Source: an uncultured Verrucomicrobiae bacterium (GTDB taxonomy: Bacteria; Verrucomicrobiota; Verrucomicrobiia; Limisphaerales; JAFGQR01). Taken from it: a stretch of DNA of 64,000 bases. Shown here in pieces: positions 1 to 64,000 of this stretch (position 1 is its first letter; each line of letters starts with the position of its first letter). Position numbers and translations under genes: made by a program. The stretch is taken from assembly GCA_963788655.1 (NCBI GenBank), contig CAWBHS010000009.1, positions 1 through 64,000 on the forward strand, read 5' to 3'. The notes under the pieces were generated by a model. That model had not been told where the DNA came from. It saw only the letters and a list, made by a program, of their open reading frames with translations, and searched no databases.

Positions 1-331
1 TTTGGTGAACTGCTTCTCAATCAGTCGTCCAATCTCTGGGTCAATGGGTACAAACGTAACAGGCAAAGTTCCAAGCCGTAAGCGGAGACTCGCTGATGAA
101 ATTGACGTAGGCGTCAGCACCTCCACCCTCTGGACTCTCCGCTCTCCACAGCTCCTTCTGGTGTAGGTCATAGGCAACGAGGTTCTGGGCAGGGCGACCA
201 TTCGGGAACTCCATGTAGTCGAAAATGACCAGCACGCGGTCACCGACGCGACGCGCTTGAAAAACACGCTGGCTGAACCTCCACCAGCGCGGTTCTACGA
301 ACACTCGGTTTGGCTCACAGGGAAGCTCCAT
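1..331 (-). CDS. Cassette hypothetical protein; probable 3' frameshift
   Basis: ORF 41..331. A shifted frame continues as IDPEIGRLIEKQFTK to the window edge. ATG lies just past the attC at 340-465. Confidence 0.65.
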
Positions 332-339
332 CGCGATTC

Positions 340-465
340 ATCGAACGATTAAGGTCACCCACAGCCGCCGGAGGAGGACGTCCGCAGCGAATCGGGCGAC
401 CGAACTTCCGGCGACGATGGCAACTGAGAGGGCGGGCGGCTGTTGGGTGAACCGCCTTGTTCGCC
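340..465 (-). repeat. attC site (126 bp)
   Basis: Minus strand GGCGAAC-AAGGC-GGTTCACC-CAACAGCCGCC ... GGCGGCTGTG-GGTGACC-TTAATC-GTTCGAT; arms pair with two extra bases. Confidence 0.9.
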
Positions 466-900
466 ATTCATCTTGAGCAAGGAATACTCCTCAAAAATGT
501 CCCTGAACGAATTCCGCCGCTCCTCGCCAAAGTCCAACCTTACGAGATTCCAGCCGCCCTGTCCCACAGTGATCTCATACACCTCAGCCGTTTGCCCCTT
601 TTCGGGACCTGACAGGACAAGAACGTGATCGCCAATCCTGAACGGCGCTCCGTTGAGTTGACTACAAATGGGACGAATGAAGGGCCAGCATGTGAACATG
701 CCGACAAAATAACCCAAGAAGGTTGCTGGAATGAGGCCAAGCGCAACAAGGAGCGTGGCCTGCCAGTCGGAAAAGTAGGCTGCCAAACCCACCCCCTGTG
801 AGAGCAGGATGAACAGGGTAGCGTCGAGAGCACAAGCACCGAGCGCCCACGAGACAGCTACGGGGTAGGCGCAAACTTTGTTGTGCAAGCGCGGTTTCAT
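355..900 (-). CDS. Cassette membrane protein with possible KOW-like segment
   Basis: Two hydrophobic helices, then FRIGDHVLVLSGPEKGQTAEV. The C-terminal tail is encoded by the attC. Confidence 0.7.
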   Translation of the reverse strand: MKPRLHNKVCAYPVAVSWALGACALDATLFILLSQGVGLAAYFSDWQATLLVALGLIPATFLGYFVGMFTCWPFIRPICSQLNGAPFRIGDHVLVLSGPEKGQTAEVYEITVGQGGWNLVRLDFGEERRNSFRDIFEEYSLLKMNGEQGGSPNSRPPSQLPSSPEVRSPDSLRTSSSGGCG

Positions 901-1427
901 GTTGCAGGCGAACGATCAAGGTCAGGCACAGCCGCCGGAGGCGGACGTGGCCTCCGATGATGATGTTCGAGTTTCCATAGTCGGTCAACTGCCGGGCGCA
1001 GCGGCTGTTGCCTGCACCGTCTGGTTCGCTGCCCGTCGATCCCAGAAGTGACCTGCCGTGACGCCGACCAGAAAAGCAGCCACCACGTTCCATGTGAGTG
1101 CGAAACCCACCAACCGTTGAAGCGGATATTCGTCAGTGTGAGGGTCGTGAGCCCGGAGAAACCCATTACGACAAAGAGCACGATGATCTCGGCGCCAGCC
1201 AAGCAGACCAATGCCAGCCCGAAGATCGCAAGATGTAACGCCGGATGATCAAAGCGATGGCTAGGATGGCTACTGAACTCCCCACCTTCCCCGCGAGGGT
1301 CTCTGCCACCCACAAGAACCCAATCAGGGAAAACCATACTCCCAAGGAATCCACCAACGACCCATGCGGCAAACAGCATCAGAACTCCCAGACAAACCCG
1401 ACCGATATTGGCGGTGGCGCGTGGCAT
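897..1427 (-). CDS. Cassette membrane protein (hypothetical)
   Basis: In-frame ATG at 1427 just past the attC; hydrophobic segments. The longer track start at 1487 lies inside the attC. Confidence 0.6.
   Translation of the reverse strand: MPRATANIGRVCLGVLMLFAAWVVGGFLGSMVFPDWVLVGGRDPRGEGGEFSSHPSHRFDHPALHLAIFGLALVCLAGAEIIVLFVVMGFSGLTTLTLTNIRFNGWWVSHSHGTWWLLFWSASRQVTSGIDGQRTRRCRQQPLRPAVDRLWKLEHHHRRPRPPPAAVPDLDRSPAT
907..1030 (-). repeat. attC site (124 bp)
   Basis: AGCGAAC-CAGAC-GGTGCAGG-CAACAGCCGC ... GCGGCTGTG-CCTGACC-TTGATC-GTTCGCC. Confidence 0.9.
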
Positions 1428-1432
1428 GTTAC

Positions 1433-1530
1433 AGCGAACGCTGAGATCACCTATGACGGCCCTCTCCGGAGCCATCCGGATTGCCAACTTACGTGGCGGG
1501 GCCGTTATTCGGTGAATCGTTTGGTTCGGT
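1433..1530 (-). repeat. attC site (98 bp)
   Basis: ACCGAAC-CAAAC-GATTCACC-GAATAACGGCC ... GGCCGTCATA-GGTGATC-TCAGC-GTTCGCT. Confidence 0.88.
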
Positions 1531-2029
1531 AATCTTCGTTTTCCATTTTACATCGAATGGCCTGTCAAGGAGGTGAACCATGTTGAAAACCGCGTCCTTA
1601 CTCACAGTGACCGGCTGTGGTCCGCCAACCCAGACGCTTCTGCGCCAGATGGTTCGTGCAATCTGTGTAATATCGGTCAGCCATCCCAGAATCACCCAGA
1701 ACCTGATACAGGATGAAGCTCTGGCACTCCGCCTCGCTAAGCGCGGCTGCGTAGTCCACTCCTGTTGCATCGGTTTTCATCCGGCCTCGAAGATAATCTC
1801 GATGCTGCTCCATCGCCTTGGCAGCCACGCGCACGTCCTCGGAGCAATAAAGCCGAAGGGCCTCTTCCTTTTCTTTTGAGAACTCTCTGAAGTCTTGCTT
1901 ACCGCATCCCGTCTGACTTAGGGCGAACGGCAAACAGGCCAGTGGAATGACAAGCCAGCGCGCATTGACCAAGGCTCGCCTGCTTTTTGTTAGTAATCGT
2001 CGCTGCACTGTGAGCTTGAGAATGTTCAT
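1489..2029 (-). CDS. Cassette putative lipoprotein; possibly frameshifted near the 3' end
   Basis: ORF 1598..2029 has a basic N-terminus, a hydrophobic stretch and SQTGC. The overlapping frame 1489..1770 runs on to the attC. Confidence 0.55.
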
Positions 2030-2044
2030 GTCGTATGCGGTGTT

Positions 2045-2137
2045 GCCGAACGTCCCGGATCAGGCGCGCCGGGCCAATGATGTCCGATTATCAACCCAGA
2101 CGCGATCCCGGCGTTGCTCGCATCCGGTTTGTTGGGC
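2045..2137 (-). repeat. attC site (93 bp)
   Basis: GCCCAAC-AAACCGGATGCGAGCAACGCCGGG ... CCCGGCGCGCCTGATCCGGGAC-GTTCGGC. Confidence 0.85.
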
Positions 2138-2634
2138 AAAGTGCTTATTCCTAATCTCGGCGGCAACGTGCTCGACGACTCCCCGCTTTAGGACGTAGCC
2201 GTCAGAATCGAACGGAGGCTTTTTGACCAGTGTTCCGGATACTCCTTTTGGCACAGCGCATACACGCGCCACGGAAAGGCTGTCGCAGGGAACTCCCACA
2301 GACACCACCCTATCGCCTCATCCGCCAAGATGACCGGATCAGAATCGATGGACAAATTGAACTGATTGGAACTGCCACTGACCGAATCTGCCCACCCTGA
2401 ACTCTGGCGGATTTGCGTGCCGATCGCAAAACGAATGTCGTGAGGACCTCCATTGGTGATCGCAAAGATGGTGGTTACTTGCCCGGACGTTTGATTTGTC
2501 TTGTAGCCCTGCACTGAAACGGAAACTGGTCCAGATAGCCCCTGCGAAGAGGAACTCGCACAAGATACAAATAGGTCACGGCAAGCAGCGAGAGGAAACA
2601 AACGATGATTATTAATGACGATCTTGCGCTTCAT
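2060..2634 (-). CDS. Cassette exported hypothetical protein, frameshifted
   Basis: ATG at 2634 (MKRKIV...) just past the attC. Frames 2188..2856 and 2060..2308 together fill the cassette. Confidence 0.55.
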
Positions 2635-2645
2635 GCGAATGCTTT

Positions 2646-2785
2646 GCCCAACGTCAGAACTGCAGCGACAGCCACCCCGCCTGTGGCGACGCCGGCGACT
2701 CCCGACAACCAGAGCGCGTCGCCGAAGCGCGCGACGGTCGAACGGCAAAGCGGGGCGGCTGTTTGCTCCAGTGATCTTGTTCGGC
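2646..2785 (-). repeat. attC site (140 bp)
   Basis: GCCGAAC-AAGATCACTGGAGCAAACAGCCGCCCCGC ... GCGGGGTGGCTGTCGCTGCAGTTCTGAC-GTTGGGC. Confidence 0.85.
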
Positions 2786-2855
2786 ACTGGAGGGTGCCCG
2801 GCAGAAAATCGCTGAAATAACAGCGAAAGCAGTCGTGCCTGGCATCGCACCCGCA

Positions 2856-4323
2856 TTACTGACGCTCCTCGATTGTCAGTTTTATAAATCCTGCCGGAGT
2901 ATATGCCGGCACACTTGCCGTGCGGTATCCATTGATGTCCGGGGCAGAGAGCGCCACTCCGTCAGGTGGCCAAGTTGTCACATCGTCACTCGCGTAAACC
3001 TGGTAAGTGATGTCCGACCGGCCGCTGTAGAAAGTCATCTCCAGCATTCCGCCTGCAATCTCGCCTTGGGGCAACGACCCCAGAGATCCTCACGCGGGTT
3101 GAGCATGGAGCGCATACGCGACCAACAGAGGCACACTGTCGCCATTAAGATCATCCGACATCAAAGCATCATATGGCTGTCCATGCGTAATCAGCCAGGG
3201 TGCGTGCGGGTAGGCAGTAGTGTCAATTTCCACCGCCGGGTAGCCCATCCACAAAAGGAGAGGTGAAGCCTGTGGCAGTATCGAAATAGTATATCGTGAA
3301 CCCGTTGCCCGCGAAGTCGAACACGCTATTGCCGAACGTCCCAGGAGGGTCACCGAAAAAGTAAGCGCTTGTCAGGCTGCTACTACCGAAAAACGCAGAG
3401 CCTTCGATGCTGGTGACACTGTCGGGTATCGTAACGCCTGTCAGATTGTGGCAGTTGAAAAACGAGTAATCCCCGATGCTCGTAACTGCGGATGGGATGG
3501 AATAGGCGCCGACGCGTCCCGGTGGATAGGCAATCAATTGTGTCGCGGAGCCGTTGAGCAACACACCTTGAATGCTGCTGTATTCAGTGCTTCCGGGATC
3601 CAACATCCATGCTCGTCAGGCTATGGCAGTAGACAAACGCCAAAGCGCCGATGCTGGTAACGCTGTCTGGTATGGCAACGCTGGTAAGACTACTGCAACC
3701 GCCAAACGTCCCAGTCTCCGATGCTGGTAACGCCATTGGGTATGGTGACGCCCGCCAGACTGCGGCAATCGTGAAACGCGTGATCCCTGATGCCAGACAA
3801 ACACTGGGGGAAGAGAATAAGCACCGCCGCGTCCGGCTGGATACGCGATCAACTCGGTCAAAGAGGCGTTGAATAACGCTCCGTCACTACTATGAAACCA
3901 AGAGTTACCGGTGGCAACGTCGATACTTGGGAGTTGGTCGCAGGACAAAAACGCCGCGCTCCCAATACTGTTAAGATCAGCAGGTAGCGTGATGCTGTGA
4001 AGGCTGCTGCAATAGCTGAAGGCAAAGGGGCCGATGCTGGTAAGGCTGCTTGGCAGGGTAACACTCGTCAGATTCGCGCAATAAGAAAACGCCGAGTGAC
4101 CGACACTGGTGACCGGTAAACCGTCAATCTCCGCTGGGATGACAACAGAGCCGACGGCGTCGTCGGGATAGCCAGTGATTTCGACCCCGGTATCCCCATT
4201 GATGAGCTCGTACGTGAAATCACCAAACTGGGCAGCATGGCTTGTCGAGGCCAGCGCGATGATGAGGGCCAAAGCGCAAAGCAGACGGTGCCGAAAGTGC
4301 ATCACTGTTGAATGTATGAACAT
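2856..4323 (-). CDS. Cassette-borne BspA-type leucine-rich-repeat surface protein, split over several frames
   Basis: Signal peptide (ALASTSHA). Repeats such as VTSVGHSAFSYCANLTSVTLPSSLTSIG occur in 3616..4323 and 3223..3606. C-terminal pieces are 3090..3353 and 2856..3074. Confidence 0.85.
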
Positions 4324-4365
4324 GGGATTACGCTCTGCTGGTTGTGTTGTTTCGGCGTGTCATCA

Positions 4366-4462
4366 ACCAAACGCGGAGATCACCCATGAGCGGCATCCCA
4401 ATACCGCTCAAATTCTAAACTGACGTGCTTGCCGCTCATTGGGTGAATCGATTTTGTTAGCC
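4366..4462 (-). repeat. attC site (97 bp)
   Basis: GGCTAAC-AAAATC-GATTCACC-CAATGAGCGGCA ... TGCCGCTCATG-GGTGATC-TCCGC-GTTTGGT; begins right after the stop codon at 4464. Confidence 0.9.
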
Positions 4463-4463
4463 C

Positions 4464-4775
4464 TCAAAACCACTTTTTACGGGCGATCCCGTCGACGGCA
4501 TTCAGTGGCACATAAATTGTAACGCTCTTGCGATCTGACTCCTGCAAACTCGGCGGATATGCCTGCTCGAATATCAGCCAGCCACCTTCTTGGCGGATGG
4601 CTTCTGTATTGTAGGTCGCAGCTCCAGCTCTCACGTCGTAGAAATCTCCGGTTCCCGTGAGTGAGGGAAATCCCGGAACCGCGTTCGCCACCGATGAAGG
4701 TGCCGTGCAACAACCGGTGAGCATAAAGGCAGTAAGCGCGAGCGTCAGTAGAACAAAACAGTTTTTTGGATTCAT
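4464..4775 (-). CDS. Cassette small lipoprotein
   Basis: MNPKNCFVLLTLALTAFMLTGC lipobox; in-frame ATG at 4775 downstream of the attC. Confidence 0.7.
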   Translation of the reverse strand: MNPKNCFVLLTLALTAFMLTGCCTAPSSVANAVPGFPSLTGTGDFYDVRAGAATYNTEAIRQEGGWLIFEQAYPPSLQESDRKSVTIYVPLNAVDGIARKKWF

Positions 4776-4807
4776 ATGAACGTGTGGTTGGTGGACATGT
4801 AGTAGAT

Positions 4808-4933
4808 GGCTAACGCTGAGGTCACCGACAGCCGCCCAGAAGCGTCCGTCGGCAGCCAATTCGACTGCCAAATCTCCCGCTCCGTTCAAGTTCACAACGC
4901 GGGGCGGCTGTTCGGTGAACCGCTTGGTTCGGC
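4808..4933 (-). repeat. attC site (126 bp)
   Basis: GCCGAAC-CAAGC-GGTTCACC-GAACAGCCGCCC ... GGGCGGCTGTC-GGTGACC-TCAGC-GTTAGCC. Confidence 0.9.
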
Positions 4934-4980
4934 TGTGTGTCCTCGTTCCTTAGATGCATTTGGTAATCCATAATCGCGTG

Positions 4981-5417
4981 CTATTCTATTGCCCGAGTAA
5001 CATCGAAATAAAGCGTGTCATCCTTTCCCGAATCCCACCGCGAATACGTAAAGACATCGAATCTCTTATCATTAAGGGTCAACGCCTCAATCTTCTCTTC
5101 CTTGATTTTTCCGAAAGCACCAACATACCAATTTTCGACATCTCTAACTTGCCTCTGGTCACGGCACCTCCGGATAACCAGGGCCGTGTCCAGCGATGCC
5201 CTCCGGAGCCGGAAACTTTGTGTGGTAATTCTCGATCGTATTTTGAAAGTGAACCTGACTCGCCATACTCGATCCCAGGATACCAAAGCCAGCCACGCCC
5301 AGGAATACCAATGCCCAGTCCTCCGTGCGGACCAGCGCCCATGCACCCGCCAATTCCCAGAGTAATCGACAGCAAAAAGAACGTGCTCAGAATGTACGGT
5401 AACATGTGAGATTTCAT
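4981..5417 (-). CDS. First cassette gene, putative lipoprotein, frameshifted
   Basis: 5079..5417 has a hydrophobic leader ending IGGC; 4981..5346 supplies a plausible C-terminus. Confidence 0.55.
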
Positions 5418-5660
5418 GTTGACGCCGCAGTGTTAATAAACTGCAAATCGTTGGTTTATCCGAAACCTTCCGTTAACGTTGGTGACCGTTGCTTTTCATG
5501 GTTCCAATAAATTGGGTTTTACTGCATGGGTCAAGACATTAGTTGCGTAAGCGCAAGCACAACGGAGGCAGACCGGATTGACCTGCGTGCGCATCTCTTT
5601 CCGGATAAACCGACAATGTGTCGGTTTATCCGAGCGCGATTGACCAGGTAAAACCGACGG
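5418..5660. promoter_or_regulatory. Candidate attI / cassette-promoter region
   Basis: Perfect 14-bp-arm palindrome at 5602-5632, a further GGTTTATCCGA half-site at 5453-5463, and minus-strand TTGACC-N17-TTTATT at 5534-5506 facing the array. Confidence 0.4.
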
Positions 5661-5679
5661 CAATGTCCCAGGTTGCCTA

Positions 5680-5953
5680 AGAGCCTGTTTTAAATTTGGG
5701 CGAGGTTCTGCGGCGAGGGATTTTGGACGCGGGCGAGCCGGCGCGGTCTGCGCATCCCCGCAGTGGGCTGTAAGGATCGAGCCAACGAAGCCCACGTTCA
5801 AAAGACCCGCCGCCCTGCGGGTTTTCGCGGAAAAGGCCGGCTGGCTTCGTTGCTCCTCGCTTACAGATCGCTGCGGGTATGCGCGTTCGTCGCGCCTCGC
5901 CAGCCGGCCTTTTCCGCGAAAACAGGACCACGCCGAATTTTAAAACAGGCTCT
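5680..5953. mobile_element. MITE (274 bp, non-autonomous, IS5-like ends)
   Basis: Terminal inverted repeat AGAGCCTGTTTTAAA, TA on both flanks, and an internal perfect 25-bp inverted repeat at 5821-5845/5899-5923. Confidence 0.8.
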
Positions 5954-6130
5954 TAGTATTGCCGGACGTTCTGCGACGTGGCTAATGTCCCGGGGCCCTC
6001 CGAGACAAACGGGACGCGCGGTACTATCAAATTGCGGTTATTGCCCTCGGACCGAATGACACCGTGGACCGTCTATTTGGCACACGCCATTGGTCACACC
6101 CCAGATCCTGTATTAAACTCCAGCCGCCTC

Positions 6131-6216
6131 GTAGCAGCCGACGTGAGGAGGCTCAGATTTCTTCGAAAGACAGAACTGCTCCCGATAAGAATGAGCCTCC
6201 TCACGTCGGCTGCTAC
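6131..6216. repeat. GTAG-type REP doublet (REPIN)
   Basis: GTAGCAGCCGACGTGAGGAGGCTCA and its exact reverse complement 36 bp later. Confidence 0.8.
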
Positions 6217-6233
6217 CGTTTTTTAACAGGCGC

Positions 6234-8663
6234 TCAGGCACGCTTACGAGTGGCTCCTCCTTTCGCCGCCGCCCGTGGACGAGAATCCCGCAATGCATCC
6301 TCTCCCGCGCCCCATTTCCAATGGCGGATTTCGGGCATGTCCTGGCCGTGTTGATGCACGTAGTTTTTGTGGTCGATCAGTTTGTCCCGAATGGCTTGTT
6401 TGGCATAGGCCGCACGGGCGCCCAGCGAGGGCACGCGGTCGATCACGTCGCCCACCAAGTGGAAGCGGTCGAGGTCGTTCATTACCACCATGTCGAACGG
6501 CGTGGTGGTGGTGCCTTCTTCCTTATAGCCGCGTACGTGGAGGTTCTTGTGGTTGGTGCGCCGATAGGTGAGGCGATGGACCAGCCAGGGATAACCGTGG
6601 TAGGCGAAGATGATCGGCTTGTCTTTGGTGAACAAGGCGTCGAAGTCGCGGTCGCTCAAGCCGTGCGGGTGTTCGGTCTGCGGTTGCAGGGTCATGAGAT
6701 CGACCACGTTGATGACGCGGATTTTGAGTTCGGGGAAATGCTGGCGGAGCATGTCCACCGCCGCGAGCGTTTCCAGCGTGGGCACGTCGCCGGCGCAGGC
6801 CATCACCACGTCCGGTTCGCAGCCTTCGTCGTTGCTGGCCCAACGCCAGATGCCGATGCCGGCGGTGCAATGCTTGACCGCGGCATCCATGTCCAGCCAT
6901 TGCAGGGAGGGTTGTTTGCCAGCGACGATGACGTTCACGTAATGGCGGCTGCGCAGGCAATGATCGGTGACCGACAACAATGTGTTGGCGTCGGGCGGCA
7001 GATATACCCGGATGATGTCCGCCTTCTTGTTCATGACGTGGTCAATGAAGCCCGGATCCTGGTGACTGAACCCGTTATGATCCTGGCGCCAGACGTGGGA
7101 AGTGAGCAAGTAGTTCAACGACGCAATGGGGCGGCGCCAGGGAATGTGGCGGGTGACTTTGAGCCACTTGGCGTGCTGGTTGAACATGGAATCGATGATG
7201 TGAACGAACGCTTCGTAACAGGAGAACAAACCATGCCGGCCCGTGAGCAGGTAGCCCTCGAGCCAGCCCTGGCACAGGTGCTCGCTCAGCACTTCCATCA
7301 CCCGGCCATCCGGGGAGACGTGGTCGTCGGTCTTCAAAATCTCCGCGGTGGAAACGCGTTCCGTCACATCAAACAGCGCGCTGAGCCGGTTGGAGGCCGT
7401 TTCATCCGGCCCGAAGACGCGGAAGTTCCGGCCCTCCCAGTTCCGTTTCATGGTATCGCGCAAAAAGGCGCCCATGATGCGCGTGGCTTCGGCTTCAACT
7501 GTGCCCGGCTGAGGAACCTTCACCGCGTAGTCATGGAAGTTGGGCAGCTTGAGATCGCGCAGCAGAATCCCACCGTTGGCGTGCGGGTTTTCGCCCATGC
7601 GCCGTTTGCCCTGGGGCGCCAGTTCGGCCAGTGCGGGAATCAGCCGGCCATTCTCGTCGAACAACTCCTTGGGGTGGTAGCTCTTCATCCATTGTTCGAG
7701 CATTTTTAAATGGGCGGGATTCGTGGCCAGGCCGGCCAGCGGCACCTGGTGCGAACGGAATGAGCCTTCGGTGGGTTTGCCGTCCACTTCCTTGGGGCCG
7801 GTCCAGCCTTTGGGCGTGCGCAGGATCATCATGGGCCAGGTCGGGCGGTTTTTGAATCCCTTGGCGCGCGCTTTGGATTGTATCTGTTTGATCTCCGCGA
7901 TGATCGTATCGAGCGTGCCGGCCAGCAGTTGGTGGACTTCCTCGGGATCATCCCCTTCGACCACGTACGGCGCATACCCGTAGCCGCGGAACAGGTCTTC
8001 CAGTTCGTCGGGCGCAATGCGGGCCAGCACCGTGGGATTGGCAATCTTGTAGCCGTTCAAATGGAGGATGGGCAGGACCGCGCCGTCATGCACCGGATTC
8101 AGGAATTTGTTGCTGTGCCAACTGGTGGCCAGCGGACCGGTCTCCGCTTCGCCGTCGCCGACTACGCAAGCGACGATCAAGTCCGGATTGTCGAACGCGG
8201 CGCCGTAGGCATGCGCCAGCGAGTAACCCAGCTCACCACCTTCGTGAATCGAGCCCGGCGTTTCCGGGGCCACGTGACTCGGAATGCCGCCCGGGAACGA
8301 AAACTGGGTGAAGAGCCGTTTCATGCCCGGTTCGTCCTGGGAGATGCTCGGATACAGTTCGCTGTAGGTTCCCTCGAGATAGGTGTTGGCCACCAATCCC
8401 GGACCCCCGTGGCCGGGGCCGGTAATGTAAATCATATTGAGATCATGCTCCTTGATGAGCCGGTTCAGGTGTACGTAAAGCAGATTCAATCCCGGCGTGG
8501 TGCCCCAGTGCCCCAGCAGCCGCGGCTTCACGTGCTCGGCTTTCAGCGGCTGCTTCAGCAACGGATTGTCGTAGAGATAAATCTGGCCGACCGACAGGTA
8601 ATTGGCGGCCCGCCAATAGGCGTTCATTTTCTGCAAAAGTTCGGGGGATAATGGTCTATTCAT
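6234..8663 (-). CDS. xfp: Xylulose-5-phosphate/fructose-6-phosphate phosphoketolase
   Basis: [18 protein letters not shown] motif GDGEAETG...[15 protein letters not shown]. Confidence 0.97.
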
Positions 8664-8680
8664 AAGCGTGTTCTTGCTGG

Positions 8681-9907
8681 TTAAGCGGTGGGTGGTTTGT
8701 TGGATTCTTCCAATAAACGGCTCACGATCTTGGCAATGATGACTTCTTCATCGGTGCGAATGACCCGGACGGCGGCGCGGCTGGTATCGGTGGAAATCAA
8801 TGGCGCGTTGGCGGCGTTGCGTTGCGCGTCGAGTTGGATGCCGAGAAAACCAAGCTCCGCGCAGATTCGCGTGCGAATCACTGGCGAGTTCTCGCCAATG
8901 CCCCCGGCGAAAACCAGCGTATCCAGCCCGCCCAATGCGGCGGCGAACGCCCCGAGCCATTTGCGCGTTTGGTAGCAAAAGCACGCCACGGCTTCCGCGG
9001 CGCGCGGATCGTCGGCCTCGCGTGCTTGCAAGTCGCGCATGTCGGAACTGGTTTCGGAAATGCCGAGCAGACCGGACTCGTGATTGATCAGGTGATTGAA
9101 TTGTTGGGGCGTCAGTTGCTCGCGCTGCATCAGATACCACGCGACGCCCGGATCCAGGTCGCCGGTGCGCGTGCCCATCGGCAATCCGGCCGTGGGCGTG
9201 AAGCCCATTGTGGTGTCGAGGCTCCGGCCCTGGTGGACCGCCGCCAGACTGGCCCCGTTGCCCAAGTGGGCGAGGATCACGCGGCCGTCAGCCGCAATGT
9301 CGCCCGCCACGCGACGCAATTCTTCCAGGAGATAACGGTACGACAAACCGTGGAAGCCGTAGCGTTGAAGACCCTGGTCTTCGAAACGGCGGGGCAGGGG
9401 AAGCAACCGGGCCACGCGCGGCATGGTGCGGTGGAAGGCGGTGTCGAAGCAGGCCACTTGGGGCAATTGCGGATGCCGCCGGCCAAAGGCTTCAATCAGT
9501 TCAATCTCGCGGGGCAAATGGTCGGGGTCGTACGGTCGGATGCGGTGCAGTTCGTCCAGCAACTCCCGAGTGATTCGCTCGGGCGCCGAATGTTCCATGC
9601 CGTGAACGACGCGATGTCCCACCGCGTGGACGGTGTCGAAACCGACGTGTTGCTCCAGCCAATCGATCAGCGCATTAGCGGCTGACTGGTGATTGACGGC
9701 ATCGAGGGGAAGTTGGTCGTGCTCGTTTCGCGCCAGGTCATGGAAGGAGAGGTTGGTGTCGCTCAGCCCAATGCGGTCCACCTTGCCGTGGAGATTACGT
9801 TGCGGCGTCGGGTGCATTTGGAACCGCGCGAACTTGATGCTCGAGGAGCCCCCGTTGATCGTTAGGATTCCGGGGCGATCCGGCGTGTGGGATGACGCTT
9901 CGTTCAT
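8681..9907 (-). CDS. ackA: Acetate/propionate kinase
   Basis: [48 protein letters not shown]. Confidence 0.95.
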
Positions 9908-9937
9908 TGTCACAAACAACCGCCAATTCTCTTCCAG

Positions 9938-10169
9938 TGCTTGTACGTGCTCGTAATCTTGCTCTTGCTCGAACCCACGGTCAGATCAAGAGCGTATGCC
10001 GGAGCAAGCGCAAGAACGAAAAGCAAGGCCGAAATCCGAAACAAGTTGAAAATCCAAAGCGACGTCGGCCATGCCAACTAGGGAGTGCGGTGGCAGAGCC
10101 CAGCGGCGACACCGCTTTCGCACGAGACGCAGCCAAAGCGGCGTGGCGCTGCGCTTTCCGCCGCACTCC
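9938..10169. repeat. Intergenic REP-like elements
   Basis: Hexamer-periodic CTCGTA/CTTG tract with an inverted partner at 10002-10025, and a GGAGTGCGG...CCGCACTCC hairpin at 10082-10169. Confidence 0.6.
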
Positions 10170-10201
10170 ATAAAGATTCTTGGCGCGGATTCTTGTCCGC
10201 C

Positions 10202-11743
10202 TCACTTCAAAGCCAACGCCACGAACAGGCTGGTGCCTTTGCGTTTGATCCGCAACAGGACGCTGCCTTTGTTCTTGGTCTTGGCCAATACGTTTTCCAG
10301 ATCGTTCACGTCGCTCACCTTTTGGCGCTCCGCTTCAACGATCACGTCGCCGGCAATGAGTTTGGCTTCGTCGGCCGGGCTGCCGGGGTCCACGTCGGTG
10401 ATCAGCACCCCTTTCTGGTCCTTCAATGCAAACTCTTTCGCCAGGGCCGGCGTTAGGGTTTGGGCGGTCAGACCCAGTTTGCCGAGCCGGTTAACGGTCT
10501 TGCCGGGTTGGCCGAAAGTAGCCGCAATTTCGGACGTTAATTCGCCCACCTTCACCGGGATGGTTTTTTCTTTACCGTCGCGGATGACGGAAAGCTTCGC
10601 TTTGGTTCCCGGCGCGGTGGCGGCCACCAAATTGCGCAGATTGCTTACATTCGCGACCGACTTGCCTTCAAATTTGACGATGACGTCGCCCGATTCGATT
10701 CCCGCCTTTTCGGCCGGCGAATCGCGGTTGACTTGCGCAACGAGCGCACCCTGGGTGGCGGACAGTTTGAACTGTTGCGCCAATTGCGGGGTGAGGTTCT
10801 GGATGATCACGCCCAGCATGCCGCGGGTGACCTTGCCGCCTTGGAGCAAGGTGGGCAGCACGGTTTTGATCATGTTCACCGGGATGGCAAAGCCGACGCC
10901 AGCCGACTGCCCCACGCTGGTGGCGATGGCGCTGTTCATGCCAATGACCTCGCCGCGCAGGTTGACCAGCGGCCCGCCGGAGTTGCCGGGATTGATCGGA
11001 GCGTCGGTTTGGAGGAAGTCTTCATAGTCCGAGATACCAACGTCCGCGCGGCCCTTGGCGCTGATGATGCCTGTGGTGATGGACTGGATCAGCCCGAAGG
11101 GCGCGCCGGCCGCCATCACTAATTCGCCAACCTTGAGGGCGTCCGAGTTTCCCAGTTTCACCGTCGGGAGATCGTCCGGCACTTTGCCTTTAATCTTGAT
11201 GACCGCCACGTCGGTCTGGGGATCAATGCCGACCACTTCCGCCTCGAACTGCCGCGCATCGGCCAGTTTGACTTTGATCTCGTCCACGTCGCTGACCACA
11301 TGATAGTTGGTCAGAATGTGGCCTTCTGGATCGAGGATCATGCCCGAGCCCATCCCGCGTTCCGGCACTTTGTATTCCTTGGGCCGGTTCGGTTGCTGGC
11401 GCGGGGACGGCGTGCCGGGAACCTGTCCGCCAAAGAATCGGCGGAAGAAATCCTCGCCGAAGGGAGTCAAGCCTTGCGGCGATTGGTACGTGGTCATTTT
11501 TTCCGAATACACACTCACCACGGCCGGTTCAATGTAGGCCGCCACCGCGGCGAAGGCATCGCTCAGCGCTTGCGCCGGCGCGGTCACCGCGGCGCTGGGC
11601 GGCGGCGGGTTGGTTGGTTTCGATGACGATGAATCCGCCGCGCGGGCCGGTAAGATGACGCCGATCGCCACGGACGATACGATGGTGGAGATGATGCGTA
11701 AGCGCTGAGTTTTGCTGGTTTTGTTCATAACCTGTTCCTTCAT
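10202..11743 (-). CDS. degP: HtrA/DegP-family serine protease with two PDZ domains
   Basis: LTNYHVV, TDVAVI, TDAPINPGNSGGPL; signal peptide; two PDZ-like segments. Confidence 0.93.
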   Translation of the reverse strand: MKEQVMNKTSKTQRLRIISTIVSSVAIGVILPARAADSSSSKPTNPPPPSAAVTAPAQALSDAFAAVAAYIEPAVVSVYSEKMTTYQSPQGLTPFGEDFFRRFFGGQVPGTPSPRQQPNRPKEYKVPERGMGSGMILDPEGHILTNYHVVSDVDEIKVKLADARQFEAEVVGIDPQTDVAVIKIKGKVPDDLPTVKLGNSDALKVGELVMAAGAPFGLIQSITTGIISAKGRADVGISDYEDFLQTDAPINPGNSGGPLVNLRGEVIGMNSAIATSVGQSAGVGFAIPVNMIKTVLPTLLQGGKVTRGMLGVIIQNLTPQLAQQFKLSATQGALVAQVNRDSPAEKAGIESGDVIVKFEGKSVANVSNLRNLVAATAPGTKAKLSVIRDGKEKTIPVKVGELTSEIAATFGQPGKTVNRLGKLGLTAQTLTPALAKEFALKDQKGVLITDVDPGSPADEAKLIAGDVIVEAERQKVSDVNDLENVLAKTKNKGSVLLRIKRKGTSLFVALALK

Positions 11744-14109
11744 GGTTGTTCCGGCAGGACCGACGACTGGCCGGCGCCTCCGGGGGGCTTGGTTGCTAGC
11801 CGAGTGTTGCTGGGTTGTTGTGACGACACAAAGCCGGGATGCACCGGCTTTGAAAAACTGGCGGTGGGCATCAAGGTTGGCGCTTCCGCCACGCCCACGA
11901 GGGATCCTCGATCCGTTGGCGCCACGTCGCGGGAGGGCGATTTGGAGTCCGTCGGCAAACGTTTGCCGATCAGTTGCGCAAAGGTTTTGCCGTCCAAGGT
12001 TTCGCGTTCCAGGAGTTGGGCGGCGACCAAGTCGAGTTGATCGCGATGCTGCCGCAGGATGGCTTGGGCTTCACGGTAGGCCTGGTCGAGAATGTTCTTC
12101 ACTTCGGCGTCGATGTCGCTGGCCGTTTGCTCGCTGCAATCGCGTTGCATGAATCCATCACCGCCGGCCAGAAACGGATTATGCCGTTGGGCGCAATGGG
12201 CCAGGCCAACGCGCTGGCTCATGCCGAACACAGCCACCATTTGGCGCGCCAGCAAGGTGGCGTGCTGGAGATCGTTTTCGGCGCCGGTGCTGACTTCGTT
12301 GAACACCACTTCTTCGGCCGCCCGTCCCCCGAGCAGGCCTTTGATGCGATCCACCAATTCGGACTGGCTCATCAGGAATTGCTCTTCGGCGGGCAACTGC
12401 ATGGTGTAGCCCAACGCAGCGCGGCCTCGCGGGATGATGGTGATCTTGTGGACGGGGTCCGCGTGTTCACTGTGCGCGGCCACCAGCGCGTGGCCCACTT
12501 CATGATACGCCACCCGACGCCGTTCCTTCTTGCCCAGACGGCGGCTTTTGCGCTCGGGACCGGCCACTACTTTCTCGACGGCTTCCTCGAGATCCTGTTG
12601 GCCGATGACGGTGACTTGGCGCCGGGCGGCCAACAGAGCGGCTTCGTTGACCACGTTGGCCAGATCGGCGCCGTTCAAACCGGGTGTTTCCTGGGCGATC
12701 TGCCGCAGGTCGGTGCCATCGGCCAGCGGCTTTTCGCGAACGTGCAATTTGAGAATGGCCAGGCGTCCTTCGAGGTCCGGCGCGTCCACGACCACCTGCC
12801 GGTCAAAGCGTCCGGGACGCAACAGGGCGCGGTCGAGCACTTCGGGACGATTGGTGGCAGCCAGAATGATGACCCCGACGTTGGCCTCGAAACCGTCCAT
12901 GCCCACGAGCAATTGGTTGAGGGTTTGCTCGCGCTCGTCGTTGACGGGGCCCATGTGGACACCGCGCTGGCGGCCCACGGCGTCCAATTCGTCAATGAAC
13001 ACGATGCACGGTGCCTGGGCCTTGGACTTCTCGAACAAATCGCGCACGCGGGCGGCGCCCACGCCGACAAACATCTCGACAAAATCGCTGCCGCTGATCA
13101 GGAAGAACGGTACCTTGGCTTCGCCGGCCACGGCGCGGGCCAGAAGTGTCTTGCCGGTGCCGGGCGGGCCGACCAGCAAAATACCCTTGGGGATCGTGGC
13201 GCCCAACGCGCGATAGCGGTCGGGGTTCTTCAGGAACGAAACCACTTCCTGCAATTCGTACTTCGCCTCGTCGCACCCGGCCACGTCGCCAAAGGTCACG
13301 CCCGTGTCTTTATCCGCCATCAGCTTGGCCTTGCTGCTGCCAAAGCCCATCAAGGACTGGCCCATGTTGCCCATGCGTTTGGACAGAAAACGCCACAGCA
13401 AAAAGATGGCGGCAATGGGAATGATCCAGGCCCACAGGAATTGCGAAAAGAAACTCGGCCGGGTGCCGCTGAACTGGACGTGGGCTTGTTCGAGGTCTTG
13501 GGCCAGATCGGGATCGTCCACGCGCACCGTGCGAAACATCCACGGCTCGGGTTTGGCGGGAGCGTTGGTTCCCGAGCTCGACGGGCCGGACGCGGCAGCC
13601 GCACTTGGTGACGCGTTGGGCTTGGCGCCGGTGGGGGCGCCGGAAGGCGGGGGCGTTGACGTATTCCCTTTGCCTTCGTTGGGTGGCTGACTCGCGCTGG
13701 CCGCGGCGGACTTCGGTTGATTGGTTGCGTGAGTGGTGGCCGCAGTGGGCTTCGAAGCGGCATTGGTCACCCCGGCGGCGGTCGTATTGGTGGCCTTGCT
13801 GATGGCGTTGGTGGCGGAACTGGCCGACGGTTGGATCTTGCCGACGATTTCGTCTTCGCCCACCTCGCATTCGACGACTTCTCCTTTGGCCAGCAGATGC
13901 TTGAACTCGCTGTACGGAATGGTGCGGGTGCGGACTTGGTGAAACGCCTCCTGCCACAGCCACAACATGACGAGCATGAGGAGGAAATACCAGAGCAGCG
14001 GACCCCATTGTCCCGACCGCAACCAAGCGCCACCGCCCGGGGGATTAGGCTCATTCGGTGGGGGCCGCCGGTTATCCGGGCCTCTCCGGCGTGGGTCGAA
14101 TCCGTTCAT
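11740..14109 (-). CDS. ftsH: ATP-dependent zinc metalloprotease FtsH
   Basis: Two TM helices, [29 protein letters not shown]. Confidence 0.96.
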
Positions 14110-14879
14110 GATTGCATCGTGGCGGCCCGGCGACCGGGCATGGCCTCCGGCTGCTGGCCGAAGTCTCGAAAGGACCGTTGCGCCGCTTCGGCGATCAACC
14201 GAGCCGTATCTTCCAGGGTAACCAGCTCCGTATTGATGATCAGATGATACCTCAAATCATCACTCGCGCGACTGTGAAAATAGGTCTTCACATACGCGTC
14301 TCGGCTGCGGTCTTCTTTCTCCACGAGCCGGGCGGCCTCTTCCGCGGTCAAGTTGCGCGTTTGTTGTACGTATGCGATGCGTTTGGACTGCGAGGCAATG
14401 AGCCGCGTGTGGAAGACGTTGGGCAGGCGCGCCGTGATCACGTTGGCTCCCCAACCCACCAGGATCACGTGGCCGGCGTCCGCCAGGTGAACAATGGTCT
14501 CGGCGATCTTCGGCACCAACAGCCAGGACGGCGGCCGCAGACCCACCAATTCCTCCATCACCTCCTCGATGTACGACCGCCGTTCCTCCGACAGTTGTTC
14601 GGCCAGACGTTTGGGCAGGTGATGTTCCTCGATGACCTTCTCCACGAGGTTACGGTCAAATACGGTCCATTGCTTTACGCTCGTGGGTACCGTTTTTTGC
14701 AGTAACTCCGCCAGCCGCCGGGCGACTTCGTGGCCGCCGGCACCGTATTGGAGCGAGATCGTGACGGCCGGTCCCGACGGAAGGATCCGTCCGCCCGCTG
14801 CCTTCTGCTCTTCCTCAAGTTGGCTCGTGATGTAGGCCCGGCACTGTTCCAATTCTTCGAATTCGTCTTCCATACTCAT
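14106..14879 (-). CDS. Cytidylate kinase-like family protein
   Basis: VTISLQYGAGGHEVARRLA ... EDRSRDAYVKTYF ... YHLIINT pattern. Confidence 0.8.
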   Translation of the reverse strand: MSMEDEFEELEQCRAYITSQLEEEQKAAGGRILPSGPAVTISLQYGAGGHEVARRLAELLQKTVPTSVKQWTVFDRNLVEKVIEEHHLPKRLAEQLSEERRSYIEEVMEELVGLRPPSWLLVPKIAETIVHLADAGHVILVGWGANVITARLPNVFHTRLIASQSKRIAYVQQTRNLTAEEAARLVEKEDRSRDAYVKTYFHSRASDDLRYHLIINTELVTLEDTARLIAEAAQRSFRDFGQQPEAMPGRRAATMQS

Positions 14880-17476
14880 AATTTGTTCCCTTCGGTTTGT
14901 TTCCCCGTGGGCGTGGTTCCCTGGGGCAGGCTCCTGGCTGGCGCCGGGTGCGAGTGCAACGATTCCTTGATCCGTTCGAGGAACCGGCGATGGCGTGGCC
15001 CGGTCAATTCCAGATGATGATAGACGTGCAGTTTCGCCCAGTCCTCAATGAACACCCACACCATGCAATAGCCCCAGACCAGGCCGACGTAGGTCCACGG
15101 GATGGGCGCCACCAGCCAGCCGAAACCGACGATCAGACGCCGCCACCGCCTGCGTGCCGAAAATGGCGCCGAGCAAAACCGGCGCGGGATACGGCTTGGT
15201 CAGGAAGGGCGCCGCGTGCGCGCGACGAACAACGTCAGATGGCCGGCCACGGCGAGTTTCAGATAGATGAACGACTGGATTTGGTCCGGGTTCAGGTGTA
15301 ACACCAGTCTTGGCGACCACCAGCAGGCCAAAGGTCTCCACCACGCCGATCAATCCCAGCACGGTGGCGACCGTCAGCACGCGCCGCATGTCCCAGCGCA
15401 CGGGCTGGGGATCGAGCCAGGTGTTGTCGTAGGCGATGGTCAGAATGGGCAGATCGTTCAGCAGCGCCAGCAGGATGATCATCACCGTGGTGATCGGATA
15501 GAAATTGAAGACGATCATGGCCGCCACCACGAAGAACATGATGCGGATGGTTTCCGTGATGCGGTAGATGGCATAGCTGTTCATCCGCTCGAAAATGCGT
15601 CGCGCCTGTCTCGACGGCCTGGACGATCACGGACAAGCCCGGCGCGGTGAGCACCAGCGCGGCAGCCGCACGGGCGGCGTCGGTGGCGCCGCTGACACGG
15701 CGATGCCGGTGTCGGCCTGCTTGAGCGCCGGCGGCGTCGTTCACGCCGTCGCCGGTCATGCCGACGATGTGCCCGCGGCTTTGCAGCGCTTTGACGATGT
15801 GAAATTTGTGCTTCGGGAAACACCTGGGCGAAACCGTCGGCGGCTTCGACCTGCGGCGGCCATGTTCGGGCATGACGGCGTCGTGCTCCGGTGTGTCCTT
15901 GAAGAACTCGTCGGCCGGCGTGAATGTTGGTGCCCAGACCCAACTGGCTGGCGATTTGCCTGGCGATGGCGGTGTTGTCGCCAGTGACCATCTTGACCTC
16001 GATGCCGTGTTCGCGCGCTTCGCTGGATGGTGTCGGCGGAGTCTTCGCGCGGCGGATCAAACAGCGGCAACAACCCGAGAAACTGCCAGGCCCCGCCGCC
16101 GTCGCTGCGCGCGACGCCCAGCGTGCGAAAGCCTTGGCCGGCAAAGTCGTTCACCTTGCGCGTTCACCGCGGCGTCCAATTCCGGCGTCGGTTGGCACAG
16201 GCTCGAGGATAACCTGCGGGGCGCCTTTGGTGACGCGCAGCATCCGTCCATTGCGCTTCCGGACCTCGGCTTCAGTGCGCTTGTGGATCGGGTCGAACGG
16301 CACGAATTCGATCTGGGTGAAACGTTGCCAGCGCCGGGTCGGTCCTCCAGGCCCGTCGAGGACGGCCGTGTCGATGGCATCGCGGTCTTCGGCCTTGGAC
16401 GCCAGCGCGCCGGCCAGGATCAGTTCCTGCGGGTCCTGGGCGCCAAACAACGCCGGCTCGCCGAGAGTCAGTTTGTTCTGCGTCAGCGTGCCGGTCTTGT
16501 CCGAACACAGGATGTCCATGCCCGCCATTTCCTCGATGGATTCGCAGCCGCGTCAGAATGGCCTTCATGCCGCGCCAGCACCACGGCGCCGATGGCCATG
16601 GTGACGGAGAGCACCGCCGGCATGGCCACCGGGATGGCCGCCACGACGAGGATCAAGGCGAATTGCAACAAGCGTCAGCAACGGGCGCCGCGACAGAGCA
16701 TCGTGAGCAGCAGCAACGCCGCCAGCCCCAGGCTCAGGTAGATGAGATAATCGCCGATCGTCAGCACGGCTTTCTGGAAGTGCGAAACGGAGCGCGGCCG
16801 AGGACGAGCCTGGCCGTTTTGCCGAAGTAGGTGTTGGCGCCGGTGCCCACGACCAGCGCCTCCATCTCGCCCTGCTTGGCGATCGAACTGGAGTACGCCA
16901 GGTCGCCGGTCTTCTTGTCCACCGGCAGCGATTCGCCCGGTCAGAGCGGATTGATCGACGCTCAGGTAATCGCCGTCGACCAGCTTGACGTCGGCCGGGA
17001 TGATGTCGCCCGAGCCGCAGCCGTACGACGTCGCCGGGCACCAGGTTCACGGCGTCCAATCTCCGTCCATTTGCCGTCGCGTTTGACGCGGGCCTTCAGG
17101 GCGAGTTGCTTCTTGAGCGCCTCGACGGCGTTGGCGGCCTGGTGTTCCTGCCAGAAGCCCACCACGGCATTGAACGCCAGCAGACACGAGGATGATGATG
17201 AAATCCGCCCAGTCGCCGACGACGGCGGAGAGCAGCCGCGGCCACTTCGATCATCCAGGGAATCGGTCCCCAGAAATAGCCCAGGAATTTCAGCAGCGGG
17301 TTTTCCTGTTTCTCCGCGAGCGCGTTGGGGCCGTATTGCGCCAGGCGGCTTTTAGCTTCGTTGCTGTTCAAGCCGTCCGGGCTCGAGGCCAGTTCGCCAA
17401 ACAGCGAGTTCAGGCCATCGAATCCAATGGCATCGGAGGAAGAGGATGGAGATTGCGAAGGGGTGGCAGGGCTCAT
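14876..17476 (-). CDS. Plasma-membrane proton-efflux P-type ATPase (P3A, PMA1-like), heavily frameshifted
   Basis: Fragments carry [48 protein letters not shown] and [11 protein letters not shown] in the expected order. Confidence 0.88.
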
Positions 17477-18201
17477 CGGTGTGCTCCTTTGCGGCGATTG
17501 ACTATCCCCTTGCCGACCGCAGGCGGTGGGGAGGGCGATTTTGGTTTCGGAGAATATCCTTCCGTCAAGGAAAGCCCGGCCTTTTCCAAGGCTTGGCGGG
17601 TGGTTTCGTAACCGGTGTGATGAATCCCGCGAATGCCCATGCCCCGGGCCACCTGCACGAACATGGCGCGGTCATCGATGTAAAGCACTTGCTCCGGCTT
17701 CACCTGCGCCACGTCCAGCGCCAGGCGGTAGATGTCTGCATCGGGTTTGCGGAAATGGACGAAACAGGAGGAAACGAAGAAGTCCACGAACGCTCCGAGG
17801 TTGAACTTCCGGATGCGGTATTCGGTCAACTCCCGTCCTTCGTTACTGACCACGGCAATTTTGAGCCCGTAACGGGATTTCAGATTGCCGACCAGCCGGA
17901 TCATTTCCGGGAAGGGCTGCGACTGGGCGAGCAGAAACCGGTGGAAGGCCTTTCGGGAAAAGGGCCGTGGTTGGTAAAAGACCAACCAGTCCAGATACTC
18001 GTCCAACGTCAGCTTGCCCTGTTCATAAACGTCGAAACTCAGACCGTGGCGGGCGCTCATCTCGTCGTAGTCCAGATGAAACTGATCCGCGGCTTGTTGG
18101 CGCATGTGATGGTCCCAACCGTTGGTGAGCAGCACCCCGCCCACGTCCAGAAACAAGGTCGTTACGGACGTGGCGACTGGCCTTTTCATTTTGGTCTTCA
18201 A
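17473..18201 (-). CDS. HAD-superfamily hydrolase
   Basis: FLDVGGVLL, VSNEG, RKPDADIY, YIDD. Confidence 0.9.
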   Translation of the reverse strand: MKTKMKRPVATSVTTLFLDVGGVLLTNGWDHHMRQQAADQFHLDYDEMSARHGLSFDVYEQGKLTLDEYLDWLVFYQPRPFSRKAFHRFLLAQSQPFPEMIRLVGNLKSRYGLKIAVVSNEGRELTEYRIRKFNLGAFVDFFVSSCFVHFRKPDADIYRLALDVAQVKPEQVLYIDDRAMFVQVARGMGIRGIHHTGYETTRQALEKAGLSLTEGYSPKPKSPSPPPAVGKGIVNRRKGAHR

Positions 18202-18236
18202 ACCGATGGTCGCCGGAAACTGTTCAAATCGATGGC

Positions 18237-18890
18237 CTATACGAGGGTTTTCATTGCGAATCGTTCGGAGCCGGCGCGGAAACGATCGCGATCCTCCCGC
18301 GGATTTTTATCAGTGGCGGGCCGCCAACGCTCCGAGTCATCCGTGCGCTGGTCGGGAAGGCAGGATGATTGGACCCGGCGGGGCGGATGCACGGTTTCCA
18401 GGTCAATTGGGAAATCAAAGCGTTCGTCTTTCCAATCGACCTCGAGCGCAAAGAAAGTCACGTTCTCTTGCTGGGCCAGGGAACTCAAGCGAGCGCTAAG
18501 CAGTGATTCAAGGGAAGTCCCGCACTTTACGTTCCGGAGGTGGACGAGCACTTGGCCCGTTTTGCCCCCCATGCCGCCGGCCCACGCGCTAAGCAATCCG
18601 GCCATCTCGTCGGATCCCTCGGCCTCCTCGTGGGTCGAGATGATGATCATGTCGGCCGCTTTGGCTTGCACGGCAGCCTTGGTCGCCAGTTCCGGCGTTT
18701 GCAGGACTTCGAATCGCCAGAGATGACAATGGAAAGTAAAGGTCCGGCCATATTCATATACTAATTGGTCAAACAACTTCTTCGCGCCCAAACCGCTGGG
18801 AAAATCTTCGTAGGCAATGACCACCTGGAACTGTGGATTGGGTCCCCGGTTCACCTCGTCTGCCGTCAACAACCGTAGCGCGTTCTTCAT
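18237..18890 (-). CDS. Hypothetical protein, possibly a degenerate receiver-like alpha/beta fold
   Basis: Co-oriented ORF with VVIAYED and ADMIIIS strands; the fold is an inference. Confidence 0.6.
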   Translation of the reverse strand: MKNALRLLTADEVNRGPNPQFQVVIAYEDFPSGLGAKKLFDQLVYEYGRTFTFHCHLWRFEVLQTPELATKAAVQAKAADMIIISTHEEAEGSDEMAGLLSAWAGGMGGKTGQVLVHLRNVKCGTSLESLLSARLSSLAQQENVTFFALEVDWKDERFDFPIDLETVHPPRRVQSSCLPDQRTDDSERWRPATDKNPREDRDRFRAGSERFAMKTLV

Positions 18891-18968
18891 GCTTCAATCA
18901 TGGATGAAAGCCCATTCTCCGCAATCGGGCGGAGACTGATTCTGGATGCCTGCAAATCATCATGTGCC

Positions 18969-18985
18969 ATGGGGAAAATCCCTAT
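18969..18985. promoter_or_regulatory. Palindromic putative regulator box
   Basis: TAGGGATTTTCCCCA (minus strand) about 80 bp upstream of the 18890 start; similar site at 19861-19875. Confidence 0.4.
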
Positions 18986-19169
18986 TCAGACAAATCCAGA
19001 GCACCGTTCTTTCGACTTGGTTCATTCCGCCAAATCGCCGATTGCGAAATGAGGCGAACTGCCTTTCCCTCAACATTTTGGTTATCGGGATTTCGAATTT
19101 CGGCCGGGGCCCTGCCTCGCTGGGCGGACAGGGCTGACGGCGTGAGATTATCCCGGTCGCATCATTAGG

Positions 19170-19487
19170 TTAACCATGGAGCCGGAAAGAATATACGGGC
19201 GCAGGCGGCGCGTTGGTGGGGATAGGGGTTAATGTGAGTGCCTCCTTATAAGAGTGAGTGTGCCAGCTCATTGGACTGTCACACAGGCATGACGCCGCTG
19301 CGCCCGGAACAGCAACCGCACCTGATGGTGTCGAACTGCTGTGAAAAATGGTTCTCGGTATCGGTGGTTCGCTGACCTCCACCTCGGGGTTGCCGCGGCC
19401 TGGGGCTGCGCCGGTCGGATGTTGGGGTCGCGTTGGCATCGGGTTCTGCTTTTGAGTTGCCTTAGGAATTAGAGAGAAATTATTCAT
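19170..19487 (-). CDS. Small hypothetical protein
   Basis: ATG ORF co-oriented with its neighbours; no recognisable motif. Confidence 0.3.
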   Translation of the reverse strand: MNNFSLIPKATQKQNPMPTRPQHPTGAAPGRGNPEVEVSEPPIPRTIFHSSSTPSGAVAVPGAAASCLCDSPMSWHTHSYKEALTLTPIPTNAPPAPVYSFRLHG

Positions 19488-19502
19488 TGAGGGCTTCGAC
19501 GC

Positions 19503-19802
19503 TCAAGCGACGGTAAGCACTTCGATCAGTAATCCGTTGCGCATGTCGGCGAGAGGAACCGAAGCGGGATTATGTGCGCGCAGCGGTTCGATCAGCAGGT
19601 CGTCCATCCGAGGTGACCGGTGAACAATCGTACGTCGCACGGGAACTTGCCACTCCGGTGACGGCTCCCATTGAATTGTCAACAGCCGGCCTCGCTGCCA
19701 TCGCGGTGCCGCGCCTCGCGACCGAGCCCTGCGACCCGCGTGGCGTGTCCGGTCCTTCGTCTCCCTTGGGACCGTTTGAATACTGCATTGCGTCCGTTTC
19801 AT
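19503..19802 (-). CDS. Small basic hypothetical protein
   Basis: In-frame ATG at 19802, about 60 bp from the palindromic box at 19861. Confidence 0.35.
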   Translation of the reverse strand: MKRTQCSIQTVPRETKDRTRHAGRRARSRGAAPRWQRGRLLTIQWEPSPEWQVPVRRTIVHRSPRMDDLLIEPLRAHNPASVPLADMRNGLLIEVLTVA

Positions 19803-20125
19803 GGTTGCACCATCGCAGAAACGCGGGGAATGGAAATTGGGAGCGTCTCCAAGCAATCGTTAGGGAGTTTCCTTAGCTCCAATCATGTAAACAAGTAGCG
19901 GACCATTCCGTCGTCGTCGGCGTGGGATGAAAGTTGTGGGGGTGATAGTGTCACCTTCGGACGGTCTTTGTGGACGGAGCCCAACCAGGGCCGTTCTCCC
20001 ACGATCAGGTTCTTTACAACATTGTTGGAAACTTTGTCGAGATGCCGCGTGCTTGGCTTCGTTCGTTCAACAACGTTTCCGACCATGGTGGACGGTCACA
20101 CGCCTCGGACACGCACTTCCTGTTG

Positions 20126-21607
20126 TTAAAAAGCCATGGTGCCTTTGGGCAACTTGATCATAAGGGTGCCGGCAATCGTGTCATGCCAGGATTGTTTTTC
20201 GGGAGTCCAGCCCGCCCAGAAGAAGCCGAGTCCCAGCACCGCAAAGGAGAAGAAGCTGGCGAGACACCGCACCACTGCCACGGCGAGAGTGATTGGCGTG
20301 CCGTTGGTGCGGACAATTTTCAGACCCACCAGAATGCCGCCAATGGTGGTGCTCTTCCAGGCCCAGAAACTGACATGATAAACCACCCACAAGAGCAGAA
20401 ACCATCTCTGCCAGTGCAGCATTCCGCATACGATGCCCACGAGCACCAAGTCCAACAACGTGGCCAGCAATCGCACCCAAAAACCCGCGCGCGGCAGTTG
20501 CACCAATTGCGTCGGGGGTTCGCCGGGAATCGCTGAGGGAATCGCCACGGGAACGGCAGGAGGCGTCGTGGTGCCATCGGATTGCCGTCGGCTACCGGTT
20601 GCCATCGTCTGAATCACGCCGCCAATGCCCAGCGGCAACACCAGAAGCCAGAGCAGGAGGCCGACTATTGGAATCAGGTACAGGAGGCAAAACAACAATC
20701 CTCCGGCCAGCAAGGCCGCGACCGGCGATTGTAGGACTGGCCAACGGAAATAGAGCCCGAGTTGTTGTCCCGCGTAAGAATACACCACGGTCTTGCCCAG
20801 CAGGAAGACCACGACCGCCACACAACCGACGAACGGCAGCAAGAAGATTCCCACGACGGTGACGACCAGCAGGATTACGGCGGGAAGCACCAAGGCCAAG
20901 GCCAGCAGGCCAAAGACAAAGGATTTGCCGGGCTGGGAGCCCACCGTTTCCGCCGAGAGTTGCACTTGCTTCGGAAAGAGGAGGGTGACCAGCAAACAAA
21001 TCAAGATCGTCAATCCGGCCACCGCCCATGACCACGCGTAGGCAGGGGCAAGGGGACGGCCATGCAGAAGCCCGCTGGACAGCCATTGTTGCGGCCACTT
21101 GAGCCACGGCTCCCCCGGGACGCCAGTGCCGGTGATGCCGACCAGTATGTGATCGCCGCCGACCTTGAGATCGGGACTCGCTTCGAGTTCGGTGCCCACG
21201 GCCACGAGACTGCCTTTGACCTCCACGCCGGGGCCCAGTCTTGCTTTGGAAAAGACCAGCACCAAGTCTCCATCCACGAAACCGTCAATTTTGGCGGTGC
21301 CGCCCACGACGATGGTGTCGCGGGTCGTTTCACCTTCCCGAACTACCAAGCCGTTCAGCACCGCGATGCGATCATGGCTCGACCGGTGCCGGGAGCTTTC
21401 GCGAGCGGACTTTTGGGGGGCGGTAGCGGACGTTGCCGGGATACTTCCAGACGCGGGTTCGTCGTCCCGGGATGGTGGTGCAATACGATCACTCGTGTCC
21501 TCACGATTCAATTCGCTTGGGGCTTGAGCTGGTTGACCGTGGATTGTTCCCCCGAGCCAAACGGCCAGGGCCAGACCCCCAACAATGAGGGAAGGGATTC
21601 GTTTCAT
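20126..21607 (-). CDS. Membrane protein with N-terminal beta-helix-like repeats and C-terminal RDD domain
   Basis: VVGGTAKIDGFVDGDLV repeats, multiple TM helices, AGFWVRLLATLLD ... SWHDTIAGT. Confidence 0.85.
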   Translation of the reverse strand: MKRIPSLIVGGLALAVWLGGTIHGQPAQAPSELNREDTSDRIAPPSRDDEPASGSIPATSATAPQKSARESSRHRSSHDRIAVLNGLVVREGETTRDTIVVGGTAKIDGFVDGDLVLVFSKARLGPGVEVKGSLVAVGTELEASPDLKVGGDHILVGITGTGVPGEPWLKWPQQWLSSGLLHGRPLAPAYAWSWAVAGLTILICLLVTLLFPKQVQLSAETVGSQPGKSFVFGLLALALVLPAVILLVVTVVGIFLLPFVGCVAVVVFLLGKTVVYSYAGQQLGLYFRWPVLQSPVAALLAGGLLFCLLYLIPIVGLLLWLLVLPLGIGGVIQTMATGSRRQSDGTTTPPAVPVAIPSAIPGEPPTQLVQLPRAGFWVRLLATLLDLVLVGIVCGMLHWQRWFLLLWVVYHVSFWAWKSTTIGGILVGLKIVRTNGTPITLAVAVVRCLASFFSFAVLGLGFFWAGWTPEKQSWHDTIAGTLMIKLPKGTMAF

Positions 21608-22074
21608 ACGCGATGTCCTTCAGCTTGTTTAACGGCGAAACGGAAGAAGGCACTGCCGACGCCGAGACAGAATAAATAGGCAGCCGCCACAAAGGCCAGC
21701 AGGGCAATCCATGCGGTTTGGGGCAGGCTGCCGGCATAAGTCCAGGCCGCGCCGGCGAGGGTTTGCAGGCTTTGCCCGAACGCATCGAAATTCGGCAGTC
21801 GTTCCGAGAACTGATGGGAGTAAGCGTTCACATTCTGTTCGAGCAACCACCCACTGCCGCCCAGCAATCCGGCCAAGCCCAAACTGAGCGCAAGAAATGC
21901 GGCCTTGGCAGCCAGCGGCCACTGCCACCAAGCCAGTCGCCACCAGGCCCGGGCGCGAGCTTGGATTCGAGCCAGCACTCGAGGCGCCAGCGTGACCGGC
22001 GCCGGCAGGTCGGGCAGATCCCGCAGTTTCCGGTGGAGGTAGGCTTCGAGTTGGGGGTCAGACGGCGGTTTCAT
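21604..22074 (-). CDS. Putative membrane anti-sigma factor
   Basis: Directly follows the ECF sigma; LRDLPDLPAP..LAPRVLARI followed by TM helices. Confidence 0.65.
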   Translation of the reverse strand: MKPPSDPQLEAYLHRKLRDLPDLPAPVTLAPRVLARIQARARAWWRLAWWQWPLAAKAAFLALSLGLAGLLGGSGWLLEQNVNAYSHQFSERLPNFDAFGQSLQTLAGAAWTYAGSLPQTAWIALLAFVAAAYLFCLGVGSAFFRFAVKQAEGHRV

Positions 22075-22076
22075 AA

Positions 22077-22679
22077 TCAGGTTTCTTGGGGTGAATCCTT
22101 TGGATCATCGCGGTCACCAGATAATCCGGTGGGCGCGCCATTTCCCAATTCTCCGGCATGCCGGAGCAATTTGCGGCGCAAGGCCGCCCGCCCGCGGTGG
22201 ATGTCGGTCTTCACCTTGCTCAAGGAGATGCGCATCCGGTCCGCGATGTCCTCGTAACTCAAGTCTTCAAAGTGATATAAGACCAGGGGCACCCGTTGCG
22301 CTTCCGGCAGGGTGTGCAGGGCCGCTTCGAGGAACTGGCGGTCATCCGCGCTGGCGGCGGTTTCTTCGCTCTGGTCGGGGCTGGGCAAGTCTTGTTCGTA
22401 ATTGCGGTCCGAATCCGGAGCGGTCATTTCGGAGAAAAAACGCCAACGGGCCCGATAGCGGGTCAGGTGGTTCAGACACAAATTGCGGGTGACGGTTTTC
22501 AGCCAACCGCCCGCAGTGGGACTTTGGCTCAGGGAGTCAAAGCGTTCGTAGGCCTTGAGAAAGACCTCTTGCGCGATGTCTTCGGCATCGGTCTCACTGC
22601 TCAGCAGGCGTACGGCGGTGCTGTAAACCATGTTTTGGTAGGCACTCATAAACGCCTCAAACTGGCTCGTGTCGGTCAT
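22077..22679 (-). CDS. ECF RNA polymerase sigma factor
   Basis: DAEDIAQEVFLKAY, WLKTVTRNLCLN, LSYEDIA...VKTDIHRGRAAL. Confidence 0.93.
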   Translation of the reverse strand: MTDTSQFEAFMSAYQNMVYSTAVRLLSSETDAEDIAQEVFLKAYERFDSLSQSPTAGGWLKTVTRNLCLNHLTRYRARWRFFSEMTAPDSDRNYEQDLPSPDQSEETAASADDRQFLEAALHTLPEAQRVPLVLYHFEDLSYEDIADRMRISLSKVKTDIHRGRAALRRKLLRHAGELGNGAPTGLSGDRDDPKDSPQET

Positions 22680-22719
22680 CGTTGGCCCTGTTCCAGTGTC
22701 GGGTCATGCTAGGCCAAGC

Positions 22720-22744
22720 ACACTGCTCCGGGAAGAAAAGTTGC
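22720..22744 (-). promoter_or_regulatory. Candidate ECF promoter
   Basis: GCAAC-N16-GTGT about 40 bp upstream of the sigma ATG; same pattern at 44490-44514. Confidence 0.4.
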
Positions 22745-22943
22745 AACAAAACGAGACGCACCTTCAGGAATTGCGCTTTTGCTGTTAAACGGCCAACGCG
22801 GAGTATGCGGCGAGGTCGATTGTCACGCCCGCGGCTTTGAAATTCGCGTCAACGTTTATAGCGTGGAACGCTTGTCCGGCTTCAGTCGCGACTGCGGCAG
22901 GATTGACACACGGGAGCGCGGATGCTACGCGATACGGGCTCCA

Positions 22944-25193
22944 ATGAAAACTGACGAACGCATCATCACCCGGCTGCGCCAGATGCAGAAGGTAACCTTG
23001 CTGCTCGGTCTGCTGGCCGGCCAACTGACCAGTGGTCACGCGCAATCAAAAAGTGCCGCGGCATCGAGCGACGCTATCGCGTTGATTCCCTTCTCGCAGG
23101 TTTGGCGCTACGAGGCATCGGGAAAGGACCTCGGCTCGGCATGGAAAGAAGGCGATTTTGATGACGCTTCCTGGGCTTCCGGATCAGGTCCGTTGGGTTT
23201 TGAGACAACGCCCGAGAAGTTGTCGATGCCCTTGGGGACGGCGTTCAAAAGCAAGGGAGTCATTACTTACTATTTCCGCACGACTTTCAATTTTGCCGCG
23301 GCGCATGTCGGTTTCGATTTGGTGGGCACCAACCTGCTGGATGATGGCGCCGTGTTTTATTTGAATGGCGCGGAGATTTGGCGAAGCCGACTGCCGTCCG
23401 GCTCAATTCAATTCAACACCGCTGCCAGCAGCAAGGTCGATAACGCCAGGTTCACGACCATTTCCGTGCCGACTCTCGCCTTGGTAAACGGCACCAACGT
23501 GTTGGCGGTGGAAGTCCATCAATCGGATAAAGGCAGCTCGGACCTGGTGATGGGAACCAGCCTTTGGGCTCAACCGGTGGTGCCGACCGCCTTGTCCTTC
23601 ATCCGGCAACCGGCGAACCAGACTGTGCGAGAACTTGAGCCGGCCAGTTTGGTGATCGAGGTCAAAGGCAGGGGAGCCTGCTTCCAATGGTTCAGGGACA
23701 ATGCCGCCATTCCCGGTCAAAACCAAGCGCGCCTTACAATTTCACGCGTCCGCCTGGCGGATGCCGGCAGTTACATGGTCGTGGCAAGTAATGCCGTCAA
23801 TTCAGTGACTAGCCGCGCGGCCAAATTGTTGGTCACGCCGGGCCAACCACCAGTAATTGTCCAACCGCCGGCGGATGCAACCGCGGCGATTGGCGAGTCC
23901 GTCTCCCTCAAGGCCGAAGTCGAAGGGGACCAGCCGTTCTATTATCAATGGTTCAAGGACAAAATGCCCCTGCCGGCCGAGACGAATCAAACGCTGACCG
24001 TCACCAGACCGTTCTTGAGCGACTCGGGACAGTATTCTTTGGTCGTCAGCAATCTCTTTGGGCAGACAACCAGCCCTGGTGTCACCTTGACCATCCGCCG
24101 ACATCCTCTCGGCCAACTTGGTTCCGTGGACCGCAACTTCATTCCCAATCCGACCCAGCCGGTCCGAACCCTGGTGGTGCAAGATGGTGGAAACTTGGTG
24201 ATCGGCGGGTCGTTCGAAACGGTGAACCAGGTGCGCCGGAAGTTGCTCGCGCGACTCCAGTCAGACGGTTCGTTGGATACCGGCTTTGCGCCGTCCATTA
24301 AGGGCCTTGCCAGTCCACTCGTCGAAGTGGTGAAGCAACTCGCGGACGGCAAACTGCTGGTGGGCGGAGTGTTTTCCGAAGTGGCGAAAGTGCCGCGTCA
24401 AAGTCTGGCGCGGCTTAATCCGGACGGTTCGTTGGACGCATCGTTCGATCCGGCTCCCGAAAGCCCCCAGTGGGTCCGTGACCTGGCCCTTCAATCCGAT
24501 GGCAAATTAATCGTTGTGGGCGGTAGCGGACCGGGAGATGCGGAATTGGTGCGCTTGCACAACGACGGCAGCCTGGACCAATCGTTTGCCGTGGGAACGG
24601 GGGCCAGTTACTTCACCTCCGTGGCCGTGCAGACGGACGGCAAATTGTTGGTGGGCGGTGTGTTCCGGCAAATCGGTGGCCATGAGCAGCATTATATCGC
24701 TCGCTTTAATCGGGATGGCTCCTTGGATGACAACTTTCTGCCCGGGCGTCGTGGTCCGGACTCCGTGGTCCGCTGCCTCACGGTGAATGCGAACAAGATC
24801 CTAGTGGGTGGCAACTTTACTTCGATCGATGGACTGACGTGCCAGGGTCTGGCGCGGCTCAACCTGGACGGCACATTGGATACTTCATTCACGCCGCCGG
24901 ACATTAGCGGCGGGGCTTTCGGCGTCGATTCCGTTCTCGAACTGGAAGATGGAAAACTGCTGGTGATGGGCGACTTCACCACGGTCGGCGGAGTGGCGCG
25001 AAAAGGCCTTGCCCGGCTGCTCCCGAATGGCGCGTTGGACTCAACGTTCGAGGTTGGGTCTGGTGCCGGCTCGGGCTACGACCGGGTGCGATGCGCGGCG
25101 CTGACCGCCAACGGCGACATCCTCATCGCCGGCCACTTCACTTCTTTCAACGGCGTGCCGCAGCGTTACCTGGCGCGGCTGACCGGCCGCTAA
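22944..25193 (+). CDS. Secreted protein: jelly-roll-like domain, two Ig domains and delta-60-type beta-propeller repeats
   Basis: DDGAVFYLNG...NVLAVEVHQ; FQWF..DAGSY Ig motifs; about 6 repeats of DGKLLVGG.F...LARLN.DGSLD.SF. Confidence 0.85.
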   Translation: MKTDERIITRLRQMQKVTLLLGLLAGQLTSGHAQSKSAAASSDAIALIPFSQVWRYEASGKDLGSAWKEGDFDDASWASGSGPLGFETTPEKLSMPLGTAFKSKGVITYYFRTTFNFAAAHVGFDLVGTNLLDDGAVFYLNGAEIWRSRLPSGSIQFNTAASSKVDNARFTTISVPTLALVNGTNVLAVEVHQSDKGSSDLVMGTSLWAQPVVPTALSFIRQPANQTVRELEPASLVIEVKGRGACFQWFRDNAAIPGQNQARLTISRVRLADAGSYMVVASNAVNSVTSRAAKLLVTPGQPPVIVQPPADATAAIGESVSLKAEVEGDQPFYYQWFKDKMPLPAETNQTLTVTRPFLSDSGQYSLVVSNLFGQTTSPGVTLTIRRHPLGQLGSVDRNFIPNPTQPVRTLVVQDGGNLVIGGSFETVNQVRRKLLARLQSDGSLDTGFAPSIKGLASPLVEVVKQLADGKLLVGGVFSEVAKVPRQSLARLNPDGSLDASFDPAPESPQWVRDLALQSDGKLIVVGGSGPGDAELVRLHNDGSLDQSFAVGTGASYFTSVAVQTDGKLLVGGVFRQIGGHEQHYIARFNRDGSLDDNFLPGRRGPDSVVRCLTVNANKILVGGNFTSIDGLTCQGLARLNLDGTLDTSFTPPDISGGAFGVDSVLELEDGKLLVMGDFTTVGGVARKGLARLLPNGALDSTFEVGSGAGSGYDRVRCAALTANGDILIAGHFTSFNGVPQRYLARLTGR

Positions 25194-25262
25194 CTGTGAG
25201 TGTCAAAGTGAGGCTCCCGTCACGCCCTGTTCACCCTTTATTTTCTGCCAAGCCGTTAGTCT

Positions 25263-26861
25263 TCAGCGTACGACTGGTTCGGTGGCAAGCTGCCGCATTT
25301 GATGCAACACGTCGTAGCGCGCTTGGATGCCATACCACATATCCACGTAGAAGCTGACCATTAACCACCCAGGAATCACCCACCCCAAATCCATGGTCGG
25401 GACGGTTTGCAGCAGTGCTACAAGTCCGGTAAATCCCGCGAGGAGCAACCATGGCAGAAGCATGATTCGCCCTAAGCCGGCCAGGAGCGCCTGGTGGGTT
25501 CGGCGATGGTGGAGCATTGCCCGCAGCACCACCCAGCCCAGCGCCCAAGCATCCAACAGAAAGACGATCAGGTTGGCGACCCAGGCGCCTATCCAGAGGG
25601 TATGCGTGTGACTATTCGTCATGTAATTCCAGCTCGCGGCGAACATCGCGACCTGCAAAATGATCATGACACTGACGGGGCCAGCCAGCAGGTGCCGCAA
25701 CACCAACCAATGGCCCCGCGCCAGTTCTTCGCCGCGCAGTGGGATGGTGAGTAATAATTCGAGTGCCGCAGGGTCCGGATCACGAAAGAAACTCTGGGTG
25801 CTCTCCGTGGCCACCCAAAGTTTGAAATGGAAACAGGTCAAAAAACAAAAGCACAGCCCGCCCGGCCCCACCATGAGTTCAACGTTTAGGGAGTATCCCC
25901 ACCACCAAACGCAAGTCATGAAGACCAAGAAGCCCCAAACATAGCGGCGCACCCAGCGGTCCCGGCCCGAAAGCCAAAGAATCGGATGGACTGCCAATAA
26001 CCGCCGCCGCAAAACAATCCGCTGGACCGGGCGCCCAAAACGCCACTGTCGGCGCCAGGCCCCCCAGCGCCGGCTCCGGAGGGTTGAAGCGGGATCTTTC
26101 CAGGCGCGTCGGGTTTGCCAGGCCGCCAAGCCGAGCAGCAGCCAATTGATTGCGTGCAAGGTCAACACCGAACTCCAAAAGGCTTGCGGCCGATGCAGAA
26201 AACCTCGCTCAAAGAGTTTGAAGCCGGCGTAACCGGGGCTGGGCAGGTAGCACCCGAACGCGATGTAATTCAGGCCCAACTGTTCGAGACTAACCCCCAC
26301 GCCTAAAGGCACAATCGCGATGATGCAGAGTAACAGCAGCACGGTGCCCGCCCGCGCGTTTTGGTCCAGCCGCGTGAAACTGGAAACGCACAAGCCGGCC
26401 ACCAGGGAGAAGAAGAGTGAGTTGACCAACAACAGGACCGCGTTCAGGAACAACATCAACGGCACTCCGCCCATTAACATCGGAATCGCCAACACCGGCA
26501 GCAGGGCCAGCAAACCATAAATGGCGGTCAACGAACTGGCAGCCAGTTTGCCGAGCACTACGTCGTAGCCTTTTAAGTCCGTAAGGAACAACAGCCCCAG
26601 GGTGCCTTCCCGGCGTTCCTTGGAGATCGTAGTGGCCGTGGTTTGCGTGCCGGCCAGCAGCGCCAGGATCAAGGCCAGCCACGTCAGATATTGAAAGACG
26701 CGGAGCCCTTGCGCGGTCTGGGAAATCCAATCCGGCAGCGTCACCGTCATCCAACCCGCCAACAATATGGCCCCGCCGGCGGTCGCCACGCGGCTCCAGT
26801 AGGCCATCGGTCGGCGCGCGGCGATGCGCAGTTCACGCCCTACTATCGGTAAGAAGGTCAT
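25263..26861 (-). CDS. ABC-2-type transporter permease
   Basis: ISKERREGTLGLLFLTDL..VVLGKL with a degenerate second copy (LELLLTIPL); many TM helices. Confidence 0.8.
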   Translation of the reverse strand: MTFLPIVGRELRIAARRPMAYWSRVATAGGAILLAGWMTVTLPDWISQTAQGLRVFQYLTWLALILALLAGTQTTATTISKERREGTLGLLFLTDLKGYDVVLGKLAASSLTAIYGLLALLPVLAIPMLMGGVPLMLFLNAVLLLVNSLFFSLVAGLCVSSFTRLDQNARAGTVLLLLCIIAIVPLGVGVSLEQLGLNYIAFGCYLPSPGYAGFKLFERGFLHRPQAFWSSVLTLHAINWLLLGLAAWQTRRAWKDPASTLRSRRWGAWRRQWRFGRPVQRIVLRRRLLAVHPILWLSGRDRWVRRYVWGFLVFMTCVWWWGYSLNVELMVGPGGLCFCFLTCFHFKLWVATESTQSFFRDPDPAALELLLTIPLRGEELARGHWLVLRHLLAGPVSVMIILQVAMFAASWNYMTNSHTHTLWIGAWVANLIVFLLDAWALGWVVLRAMLHHRRTHQALLAGLGRIMLLPWLLLAGFTGLVALLQTVPTMDLGWVIPGWLMVSFYVDMWYGIQARYDVLHQMRQLATEPVVR

Positions 26862-26932
26862 AGGGATCGGCTGGCGGCACGACGAAAGCCTGCCCCAAGC
26901 CCGCCGGTGATGTCAATGATGGGGACCGTTGC

Positions 26933-27874
26933 TCACCGATTCCGATAGGTTCGGTGGCAGGCGGCGCAGGATTGGGCGCAATGAACAAACGCAGTGTCCA
27001 GCGCCGAATGATCGGCCGGGGTGCCCAGCAGCGCACGCAGGCTTCCCGCCGCGCGCTCGGTCGCCGCAAGCTTCTGCTGAAAATCCTCCGGCCGGCTGGT
27101 CAGATCGCTGACGCGGGGAATTTCGCGGACGAGTTCCCACAATATCGTCGCTTCGTGCTTGGGGGAAACATCAGGATGGCCCGGCGGCGTTTTCCAGCCA
27201 ACCGCTTGTGATTGCTTCAGCCAGGAGAAGTGATCGTCAATGGTCACCATGGTATCGACCAGGGACGAAGTGCGGGCGACTTCCGGGAAGTTGGTGGCTG
27301 ACGCCACTTGCACTGCGGTGGGGGCTTTGAATTCGCGTGCCGAACGGTAAAGGCCCGGGTAATCGTCCGAGGTGCCGGCCTCGCGCAACCACGCCACGGC
27401 CTGGTCCGGGCGCCAATGTTCATCGGCTTCGCAGATGATCGCCACGGCCGTCGGTCCTCGGTGCAAACCGTGATGGCAATGAACATAAAACGGGCCCGGC
27501 TCGACGGTCGTCACTTTGGCCAGTTCCGCGACGCGATTCGCGGGCACGCCGTCGTATCCGAAGGGGAGGTGGACATAGCGCAAACCGAACTGGTGCGCAC
27601 GTTCAACATCGGGCTTGCTGCCGTCCACGCTCACAATCGTCTTTACGCCCAATTTGGCCAGGGCGGCCAAGGCAGCGTCGCTGTCGGGCTGCGAGCCGGA
27701 AAAGATGCGGGGCGTCACGCGGAAGGTGTTGTGGAGGCTGCGAATCTTTATTGGTTTGGCCGGCGGCTGGGGGGTAGTGGACAATTGACTTTTTGGCGCG
27801 GGCGGCGCGTTGAGGAAGGCGCCGATCACCAGGGCCAAGGCAAACAAAGGAATCAGCCGTTGACGTGGATCCAT
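26933..27874 (-). CDS. Exported CX5R phosphatase-fold protein fused to a C-terminal heme c motif
   Basis: Hydrophobic leader, FSGSQP, HCHHGLHRG loop, CAACH close to the C-terminus. Confidence 0.8.
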   Translation of the reverse strand: MDPRQRLIPLFALALVIGAFLNAPPAPKSQLSTTPQPPAKPIKIRSLHNTFRVTPRIFSGSQPDSDAALAALAKLGVKTIVSVDGSKPDVERAHQFGLRYVHLPFGYDGVPANRVAELAKVTTVEPGPFYVHCHHGLHRGPTAVAIICEADEHWRPDQAVAWLREAGTSDDYPGLYRSAREFKAPTAVQVASATNFPEVARTSSLVDTMVTIDDHFSWLKQSQAVGWKTPPGHPDVSPKHEATILWELVREIPRVSDLTSRPEDFQQKLAATERAAGSLRALLGTPADHSALDTAFVHCAQSCAACHRTYRNR

Positions 27875-27935
27875 TGCGGCAATTCTCCAGTCGTTTGGAT
27901 GGTCTGTTTCAAGGCCGAAGAAATCAGCCGTTGTG

Positions 27936-28391
27936 TCAAAAGTGAGGACTGACCCCTTGGCGGCGTTTGTTCAATGCGGCATCCAGCGACCAGGCGCCGG
28001 CGCCTACGATCAGCAGGAACAACGCCCCGAGGGTCATGCAGCAATCGGTGCGGGCTTCGTGCGCCATTTTCCAAAAGCCGGAGTTGAGCAGGATGGGCAG
28101 CTTGGTGCTGTAGAGCGCGACGGCCATGATGGTCAGCAGCGGAATGGCGGCCAGGCGGGTCAGCAATCCCAGCAAAATCAACGTCCCACAGATCACTTCA
28201 AAGCTGCCCACGAACGGACCGAGAAATTCCGGCCAAGGCAACCCAATCTTAGCCAGGCGACCTGCGCCGGCGGTGGCTGGAAACAGGAACTTTTGGAGGC
28301 CTTCAGACAGAAATACGGCGCCAACCATCAAACGGATGAGCAAAACCGCGTGCGGCGCCTTGCTGGCCGTGAGCTTATTGAGGAGGTTCAT
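27936..28391 (-). CDS. DoxX family membrane protein
   Basis: LIRLMVGAVFLSEGLQKF, EVICGTLILLGLLTR, GAGAWSLD. Confidence 0.9.
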   Translation of the reverse strand: MNLLNKLTASKAPHAVLLIRLMVGAVFLSEGLQKFLFPATAGAGRLAKIGLPWPEFLGPFVGSFEVICGTLILLGLLTRLAAIPLLTIMAVALYSTKLPILLNSGFWKMAHEARTDCCMTLGALFLLIVGAGAWSLDAALNKRRQGVSPHF

Positions 28392-28654
28392 GGTGTTCTT
28401 GGAAAAAATAATTGTCCTAACCGCATCCACTCGTTCGTCACAATGTTGAAAGAATACGAAAGCTGAAGTTTAAATCAAGAAAACATGATGAAAACGCAAT
28501 CGGAAAACGGATACCTCTGATCTTTCGCGGCACGGACTGGTATCAAGGATGGATTGGAACTGCCCAACTTAGGTCAACTGGCAACGAATCAAGCGAAGCA
28601 GTTAAGCAAATTGCCAACGGCATGACCAAGTGTTTTCAGAATACGCCTGGAAAG

Positions 28655-28744
28655 ATGAATTACTTGGCCTCGTACTTCCACCTGATTTTCGGAGCGATCA
28701 TGATGGCTATGTCGATCTGGTTGTTTACCTCAACACTAAAATAG
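28655..28744 (+). CDS. Possible 29-aa single-TM small protein (below the ORF-track cut-off)
   Basis: MNYLASYFHLIFGAIMMAMSIWLFTSTLK, preceded by GGAAAG. Confidence 0.3.
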   Translation: MNYLASYFHLIFGAIMMAMSIWLFTSTLK

Positions 28745-29043
28745 ATGCTGACCAGGGCGATGAACCGAACCGCCAACCCGCTTTGCTGTTTGCGTTATTG
28801 TGAGTTTTGTTGCTCATTTTTCCTTTCGTGGCGAGCGCTTACCGGGGAGCGGTCATTTTACGTTGGGGGAGCAAACATGAACAATGGTTGGCCGAACCGA
28901 TCAAGGCACCGAGTGAGCGGCAAGCACGTCAGCTTGAAGTATAAACGCTTTTCCAAGGGAGGCGCACCCGGGACCGCCCGCAAGCGTTCGTCACGGTCCC
29001 TTGCGCTCTCGAACGTCCCGCGTCGCGGCCCGAGACACCCCAC

Positions 29044-30792
29044 CTATTCCACTTCGTGGGTGACCACTTGCAGGATGCGTTTCTCGCGCTCCAACAGTAG
29101 TTGGCCCAGACGCCCGAGACTGAGCCAGTAAGCGAAAGCCAGCACCACCACCATCAGGACGGATAGCGTGAGGCTGACCGGCACTCCCGGCAACCAAGCA
29201 AAAAGATTGGCCAGCAAACCGAGCGCCGGCGGAATGAAAATCGGAATCATGACCAACGGGAACAGCAGGTGGACGGCGAAGATCAGCACCGTGGCTTTCA
29301 ACGGCATCTTGGTAGGTTTGAGGCCGCCAGTCCCGATTCGATAGGGAACCAGAATGGAGGCGAAGTTGCCCACGATGCAGGTAATTTGAAACGCCGCGAC
29401 AAATTGCACCGCTGCCGCCAGGATTCCCAGGGCCGACAACCCGAAAACGAACTTGATAATCGCCAGCAGAACCAACCCCATTACGGCGACGACCGGCAGC
29501 AGGGCCAGGTTCTTGCCGAGCAACAAAAGCTTTCGCGGCGCCGGCAACAGGACCAGGGCCCGGAAACCTTCCCGGTCGAATCCAAACTGGTTCATCATGA
29601 TTTGCAGCAGGCTCATGAAAGCGAACACCACCAAACCCGTAGCCACAAACGGCGCCGCTTTCCCGGACATCGCCTCGACGTTTCGCGCAAACACGATCGT
29701 GCTGATGACCACCAGCATGACGAACGAGGAAGCGAATGCCAGTCGCACTTCCGGGGCGCGGCTCATCGACCGAAACGTGGCCAGCGCCATGACGCCCGCT
29801 TCTTCCGGCACGCCGGGCACCTGTTTCTCCAGGAAATTGCCACGGGCTTTTACGGCGGTCTTTGGCCGGGGCTTTACTTTCTTGGCCGCTGTCTGCCCCT
29901 GGCCCTGGTAAAACCGTAAGGTGCCGCGATAGGCCCGGTGCAAACCCAAACCGCCCAGGATGAACGCGCCGAACGCACCCCAGAGGGCGGGCCAGACGTT
30001 TCCGTTCGCCAACGTCCGGGCGCCGTTGGCGATCCACAACAAAGGCACCGCTTGATGGACCGTCAACGACACCGGAGAAAGCAGTGCGTTTCGCCGCTGG
30101 GTTCTCCGATTCGAACTGGATCGGTCGGCGGCAATGGTTTCGGTCCGTCGCGCGCGGCGGTGCCCGTGATCCAGGATGACATTGAAATAGAGATTCGGCG
30201 CCTGAGCGATGAGGATGAGGGCCAGGGTAAGGCCCACGATGATGGCGCGGCGCCGCCGCTGATTGACCATCAAAGTTACCAGCCAGCCTCGCAGACAATA
30301 CGTCCAGGCCGTGATCATGAACAGAAAGCCCGCCACCAGCGGCAACAACAGGAACATGATCGGTCCCCGGCCCACCCCCAAACCAACCGCCAATCCGAAC
30401 ATGGCGGGCACGGACAAAATCAGCATCGGGCGAAGATGGGATACGAAGTAGTTCACCACAAACACGCCTTTCAGGGAAATCGGCAGGTGCAGCAGACGCC
30501 CGATGTCGATGGCTTCCGAACGTTGGATTTCGGTGATCACACCGAACATCCAAAAGAACAAAAAGAATCCGATCACCACGTCCCAAACCACCATCAGATC
30601 CGTGGCCGGCGCTTTGGTCAGGCCGAACGTCCCCAGCAGCACGCCGCCGATCCCGCCGCCGATGGCCATCACCACGCCGGCAATCGCCGCGAGCACGGCG
30701 AGCACCGCGTTGAGCCGGTTGCCGCGCAACCACTGATTGCGATTCAATCGCCAGCGCAACCAGACGATGGTCTTGAGTTGGGCCCAGTTCAC
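29044..30792 (-). CDS. Putative ABC exporter permease
   Basis: About 12 TM helices, LLHLPIS and NQFGFDREG motifs; directly downstream of the ABC ATPase. Confidence 0.8.
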   Translation of the reverse strand: MNWAQLKTIVWLRWRLNRNQWLRGNRLNAVLAVLAAIAGVVMAIGGGIGGVLLGTFGLTKAPATDLMVVWDVVIGFFLFFWMFGVITEIQRSEAIDIGRLLHLPISLKGVFVVNYFVSHLRPMLILSVPAMFGLAVGLGVGRGPIMFLLLPLVAGFLFMITAWTYCLRGWLVTLMVNQRRRRAIIVGLTLALILIAQAPNLYFNVILDHGHRRARRTETIAADRSSSNRRTQRRNALLSPVSLTVHQAVPLLWIANGARTLANGNVWPALWGAFGAFILGGLGLHRAYRGTLRFYQGQGQTAAKKVKPRPKTAVKARGNFLEKQVPGVPEEAGVMALATFRSMSRAPEVRLAFASSFVMLVVISTIVFARNVEAMSGKAAPFVATGLVVFAFMSLLQIMMNQFGFDREGFRALVLLPAPRKLLLLGKNLALLPVVAVMGLVLLAIIKFVFGLSALGILAAAVQFVAAFQITCIVGNFASILVPYRIGTGGLKPTKMPLKATVLIFAVHLLFPLVMIPIFIPPALGLLANLFAWLPGVPVSLTLSVLMVVVLAFAYWLSLGRLGQLLLEREKRILQVVTHEVE

Positions 30793-30794
30793 GG

Positions 30795-31556
30795 TCAGCC
30801 TTCCAGCCAGCTCAGTTTCTGCGTCTCCACTTCATGATCCCCCACCGCCGCGAGGAAGCGTTCTTCCAGCGTGCCCGCCAGACGCAATTCTGCCATCGAT
30901 TCCTGATGGACCAGTTTGCCTTGGGCGATGATGCCCACGTCCGTGCAGAGCTTTTCGACAATCTCCAGCACGTGCGAGGTCAGGAACACCGTGGCCCCGC
31001 GCTGGACGCAGCGTTTCAGCGTGTCGCGCAACACGCGGGAGGACACGGCATCCACCCCTTCGAACGGTTCATCGAGGAAGAGCAAATCCGGATTCGGCAG
31101 GAGCGCCGCAGCCAGCGCCAGTTTCTTTTTCATGCCGGTCGAGAACTCCAGCGTCAGCTTCGTGTCTTCGTGTTCGAGGCCCATCATCAGCAGCAATTCC
31201 TGGCAACGCTCGCGCACCGTGTCTTTTGGCAGGAGATACATGCGTCCGATGAACGTCAGATATTCGCGCGCCGTGAGATTGTCGAACAGACTGAGGTTCT
31301 CCGGCACCACCCCGATACGGCGTTTCAATTCGCGGGCTGTATCCAAGTCCGCCACGTCCTCGCCCAAGATGCGAATCGCGCCGCTGGTGGGCGCGAGCAG
31401 GCCGGTCAGCATTTTGATGGTCGTGGATTTGCCCGCCCCGTTGGGGCCCAGGAAACCATAAAACCGCCCGCCCTCGACGCGCAAATTGAGGCCATCGACG
31501 GCGATGAATGCTCCAAAACGCCGGGTCAGGTCGGTGGTTTCGATTGCCATGTTCAT
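30795..31556 (-). CDS. ABC transporter ATP-binding protein
   Basis: GPNGAGKST, FSTGMKKK, LFLDEP, H-loop TSH. Confidence 0.95.
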   Translation of the reverse strand: MNMAIETTDLTRRFGAFIAVDGLNLRVEGGRFYGFLGPNGAGKSTTIKMLTGLLAPTSGAIRILGEDVADLDTARELKRRIGVVPENLSLFDNLTAREYLTFIGRMYLLPKDTVRERCQELLLMMGLEHEDTKLTLEFSTGMKKKLALAAALLPNPDLLFLDEPFEGVDAVSSRVLRDTLKRCVQRGATVFLTSHVLEIVEKLCTDVGIIAQGKLVHQESMAELRLAGTLEERFLAAVGDHEVETQKLSWLEG

Positions 31557-31702
31557 AAACGATTCGCGTTGGACGCCTGTGGAGATTTTCCGAAGGTGCC
31601 GCGGTCATTATGGACTGGAACCAACCGACAACGCAATCCTGGCAACTCATGGTTCAGATGATGCATTGCCAGACTTAAAGAAATCCAGTTAGAGTTACGC
31701 CC

Positions 31703-32563
31703 ATGAACACATTTCAATTTCCCCTGTACCTCCTCATCGTATCGGGTTTGCTTCGCACCATGGCCGGAGAGTCGCCCAAGATTGACACATTGTCGGCCGA
31801 CGATTGGGTAGCCCCGATGAAACAAGTACACGCCCGGTTCACCGGCACGCCGGGCACGTTCGCTGAGTTTGGCGATTCGATCACCTTCACCATGGCCTTC
31901 TGGACTCCGCTCGCTTACGAAGCCCGCAACCTCAGTCCGGCGGCCGAACGAGCGTACCGCCTGGTCAAGACGTACCAGCGGCCGGAGTGCTGGCGCGAAT
32001 GGAAAGGACCGGAGTTTGGCAACAACGGTTCGATGACCATTCGTTGGGCGTTGGCCAACGTGGATCAATGGTTGAAAAAGCTGAACCCCGAAGTCGCGGT
32101 CCTGCTTTTTGGCAGCAATGACGTGGGGCAGATGGACGTGGAGGAGTATGTCGTCAAAACCCGCGAAGTCGTGCAACGCTGTCTCAAACGCGGGACCATC
32201 GTGATCCTGACCACCATGCCACCACACAGCGGTCGGGTCGAAAAGTCTCGTCGGTTTGCCGCGGCCGCGCGAAAGCTGGCCGGCGAATTGCAGGTGCCAT
32301 TAATTGATTACGCCGCGGAAATTCTTCAGCGCCGGCCCACCGATTGGGATGGGTCACTCCCCCAGTTCAAAACCACGCCGGGAGATGGGTATCAAGTGCC
32401 GACGCTCATTTCCCGCGACGGCGTGCATCCTTCGAATCCCAAACGCTGGAGCGACGATTACTCGGATGATGGTTTGCGCCACAGCGGTTATGGCTTGCGG
32501 AATTACCTGACGTTGATGGCGTATGCCGAGGTCATCACGCACGTGTTGCAGCCGGAGAAATAG
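31703..32563 (+). CDS. SGNH/GDSL hydrolase, secreted
   Basis: FGDSIT, FGSND, DGVHP. Confidence 0.88.
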   Translation: MNTFQFPLYLLIVSGLLRTMAGESPKIDTLSADDWVAPMKQVHARFTGTPGTFAEFGDSITFTMAFWTPLAYEARNLSPAAERAYRLVKTYQRPECWREWKGPEFGNNGSMTIRWALANVDQWLKKLNPEVAVLLFGSNDVGQMDVEEYVVKTREVVQRCLKRGTIVILTTMPPHSGRVEKSRRFAAAARKLAGELQVPLIDYAAEILQRRPTDWDGSLPQFKTTPGDGYQVPTLISRDGVHPSNPKRWSDDYSDDGLRHSGYGLRNYLTLMAYAEVITHVLQPEK

Positions 32564-32676
32564 GGTGGCTTCTGCGGTAACCATCTTGGAGCGCCGATGC
32601 CCTCATCCGCGTTCCAGACGTTTTGGGTGGCTGAGGCAACTTGCTGTAAAACGCGCCGAGGTTTACCGCGCCTGAA

Positions 32677-33034
32677 CGTGCTGCCGGCATCCTGCCGGCA
32701 GATCGAACGTGACAATCGCCGACGAACTGAGGACGGATGTTGGTGCGCACTCACCGCATCCGATTCTTCCGGCGAGACGCCGAAAGCACGTTGCAGCGTG
32801 CTGCCGGCATCCTGCCGGCAGATCGAACGTGACAATCGCAGACGAACTGAGAACGGATGTTGGTGCGCACTCGCCGCGTCCGATTCTTCCGGCGAGACGC
32901 CGAAAGCACGTTGTAGCGTGCTGCCGGCATCCTGCCGGCAGATCGAACGTGACAATCGCCGACGAACTGAAAACGGATGTTGGTGCGCACTCGCTGCGTC
33001 CGATTCTTTCGGCGAGACGCCGAAAGCACGTTGC
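32677..33034. repeat. Three tandem 120-bp REPIN units
   Basis: Near-identical units start at 32677, 32797 and 32917, each bounded by CGTGCTGCCGGCATCCTGCCGGCAG and an inverted variant. Confidence 0.92.
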
Positions 33035-33079
33035 TCCGGCTTGCTATGGCGGGAGGCAATAACGTAGCTTGGCGGTTGA

Positions 33080-34213
33080 ATGCGGCTTTTGGACCGGTAT
33101 TTGTTGCGCGAGCTCGTGGTCCCGTTCGGCTATTGTCTGAGCGGGTTTTTAATCTTTTGGATATCCTTCGATCTCGTGGCTCAACTGGAAAAGTTCCAGC
33201 AGCTCCAGCTTGCGACCTCAGAAATTGTGCAGTTTTACTGGTTCAAATCGCCCGAGTTTTTTGCCGTGGTATTGCCGGTCGCGCTCCTGCTGGCCTTACT
33301 TTACGCGCTGACCAATCACGCGCGGCACCACGAACTGACCGCCATTCGCGCGGCGGGCGTCAGCTTGTGGCGGCTGGCAATGCCGTATCTCGGCCTGGGT
33401 TTTGGACTGAGTCTGGTCTTGTTCGGAATCAATGAGATTTGGGCGCCGCGTGGGGCCGAAGCGGCCGAGCAGATCTTGCGCGGGCACTCGGAAGACGCGG
33501 GCAATGTCGCACGAACAATGGAGAGCAAATTCGGCTTCCGTAATGCCCGGGAACAACGCAACTGGTACATGGCTGCGTTTGATCTGGTGACCAGTGAGAT
33601 GCTTTACCCGCACGTTACGTGGTCGTTGCCGGACGGTTCCGTGGAGGAGATTTACGCCGATCGCGCCACTTATGAGAACGGCCATTGGGTGTTCAGCGGC
33701 GGGCGAACCAATGTGCAGGTGTTGCTCTATCCACCGGGTCGCGGCGAAATCGGGAACGTGCGCCGTTTTGCGACGAATTGCCTGCCCATGCCGCAGTTTA
33801 CGGAGAGCCCCGAAGTGATTAGGAGCGAAATCAAGGTGCAGAAAATGAGCAGCCTGCGCGAAGCCCGGCGCACGGAATTATCAATCCGCGAGATCCAGGA
33901 TTACCTGCGGTTGCACCCGGACGAGCGGGCCAAGCGCGCCATGTTGAAAACAAAGTTGTACGGCCGCATTGCCGCGCCTTGGACGTGTCTGGTGGTCGTC
34001 CTGATCGCCTTGCCGTTCGGGGCCGCGCCGGGCCGCCGCAATGTGTTCGCGGGGGTGGCCAGCAGTATCCTGATTTGTTTCAGCTATTTCGTGTTGTTGC
34101 AACTGGGTCTGGCGCTGGGCACGCGCGGCGCTCTGCCCGCCTGGCTGGCAGCGTGGGGGCCTAATTTGGTGTTCGGGCTGGGCGGGATTTACCTGGCGTG
34201 GCGCATTCGTTGA
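33080..34213 (+). CDS. LptF/LptG family LPS export permease
   Basis: MRLLDRYLLRE, HELTAIRAAGVSL, 3+3 TM layout, AAWGPNLVF. Confidence 0.9.
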   Translation: MRLLDRYLLRELVVPFGYCLSGFLIFWISFDLVAQLEKFQQLQLATSEIVQFYWFKSPEFFAVVLPVALLLALLYALTNHARHHELTAIRAAGVSLWRLAMPYLGLGFGLSLVLFGINEIWAPRGAEAAEQILRGHSEDAGNVARTMESKFGFRNAREQRNWYMAAFDLVTSEMLYPHVTWSLPDGSVEEIYADRATYENGHWVFSGGRTNVQVLLYPPGRGEIGNVRRFATNCLPMPQFTESPEVIRSEIKVQKMSSLREARRTELSIREIQDYLRLHPDERAKRAMLKTKLYGRIAAPWTCLVVVLIALPFGAAPGRRNVFAGVASSILICFSYFVLLQLGLALGTRGALPAWLAAWGPNLVFGLGGIYLAWRIR

Positions 34214-34334
34214 GAATGGAAATGTAAGGTGTGGAAGCGTTAAGTTAGAGTTAACGAAGTCTCGCTCTACCAGGATTGCGTTGGGACGTCGCGGTAGGAC
34301 ATTTGGGTGGGAATGAATCATTGACGGTTAAACA

Positions 34335-36080
34335 ATGAGTGAAGAACTGTCGCCATTGCGGGAACGGTTTGAACGGTTGAACCTGCTGTACCAGGTCAGC
34401 AATGTCATTCACTCGACGCTCGAACCCGAGGAAGCCCTGCAACTCATCGTTCGCGAAGCCGTTCGGCTGATGCGGGCCTCGAGCGGATCGGTGGCCCTGA
34501 TTAATCCCACCAACGGCTTCCTGGAAATCCAAGCCTGGGAAGGGTTGCCCGCGCATGCCGGCCGGTTGAAGCTGCGGGTCGGGGAAGGCATCACCGGCTG
34601 GGTCACCCGCCTGGGCCAACCCGCCCGCGTGGGAAACGTGCAGGCGGATCCGCGTTACGTCATGGTGCGCCCGGAAGTCCGTTCAGAAATGGCGGTGCCG
34701 TTGGCGGTGCGGGGCGAAATTTCCGGCGTCATCAACGTGGACTCGGATCGGCCCGAGGCCTTCAGTGAGAGCGATCTCGAATTGTTGGCTGAACTGGCCG
34801 TGCAAGCCGCGAAGGTCATTCAGAACACCTGGCTGTACGAACAGTTGCGGCTGAAGGCCCGGTTGTTGGAATCGTTGGTCAGCGTGGGCCAGACGATTAA
34901 TTCCACGTTGAACCTGGACGAAGCCCTCAAGGTGATTACCCGGGAAGCCTGTCACCTGATGGAAACCAAGATGTGCTCGTTGTTGCTGGTGGACGCGGAG
35001 CGCGCCGGTCTGGACCTGCGCGCGCACTTCGGCGCCGGCCAGGCGTATTTGGGAAAACCGCGTTTGAGCGTCACCGAGAGTCTGTTGGGCACGGTCGTTC
35101 GCCGCAAGAAACCATTGCAGGTGGAAAACGTGCAAACCTCGAGCCGTTACCAACACGTGGACATCGCGCAGGAGGAAGGATTGGTTTCCCTGCTCAGCGT
35201 GCCGTTGCTGTTTGCCGGCGAGGCCATCGGCACCTTGAATGTTTATTCGGGGCAACTCCATTTGTTCTCCAACGAGGAAATTCGCATCCTCTCGGCGCTG
35301 GCGGAGTTGTCGGCCATCGCCATTGAAAAGGCCCGGCTCTACGAACGCATCGTCGATATCGAGGAGCAGTTGCGGCAGAACGAAAAACTCAGCGCGCTCG
35401 GTTTGCTGGCGGCCGAAGTCGCTCACGAAATCCGCAATCCGCTCACGGTGATGAAGATGCTCTATCACTCGCTGGATTTGAATTTCCCGCTCACGGATCC
35501 GCGCGCCAAAGACGTGCAGATCATGGGGGAAAAGATGGATCAATTGAACAAGATCGTGGAACAAATCCTCGATTTCGCCCGAAGCAACGAGCCGCAAATC
35601 GCCCCCGTGGATGTCAACACCGTGCTCGAGGAGTTGAGTCTGCTCACCCGTCACAAGTTGCACCAGCAGCAAGTGGAATTCGTTAAGTATTTGGCGCCGG
35701 ACTTGCCGCCCATCCTGGCCGATGCTGCGCATTTGGAACAGGCTTTTCTCAACCTGACCTTGAATGCCGTGCAAGCCATGCCGAAAGGGGGACGGCTAAC
35801 CGTGACTACCCGCGCGGTCCAAACCGAGGACGTCGGGACCATGCTGCCACAGATTGTGATTGAATTCACTGATACGGGCGAAGGGATGACCCCCGAACGG
35901 CAAAAGCAAGCCTTTGCCTCGCTGTTAAACACCAGCAAGCAAGGCGGCACGGGTCTGGGATTGGCGATTGTGCGGCGGGTGGTGGAAGCGCATCAGGGCA
36001 CGGTGTCCATCCGTTCCCAGTCCGGCGAGGGAACCACCATCAGCATTGGCCTGCCGGTGCGAAGCAACGGGGCCGCGTAA
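34335..36080 (+). CDS. Cytoplasmic sensor histidine kinase with two GAF domains
   Basis: GEGITGWV/VPL GAF motifs twice, VAHEIRNPL, NAVQAM, DTGEG, GTGLGL. Confidence 0.93.
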   Translation: MSEELSPLRERFERLNLLYQVSNVIHSTLEPEEALQLIVREAVRLMRASSGSVALINPTNGFLEIQAWEGLPAHAGRLKLRVGEGITGWVTRLGQPARVGNVQADPRYVMVRPEVRSEMAVPLAVRGEISGVINVDSDRPEAFSESDLELLAELAVQAAKVIQNTWLYEQLRLKARLLESLVSVGQTINSTLNLDEALKVITREACHLMETKMCSLLLVDAERAGLDLRAHFGAGQAYLGKPRLSVTESLLGTVVRRKKPLQVENVQTSSRYQHVDIAQEEGLVSLLSVPLLFAGEAIGTLNVYSGQLHLFSNEEIRILSALAELSAIAIEKARLYERIVDIEEQLRQNEKLSALGLLAAEVAHEIRNPLTVMKMLYHSLDLNFPLTDPRAKDVQIMGEKMDQLNKIVEQILDFARSNEPQIAPVDVNTVLEELSLLTRHKLHQQQVEFVKYLAPDLPPILADAAHLEQAFLNLTLNAVQAMPKGGRLTVTTRAVQTEDVGTMLPQIVIEFTDTGEGMTPERQKQAFASLLNTSKQGGTGLGLAIVRRVVEAHQGTVSIRSQSGEGTTISIGLPVRSNGAA

Positions 36081-36943
36081 CGTGCTGCCGGCATCCTGCC
36101 GGCAGTTTTGGAACGGCCGCTACGAATCAATGACCAATGCCCCAATGCCCCAATGACCAGAGAAGGACCAAGGCCCAACTCAACGGCCGAGTGCCGAAAG
36201 TAATGGCAAACGTCGCGCCAGCGTTTGGAGTGCGTGGAGCTTGCTCCCGCTTTCGCCGAACCAACGCATCACAAACGAGACAGCGGCGCCAGCAATTCTG
36301 CGACACCTTCCTGCTGCCCGAAAGCGCCGGCAAGCCGGGCGCACTCCAAACGCTGGCGCGACGTTTGGAGGCAGTAGGCGAGTCGCGCGTCGCACGCGGA
36401 TATGGAAGGACGGCGGCAGGATTTTTTATTTCGGATGCGTGGCAGGCTGGGTGTGCAAGTTGGGTCGGGGTGTCTGCGTTCGATTCTGCCGGCGAGACGC
36501 CGGCAGCACGTTGTCCAGCGTGCGGCCGGCATCCTGCCGGCAGTTTGGAACGGCGATCACAAATCAATGACCAATGTTCAATGAACCAATGACCAGAGAA
36601 GGACCAAGACCCAATGGCCAAGTGCCGAAAGCACTCGCAAACGTCGCGCCAGCGTTTGGAGTGCGTGGAGCTTGCTCCCGCTTTCGCCGAACCAACGCAT
36701 CACAAACGAGACAGCGGCGCCAGCAATTCTGCGACACCTTCCTCCTGCCCGAAAGCGCCGGCAAGCCGGACGCACTCCAAACGCTGGCGCGACGTTTGGA
36801 GGTAGTGGGCGAGTCGCGCGGCGCACGCGGATGTGGAAGGACGGCGGCGGGATTTTTTATTTCGGATGCGTGGCAGGCTGGGTGTGCAAATTTGGTCGGC
36901 TTGCCGGCATTCGTTTCTGCCGGCGAGACGCCGGCAGCACGTT
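36079..36943. repeat. Two tandem composite (nested) REP elements of about 430 bp
   Basis: Units 36079-36512 and 36519-36943. Outer arms match the 32.7-kb repeats; inner inverted repeat AACGTCGCGCCAGCGTTTGGAGTGCG; AATGACC short repeats. Confidence 0.9.
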
Positions 36944-36975
36944 AAGGCCCCGCGCTGCCGGCCGCTTGACAAAGC

Positions 36976-38300
<1,325 letters not shown>

Positions 38301-38751
38301 AGCTATTTGTCGTTAATTTCGATCCAGAATTGCGGGTATTGCTAAAGGAATCTGCCCCCCAGTGCAAGTGGAAAAGGGAATCAAGGGAATCGGTCTGCGG
38401 CCAGGGGTGGAATGTTGAAGGTTTGAAGCGGGGAAGCCGCGAGGCGGCGGACGAGGATGATTGAAAACAGTAATACCGCGTGACAACCGGGCAAATTCAA
38501 GGCCGGAACCCGATTCCAGAAACCTGCGTCCGCGTCGTCCCGCACTCGGGCCAAACTGGCTCGGGTCGCCGTGCTTCGGCGTTCGGGCCTGCAGCACTTT
38601 GGATCTTGGATTTTGGTCTTGGCCTTAGTGTTGGCCCAGGCATGTTTCTTCTGAGTTCAGAGCCCCTGCGGCTTCAGCTTGCCTGGAAAACAAAAAAGTC
38701 GCATTTCCCGGCAACTTGGTGTATATAGCTGCCGAAATCAGCCCGTAAACA

Positions 38752-40060
38752 ATGAAAACAGCAAGTTGTATCGCTGGGGTCATTCACCCTAACCCCCTAA
38801 GATATTGGTTTATGCGTATTCTGCTTTTGGGAGCGTCGTTAATGTTTAGTGCCTACCTCGCCATTGCCACCGCGCCCCCTCCCCCAAACGACAATTGCGA
38901 CAACGCGATTCCGCTTACCCCGGCGAGCTTCCCCTTTTTGACGGAGCCCATCTATGACCTTTCCGGAGCCACCAGCGTGGGGGATCCAGAGTTTGAATGC
39001 TCGTTATTTCGGGCGCCAACCAACAGCGTGTGGTACACGTTCACGCCGGAGAACTCCGGTACGTATGCCCTGTCCACCGCCGATGGCACGGTGACCTTTA
39101 CCAACCTGGACACGGTGTTGGGAGTTTACGAAGTCACCAATGGATGCGCGGCGGTCGAGGACTTCGTGCTGGTCAACTGCAACAATGATGTCGGCGATGA
39201 GCTTCGGGCCAAGTTGTTTGCCACGCTGACCGCGGGAACCACCTATTACATTTACGTGGCTCTGTTCGAAACCTACACCTACGAAGGCGGCACCAACACG
39301 GTGCAACTCTTGATCGATCTCATCTCCCCGCCGGCCAATGATTTTTGTTCTTCGGCCGAGGTCATTCCCACCGATGCCGCTTTTCCCTACCGGACGGCGA
39401 TTCACGACATTGCCGGCGCCACGACCAATGGCAGCCCGGTTACCGTGCCGGCTTGTCAGGAAAGCGCAGTGCGGAGTGTGTGGTTCACGTTCCGTCCGTC
39501 CGCCGATGCGGAATATGATTTTTCAACCTGTTCCGAGCTGACGGAAACGCTGGTTACCGATACGGTCCTGGCGCTTTATTCGGCCCCCAACGGGTGTGAC
39601 GGAACTTTGACGGAGGTGGCCTGCAATGATGATGACGAAACCAGCACTTGCCAGGAAGAAAATCTGCAATCGTACATTTCCGCCTTTTTGAACCACGACA
39701 CCGATTATTACATCGTGATTTGGCAATGGTATGATCCGGAGTTCACCGTTATCGACGAAGTCCACCCCGGAGATTCTTTGGTGCAACTGTACGTGAACTC
39801 CGATTATGTGCCGCCCATCGCGGTGGCGATCCGGCCGGCGAAGGAAGGAGCGTATGTCCTCGATTTCGCCGGGATGGAGGGCCTGCAGGTACGAAGTTCT
39901 AGGTTCGTCAGAGATCTCATTGGACCTCCTAAATTGGGATCATGTCGCCACGTTGGGGAGTGAGAATTACGACCCGTCCACCGGACATTTTTCTTACACA
40001 GTTGATCCCAACGACCCGCTCTACTCGCCACCGCACTTCTTCCGCATCAAAGCGCTGTGA
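38752..40060 (+). CDS. Secreted acidic protein with two PPC-like repeats; 3' frameshift
   Basis: Two repeats P.ND.C..A...SVW(Y/F)TF.P...Y..ST...DTVL..Y...CN.D. Frame 39806..40060 supplies a C-terminus ending FFRIKAL. Confidence 0.75.
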
Positions 40061-40109
40061 CGCTTTTGCCCGGTAATTCCAAGCCGAACCAATCCCAGGC
40101 GGACAACCG

Positions 40110-40227
40110 GTAGGACAGACGTCTCGCCTGTCCCGGATAATCGGAGAGCGTTCACTTATCTTGCTTGTCACCGAATGGCCATCGGACGGGTTTGGGTCAC
40201 TCGGGACCGCCGGGACGGCTGTCCTAC
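40110..40227. repeat. GTAGGACAG-family REP doublet
   Basis: GTAGGACAGACGTCTCGCCTGTCCC with an inverted degenerate partner ending CTGTCCTAC. Confidence 0.7.
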
Positions 40228-40326
40228 AGATGGCTGCTCGGTTGCGTTGCGGTGCGATGTCTGGTCAGGCGGTGCTTGGCGCGGCGTTTGCGTGCTGCCT
40301 GAAGGCCGGATTTCAAACTGGCAACC

Positions 40327-40770
40327 TTACGCCAAAACTGCTGCCGGCGCGGCGTCGACCTTTTCGTCGAACTCCGGCGGCAGGGGCGTGGCGTGCATGG
40401 TGCCGTCCGGTCGATAAGCCACACATACGACCGTAATCCAACCGCGGGCGGCTTCTTCAGTCGGAGCGCCATTCAGTTTGCGAAAGCGAAATTCGTAAGT
40501 GAGGGCTTTGCTGCGCTTCTGTACGACGAGCAAGTGGACCTCGACTTCGTCCTCGAACCGCAGCGGGTGCTTGTAATCGCACTTCGCGTGTACCCGCGGC
40601 CAGCCCACCTGCTCCTCGATGCCGCCCGGAGCCACCGAAAATCCCAGTGATCGGAAGAACGCGTGCTCGGCCGTTTCCATGAACCGGAAGAAATTCGAGA
40701 AATGCATGATCCCGGCCATGTCAGTCTCGGAAAACTCCACGCGCCGCGTGATTTTGAACTCGTACACCAT
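40327..40770 (-). CDS. Acyl-CoA thioesterase (4HBT/YbgC family)
   Basis: RVEFSETDMAGIMHFSNFFRFME, YKHPLRFED. Confidence 0.9.
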   Translation of the reverse strand: MVYEFKITRRVEFSETDMAGIMHFSNFFRFMETAEHAFFRSLGFSVAPGGIEEQVGWPRVHAKCDYKHPLRFEDEVEVHLLVVQKRSKALTYEFRFRKLNGAPTEEAARGWITVVCVAYRPDGTMHATPLPPEFDEKVDAAPAAVLA

Positions 40771-40887
40771 GACCCAATCCTAATCGTTCGCCCGCAACTC
40801 GGTCACGGCAAATCAACGCCCGTGGGCACATACATGCCCGAGGTGAATCGATACTCTATAACGTTCGATGGTCAGCGATTAATTTGT

Positions 40888-43800
40888 TCAACCATGGCTC
40901 TTCCCCAACCGGACGGTCAATCGCACCAGCGTGCCACCATCGTTCGCAGGATCGATGGCAAAACTGCCTCCGATGTCCTCCATGCGTTTGCGCATGTTAC
41001 GCAAGCCATTCCGGCCTTTCTGTTCGCTTTGGGGATCGAGTCCGCGACCGTTGTCTTCAATTTCCAGGACACAATGATCCGGCTCCAGGCGCAGCCGCAA
41101 CCGTGCTTCGGTGGCGTGCGCGTGCCGGACGACGTTCGTCACGGCTTCCTGGGCGGCCAGGAAGACATTGTGTCGGACCTCCGGGGGAATGGGCGTCGCC
41201 GGCAATTGGGTGGGAACATCCAACCGGTAGCGCAGTCCGGCCACCGTGAGATAATCCTGAGCGTTCTTGCAGATATAATTGACCAAGCCTTCCAGGGTGT
41301 CGTTGGCGGGATTCACCGTCCACACGATTTCGTCGAGCACGCGCGTGGTGTCGCGGGCGGTTTGACAAATCTGTTGGGCGTGCGCTTCGACTTCTTCCGG
41401 CGCATCCTTGTCGCTCTCGATTAGTTCCCCCAGCATCGCCACCTGGGTCATGCTGGCCCCAAGTTGATCATGGATGTCGCGGGCAATGCGGGCGCGCTCC
41501 TGCTCCAGAGCCTCCTGTTGGCGCAACCCGGCCAATTGGCGCTGGAGTTTTTGGGTCGAGACGAAATGGACGACGGCGATAATGCTGCCCAGCAACAGCA
41601 ACACCGCCCCGCTGATAAACCACCAGGTCCGCCACACAGGCGGGACCACAGTGACGGCCAGGGAACTGCCGGCTTTGTTCCACACGCCGTCCTCGTTGGC
41701 GGCGGTGACCTGAAACACGTAGTGCCCCGGCGGCAGCTTGCTGTAATGCGCGCTCCGGATGTTGCCGGCCGGCGTCCAGGCCGTTTCGTAGCCTTCCATG
41801 CGATATTTGAAGCGCCGGGCGCGTTCCGGAGCGGCCAGGTTCAGACTGGTGTATTTGATCTCGAGGTGTTCCTTGCCCGCCGGGACGGTGACCGAATGCG
41901 GCCACCCGCCGCGCATGGCGTTGGTATTTTGCCCGACGCCATCAATCAACACTGACTCGATGATCACGGGAGGCGGATTGGTATTGGAGTGCAGTTGTGT
42001 GGGATCGACGAATGCCAGGCCGCGCGTCGTCGGGAACCAGAGCTTCCCATCACTGGTGCGACAGGCTCCCGGCTGCGAACCCAGCGTACACTCGCTGATG
42101 GGCAAACCATCCTGATGCCCGTAGGACCGGCACGGGATGAAATTGGTCTGGCCATTCGCAAAATCGTTCAACGCCTGTTTGGGCACGCGCATCAAGCCTG
42201 CACTCGAGGCAATCCACAAATACCCCTGCCCGTCTTCCAGTAGATAGCCCAGGCTGTTGTTGATGAGTCCCTCGCGGGTCGTGTAGCGAGTGAACTGGCC
42301 GTCCTGGAACCGGGCCAGGCCACTCGAGGACCCGATCCACAAAACGCCTTCGCTATCGAGGTAGAGCGAGGAAATGTTGTCGCTGGGCAGGCCATCGCTT
42401 TTGTGATACGCGGTGAACTGACCGTCGTGCAGGCGATTCAGCCCGCCCCTGACGGTACCGATCCATAGGTCTTGATCCTGATCGCCCGCAATGGCTTGAA
42501 CAATGTCTGCCGACAAGCCGTCGCGGGTCGAGTAACGCCGCCATCCACGGTCATCCCAGCGCAGTAAACCACTTCGGGTGCCGAACCAGAGCCGGCCGTG
42601 AGGATCCTGATAAATAGCTTGCACGACCTTCGGATATTCCGGCCCCGGCACGACGCGCTGGAAACGGCCATTTTCAAATTGAAACAGACCCGGCCCCGGA
42701 CTGGCCCACGTGCCCATCCAGACTTGTTGGTTCGTGTCCACAAACATGGATTTGACCGAACGGTTCAGCAGTCCCTGCTGGAAACCAAGCCATTCCACCT
42801 CACCGTTTTTCCAATGGCCCACTTCGCCGCCATTGCAGCCGACCCAGAGTCCACCCCGTTGATCCGGGCAAACCGATTGCACTGTCAGCCCAGGGGTTTC
42901 GGGCATGACGTTGAAAACGTGATGCTGGACCCGATTCAATCCACCGCCATCGGTGCCGACCCACAGGGTGCCTTCCCGGTCCATGAGCAAAGATAGAATG
43001 GAATTGTGGGACAATCCCTGGTTGGTGGTTAGGCAAGTGTGTTTTCCTTCGGCGTCGAACCAGAACAATCCATCGCCCAAAGTGCCGACAATCAAGTTGC
43101 CCTGTTGATCCTCGCAAGCGGCCGTCACCCGCTGGGCCCAGAGGTCGTTGTAGCTGGCCAATTCGCGCACCGGATGGTTGTCCTTCCACTTTTGAATTCG
43201 CCCGTTGGCCAGGCACCAGAATCCTCCCTCCCGGCTGCGCAGTAGGAAATCGAGTCGCCCCATCCTGAAGTCCTGGACCACCGGCAAATTGGGCGGGTCC
43301 ATCGCCGCCGTGGGATCAATGGCCACCAGGTGCCAATCGCTGCCAATCCATAGCAATCCGGCATCAGTGGCAATAATCGTTCGGTAGTTGGCCCGCACAT
43401 TGGCATCAAACGAAAACTGCTGGACGCGCCCGTCGCGGTACCGCCATAGCCGTCCGGTTGTGGAATAGAGCCACACCGCTCCCAGGGAATCCTCGCAGGC
43501 CGCCACCAACCGCCCGGCGGAACCATCCTGATTGCTCACCAGACTGGTGACTGTGCCGTCTTTGGCCAGGAAGATACCGGCCGTTTCGGTGCCGATCCAC
43601 AAATTGCTCCGGCTATCCTCAAACAGGCTGACAATCCAACTGCTATCCAATCCTGGCGTGTTGCCTTCGTCAAAGACCGTAAACTGAATGCCATCAAACC
43701 GCACCACTCCGCTCAGCGTGCCCAGCCACAAATAACCGTCGCGCGTTTGCGTCATCGCAATCACCGAATTCTGCGGCAATCCCGCATCCGTGTCATACAC

Positions 43801-43917
43801 GCTAATGGTGTAGGGTGCCGTCGCAGGGGCGAGGGCTGCCATTTCGCCGCACAGTCCGGCGGTTGGGCCCCCCATCAGCAGCCCGGCGATGACGACTTTC
43901 CAACTGTGTTTCAGCAT
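40888..43917 (-). CDS. Membrane histidine kinase with beta-propeller sensor, Y_Y_Y domain and HisKA_3
   Basis: Repeated D..G.LWIGT..GL, YSKLPPGHYVFQV, one TM helix, ERARIARDIHD, EAVTN, DNGRG, GNGL. Confidence 0.93.
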   Translation of the reverse strand: MLKHSWKVVIAGLLMGGPTAGLCGEMAALAPATAPYTISVYDTDAGLPQNSVIAMTQTRDGYLWLGTLSGVVRFDGIQFTVFDEGNTPGLDSSWIVSLFEDSRSNLWIGTETAGIFLAKDGTVTSLVSNQDGSAGRLVAACEDSLGAVWLYSTTGRLWRYRDGRVQQFSFDANVRANYRTIIATDAGLLWIGSDWHLVAIDPTAAMDPPNLPVVQDFRMGRLDFLLRSREGGFWCLANGRIQKWKDNHPVRELASYNDLWAQRVTAACEDQQGNLIVGTLGDGLFWFDAEGKHTCLTTNQGLSHNSILSLLMDREGTLWVGTDGGGLNRVQHHVFNVMPETPGLTVQSVCPDQRGGLWVGCNGGEVGHWKNGEVEWLGFQQGLLNRSVKSMFVDTNQQVWMGTWASPGPGLFQFENGRFQRVVPGPEYPKVVQAIYQDPHGRLWFGTRSGLLRWDDRGWRRYSTRDGLSADIVQAIAGDQDQDLWIGTVRGGLNRLHDGQFTAYHKSDGLPSDNISSLYLDSEGVLWIGSSSGLARFQDGQFTRYTTREGLINNSLGYLLEDGQGYLWIASSAGLMRVPKQALNDFANGQTNFIPCRSYGHQDGLPISECTLGSQPGACRTSDGKLWFPTTRGLAFVDPTQLHSNTNPPPVIIESVLIDGVGQNTNAMRGGWPHSVTVPAGKEHLEIKYTSLNLAAPERARRFKYRMEGYETAWTPAGNIRSAHYSKLPPGHYVFQVTAANEDGVWNKAGSSLAVTVVPPVWRTWWFISGAVLLLLGSIIAVVHFVSTQKLQRQLAGLRQQEALEQERARIARDIHDQLGASMTQVAMLGELIESDKDAPEEVEAHAQQICQTARDTTRVLDEIVWTVNPANDTLEGLVNYICKNAQDYLTVAGLRYRLDVPTQLPATPIPPEVRHNVFLAAQEAVTNVVRHAHATEARLRLRLEPDHCVLEIEDNGRGLDPQSEQKGRNGLRNMRKRMEDIGGSFAIDPANDGGTLVRLTVRLGKSHG

Positions 43918-43978
43918 AATGTATTATTCGGGAGACCCGGTGCCGGGGCAACCCCAATCGCCTGGGGGCCATCGTTAG

Positions 43979-44287
43979 CTTTCCTGGCACCGCCAAGCTA
44001 CCACCCACGCCCGGGCCAACATTGGTTGCGCGAAATGTCACGGTGCGTGCGACGAACACATTGCCGACGAATCCTGGGCGTCCGGCGGCAACGGCACCGC
44101 GCCGGAAATCAGGTATCCACCGTACAAGATCAACGCCCTCTGCCGGGATTGCCACAAATGGCCCAAGATGGTTAATAAGCCCGGCGACCCCTGCTCCAAA
44201 CTGTTGGGCAAACCCACTCGCAAGTGCTTCTGCACCGATTGCCACGGCCAACACCGCCTCGTGGAACGTAAGTGCAAGTGGAGGTAG
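43979..44287 (+). pseudogene. 5'-truncated multiheme cytochrome c (three CxxCH motifs); not in ORF track
   Basis: Open frame ...HARANIGCAKCHGACDEH...CRDCH...CTDCHGQHRLVERKCKWR-stop; no ATG/GTG/TTG before the first motif. Confidence 0.8.
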
Positions 44288-44637
44288 CGTGATCGGTTCG
44301 ACTTGTCCCTTCCATGCATCTCCTCAGCCTCATTGGTTGAGAAGGTGCGGGCACGGAGGGGGTTGCGGTTTTGCTTTCGAGTAACGAACAACCTTCCCGG
44401 GAGAGAGAACGCCGATTCAAAAAATGGCCGAACTGGACGAATTTGCCAAGCCTTGCCACCGCGGTGGCACGCGGTTCCCAAAAAAGTACGCAACTTTTAG
44501 CCGGCTCATCGTGTCTAACTATGAAATGCGTTGCGCGTCGAAGCTGAGCCTGTAGCCTGTGTTGCTCGGGCAGGCGATCGGACAACGGTGCCGCCGAAGT
44601 TTGAGAAATGTGAACAGGTTTTGAGTCTCGGTTAATC

Positions 44638-45384
44638 ATGTATTGGAAACAGCCAACGGAATTGTGTGGATTATCGACCGATCCCGAAATTAACGCGGCG
44701 ACCTGCCGGCATCGGTCGCGCGCTTTCACCCTTATCGAACTACTGGTCGTCATTGCCATCATCGCCATCCTGGCGGGAATGTTGTTGCCCGCTTTGGCCA
44801 AGGCCAAGGTGAAGGCGCAAAAGATTGCCTGTGTCAGCAACCTGCGGCAAGTGGCGATCGGCTTGCGGATGTGGTCCGACGATCATGAAGACAAGTTCCC
44901 CTGGTGGGTGCCGGTGGATGAAGGCGGCTCCCGTTCGCAGAGCGAGGCTTGGCAGCATTTTCTCATCATTTCCAACGAACTGGGCTCGCCGCAAGTGCTG
45001 CACTGTCCGGCGGACAAAGAAAAGAATTCGACTTTCAACTTTTCCAATGACCCGAACGATGGCTTTGCGGCGAAGGGCAATGCGGCGCTAAGCTACTGGT
45101 TTGCCTCGGAATCAAAGGAACAGTTGCCCAATCACCATCTGGTCGGCGACCGTAACATCCAGGGAAACCTGACTGGCCGCTGTGGCACAGGAGCAATCAC
45201 CGGCAATATCTACAACTTGTATCCGGAGGACAACGACGTGGGGTGGGACGAAACGATGCATCAGCGCGCCGGTAACATTGCCATTACGGATGGCAGCGTC
45301 CAGAATCTAAACTACGCCCAGCTCACCATCTTTCTCGAACTCACTGGAGACAACAACCTCAGTAACTGTATTCTGAAGCCCTGA
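44638..45384 (+). CDS. Prepilin-type N-terminal cleavage/methylation protein with H-X9-DG C-terminal motif
   Basis: [49 protein letters not shown]. Confidence 0.92.
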
Positions 45385-45659
45385 CAGTTTGTCCTTGTCT
45401 AACAATCTCGTGGTAGGAGCGCCGACATTCTTGTCGGCGCGGTCGTTTATGCTGGTTTCGAGCTCGTTCACCGTTCCACCTGATTCGACTGGTTCAATCG
45501 CTGGCTGTTGCCAGCGCTGGCGTAGGGGACCGTGCGGTTGCTCGGACTTCGCATTAAGGTGGATGATTGGCGCGCACTGCGGCGCGCACGGATTCCTGGT
45601 GGTGGCGGATTGAATCAGGCCTTGCCGTCGGGAGAGATCTATCAGATTCGCTCGGTGGA

Positions 45660-47447
45660 TTACTCGTCCAAAAATTCCAGCACCCCAAAGCGGTTGGGTT
45701 CGTGAAACGAGCCGGAGAGGGTCGGGTTCCAGGCCAGGAACGCGCGATTGGCCCGGTCACAACGGAAGAGGTTCAATCGCCAGCGCGTGCCGCCTACTGG
45801 CGGAGTGTCACTCAAAGCCGTCAACGGGATGCGCACCTCGCAGGTCCACACTTTGGCGTCGGTGTCGATTTTGACGGCCGATTCAAACCGGCTGTTCCAG
45901 GCGAAATCTTTCTCGGGCAGATTCAGGATCATCAGGTCCAGCTTCTCATTGGAGGGGGCCACTTCGAACTCGGAGTAGTGCTTCGGATTTTCCGGATCCG
46001 CGCCGATGAACGCTTCCACGACGTCGCGGTCCCACAGACTGACGCCGGGCTTGTCCACCTCAAACCGCTTCCGTTCGAACTGCGGTGGCTCGAAAGTCGT
46101 GAGCGTGGTGTAGGGACATTCGTAAGCCAGATAAAGGTAGTTGCGCGTCCAGAGGACACGAACACTGGTGGCCATATTGGGCCGGGCCGTAGCTGTGGCG
46201 GTTTCGTATTCCAGATGGGCTGGGGGTGCGACTTGCCACTCGGTTTTAGTCAAGTCGCCGTCCAGTTGGAAATCATTGGCGAGGCGACGCGCGCGCACGA
46301 CGGGGGCCGGCAGCGAACGCGCCAGCAGTTTGCGCGCATTGTCAAAGTAGATTTTGCGCAGGACGGATTCGGGCAAGTTGATGCTGTTGATGGTCCAGTC
46401 GCCTTGAATAGGAGTCATGTGTCGCCAGTTGCAGTCGCGGGTTTCCAGCCAGCGCCAATGCTTGCGGTAGAATACCTCCGCGTCTGCGTCCGTCGGCGGC
46501 GGCTCATTGCCGCTGGAACCCAGGATCAAACGGTCATACACCATGAAATCCGTGCCCAACAAAATGCGGTCTTGATACTTGAGGAACAGGCGGCGCACCT
46601 GGTCGGGATCATGCCGGCCAAGCTCCGGAATGCGTGCGGCCAGGTCGGCCATCATGTTCGGATACCGGCTCAGCGAGGCTTCCACCCAATCGAGATCCTC
46701 GGCGCAATTCGCGAAGTGGACACACACAAAGGTCGTCCGCGGGTGACGCGCAATCACGCGGTTGAGCGCTGCGAGCAAGCCTTTCCACGTTGGGTATTTG
46801 TTCGTGTCGCCGAACCACCAACTTTGGTGGTCTTTGAGTTCCTTCCAACGTTCATTGCTTTCATTGTACGGCATCCAGAAAGCCTTGGGATCGGCGACGT
46901 GGATGGACACCGGCATGCCCAATTCGCCACAACGTTCCCAGACCGGGTCCAGCTTGGGATCATCCACGGCGATGAGTTTGCCGGCCCCGTCTCGCAGGTA
47001 GAGCCCGAGGCGTTTGAATTCTTTTAGGCCCGCCGAACCCAGCCGGTGCCCTTCCTCAATCTGTTTCACCGCGCGGGCCGACCAATCAGGATCATCCCAA
47101 CCCTGGTAATTCAGGATCATGTAATGAACGAGTCGGCCGGGAAACAGCGCATCGGCGAGATGTTTGTTACGTTCGAATTCCGAAGGCCCGCCGTCCTTGC
47201 TGGGCGCCACCGTGCCCGTGCCGAGATTGACGGCCACGCCGAGCCCGACGGCGTCCATGATCCGCACCGCCCGCGCCAGGTGCTGGGTGGTGAAATCAAT
47301 GTGTTGATGGAGGTCGATCAGGCGATGTTCGGCGCGCCATTGGTCCGGCTGCGCGCGTCCATCCGCCGCCATTGCTTGGGCGACTGCCATGCCGGCGCAG
47401 CCCAGATACGCCATTGCCAATCCTGTAATGAAACCCGATGTCTGCAT
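45660..47447 (-). CDS. Secreted amidohydrolase fused to a CBM9-like domain
   Basis: IDLHQH, PVSIHVAD, ILLGTD, KIYFDNA; then LDGDL..W, LWDRDVVEAF, WTCEVRIPL, WRLNLFR. Confidence 0.85.
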   Translation of the reverse strand: MQTSGFITGLAMAYLGCAGMAVAQAMAADGRAQPDQWRAEHRLIDLHQHIDFTTQHLARAVRIMDAVGLGVAVNLGTGTVAPSKDGGPSEFERNKHLADALFPGRLVHYMILNYQGWDDPDWSARAVKQIEEGHRLGSAGLKEFKRLGLYLRDGAGKLIAVDDPKLDPVWERCGELGMPVSIHVADPKAFWMPYNESNERWKELKDHQSWWFGDTNKYPTWKGLLAALNRVIARHPRTTFVCVHFANCAEDLDWVEASLSRYPNMMADLAARIPELGRHDPDQVRRLFLKYQDRILLGTDFMVYDRLILGSSGNEPPPTDADAEVFYRKHWRWLETRDCNWRHMTPIQGDWTINSINLPESVLRKIYFDNARKLLARSLPAPVVRARRLANDFQLDGDLTKTEWQVAPPAHLEYETATATARPNMATSVRVLWTRNYLYLAYECPYTTLTTFEPPQFERKRFEVDKPGVSLWDRDVVEAFIGADPENPKHYSEFEVAPSNEKLDLMILNLPEKDFAWNSRFESAVKIDTDAKVWTCEVRIPLTALSDTPPVGGTRWRLNLFRCDRANRAFLAWNPTLSGSFHEPNRFGVLEFLDE

Positions 47448-47581
47448 AATGGTATTGTGTGCTGGGTGGAGCGTAAACCTGGTTGCGGGTAGTAGGCCAG
47501 CCGCAATATTGTCCCGATCCATTCCGGGCTTCCGCGCCGTTTCCCGCTCGCTTTTTTTGCAACCTTTGGTACCAACATTGC

Positions 47582-48661
47582 GTGCGATCTGAACTGTTAA
47601 CGAACGCCCGCCGCATCGTCATCAAGCTGGGCACCGGCGTGCTGACCAACCAACACAAGCAACCCGATCTCCTGCAGATCGAACAGTTGGTTGGGCAAAT
47701 GGCCGGCTTGCGAACGAGCGGACGCGAGTTGGTCGTCGTCTCCTCCGGGGCGGTGGGCGCCGGCATGGGCGCGTTTGGGTATAAGAAACGCCCAACGGAG
47801 CTGGCCGAGCTTCAGGCCTGCGCGGCGGTGGGCCAATCCCGCCTCATGACGTTGTACGACCATTTGTTCGCCAAGTGGCATCTCGACGTGGCGCAAGTGC
47901 TCTTGACGCATGAGGATCTCAAACACCACGACCGCCATCTCAATGCCCGCAACACGCTGGTTACTCTGCTGGACTCGCCCAACGTGGTGCCGATTGTGAA
48001 CGAGAACGACGCCGTCTCGGTCACCGAACTCAAATTCGGCGACAACGATCGGTTGTCCGCGCTGGTGGCGTGCCTGTTGCCCGCCGATCTGCTGGTGATT
48101 CTGACCAGCGTCGATGGCCTGGTTGAAAACTACGGTCAAGCCAATGCCCACACCCTGCCGGTGGTACCGTCCATCGACGAACGCATTACCCAACTGGCGG
48201 GCGGCACCCGCAGCGTTACCGCGGTGGGCGGCATGACGACCAAAGTCGAGGCCGCCAAGATCGCCATGCGCGCCGGCATTCCTCTGGTCATTGCCTGCGG
48301 CCGCAAAAAGAAAGTGCTGGCCAATGTGATCGAGGGCGGCGAAGAAGGTACTCTGTTTTTGCCGCAGCCCAACAAGCTCAAGGGGCGCAAACGCTGGATT
48401 GCGTTTTTTCATCATCCTCGAGGGGCGCTGGTGGTGGACGACGGCGCCAAGCAAGCGTTGCGCGAGTCAGGCAAGAGCCTCTTGCCGCCGGGCATCACGC
48501 GTTGCGAGGGCCAGTTTACCCAAGGCGACGTGGTGCGAATTTGTGACGCGAACGGCACCGAGTTTGCCCGCGGCATCTGCCGGTTTGGCGCCGCGGAGAT
48601 CAACGAACGGCAGCTCAAACGAGTTGAAGTGGTCCATCGCGATGACTTGGTGGTGCTGTGA
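47582..48661 (+). CDS. proB: Glutamate 5-kinase
   Basis: VIKLGTGVL, VSSGAVGAG, PIVNENDAV, FGDNDRL, GGMTTKVEAA, PUA domain ending HRDDLV; GTG start inferred. Confidence 0.95.
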   Translation: MRSELLTNARRIVIKLGTGVLTNQHKQPDLLQIEQLVGQMAGLRTSGRELVVVSSGAVGAGMGAFGYKKRPTELAELQACAAVGQSRLMTLYDHLFAKWHLDVAQVLLTHEDLKHHDRHLNARNTLVTLLDSPNVVPIVNENDAVSVTELKFGDNDRLSALVACLLPADLLVILTSVDGLVENYGQANAHTLPVVPSIDERITQLAGGTRSVTAVGGMTTKVEAAKIAMRAGIPLVIACGRKKKVLANVIEGGEEGTLFLPQPNKLKGRKRWIAFFHHPRGALVVDDGAKQALRESGKSLLPPGITRCEGQFTQGDVVRICDANGTEFARGICRFGAAEINERQLKRVEVVHRDDLVVL

Positions 48662-48717
48662 ATTTCACCGGTGGACCGGTCTCATTTTGAATCCTTAATT
48701 GATGCGTTGATTGCCTT

Positions 48718-49433
48718 ATGAAAAAACGTCCCGCCATTCAGGATTTGCTCGACGTCATGTCCCGGTTGCGCTCGCCGACTGGCTGCCCTTGGGACCGCGA
48801 GCAGGACCACCGGACCTTGCGTTTCCATGCGGTCGAGGAGGTGTATGAACTGTTGGATGCCATCGAAGCCGGCGACGATCACGAGATGGCCGAGGAACTT
48901 GGCGATCTGCTGCTCCAGGTCGTCTTCCATTGCCAATTGGCCCGCGAACGCAGCGCCTTCGATTTCGAGGCGGTGGCCCGGCACATCACTGACAAATTGA
49001 TCCGTCGGCATCCCCACGTATTTGGCGACGCCAAAGCCCGGACGGTCGGCATGGTTTGGGCTCAGTGGGAGAAGATCAAGCGGGACGGAAAAGACAAGGA
49101 ACGCGGCACGAGCGCACTTCCGCCCTGGATGGCATTCCCCGCCATTTGCCGGCGCTGTTACGCGCGGAGAAACTGGTGAAGAAAGCTTGCAAAGCCGGAT
49201 TGTTGAACGGTGAAGCGGCTCGCAAGTCAGCCCCCGCCAAATCTGCGCTCGCCCGGGACCTCTTTCGCTTGGCGGAGCAAGCGCAAGCGCGGGGCTGGTC
49301 AGCGGAAGAGTTGTTGCGCACGGAAACCAAAAAACGGGAACGCGGTCTGCGCCAGCAGGAGCGAAAACAGGCGCGTCAGCGCAAGCAGTCGAATTCCGCC
49401 AGCAAGGCGGCAAACAAATCCACCGGAACATAG
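48718..49433 (+). CDS. mazG: MazG-family nucleoside triphosphate pyrophosphohydrolase, one frameshift
   Basis: GCPWDREQ, EEVYE, EELGDLLLQ, KLIRRHPHVF; second frame SALDGIPRHLPAL. Confidence 0.88.
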
Positions 49434-51142
49434 TGGGCCCGATGCTGGAGGGCGGATTGCCGCACGGCGGTGTCGTCGCTCACCACGAAGATGCTTCGTT
49501 CGCGGGGCTGGTGGTCGGCGAACTTCAAGTGGCCGGCAATGACCTCGTCCGCCCGGTTCTTCCCCGCGCCCCCGGAAAACTCGACGCGGACGTTCGGGCT
49601 GACCGGCAACGACTCGGTGATCGGTCCGTCAAAACACACGTTCACCTGCACCTTCGGCCGGTTGCCGGCCAGTTTTTGCACCAGGCTGATCAGGTGCTGC
49701 CGGGCATTGCCACCCGGGCGGCCCGCTTCAAAATCGACTTCGAAAATCTCCGGTAACCGGAACAGCACATTGTAACCGTCCACCAGCACCAACGCGGGGC
49801 GGTTTTGGCGCAGCACGCTGCCCAGCGACCAATGGCGGGCGCGATCCGGCACTTCCGGCGGGGCGCTGCGGTCGGTCAGGATGCTCAAGCGGCGTTGCAG
49901 CGTTTGATAAAGCAGACGCTGATCGGCCGGACGCGTCAATTCGTGACGGGCCAGGGATTCCAGAAGGTCGCCCATTGTCCGCAGCGCTTCGGAATCCGGC
50001 GCGTGATTGATTTGCCGCAGCAATCGTTCGGTGAAGTCATCCGTCGTTTCCTGGCCGGGCAGCTTCTGCTCGATCGTGGCAATTTCCGACTCCAGGTCGG
50101 CTAAAACTGTTTTCAGTTCAGGCAGCGGCGACAGGGCCGTGCGCGCGGCCACAGACAGTTGCTGCCGAACGTCGCGGAGATGATTCAGGCGGCCTTCCAA
50201 TTCCAGGCGATTGCCGGTGTGACGGTCCTGGCGGGATTGCAATTCCAAAGCGCGTTCGGCTCGGGCCAGCAAGTCCGCCTGGGGGCCGGTTTGTTGGAGC
50301 TTGAAGGACTCCAATTCCATCGCATCCGCCAGCCATTTGCGAATCTCGGCGGAGGTCTGTGCGCGCACCCCGGTGGCAATCGCCGTTTCCCGTTCGGCGG
50401 CGGTTTGTTCCAGTTGGCTTGCCAGCGCGCGACTTTCCTCGCGCCACCGCTGGGTTTCCTGTTTGAGCTTGTTGACTTTGCGTTCGAGGGCCTGCCGGGT
50501 TTCGGACGCCGTCGCTTGGGCTTCCTGGAGCTTGAGGCGGTGTTGCCGTTTCTCTTCCCGCAACTCCGCCCTCAACTTGCGAAGGGCGTCGCTCGGTTGC
50601 GCTTGTTCAGCGACATCGGGTTCCCCGGAGGATGCCGTTACGGCCAGTGGTTTTTGGATGGCGGGCGTCCGTGACATTTCCTGCAAGCCACGCCAAGTCG
50701 TTTCGGCGAAGGTCGCCAGCGTTTGGCGGGCATGGTTTTTTTCAGGGTCGGTCGTTTCGCGTTTTTCTTGGCGCGCTTGCTGGATACCGGTTTGGTGAAC
50801 CTCTTCCCGTTCATCCACCAGCAACAACACCGCCAGGTGGGCGGGGCCAAGCAGCACTGCCAGCGGTTCAATGATTTCCTTGAGCGCAGCCGGGGTCAGC
50901 GCGGCCAGGGAGGCCCGAAGCGGAAGATGTTCCGCCAGAAATGTCACCAGCCAACGCGGCAATTCCGCGCTGCCTTGAATCATCGTCGCCAAACGCTGGC
51001 GAATCAGCTTGGCCTTGGTAAAGCCACCCGGCAGCAGGGGCCCAACCCACTCGACCAGCCGCCGATCGGGGCAATCCGCAAGCAAGGACTCCAGCTTGCG
51101 GCCCACTGGTTCCGGTAGTGAAAAATGACGAATGGCAGCCAT
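49376..51142 (-). CDS. Coiled-coil protein with C-terminal NYN/PIN-like (YacP-type) nuclease domain
   Basis: LVDGYNV, VCFDG, ADEVI, VVSDD acidic motifs; long E/Q/R/K-rich helical middle. Confidence 0.8.
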   Translation of the reverse strand: MAAIRHFSLPEPVGRKLESLLADCPDRRLVEWVGPLLPGGFTKAKLIRQRLATMIQGSAELPRWLVTFLAEHLPLRASLAALTPAALKEIIEPLAVLLGPAHLAVLLLVDEREEVHQTGIQQARQEKRETTDPEKNHARQTLATFAETTWRGLQEMSRTPAIQKPLAVTASSGEPDVAEQAQPSDALRKLRAELREEKRQHRLKLQEAQATASETRQALERKVNKLKQETQRWREESRALASQLEQTAAERETAIATGVRAQTSAEIRKWLADAMELESFKLQQTGPQADLLARAERALELQSRQDRHTGNRLELEGRLNHLRDVRQQLSVAARTALSPLPELKTVLADLESEIATIEQKLPGQETTDDFTERLLRQINHAPDSEALRTMGDLLESLARHELTRPADQRLLYQTLQRRLSILTDRSAPPEVPDRARHWSLGSVLRQNRPALVLVDGYNVLFRLPEIFEVDFEAGRPGGNARQHLISLVQKLAGNRPKVQVNVCFDGPITESLPVSPNVRVEFSGGAGKNRADEVIAGHLKFADHQPRERSIFVVSDDTAVRQSALQHRAHYVPVDLFAALLAEFDCLR

Positions 51143-51235
51143 CGATTACTGTTCCACGAGCCGCAGGTTACTCCTGCCGCGGGGAGGGATGCAATGAGAG
51201 TTGAAGCGTTGAGGTGCTTATGCCGTGACTATTCC

Positions 51236-51367
51236 GTAGGACAGGCGTCCCGCCTGTCTCGAACGACTGCCAACCATCGATTTGCCCCGCGGCGTAGGAA
51301 GTTTCGCCAGGTCACCAAAAGGTGAGGAGCTCTTGGCTATTCGAGACAGGCGAGACGCCTGTCCTAC
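51236..51367. repeat. GTAGGACAG-family REP doublet
   Basis: GTAGGACAGGCGTCCCGCCTGTCTCGAA ... TTCGAGACAGGCGAGACGCCTGTCCTAC. Confidence 0.8.
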
Positions 51368-51620
51368 CGCGCCGAATCGCCTCTTCGCTGCTCCAGCTAC
51401 TGAATGGATACGGTTAAGCATTGAAGCGCAATTGGAGCCAGGCTTCGGTGACGAGGCTGGGGCGGATCAAGTCAGCGTTCTGCGGGTGCCGTGGAAAACT
51501 CTGCGGACTTTGCGCGCCGTCCGCGCATGCACGATTGAACGTCGCAAGACCGGGCCAACCACGTCGTGGATCGGTTGGTTTTGAATTGGAATGTTCGTGG
51601 CGAAGGGATATTGGAATGCT

Positions 51621-52502
51621 ATGAAAACGTGGATTTGTGAAGTGTTGATCTTCGTGCTGGCGACCGTCTTGTTGGTGGCGGGGGTGCCACCGGAGGGCCG
51701 GCCGCTAAATGATTTGCAGGAAGAAATCCTGGAGGTGACCCGGGAGATCAACCAAGCTCCGCGCAACCCCGAGCTGTATATCAAACGCGCTGAGTTGCAG
51801 CGCGCCGGTTGCCAGTGGGACGCGGCGTACGTCGATATCGGACGTGCCGAGGCGCTGACCAACCAGTGGCCCATGCTGGATTTGGCCCGGGCGCGAGTGT
51901 TCTTGGACGCGCAGTGGTTCGAGAGCGCCGAAATGGCAGCGGACCGGTTCCTGGCTCGCGTGCCCAAACATGTCGAAGCCCTGACTCTGCGGGCGCGAGT
52001 GCGCGTGAAACTGCGGAAGTTCCTGGCCGCCGCTGCCGACTATTCTCGGGCCATCGACAATTCGTCTGCTCCCGCTCCGCAATTGTATCTTGAGCGCGCG
52101 CAAGCGCTGGTCGCTGCCGGAGGCGATCATCTCGCTGCCGCCGTGCAAGGGTTGGATCAGGGCATCCGTCGGTTGGGGCCAATCCTCACCTTGCAGTCGG
52201 CTGCCATCGAATTGGAGCTGAAACAGCATCGGGTGGAGGCCGCGCTGGCACGGATCGACCGGGTGCTGGCGCAGGTGCCGCGCAAGGAAGCTTGGTTGCT
52301 TCGCCGGGGCGAGATTCTCCAGCAGGCGGGGCAAAACGCCGAAGCCGCTGATTCCTTTCGAGCGGCGCTGAAGGCGTTGGATACTCTGCCGCCCGGGCGT
52401 CGCGCCGTGCCGGCCACGCAGGAATTGGAGCAGCGAATTCGCGCGGCTTTGGCGGTTGCGGACAAAACGCAGGAGAGCCGGTCGGCTGCTCCGTCCCCGT
52501 AG
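51621..52502 (+). CDS. Exported tetratricopeptide-repeat protein
   Basis: Hydrophobic leader; helical repeats such as LYIKRAEL, AAADYSRAI, WLLRRGEIL..AG...EA. Confidence 0.8.
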   Translation: MKTWICEVLIFVLATVLLVAGVPPEGRPLNDLQEEILEVTREINQAPRNPELYIKRAELQRAGCQWDAAYVDIGRAEALTNQWPMLDLARARVFLDAQWFESAEMAADRFLARVPKHVEALTLRARVRVKLRKFLAAAADYSRAIDNSSAPAPQLYLERAQALVAAGGDHLAAAVQGLDQGIRRLGPILTLQSAAIELELKQHRVEAALARIDRVLAQVPRKEAWLLRRGEILQQAGQNAEAADSFRAALKALDTLPPGRRAVPATQELEQRIRAALAVADKTQESRSAAPSP

Positions 52503-52826
52503 CCCGGGTGTTTCGCGGCTGGCGGATGTGAACCCAAAAGTGCGCGCTTCCACGTCCGTCATGACCACAAAACCGTTATTCACCGGCCTGCTTTCGGACG
52601 GCAGGTTGCATTAACGGGTAGAAGGTGCGTAATCTGCCCGACCACCCTTCAGGTCAGGTGATGTTTCAAGCTGGTCTTAAGCGCTTAATAGCTAATGGGT
52701 TAACGGTCTGCTTGCGGTGAGTGCCACCGGCAAATGCCAATTCAACCGGTTGCCAATCGTTTCCTTTGAAAAAAACTCTGCGGATTTGTCTGCCGCTTTG
52801 CGCATGTATTAGGCGAAAGCAAAACA

Positions 52827-55800
52827 ATGAACCCACGTTTGAGCCATAATTTTTTGGCAGACGCGCTACGTCGCCATTGCAGTGCTAGGATTCTTATGAA
52901 ACAACAGATTCGTATTCTCGGAGTTATTTTCCCGGCCATAAGGCTGCGGCGCGGCTGGACGGTGGCGTGTCTGGTCGGAATGCTTTCTTTGGTGGGCCAA
53001 GTCTGGTCAGCCAGCGTGGAGCCCGGCACCGGATATACCAACGCCTTCGACGCGCAGCCGCAAGCGGCGGATTGGGCGACGTATAGTGCCGCGGGTTCGG
53101 CATCGGACAACTACGATGCCGACGAGGACATCAACGCCAATATCACGGCCAGCTTGGTAGTCAGCCCCATCGTGTCTGACCCGGGCGATCCGCCGGAAAA
53201 GAATGGCGAGGCGATGTGGAGTTCCAGCGGGCTGTACCTGCTCACCCGGCCGACCGGCAACCAGTACACGGTCTTGATGGGCAAATTCGTAAATAACACC
53301 AAAACCAATGCCACCCAATTCACCATTGCGTACCAACTGACCTTTGCGGGTGACGGTGTGGCCGAGGACAGCGGGCATGGCACAAGGGTGTATTACAGCC
53401 GGACCGGCGAAGCGGGCAGTTGGATCAATGTGCCGTCACTGAACACGACCGAATCAGCCGACGGCACGACACCGGTGAGCGCCAGTGTGAACGTGGATTG
53501 GCCGGACGAGGCCAGTCTGTATGTGGTATGGATGGACGACAATGCTTCGGGTATGGGGGACGACGTGGCCAATGAGATCGACAATTTCTCGTTGCAGGTG
53601 ACCGGAGGGCACGCCAGTGGCTTTTGCGTGTTTACTGGACGAGCCGGCGCCGGAGGCGTTCTTCGAGATGGGCACGCCCGTAGTCAAGACCGCCGTGCGC
53701 GTCGTGAGCGGCATTGCGCCATATACCGTTGAGTATTTCACAAACAGCGGGATTGGCAACGACGTGTTCGTTTCTGCCGGAACCAGCGATACGCCACCAT
53801 ACGAAATTGAATTGGTGGACCTGGCGGCGGGATAATTACAACTTCTACGCCGTGGCCACCGACAGCGCGGAGCCGCCCGCCACCACCATTTCCGCAACGA
53901 ATAGTTTTTGAGTGGCCGATCCGTTGGCCTTACGCTGGTGGCGCCGGAGCCGGATGCTTCGTTTGACCACAGCGAGGTCAGGTGCCAGGAACGGTTACGG
54001 TGTCTGGCGGATAGCCGCCATACAGCGTGCAGTTTTTGTTGGACGGCATGGCGGATGGCGAGCCGGTTGCCGGAAGCGCCTTACGAACACGGCTTCGGAC
54101 CGCTGTTTGTCGGCGATCATACGGTTCAGGCCACAGTCCCGATACGTTGGGTTGGGGGAGCGGTTCAGTGATGCTACACCCTTCACATTACCGGGCCATT
54201 GGCGGCGATCCTGTCGCCGGAGGACGGTGTCACGTACAATTACGGCGAGGAAGTGTTGCTCAGTGCTTTTATCGGTGGGGGCACGGCGCCTTATACCGCG
54301 ACATTCTACACCAATGACCAACCGGTCGGCACCCTGGATGCGCCGCCTTTCGCGACGAATCTGGGTATTTTGGCGGCGGGCAGTTACACCAGCTACCTGC
54401 ATGCGACGGACAGTTCGCTGCCGGATGCCCAGCAAGCCGATTCACGACCACGAATATCATCACCATCCGCCTAATCCCCTGGTGGCGACGTTGACCAGTC
54501 CGAACCACGGACAGAACATCGCCACCAATGCCGGATTTATCGCCCGGGTCACCGTCACCTTAGCCCCCCCGGTGACGGTGAGGGGCGTGGAGTTTTTCCT
54601 GGATGACCAGTCGTTGGGAATGGTCAGCGAGGCGCCTTACTTGGTGGACGTGCCCAGCCTCACGTTGGGTAGCCACACGGTTTACGCCGTGGCGAGCGAC
54701 AGTTTGGACCGGACCAGCTTCACGACGACGAACGAAGTAACAGGCGTTTACGATCCGTTGGCGAATGACAACTTTGCCAATCGCATTACGCTGGTCGGTC
54801 CCGTGGCCAGCGCCGCCGGTTCCAACGTCGGCGCCTACGACCGAAAGCCGCGAGCCTACGGGCAGCTTCTTTGAAGGGCTACGGCGCGACGCTTTGGTGG
54901 ACTTGGACGGCGCCCATTAGTGGAACAGTCACCATCGACACGTTTGGCAGCAGCTTTGATACATCCTTGGGCGTCTATACCGGCGACAACGTTCGCAATT
55001 TGCGTCAGGTGGCATATAACAACAATGCTGCTGGAGAAAATAACGTGAGCCAGGTGACATTCAGTGTGCAAGAGGGAGTCGAATATCAAATCCAAGTCGG
55101 CGGTATTCGCGGCTTTGGGTGGCCCAATCAGCCGCCGCCGGCCACTGGCACGATCCTGTTGCACTTGGAAATGCCGCCGTCCGTCACGCTGACCGAACCG
55201 ACTAACAACGGCGTTTTTATGACGGGGCAGTGAAGGTGATCCTGAGCTTGCGACTGCCAGTTCGCCCCACGCGCCGGTCGACGAAGGTCGATTTCTACAG
55301 CGACGACCTGTTCCTGGGGACGGCGAGCAAGGAACCATATAGCGTAACAGTGAACAATCTTCCGCCCGGCACCAACCAATTGTATGCGGTCGTTACCGAT
55401 GGCATCGGCCTGACAGCGTCTTCCCCAACCGTCAACGTGGCGGTGTTCAACCTGGGCATGACCGTGGTGTCGCCCGCAGACGGGGCGATTCTGAATGCCA
55501 ATCCGACGACCATTCGGGCGGTGGCGGTGCTGCCTTCAGGCACCATGACGAAGGTCGAGTTTCTGGTGGATGGCGAAACGGTCGGTGAGGATGAAACCGA
55601 ACCGTATAGCATCGTGTGGAGCAGCGTGACTCCGGGCTTGCACCGGCTCAGCGCGCGCGGCACCGATGAATTGGGCAACACGTACTTATCCACTCTGGTT
55701 TGGGTGGCCGTCGCGGAGCCGCTGGTGCCGAACGGGTCTGTCTGGAAGTATCTTGACGACGGTTCCGACCAGGGCACCAACTGGATTACCGCGGACTTTG

Positions 55801-58800
55801 ACGACGGCGAATGGAGCACCGGCCCGGCCGAATTGGGTTACGGCGACGGCGACGAAGCCACCGTGGTTAGTTACGGACCGGACGAGAACAACAAATACAT
55901 TACCACCTATTTCCGCCGGGCGTTTGTGGTGGATAATCCGGCCACCTTTGCCAGTTTGACTCTCTCGCTGGAACGCGATGACGGCGGCGTGGTGTACCTC
56001 AATGGCAAGGAGGTTTTCCGCACCGACAATTTGCCGGCCGCCCCCGAGGTGATCACTTTTACCAATCTCACCAGCGGCTTTGGGATCGAAGACACCGTGG
56101 ACGTGTTCAACTTGAACGTGGCCGACCTGGTGGCCGGAACCAACGTGCTGGCGGTCGAGATTCATCAGGAATCGGGAACCAGTTCCGATATCAGTTTCAA
56201 TCTCCAGTTGGTGGGCATCCCCGAGATCATCCGCAACCAACTGCCGGTCATTCATTTCTTGAACGTGGCCGATGGCGACTGGTTCTTCACGCCGGCGCAG
56301 GTCGTTTTGGACGTGGAAGCGTCCGATCCCGATGGCACGATTACCAACCTGGCCCTGTTCCAAGGGAACACCCTGCTGGCCGAATCCACCGAAAGCCCAC
56401 TGGCGTTCCGCGTGAACGAGTTGCCGCCGGGCATTTTCCACTTCAGCGCCATGGCCAGTGATAACGGCGGGGCGATCAACACCCGCCGGATTGAGGTGAC
56501 GGTCTATGAGCGCAGCCAGGAATGGGTTGCCTACAACGATCATTACGCCGGGCCTAACACCCATCCCTACGCCACCGCGTGGAACGCCTTTGGCACCGCC
56601 GACGGCGCGCCGGGCGACGAAGGCATGCTGCGGAACATTGCCAATGGTCACCCGGTGCCGGCCTTCTTGAATATCTTCGCGCTGGGGACCATGGGTGACA
56701 GCCTCAGTGGGGCACCGCCGCCGGGCACGCCTGCCTATGAGACGTTCAACGGGTTTGTTGACTTCGGGTCGGGTGAGGTCAATCACGCCATTGTGCTGAG
56801 CCGCGACTCCGTGGTGTTCCATTTCTTCTCGGGTCTCGATCCCGACCGGCGCTACAACTTCCGGGGCACGGCTGTGGGTGGCGTGCCTGATTTCAAGAAC
56901 CGCTGGACGCTGTTCACGATTGTGGGCGCGCGGGCCTTCACGCCGGCGCACACGGACAACGTGTTAACCAGCGAAACCAGTCCCGGCGCCTTGTATCCGG
57001 ATGAAGCCGCCATGAACACGGGCGACAATTCCACCGGCGATATGGTGGGGTGGGACAATATTGCCCCCGGTGAGGATGGCACGTTTACGATCGTGTCCAC
57101 GTTGTATCAAGGGCCGGCACCGGGAAATGATCCCCCCGGGCCTTACGCGTATGCGCCGGTGGCGGTGCGCGTGGAAGAAGTGGGCGCCGTGCCCTACGTG
57201 GTGCTGACCGAGCCGACGGGCTACGACTATTACGGCTTTACCGATCTTGATCTGGCCGCCACGGCCAGTGCGGTCGAAGGGATTACGAACGTGCTGTTCC
57301 TGGCGAACGGCACCGTGATTGGCAGCGATGCCACGGCGCCATATCGCATGGTCTGGCCGGACGCGACGTTCGGGGAATTGGCGCTGACCGCCCTGGCGAT
57401 GGACGCCTCGGGCCAACGGGCCACCTCGGCGGTGGTCCACGTCGTCATCAATCCGCCGCCAACCAACACAATTGCGCCGGTCATTGCCGCAGTCGATCCC
57501 GAGCGCGGGGCCGCGCTCACCGAGTTGACGACCATAGAAGTCACTTTCAGCGAAGACGTGTACGGTGTGGCGGCGGCGGACTTGCTGATCAATGGCACGC
57601 CGGCCACTGCCGTTAGCGGATCCGGCTCCAATTACTTGTTCACTGTGACTGCGCCGGCCTACGGGAATGTGCGGATCACCTGGTCGCCCCTGCACGGGAT
57701 CGTTGACAAAGGCTATCCGACGGCGTTGCCCTTTGATCACACCGGACCGGGCGCGCGTTGGAACTATGCCATGTTGGATCGGGTGGCGCCCACCGTGGCC
57801 GTCCTGGATCCACCCCTTGGGGCCAGCCTGACGAATCTCACCCAGATCACCATCGTGTTTAGCGAACCGGTGACGGGCGTGGATGCATCTGACCTGCTGG
57901 TGCGCAATGCCCCGGCAACGGCCGTGGCCGGTTCGGGCACCACCTACACCTTTGTCTTCCCCCCGCAGGTTTACGGGCTGACGATTGTGCGATGGGCGGG
58001 CAACCACGGGATTACCGACCTGGCGACGCCGGCCAATGCCTATGTGGCGTCGCCGCCGACGTGGACGTATGTCGTCAATGCGAATTCGGTGTTGGTGCAG
58101 ACCAACAGTGATTGGCGCCTGATGCGGGGCGTTGCCGAGGCCTCCGATCCCATGGGGGCATGGCGCCAGTTCGGTTTTGATGATTCGAGTTGGGAATATC
58201 TGCAAGCCCCGATGTTCTATGGCGATCCTTACGAAACGTACAACGAGGCAGGCACGTTGCTGGGCGACATGCGCGGCCATTACTCGAGCATTTTCCTGCG
58301 CAAGGAATTCCAGGTCACGAAAGCGTTAAGCCTGACTAACATGCTGCTCAAAGCGCAGAGCGACGACGCGTTCATCGCCTGGATCAATGGGGTCGAAGTC
58401 TATCGCTCCAATGTCAGTTTGGGCGACTTGCCACACGATGCCACGGCGTCTTCCGAAGTGGCCGAAACGGCGGCCAACGGCGTGCCGACGGTCATCTACA
58501 CGCTGCCGGATCCGTTTGGTTATATGCGCGAAGGCACGAACGTGCTGGCCATCCAGGCGTTCAACTATGGGGCGACCAACGACGACTTCAATTTTGACGC
58601 CCAACTATACTGCTATCGGTACAGTCCAAGTCTGGTCACGCCGGGAGTCATTCGGGTCAGCCCGCCGGCGAGCAGCCTGTTCGCCTTGACCAATATCACG
58701 GTGACGTTCAACGAATCCGTCAGCGGTGTGGACGCGGCCGATCTTCTGGTGAACGGCGTGCCGGCTGCATCAGTCATCGGTGGCGCCAGTAACGACGTTT

Positions 58801-61800
58801 ACACCTTCAGCTTCCCGCAGCCGACGTTTGGCGCGGTGGCCATTACCTGGGCGGCCAATCACGGCATTGCTGATTTCGATGCCTCACCACGGGCGTTCAG
58901 CGGCACCACCGGGAGCGCCACTTGGCAGTATAACTTGCTCAATCCGAGCGCGCCGATTGTAACGACGCAAGTGCCGGCCGCGGGGACGACGGTCAGCAGC
59001 CTGACCGAGATCACGGTGACCTTCAACGAGCCGGTGATGGGGGTGCAAGCGGAGGACTTGCGAATCAACGGCGTGCCGGCCGGCGCCGTGAGTGGCGACG
59101 GCGCCACCTACACGTTCACCTTCGCCCCGCCAGCCTACGGTGCGGTCTTTGTGACCTGGTCTTCCACCCACACCATCACCGACACCGAAAACCCGCCGGT
59201 ACCGTTCACCTCGTCCGCCCCGGGTTCGACGTGGTCCTACACGTATTTGGATCAGATCCCGCCGGCCGTGGCGGCGCAGATGCCAACCACCAACGAAGTG
59301 GCGGCGAGCTTTACCCAAGTAACGGTGACTTTCACCGAGGCAGTGCGCGGAGTGGATGCCAGTGATCTGCTCATCAATGGTGTGCCGGCGACGGACATCA
59401 GTGGCAATGGGGCGGTCTATACCTTTAGTTTTCCGCAGCCCAATGCCTCGGTGGCCGTGATCACCTGGGCGGTTGGCCACGGCATTTATGACCAGGCGTT
59501 CCCGATCAACAATGCCTTTGACGCCACCGTGTCCAGCTCGACGTGGGCCTATCAGATCCACGACAACATTCCGCCGGAATTAGTGAGCGTGAACCCGCTG
59601 CCTGATGCGACGGTGCGGGGCTTGACGCAAATTATTGTGACGTTCAATGAAACCGTGGAGGGCGTGGATGCCACGGACTTGTTGCTCAACGGCACGCCGG
59701 CCAGCAGCGTCAGCGGTATGGACACGGATTATACGTTCCACTTTGATCAGCCCGAGCCAGGGCTGGTGCAGGTATCTTGGGCGGACCATCATGAAATCCA
59801 AGATCTGGCCTCGCCGCCCAATCCGCTGGTGGCGGAGGGGTGGACGTACCTGTTGGATACCAACGCCCCGCCGCCCACCATCACGCGCGGGCCCTATCTG
59901 CAAATTCAGACCGCCAGCAGCATTATCGTGCGCTGGCGCACGGCGGTGGCCACGGACAGCGGCGTGCGGTATGGACCGGATCCCTACAGCCGCACCAACG
60001 CGGTGAATGACTTCGCATTGACGACCGAACACATCGTCACCGTTACCAACCTGCCGGCGGACACCAAGTTCTATTACGCCATCGGCACGACGGATGGGGC
60101 AATGTTGGCGGATACGAACTACTTCTTCCGCACTGCGCCGATTCCGGGAATCAGCCGGCCGACGCGCATCTGGTTCATCAGCGACTACGGCTTCCGAAAC
60201 ACGGGTGAACGCCAGGTGCGGGATTCCTATTTCAATTACGTGGCGCCGGAGAAGCCGGCCGACGTGTGGATTACCGGTGGTGATAACGATCAGACCGACG
60301 GCTCGGATAGCCATTATTCGGATTCGGTATTTGGAACGACATACGCGTATGGCGACCTGCTGGCGCACCAAGTGATTTGGCCGACGATCGGCAACCACGA
60401 TTACCAGAGCTCGCAAGGGCAGTATTACTACGCCAACTTTAGCCTGCCCGCCAATGGCGAGGCGGGCGGGGTGGCCTCCGGCACGGAGCATTACTACTCG
60501 TATGACTACAACGACATTCACTTCGTCAGTCTCGACTCGATTGACGGCACCCTGTCACGCTCATCGGAAACCCCGATGATCGACTGGTTGCGGGAAGATT
60601 TGGCGGCTACCACGCAACGCTGGATTATTGCCTACTGGCACGGTCCGGCGTACACCAAGGGCAGTCACGATTCGGACAGCACCACCGATACCCTGGCGTG
60701 GATGACGCAGATGCGGGAGAACGTCGTGCCCGTGCTGGAATCCAATGGCGTGGATCTGGTGCTGTGCGGCCACTCGCACGTTTATGAGCGGTCCTGGTTG
60801 CTCCAAGGCCATTATGGACTGTCCACCACTTTCAGCGAAACCAACAAAGTCGATGGCGGCGACGGCAAAGTGGAAGGCGACGGCGCGTACCTCAAACCGG
60901 ACGGCACCGGCACCGTGTACGTGACCGCCGCGTTGGGCGGTGATCCGCAAAACCACACCACGGCGCAGCACCCGGCGCACCGGTTGAAGGTGACCGATGT
61001 TTTGGGTTCGTTAGTGATCGACGTGAACAGCAACCGGCTGGACCTGCAATGGCTCAATACCAGTGGCGTGACGCAGGATCATTTCACCATCGACAAAACG
61101 CCGCATGCCGCACCGCCGTCCGCTCCGAGTGGCCTGACGGGCACCAAGACGGGTTCGAGTGTCGCGCTCGCGTGGCAGAACACCCCGACCAACGAAATGG
61201 GCTTCAAGGTCGAACGCGGCACCGATGCGCTGAACTTCAGCGAGATCGCCGAAGTGGGCGCGAACCTTACCAAGTACACCGATGCCAGCGTGCCGGCCGG
61301 GACCACGTGGTTCTACCGGGTGCTGGCTTGGAATGATGCGGGCTCTTCCCCCTATCCGCCGATCATAACTGTGGGAGCCGCCGCTGCACCCATATTGGCC
61401 GAACAACCGCAGAGCCAGACCAACGTTATCGGCAGCACCGCCAGCTTCACCGTGGCGGTTGCAGGCACTGCCCCGCTCAGTTACCAATGGCGGTTTAATG
61501 GCGAATTGCTGGCGGATGCCACTAACGCCACACTTGTATTGGCCGATGTGCAACCAGCTCACGCTGGAGAATATACCGTGCGGATAACGAACGCCCAGGG
61601 CCTGGCCGACAGTGATGTGGCGACGTTGACGGTCGTCGAGGCGCCGCTGGGTGATGCGCCGGTCATCACCGCGGCGCCTCAGAACCAGGCGGTGCCCTTG
61701 GGCGGCAATGTCACCTTCCACGTAGTCGCGGAGGGCACTCCCCCGATGACGTGCCAATGGTTTGAGGATGGCGTGTTGCTGCCCGGTGAAACGTCCACCA

Positions 61801-62147
61801 GCCTGACCCTGCTCAGCGTGCAGGCCGATGTCGCCGGTCGCGAGTATGCCGCCGTGGTCTCTAACCTCTATGGGAAAGCCACCAGCGCACCACCCGCCAA
61901 GTTGACGGTGGTGTTACCGCCGGCCATTGATCCGCCGGTCATCACCGGTGACGGCACCTCGTTCACCTTCACCGTGCCGGGTGCTGCCGGAGTGAACCAG
62001 ATCGTGGAATACAAGGATCAGTTGGGCGACCAGACTCCGTGGCAGATGTGGACAAATTTTAATTCGGCGGAGTCGCTGACGATCACGGTACCGATTGATC
62101 CGGAACAGCCGGGGCGCTTCTACCGCGTGCGGGTTTCCGTTCCGTAG
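52827..62147 (+). CDS. Giant secreted Ig-repeat protein with a purple-acid-phosphatase-like metallophosphoesterase; 5' part frameshifted
   Basis: Abutting frames from 52827 to 55233 lead into 55230..62147. Six VTF.E.V.GVDA.DLL.NG repeats; SDYG, GDNDQ, GNHD, GHSH; FN3; two Ig domains; C-terminal FYRV. Confidence 0.85.
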
Positions 62148-62421
62148 CGCGGCGGCCACAAAGCCTTGCCATGTTTGGTGACGGCGCCGGCAGCGGAGCG
62201 TGGACATCCCCGCCCGCTACCGGCGCCCACTTTTTCGATACGGACAAGCAAGACCATCACGGACCGAGAATCTGGGGTGATCGAGCTTGTTGAATCGCAG
62301 TGGCGTTTCGGGAGTGCGCCGCATCCTTGCTGATGCCCACTTGACGGCTCTGCCGCACCGCGGCTACGCCCGGGGCTCCACCACAAGTGAATGCCGGAGT
62401 ATCCCCGCGCATCCAATAGCA

Positions 62422-64000
62422 ATGCAATCGTTTACCTTTGGTCTGACTTGTGCCTGCCTGACCGCGGCTTCCTTGTTCGCGGCGGGGCCCATTCCTCCGT
62501 TTCCGCCCGATCCCCAACAGGCGCTTGAACGCACCTGTTTTCAAACCGGCCAGGGCTGGAGCGAAATGGGGAATTTGCGCTCGGACGTGGCCATCGTTTA
62601 CGGCATCGATGCCCGCCTGCCGCAACGCATCCAAACCTGGCGCGATCGCGGGTATCGCATCCACGTGATGACCGGCGTCTCGTGGGGACAATACCAGGAT
62701 TATCTCTACGGCCGCTTCGATGGCGTGAACCATGAGGACGAGGCGCAAACCGAGCGGTCCGGGAACAAGGTCAGTCACGGCGGCGACGTGTATTACATGT
62801 GTCCGGGCGACGAATTTCGGGAAGTTCCTGTGCGTGGGGGTGCAACGCGCGCTCGACGCCGGCGCCGAGGCGATTCATCTCGAGGAACCGGAGTTCTGGG
62901 TGCGCAGCGGTTATTCCGAAGGCTTCAAACGCGAGTGGAAGAAATATTACGGCGAAGCCTGGCAGCCGCCGCACAGATCGGTCGATGCCCAATGGCGCGC
63001 TTCGAAATTGAAGTATTATCTCTACCGGCGCGCGCTGCAGCAGGTGTTTGATTACGTGCAGGCGTACAACCAAACGACCGGCCGCAAGGTCCATTGTTAC
63101 GTGCCCACCCACAGTCTGCTGAACTACGCGCATTGGCGGATCGTCAGCCCGGAGTCGAGTCTCGCACGGCTGAAGGGTTGCGACGGCTACATCGCGCAAG
63201 TATGGACCGGCACCTCGCGCACGCCGAACCGTGTATCGCGGCGAATTACGCGAACGCACGTTCGAGACGGCCTTCCTCGAATACGGCGCCATGCAAAACC
63301 TCGTTCGCTCCACGGGCCGCACCGTCTGGTATTTGAACGATCCGGTCGAGGACAATCCCAACCACGACTGGGAACGACTACCGGGTGAACTGGGAGTCCA
63401 CCATGACGGCGTCGTTGCTGCAACCGGAAGTCTGGCGATACGAAGTGGCGCCCTGGCCCGAACGCGTTTTTGGCGGCCGTTATCCCAAACGCGGCCAGCG
63501 CCGATGAGCGCGAGCCTATGCCGCCCGCCTACGCCACGGAAGTGCAGACGGTGATCAACGCGCTCAACGACATGAACCAGATCGCGCGTCGAATGGGACT
63601 GCGGCACGGAGGGCATCGGGGTGTTGGTCAGCGATTCGCTGATGTTCGAACGCGGTGAACCCACCCCCAGCGATCCGCACTTGAGCCAGATTTACGGATT
63701 GGCGTTGCCGTTCCTGAAGCGCGGCATGCCGATCACGCCGGTGCAATTGGAGAACGTGACCGTGGCCAATTATCTGCGCGGTTTTAAACTGCTCCTGTTG
63801 ACCTATCACGGCATGAAGCCGCTCAGCCCGGACGTTCATGCCGCGCTGGCGGAATGGGTCAAGCGCGGCGGGGTGCTGGTGGTGTGCGACGACGACGGCG
63901 ATCCATACAACCACGTTCGCGAATGGTGGAACAGCGATGGACGAAACTATGCCACACCGCGGGAGCATTTGTTTGAGCAACTGGGACTGGCTTCGGACAA
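62422..64000 (+). CDS. Secreted hypothetical protein, possibly glycoside-hydrolase-like; frameshifted and cut by the window end
   Basis: Signal peptide at 62422; consecutive frames with IHLEEPEFW, DGYIAQVWTGT and a late ALAEWVKRGGVLVV segment. Confidence 0.6.

What the first reader, a model, noticed from the sequence alone, without database searches (positions are those of the whole stretch)
1..5417. Integron cassette array without a neighbouring integrase in a Verrucomicrobia-like genome
Seen: seven 93-140 bp imperfect palindromes, each placed between unrelated co-oriented ORFs, with AAC/GTT cores, 5-6 bp spacers, inner L boxes and extra unpaired bases. The six complete cassettes are 442, 1720, 601, 612, 526 and 567 bp. 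Established: this is attC architecture, and such arrays lacking intI are called CALINs. Inference: an accessory-gene capture platform in a lineage where integrons are little characterised, carrying mostly unknown genes and no resistance genes I recognise.
Basis: partly seen in the sequence, partly recalled or inferred. Interest (0 to 1): 0.85.

Follow-up and report, generated by a model that had tools for sequence, protein, structure and literature searches.

The report
Integron cassette array that lost its integrase
A soil Verrucomicrobium's chromosome carries a genuine integron gene-cassette array with no integrase gene beside it, and the conserved leader next to it is likely the insertion site of a former integron whose integrase was deleted; this is an ordinary member of a known kind of element.

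Summary
Seven attC hairpins lie at 340-465, 907-1030, 1433-1530, 2045-2137, 2646-2785, 4366-4462 and 4808-4933, folding strand +. The cassette genes are on the - strand.

A covariance model built from 79 sites elsewhere in this genome scores all seven at 37-108 bits. The same model finds the recombination site behind each of the six cassette genes of a clinical class 1 integron.

No integrase gene is on the 106-kb contig, so the label CALIN (a cluster of attC sites lacking an integrase) is right. The window starts at the contig start, so the array is cut there. That is the integrase-distal end.

New here: the proximal end keeps a 235-bp leader (5428-5662). It is homologous to the intI-to-first-cassette spacer of an integron on contig C49. 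After the leader come an ATG and 14 bases, then a 280-bp MITE-like repeat where intI should be. The array is therefore likely a decapitated integron.

The genome holds at least 114 such sites, three intI over the family cut-off (one without stops) and several intI remnants. Integrons are already reported in Verrucomicrobiota. This scan has noted other integron arrays in this genome before. Verdict: real, a new member of a known kind, modest interest.

The parts
1..345 (-). Distal cassette cut by the contig start; ORF 41-331 (96 aa, unknown function; an atlas search gave DUF7957 as a lead only)
   Evidence: (window = C9:1-64000)
340..465 (+). attC site 1 (+ is the folding bottom strand), AAC at 344-346
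   Evidence: R2 105.8 bits
346..912 (-). Cassette of 567 bp; ORF 355-900 (181 aa, membrane-like; its stop lies inside attC 1)
   Evidence: a 66%-identical homologue sits as a cassette in a different array
907..1030 (+). attC site 2, AAC at 911-913
   Evidence: R2 100 bits
913..1438 (-). Cassette of 526 bp; ORF 897-1427 reads through the whole of attC 2 and may be frameshifted
1433..1530 (+). attC site 3, AAC at 1437-1439
   Evidence: R2 66.1 bits
1439..2050 (-). Cassette of 612 bp; ORF 1598-2029 (143 aa, lipoprotein-like N-terminus)
2045..2137 (+). attC site 4, AAC at 2049-2051; 81-88% identical sites occur in related genomes, one in the array beside an intI (G006:C66)
   Evidence: R2 37.5 bits
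2051..2651 (-). Cassette of 601 bp; ORF 2188-2634 (148 aa, unknown function)
2646..2785 (+). attC site 5, AAC at 2650-2652
   Evidence: R2 43.7 bits
2652..4371 (-). Cassette of 1720 bp; BspA-type leucine-rich-repeat protein with a signal peptide, split over several frames (3616-4323, 3223-3606, 2856-3074)
   Evidence: Pfam LRR_5, E 3.7e-19 and 8.2e-12; ORF list
4366..4462 (+). attC site 6, AAC at 4370-4372
   Evidence: R2 63.9 bits
4372..4813 (-). Cassette of 442 bp; ORF 4464-4775 (103 aa, lipoprotein-like)
4808..4933 (+). attC site 7, AAC at 4812-4814
   Evidence: R2 107.7 bits
4814..5427 (-). Integrase-proximal cassette of 614 bp; ORF 5079-5417 (112 aa, lipoprotein-like); its junction with the leader reads CGC where 5 of 7 other leader copies read AAC
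5428..5662 (+). Leader: a candidate attI plus the upstream region of intI. It carries GGTTTATCCG at 5453-5462 (partner ATAAAC at 5436-5441) and the 31-bp palindrome 5602-5632
   Evidence: 72% identity over 260 bp to the intI-to-first-attC spacer of C49 and 99.6% to C27
5663..5680 (+). Remnant of intI: an ATG aligned with the start codon of the C49 intI, four further codons, then a stop
   Evidence: no intI-like coding sequence follows
5677..5956 (.). 280-bp MITE-like palindromic repeat (18-bp terminal inverted repeats) where intI should be
   Evidence: 14 further copies listed in this genome at 89-98% identity; copies in relatives
5957..6231 (.). Spacer shared with C27 (145 of 146 bases identical over 5957-6102), then a REP-like hairpin repeat (6103-6231) ending 3 bp before the phosphoketolase stop codon

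Best explanation
Window 1-5427 is a real integron cassette array with seven attC hairpins, seven complete cassettes and one cassette cut by the contig start. It has no integrase gene beside it, and the adjoining 235-bp leader is likely the attI and promoter region of a former integron whose intI gene was deleted.

Shown:
- The seven sites fit a structure model of more than 100 sites in this genome.
- That model also finds textbook attC sites.
- In six intI-bearing integrons the model strand equals the intI strand and the array lies upstream of intI. An intI is therefore expected on the + strand just right of 4933.
- At that position lies a leader homologous to the spacer between intI and the first cassette on contig C49. 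It ends in an ATG aligned with that intI's start codon.
- 14 bases after the ATG a 280-bp multicopy MITE-like repeat begins. A short spacer, a REP-like hairpin and the 3' end of a phosphoketolase gene follow.

Inferred:
- intI was lost by deletion, perhaps by recombination involving the repeat.
- The cassettes can now only be excised in trans, by attC x attC recombination, by an integrase encoded elsewhere. Contig C69 has the only intI without stops.
- New insertion at this leader is unlikely. The crossover triplet reads CGC, and the cognate C49-type integrases are all broken in the assembly.
- The array therefore works as a passive, slowly decaying store of accessory genes, mostly secreted, lipoprotein-like or membrane proteins.
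For: (1) Model R1, built from 4 of the window's sites, found 80 matches on 31 contigs of the same genome, including arrays next to intI on C49 and C59.

(2) The 79 sites collected outside the window array pair in 91.1% of cells, against 26-41% when partners are slid. 20 of 21 pairs show changes on both sides, and 0 of 500 shuffles reach the observed values.

(3) In those 79 sites AAC is kept in 76-77, GTT in 77-78, an unpaired T in 79 and a second unpaired base (A) in 65. A 6-bp stem separates the two unpaired bases, and both lie on the arm opposite AAC. This is the bottom-strand layout described by Nivina 2016 (PMC5027507, passages).

(4) R2, built from those 79 sites, scores all 7 window sites, including the 3 that were never in a seed.

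(5) R2 finds 6 sites in a Klebsiella class 1 integron. Each lies directly 3' of one of the 6 cassette genes, on the intI1 strand (E 3e-8 to 1e-3). No other match in that 15-kb locus reached E <= 1.

(6) The geometry is the same in C49 and C59 and in 4 relatives: G006:C66, G016:C255, G019:C2 and G004:C144.

(7) Leader homology: window 5413-5665 matches C49:289925-289675 at 72% over 260 bp. That stretch lies between the intI start and the first cassette. Eight loci share the layout, and similarity starts exactly at the expected crossover base.

(8) No intI coding remnant was found on C9's left end. Other arrays keep partial remnants: C59:7167-7479 and C47:1639-1897, and C100 and C62.

(9) A homologue of cassette ORF 355-900 (66% identity over 143 aa) sits between two R2 sites in a 9-site array on an unrelated metagenome contig, with different neighbours.

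(10) None of the cassette genes was found in 20 related genomes at the DNA level; only attC sites and repeats matched.

(11) GC content is 53-57% in the array against 60-63% in the flank.
Against: - IntegronFinder's own attC model could not be run. R2 descends from a seed of four window sites, so it is not fully independent of them.
- Model E-values are rough because the calibration was shortened.
- The leader's role as attI rests on position and homology only. Its motif was not found upstream of intI in 0 of 6 integrons of related genomes, and a simple consensus scan found no promoter in it.
- The junction triplet here is CGC, not AAC (C49 has GAC), so this copy may never have worked as a canonical attI in its present form.
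- The genome is a MAG (86% complete, 5.6% contamination, 115 contigs). The junction lies at a multicopy repeat, so a mis-join cannot be excluded, although C27 shows the same intI-less junction.
- Several ORFs run into or through attC sites and one gene is frameshifted. This could be sequence error rather than decay.
- No recombination or expression was observed.
Confidence: 0.85

Rival explanations
1. The array belongs to a complete integron, and the missing integrase lies beyond the contig start. The 'CALIN' would then be an assembly artefact.
For: The window begins at base 1 of contig C9. Many attC hits lie at contig ends (C12:37, C48:1, C7:15, C47:438, C56:495), so arrays do break this assembly. 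The intact intI on C69 sits about 75 bp from a contig end.
Against: In 6 of 6 intI-bearing integrons examined, intI lies on the model's strand, downstream of the array. That places it to the right of 4933, inside the contig, where the leader, a repeat and housekeeping genes lie instead. The contig start is the distal end. No contig overlaps the first 150 bases.
Confidence: 0.03
2. The array never had its own integrase. It arose by off-target insertion of cassettes at a secondary site, or by a rearrangement that split it from an integron elsewhere.
For: Both routes are proposed for CALINs (Cury 2016, PMC4889954, passages). The proximal junction lacks the AAC triplet, as a secondary-site event might.
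Against: The 235-bp leader with an aligned intI start codon is the integrase-side half of a platform. Neither secondary-site insertion nor a split within the array would bring it along. A split exactly at the start of intI remains possible and is hard to tell from deletion.
Confidence: 0.06
3. The contig is mis-joined at the 280-bp multicopy repeat. In the real genome the leader is followed by an intI gene.
For: The repeat has 14 further copies listed at 89-98% identity. The genome is a fragmented MAG.
Against: Only 14 bases separate the ATG from the repeat. Contig C27 carries the same ATG-plus-14-bases junction, the repeat and the next 146 unique bases at 145 of 146 identity, with an extra 195-bp insert. 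A repeat of 280 bp whose copies differ by 2-11% is a weak cause of mis-assembly.
Confidence: 0.05
4. The palindromes are an unrelated family of intergenic repeats (REP- or MITE-like) that merely resemble attC.
For: This genome is rich in palindromic repeats: two other families lie at 5677-5956 and 6103-6231. Rfam holds no matching family.
Against: The model finds known class 1 attC sites. The sites flank single genes in one orientation, cluster beside integron integrases in 6 loci, keep the AAC/GTT triplets and the asymmetric unpaired bases, and bound a gene that recurs as a unit in another array.
Confidence: 0.01

Closest known systems
[quoted passage not shown] 2016, PMC4889954)
   Same: At least 2 attC sites on one strand, no intI within 4 kb, cassettes of unknown function without resistance genes, in a genome that also encodes IntI elsewhere.
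   Different: In that study no intI pseudogene was recognised near 95% of CALINs, so their origin was left open. Here the integrase-side leader and the intI start codon survive, which points to loss of intI as the origin.
Sedentary chromosomal integrons such as the Vibrio cholerae superintegron (VCR sites)
   Same: Chromosomal location, long attC sites (about 93-140 bp) with large variable loops, homogeneous site family, cassettes mostly of unknown function.
   Different: There is no integrase in cis. The first unpaired base is A rather than the usual G. This genome spreads its sites over at least 31 contigs with several platforms, not one visible array (the assembly may exaggerate this).
Class 1 integron (intI1-attI1-cassettes), e.g. 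on Klebsiella plasmid NZ_CP102078.1
   Same: Same strand geometry and same site architecture. One covariance model detects both. The genome's intact IntI is 35% identical to IntI1 over its full length.
   Different: Class 1 attC sites are 60-70 bp and carry resistance genes. The leader here bears no likeness to attI1 that I tested, and intI is absent.
Xanthomonas chromosomal integrons with inactivated intI (recalled from Gillings et al. 2005; only the search listing of a 2025 Xanthomonas preprint was seen)
   Same: Chromosomal arrays that persist after decay of the integrase gene.
   Different: As I recall, intI is still recognisable as a pseudogene there. Here the coding sequence is gone entirely and a repeat occupies its place.

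Membership tests
attC (integron cassette recombination site) | Inverse core sites: 5'-RYYYAAC on one arm pairing with GTTRRRY-3' on the other, with conserved AAC and GTT triplets | tested here: met
   7 of 7 window sites have AAC and GTT. In 79 sites elsewhere, AAC is kept in 76-77 and GTT in 77-78. The consensus is GCCNAAC ... GTTNGSC.
attC (integron cassette recombination site) | Imperfect hairpin with R box, unpaired central spacer of about 5-6 nt per arm, L box, stem and variable terminal structure; length 57-141 bp | tested here: met
   DNA folds of -18 to -40 kcal/mol. 91.1% of cells pair and 20 of 21 pairs covary. Spacers are 6-7 nt and lengths 93-140 bp. The criteria come from PMC5027507 (passages).
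attC (integron cassette recombination site) | Extrahelical bases on the arm opposite AAC of the recombined (bottom) strand: one in L'', then a conserved T beyond a 6-bp stem | tested here: met
   An unpaired T is present in 7 of 7 window sites and 79 of 79 others. The second unpaired base lies 6 bp away on the GTT arm. It is A (7 of 7; 65 of 79) where the literature says 'usually a G'.
attC (integron cassette recombination site) | Detected by IntegronFinder's attC covariance model | not testable with these tools
   The program and its model are not available here, and Rfam has no attC family. As a proxy, the model trained on this family finds the site 3' of 6 of 6 cassette genes of a class 1 integron, on the intI1 strand.
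attC (integron cassette recombination site) | Found in arrays adjoining an integron integrase, bottom strand on the intI strand | tested here: met
   This holds for the site family in C49, C59, G006:C66, G016:C255, G019:C2 and G004:C144. It does not hold for this array, which has no intI.
attC (integron cassette recombination site) | Recombined by IntI as folded single strands | not testable with these tools
   This needs a conjugation or recombination assay.
CALIN | [quoted passage not shown] | tested here: met
   There are seven sites. No TIGR02249 match at E <= 0.001 lies on the whole 106-kb contig, and tblastn found no intI-like coding remnant. The genes right of the array are phosphoketolase and acetate kinase.
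Complete integron | intI gene adjoining the array | tested here: not met
attI site | Lies between intI and the first cassette, and similarity between platforms begins at the crossover base | tested here: met
   The homologous stretch on C49 lies between the intI start and the first cassette. In 8 aligned loci, similarity starts at C|AGTG, directly after the RYYYAAC-like end of the first cassette.
attI site | Crossover triplet GTT (AAC on the other strand) at the junction | tested here: not met
   The window copy reads CGC and C49 reads GAC. Five other copies (C9 right end, C27, C47, C59 left end, C56) read AAC.
attI site | Bound and recombined by the cognate integrase | not testable with these tools
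   This needs an experiment. The repeated GGTTTATCCG motifs are only candidate binding sites.

The most novel reading that the evidence does not exclude
The integrase-less leaders are not dead. Two of them (window 5428-5662 and C27) are 247 of 248 bases identical and share the same intI deletion, yet they carry unrelated first cassettes, and similarity breaks exactly at the crossover base. Cassettes would then have been exchanged at orphan attI sites after intI was lost. On this reading the genome runs a distributed integron in which one or a few integrases serve many attI-bearing arrays in trans.
Probability: 0.15. Interest if true: 0.6.

Novelty: new member of a known kind. Interest (0 to 1): 0.35.

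Why it matters
The result gives a clean, checkable example of how a CALIN can arise. The integrase is deleted while the leader and the array stay in place. The 2016 IntegronFinder study proposed this route but could support it for only 15 of 279 CALINs.

It also yields a candidate attI and regulatory leader for a Verrucomicrobial integron family, with repeated GGTTTATCCG motifs and a 31-bp palindrome. attI sites are unknown for most integrons, so this makes one testable.

The genome as a whole has more than 100 attC sites, one intI without stops, two with stop codons and several deletion remnants. It is a good natural series for studying integron decay in a soil phylum.

No resistance gene and no new mechanism are involved.

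Tried and rejected
- Rfam scan of 1-7000 at E <= 1: only a chance microRNA hit on the REP-like hairpin.
- First model R1 missed site 4 and scored site 5 weakly at E 0.037. The broader model R2 resolved both.
- Public sequencing runs holding 1-6300: none was listed. No read-level test of cassette excision, strain variation or leftward extension was possible.
- Leftward extension by contig overlap: no contig overlaps the first 150 bases. A crude regular-expression count of sites in the same call undercounts and was dropped.
- Sigma-70 consensus scan of the leader: 0 promoter-like sites.
- Leader motif upstream of intI in 6 integrons of related genomes: 0 of 6. The leader was also not among the listed matches in 20 relatives (35 matches were not listed).
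- Phosphoketolase loci of relatives G020 and G019: no attC site beside them. The locus comparison is uninformative because these are different families.
- Paralogues of the cassette genes in the own genome: none beyond attC-encoded tails and generic LRR repeats.
- Pfam on 10 cassette ORFs or fragments: only LRR_5 passed, plus a sub-threshold KOW hit. The atlas search gave DUF7957 as a lead for ORF 41-331 (score 0.95). Pfam did not confirm it.
Its six-frame translations show no such motif by eye. I did not scan them against Pfam.
- I asked whether leader identity between C9 and C27 shows selection. The unique spacer after the repeat is just as conserved (145 of 146 against 247 of 248). It therefore shows recent duplication or gene conversion, not constraint.
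Full report
**What is there**

The window is the first 64 kb of contig C9 (106,114 bp) of an 8.96-Mb, 115-contig assembly. The assembly is 86% complete with 5.6% contamination. Bases 1-5417 hold small ORFs, all on the - strand, separated by imperfect palindromes. Folded as DNA, each palindrome gives a long hairpin of -18 to -40 kcal/mol. Each hairpin has a short outer stem (GAAC/GTTC), an internal loop, and a long inner stem with bulged bases.

**Test of the sites**

I built covariance model R1 from four of the sites.
- In the window, R1 recovered a fifth site well, a sixth weakly, and missed the seventh.
- In the whole genome, R1 found 80 matches on 31 contigs. Strands were consistent within each cluster.

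I then collected 79 matches from 20 stretches outside the window's array.
- On this alignment, 91.1% of cells form pairs, against 26-41% when the partners are slid.
- 20 of 21 pairs change on both sides.
- 0 of 500 shuffles reach the observed values. The alignment is model-fitted, which favours the structure.

Column counts on the 79 sites:
- AAC is kept in 76-77 and GTT in 77-78.
- An unpaired T is present in 79 of 79.
- A second unpaired base is A in 65.
- The two unpaired bases are separated by a 6-bp stem, and both lie on the GTT arm.

Nivina et al. [quoted passage not shown] The extrahelical bases lie on the opposite arm. The first is in L'' (usually G), and a conserved T follows after a 6-bp stem. 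Spacers are 5-6 nt and total length is 57-141 bp.

Model R2, built from the 79 sites, scores all seven window sites on the + strand at 107.7, 105.8, 100, 66.1, 63.9, 43.7 and 37.5 bits. The same places score 5-26 bits on the - strand. With filters off, nothing else in 1-6300 reaches significance.

R2 descends from a seed of window sites, so I also ran it on a Klebsiella plasmid class 1 integron. I fetched that integron using the genome's own IntI as query. R2 found six sites there. Each lies directly 3' of one of the six cassette genes (estX, a HAD gene, aadA2, cmlA1, aadA1, qacL), and all are on the intI1 strand. No other match in that 15-kb locus reached E <= 1. The window's sites and textbook attC sites therefore fit one model in the same orientation.

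**Cassettes**

A seventh cassette of 614 bp (4814-5427) lies next to the leader. An eighth is cut by the contig start.

Pfam recognises only a BspA-type leucine-rich-repeat protein in the 1720-bp cassette, and that gene is split over several frames. Read by eye, most of the other ORFs begin with signal-peptide, lipobox-like or membrane segments.

GC content is 53-57% in the array against 60-63% in the flank. None of the cassette genes is found at the DNA level in 20 related genomes; only attC sites and repeats match.

A 66%-identical homologue of ORF 355-900 lies between two R2 sites in a nine-site array on an unrelated metagenome contig. Its neighbours there are different. This is comparative evidence, from one case, that the unit moves as a cassette.

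**Where the integrase should be**

The genome has three TIGR02249 matches over the curated cut-off:
- C69, with no stops, about 75 bp from a contig end.
- C49, with one TAG.
- C59, with one TAA.
It also has fragments elsewhere.

On C49 and C59 the model strand equals the intI strand, and the array lies upstream of the intI start. The same holds in four related genomes: G006:C66, G016:C255, G019:C2 and G004:C144. In the window this places intI on the + strand to the right of 4933. The contig start is therefore the distal end of the array, and the absence of an integrase is not an assembly artefact.

**What lies to the right**

- Bases 5413-5665 match C49:289925-289675 at 72% over 260 bp. On C49 that stretch is the spacer between the intI start codon and the first cassette.
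- Eight loci of the genome share this leader, two of them cut by contig ends.
- Similarity begins at C|AGTG, directly after a GCCTAAC-like end of the first cassette, where the crossover is expected.
- The leader contains ATAAAC-N12-GTTTAT, a 31-bp palindrome CGGATAAACCGACA-N3-TGTCGGTTTATCCG, and an ATG aligned with the start of the long C49-type intI.
- In the window that ATG is at 5663. Fourteen bases later a 280-bp palindromic repeat begins (5677-5956, with 18-bp terminal inverted repeats). It has 14 further copies listed in the genome and copies in relatives.
- A 146-bp spacer, a REP-like hairpin repeat and the stop codon of a phosphoketolase gene follow.
- Neither the family model nor tblastn with three IntI queries finds any integrase coding remnant here.
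- Other arrays keep partial remnants: C59:7167-7479 and C47:1639-1897, with weak traces at the right end of C9, and C100 and C62.

The genome thus shows a series running from an intI without stops, through stop codons and internal deletions, to complete loss with the leader retained.

**Contig C27**

C27 carries the same intI-less block. Identity to the window is 247 of 248 in the leader, 263 of 280 in the repeat, 145 of 146 in the spacer and 110 of 127 in the hairpin. C27 also has an extra 195-bp insert flanked by CTAAG. The cassettes to one side and the genes to the other are unrelated to those in the window.

This argues against a mis-join in C9. It shows either a recent duplication or a gene conversion of the block. 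It does not show selection on the leader, because the unique spacer is equally conserved.

**Mechanism**

Shown: attC architecture, array geometry, absence of intI, and leader homology.

Inferred:
- intI was deleted, possibly through the repeat.
- The cassettes can be excised only in trans.
- Insertion at this leader is unlikely. The junction triplet is CGC rather than AAC, and every C49-type intI in the assembly is broken. The intact C69 protein is only 36.5% identical to the C49 protein.
- The frameshifted LRR gene and the ORFs running through attC sites suggest decay. Sequence error in a MAG is an alternative.

**Context and novelty**

The best FtsH relatives are Verrucomicrobiia and Chthoniobacterales MAGs at 72-78% identity. 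Integron integrases over the cut-off occur in 7 of 20 related genomes. R2 sites at E <= 1e-5 occur in 17 of 20. In the own genome R2 finds 114 sites at E <= 1e-5, with only 150 candidates scored.

Integrons are already listed for Verrucomicrobia (Cury 2016, PMC4889954, passages) and for Verrucomicrobiota (Ghaly 2021, PMC8618304, passages). Both papers name loss of intI as one proposed origin of CALINs. Cury found intI pseudogenes near only 15 of 279.

My searches for print on Verrucomicrobial integrons and on CALINs that retain attI turned up no description of this leader. I read only listings and the passages named above.

Earlier notes of this scan report many integron arrays and attC-targeting elements elsewhere in this genome. 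The kind of element has therefore been seen before on other DNA of this genome.

**Verdict**

This is a real CALIN, most likely a decapitated integron. It is a new member of a known kind, and of modest interest.

Noticed in passing
window 5677-5956: 280-bp palindromic MITE-like repeat with 18-bp terminal inverted repeats (CTAAGAGCCTGTTTTAAA) and internal 25-nt perfect arms. 14 further copies are listed in this genome at 89-98% identity, and copies at 72-83% occur in related genomes G001, G004, G006, G019 and G020.
   Followed up: partly
window 6103-6237 (perfect arms 6131-6155 / 6192-6216): REP-like hairpin repeat at the 3' end of the phosphoketolase gene. Dozens of copies at 73-92% identity occur across this genome and in most relatives, often matching on both strands.
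   Followed up: no
L011 2012-2207 (C27:16011-16206): An insert of about 195 bp with its own long inverted repeat, flanked by a CTAAG duplication, sits exactly at the end of the 280-bp repeat in C27 and is absent from the window's copy. It looks like a second small mobile element.
   Followed up: no
window 28747-28857 (-): Lone attC-like match (33.8 bits, E 3e-7) between two genes, with GAC/GTC in place of AAC/GTT. It may be a solitary or decayed site, or a chance hairpin.
   Followed up: no
L017 (C9:98000-106114), leader at C9:102870-103130, sites from 103512 to the contig end: The other end of the same contig carries a second array in the opposite orientation. It has its own leader copy and only weak traces of intI, so both contig ends run out into cassette arrays.
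   Followed up: partly
L009 1384-2223 (-) and 564-869 (-) (contig C49): The C49-type integrase has an extra N-terminal region of about 140 aa (NWPEWL...LPERH...FCRRGRGEV motif). This region recurs in remnants on C47, C59 and C39. On C49 and C59 a second intI copy or remnant follows the first in tandem.
   Followed up: partly
L022 1-130 (C56 start) and C39:1-112: Two contig starts carry complementary halves of one leader with a short overlap. C56 and C39 are therefore probably neighbours in the genome, joining an array to an integrase-side region.
   Followed up: no
window 355-465 and 897-1030: Two cassette ORFs run into or through the downstream attC site, so their last 37-45 residues are encoded by the hairpin. 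tblastn picks up the same 'tails' at attC sites on other contigs.
   Followed up: partly
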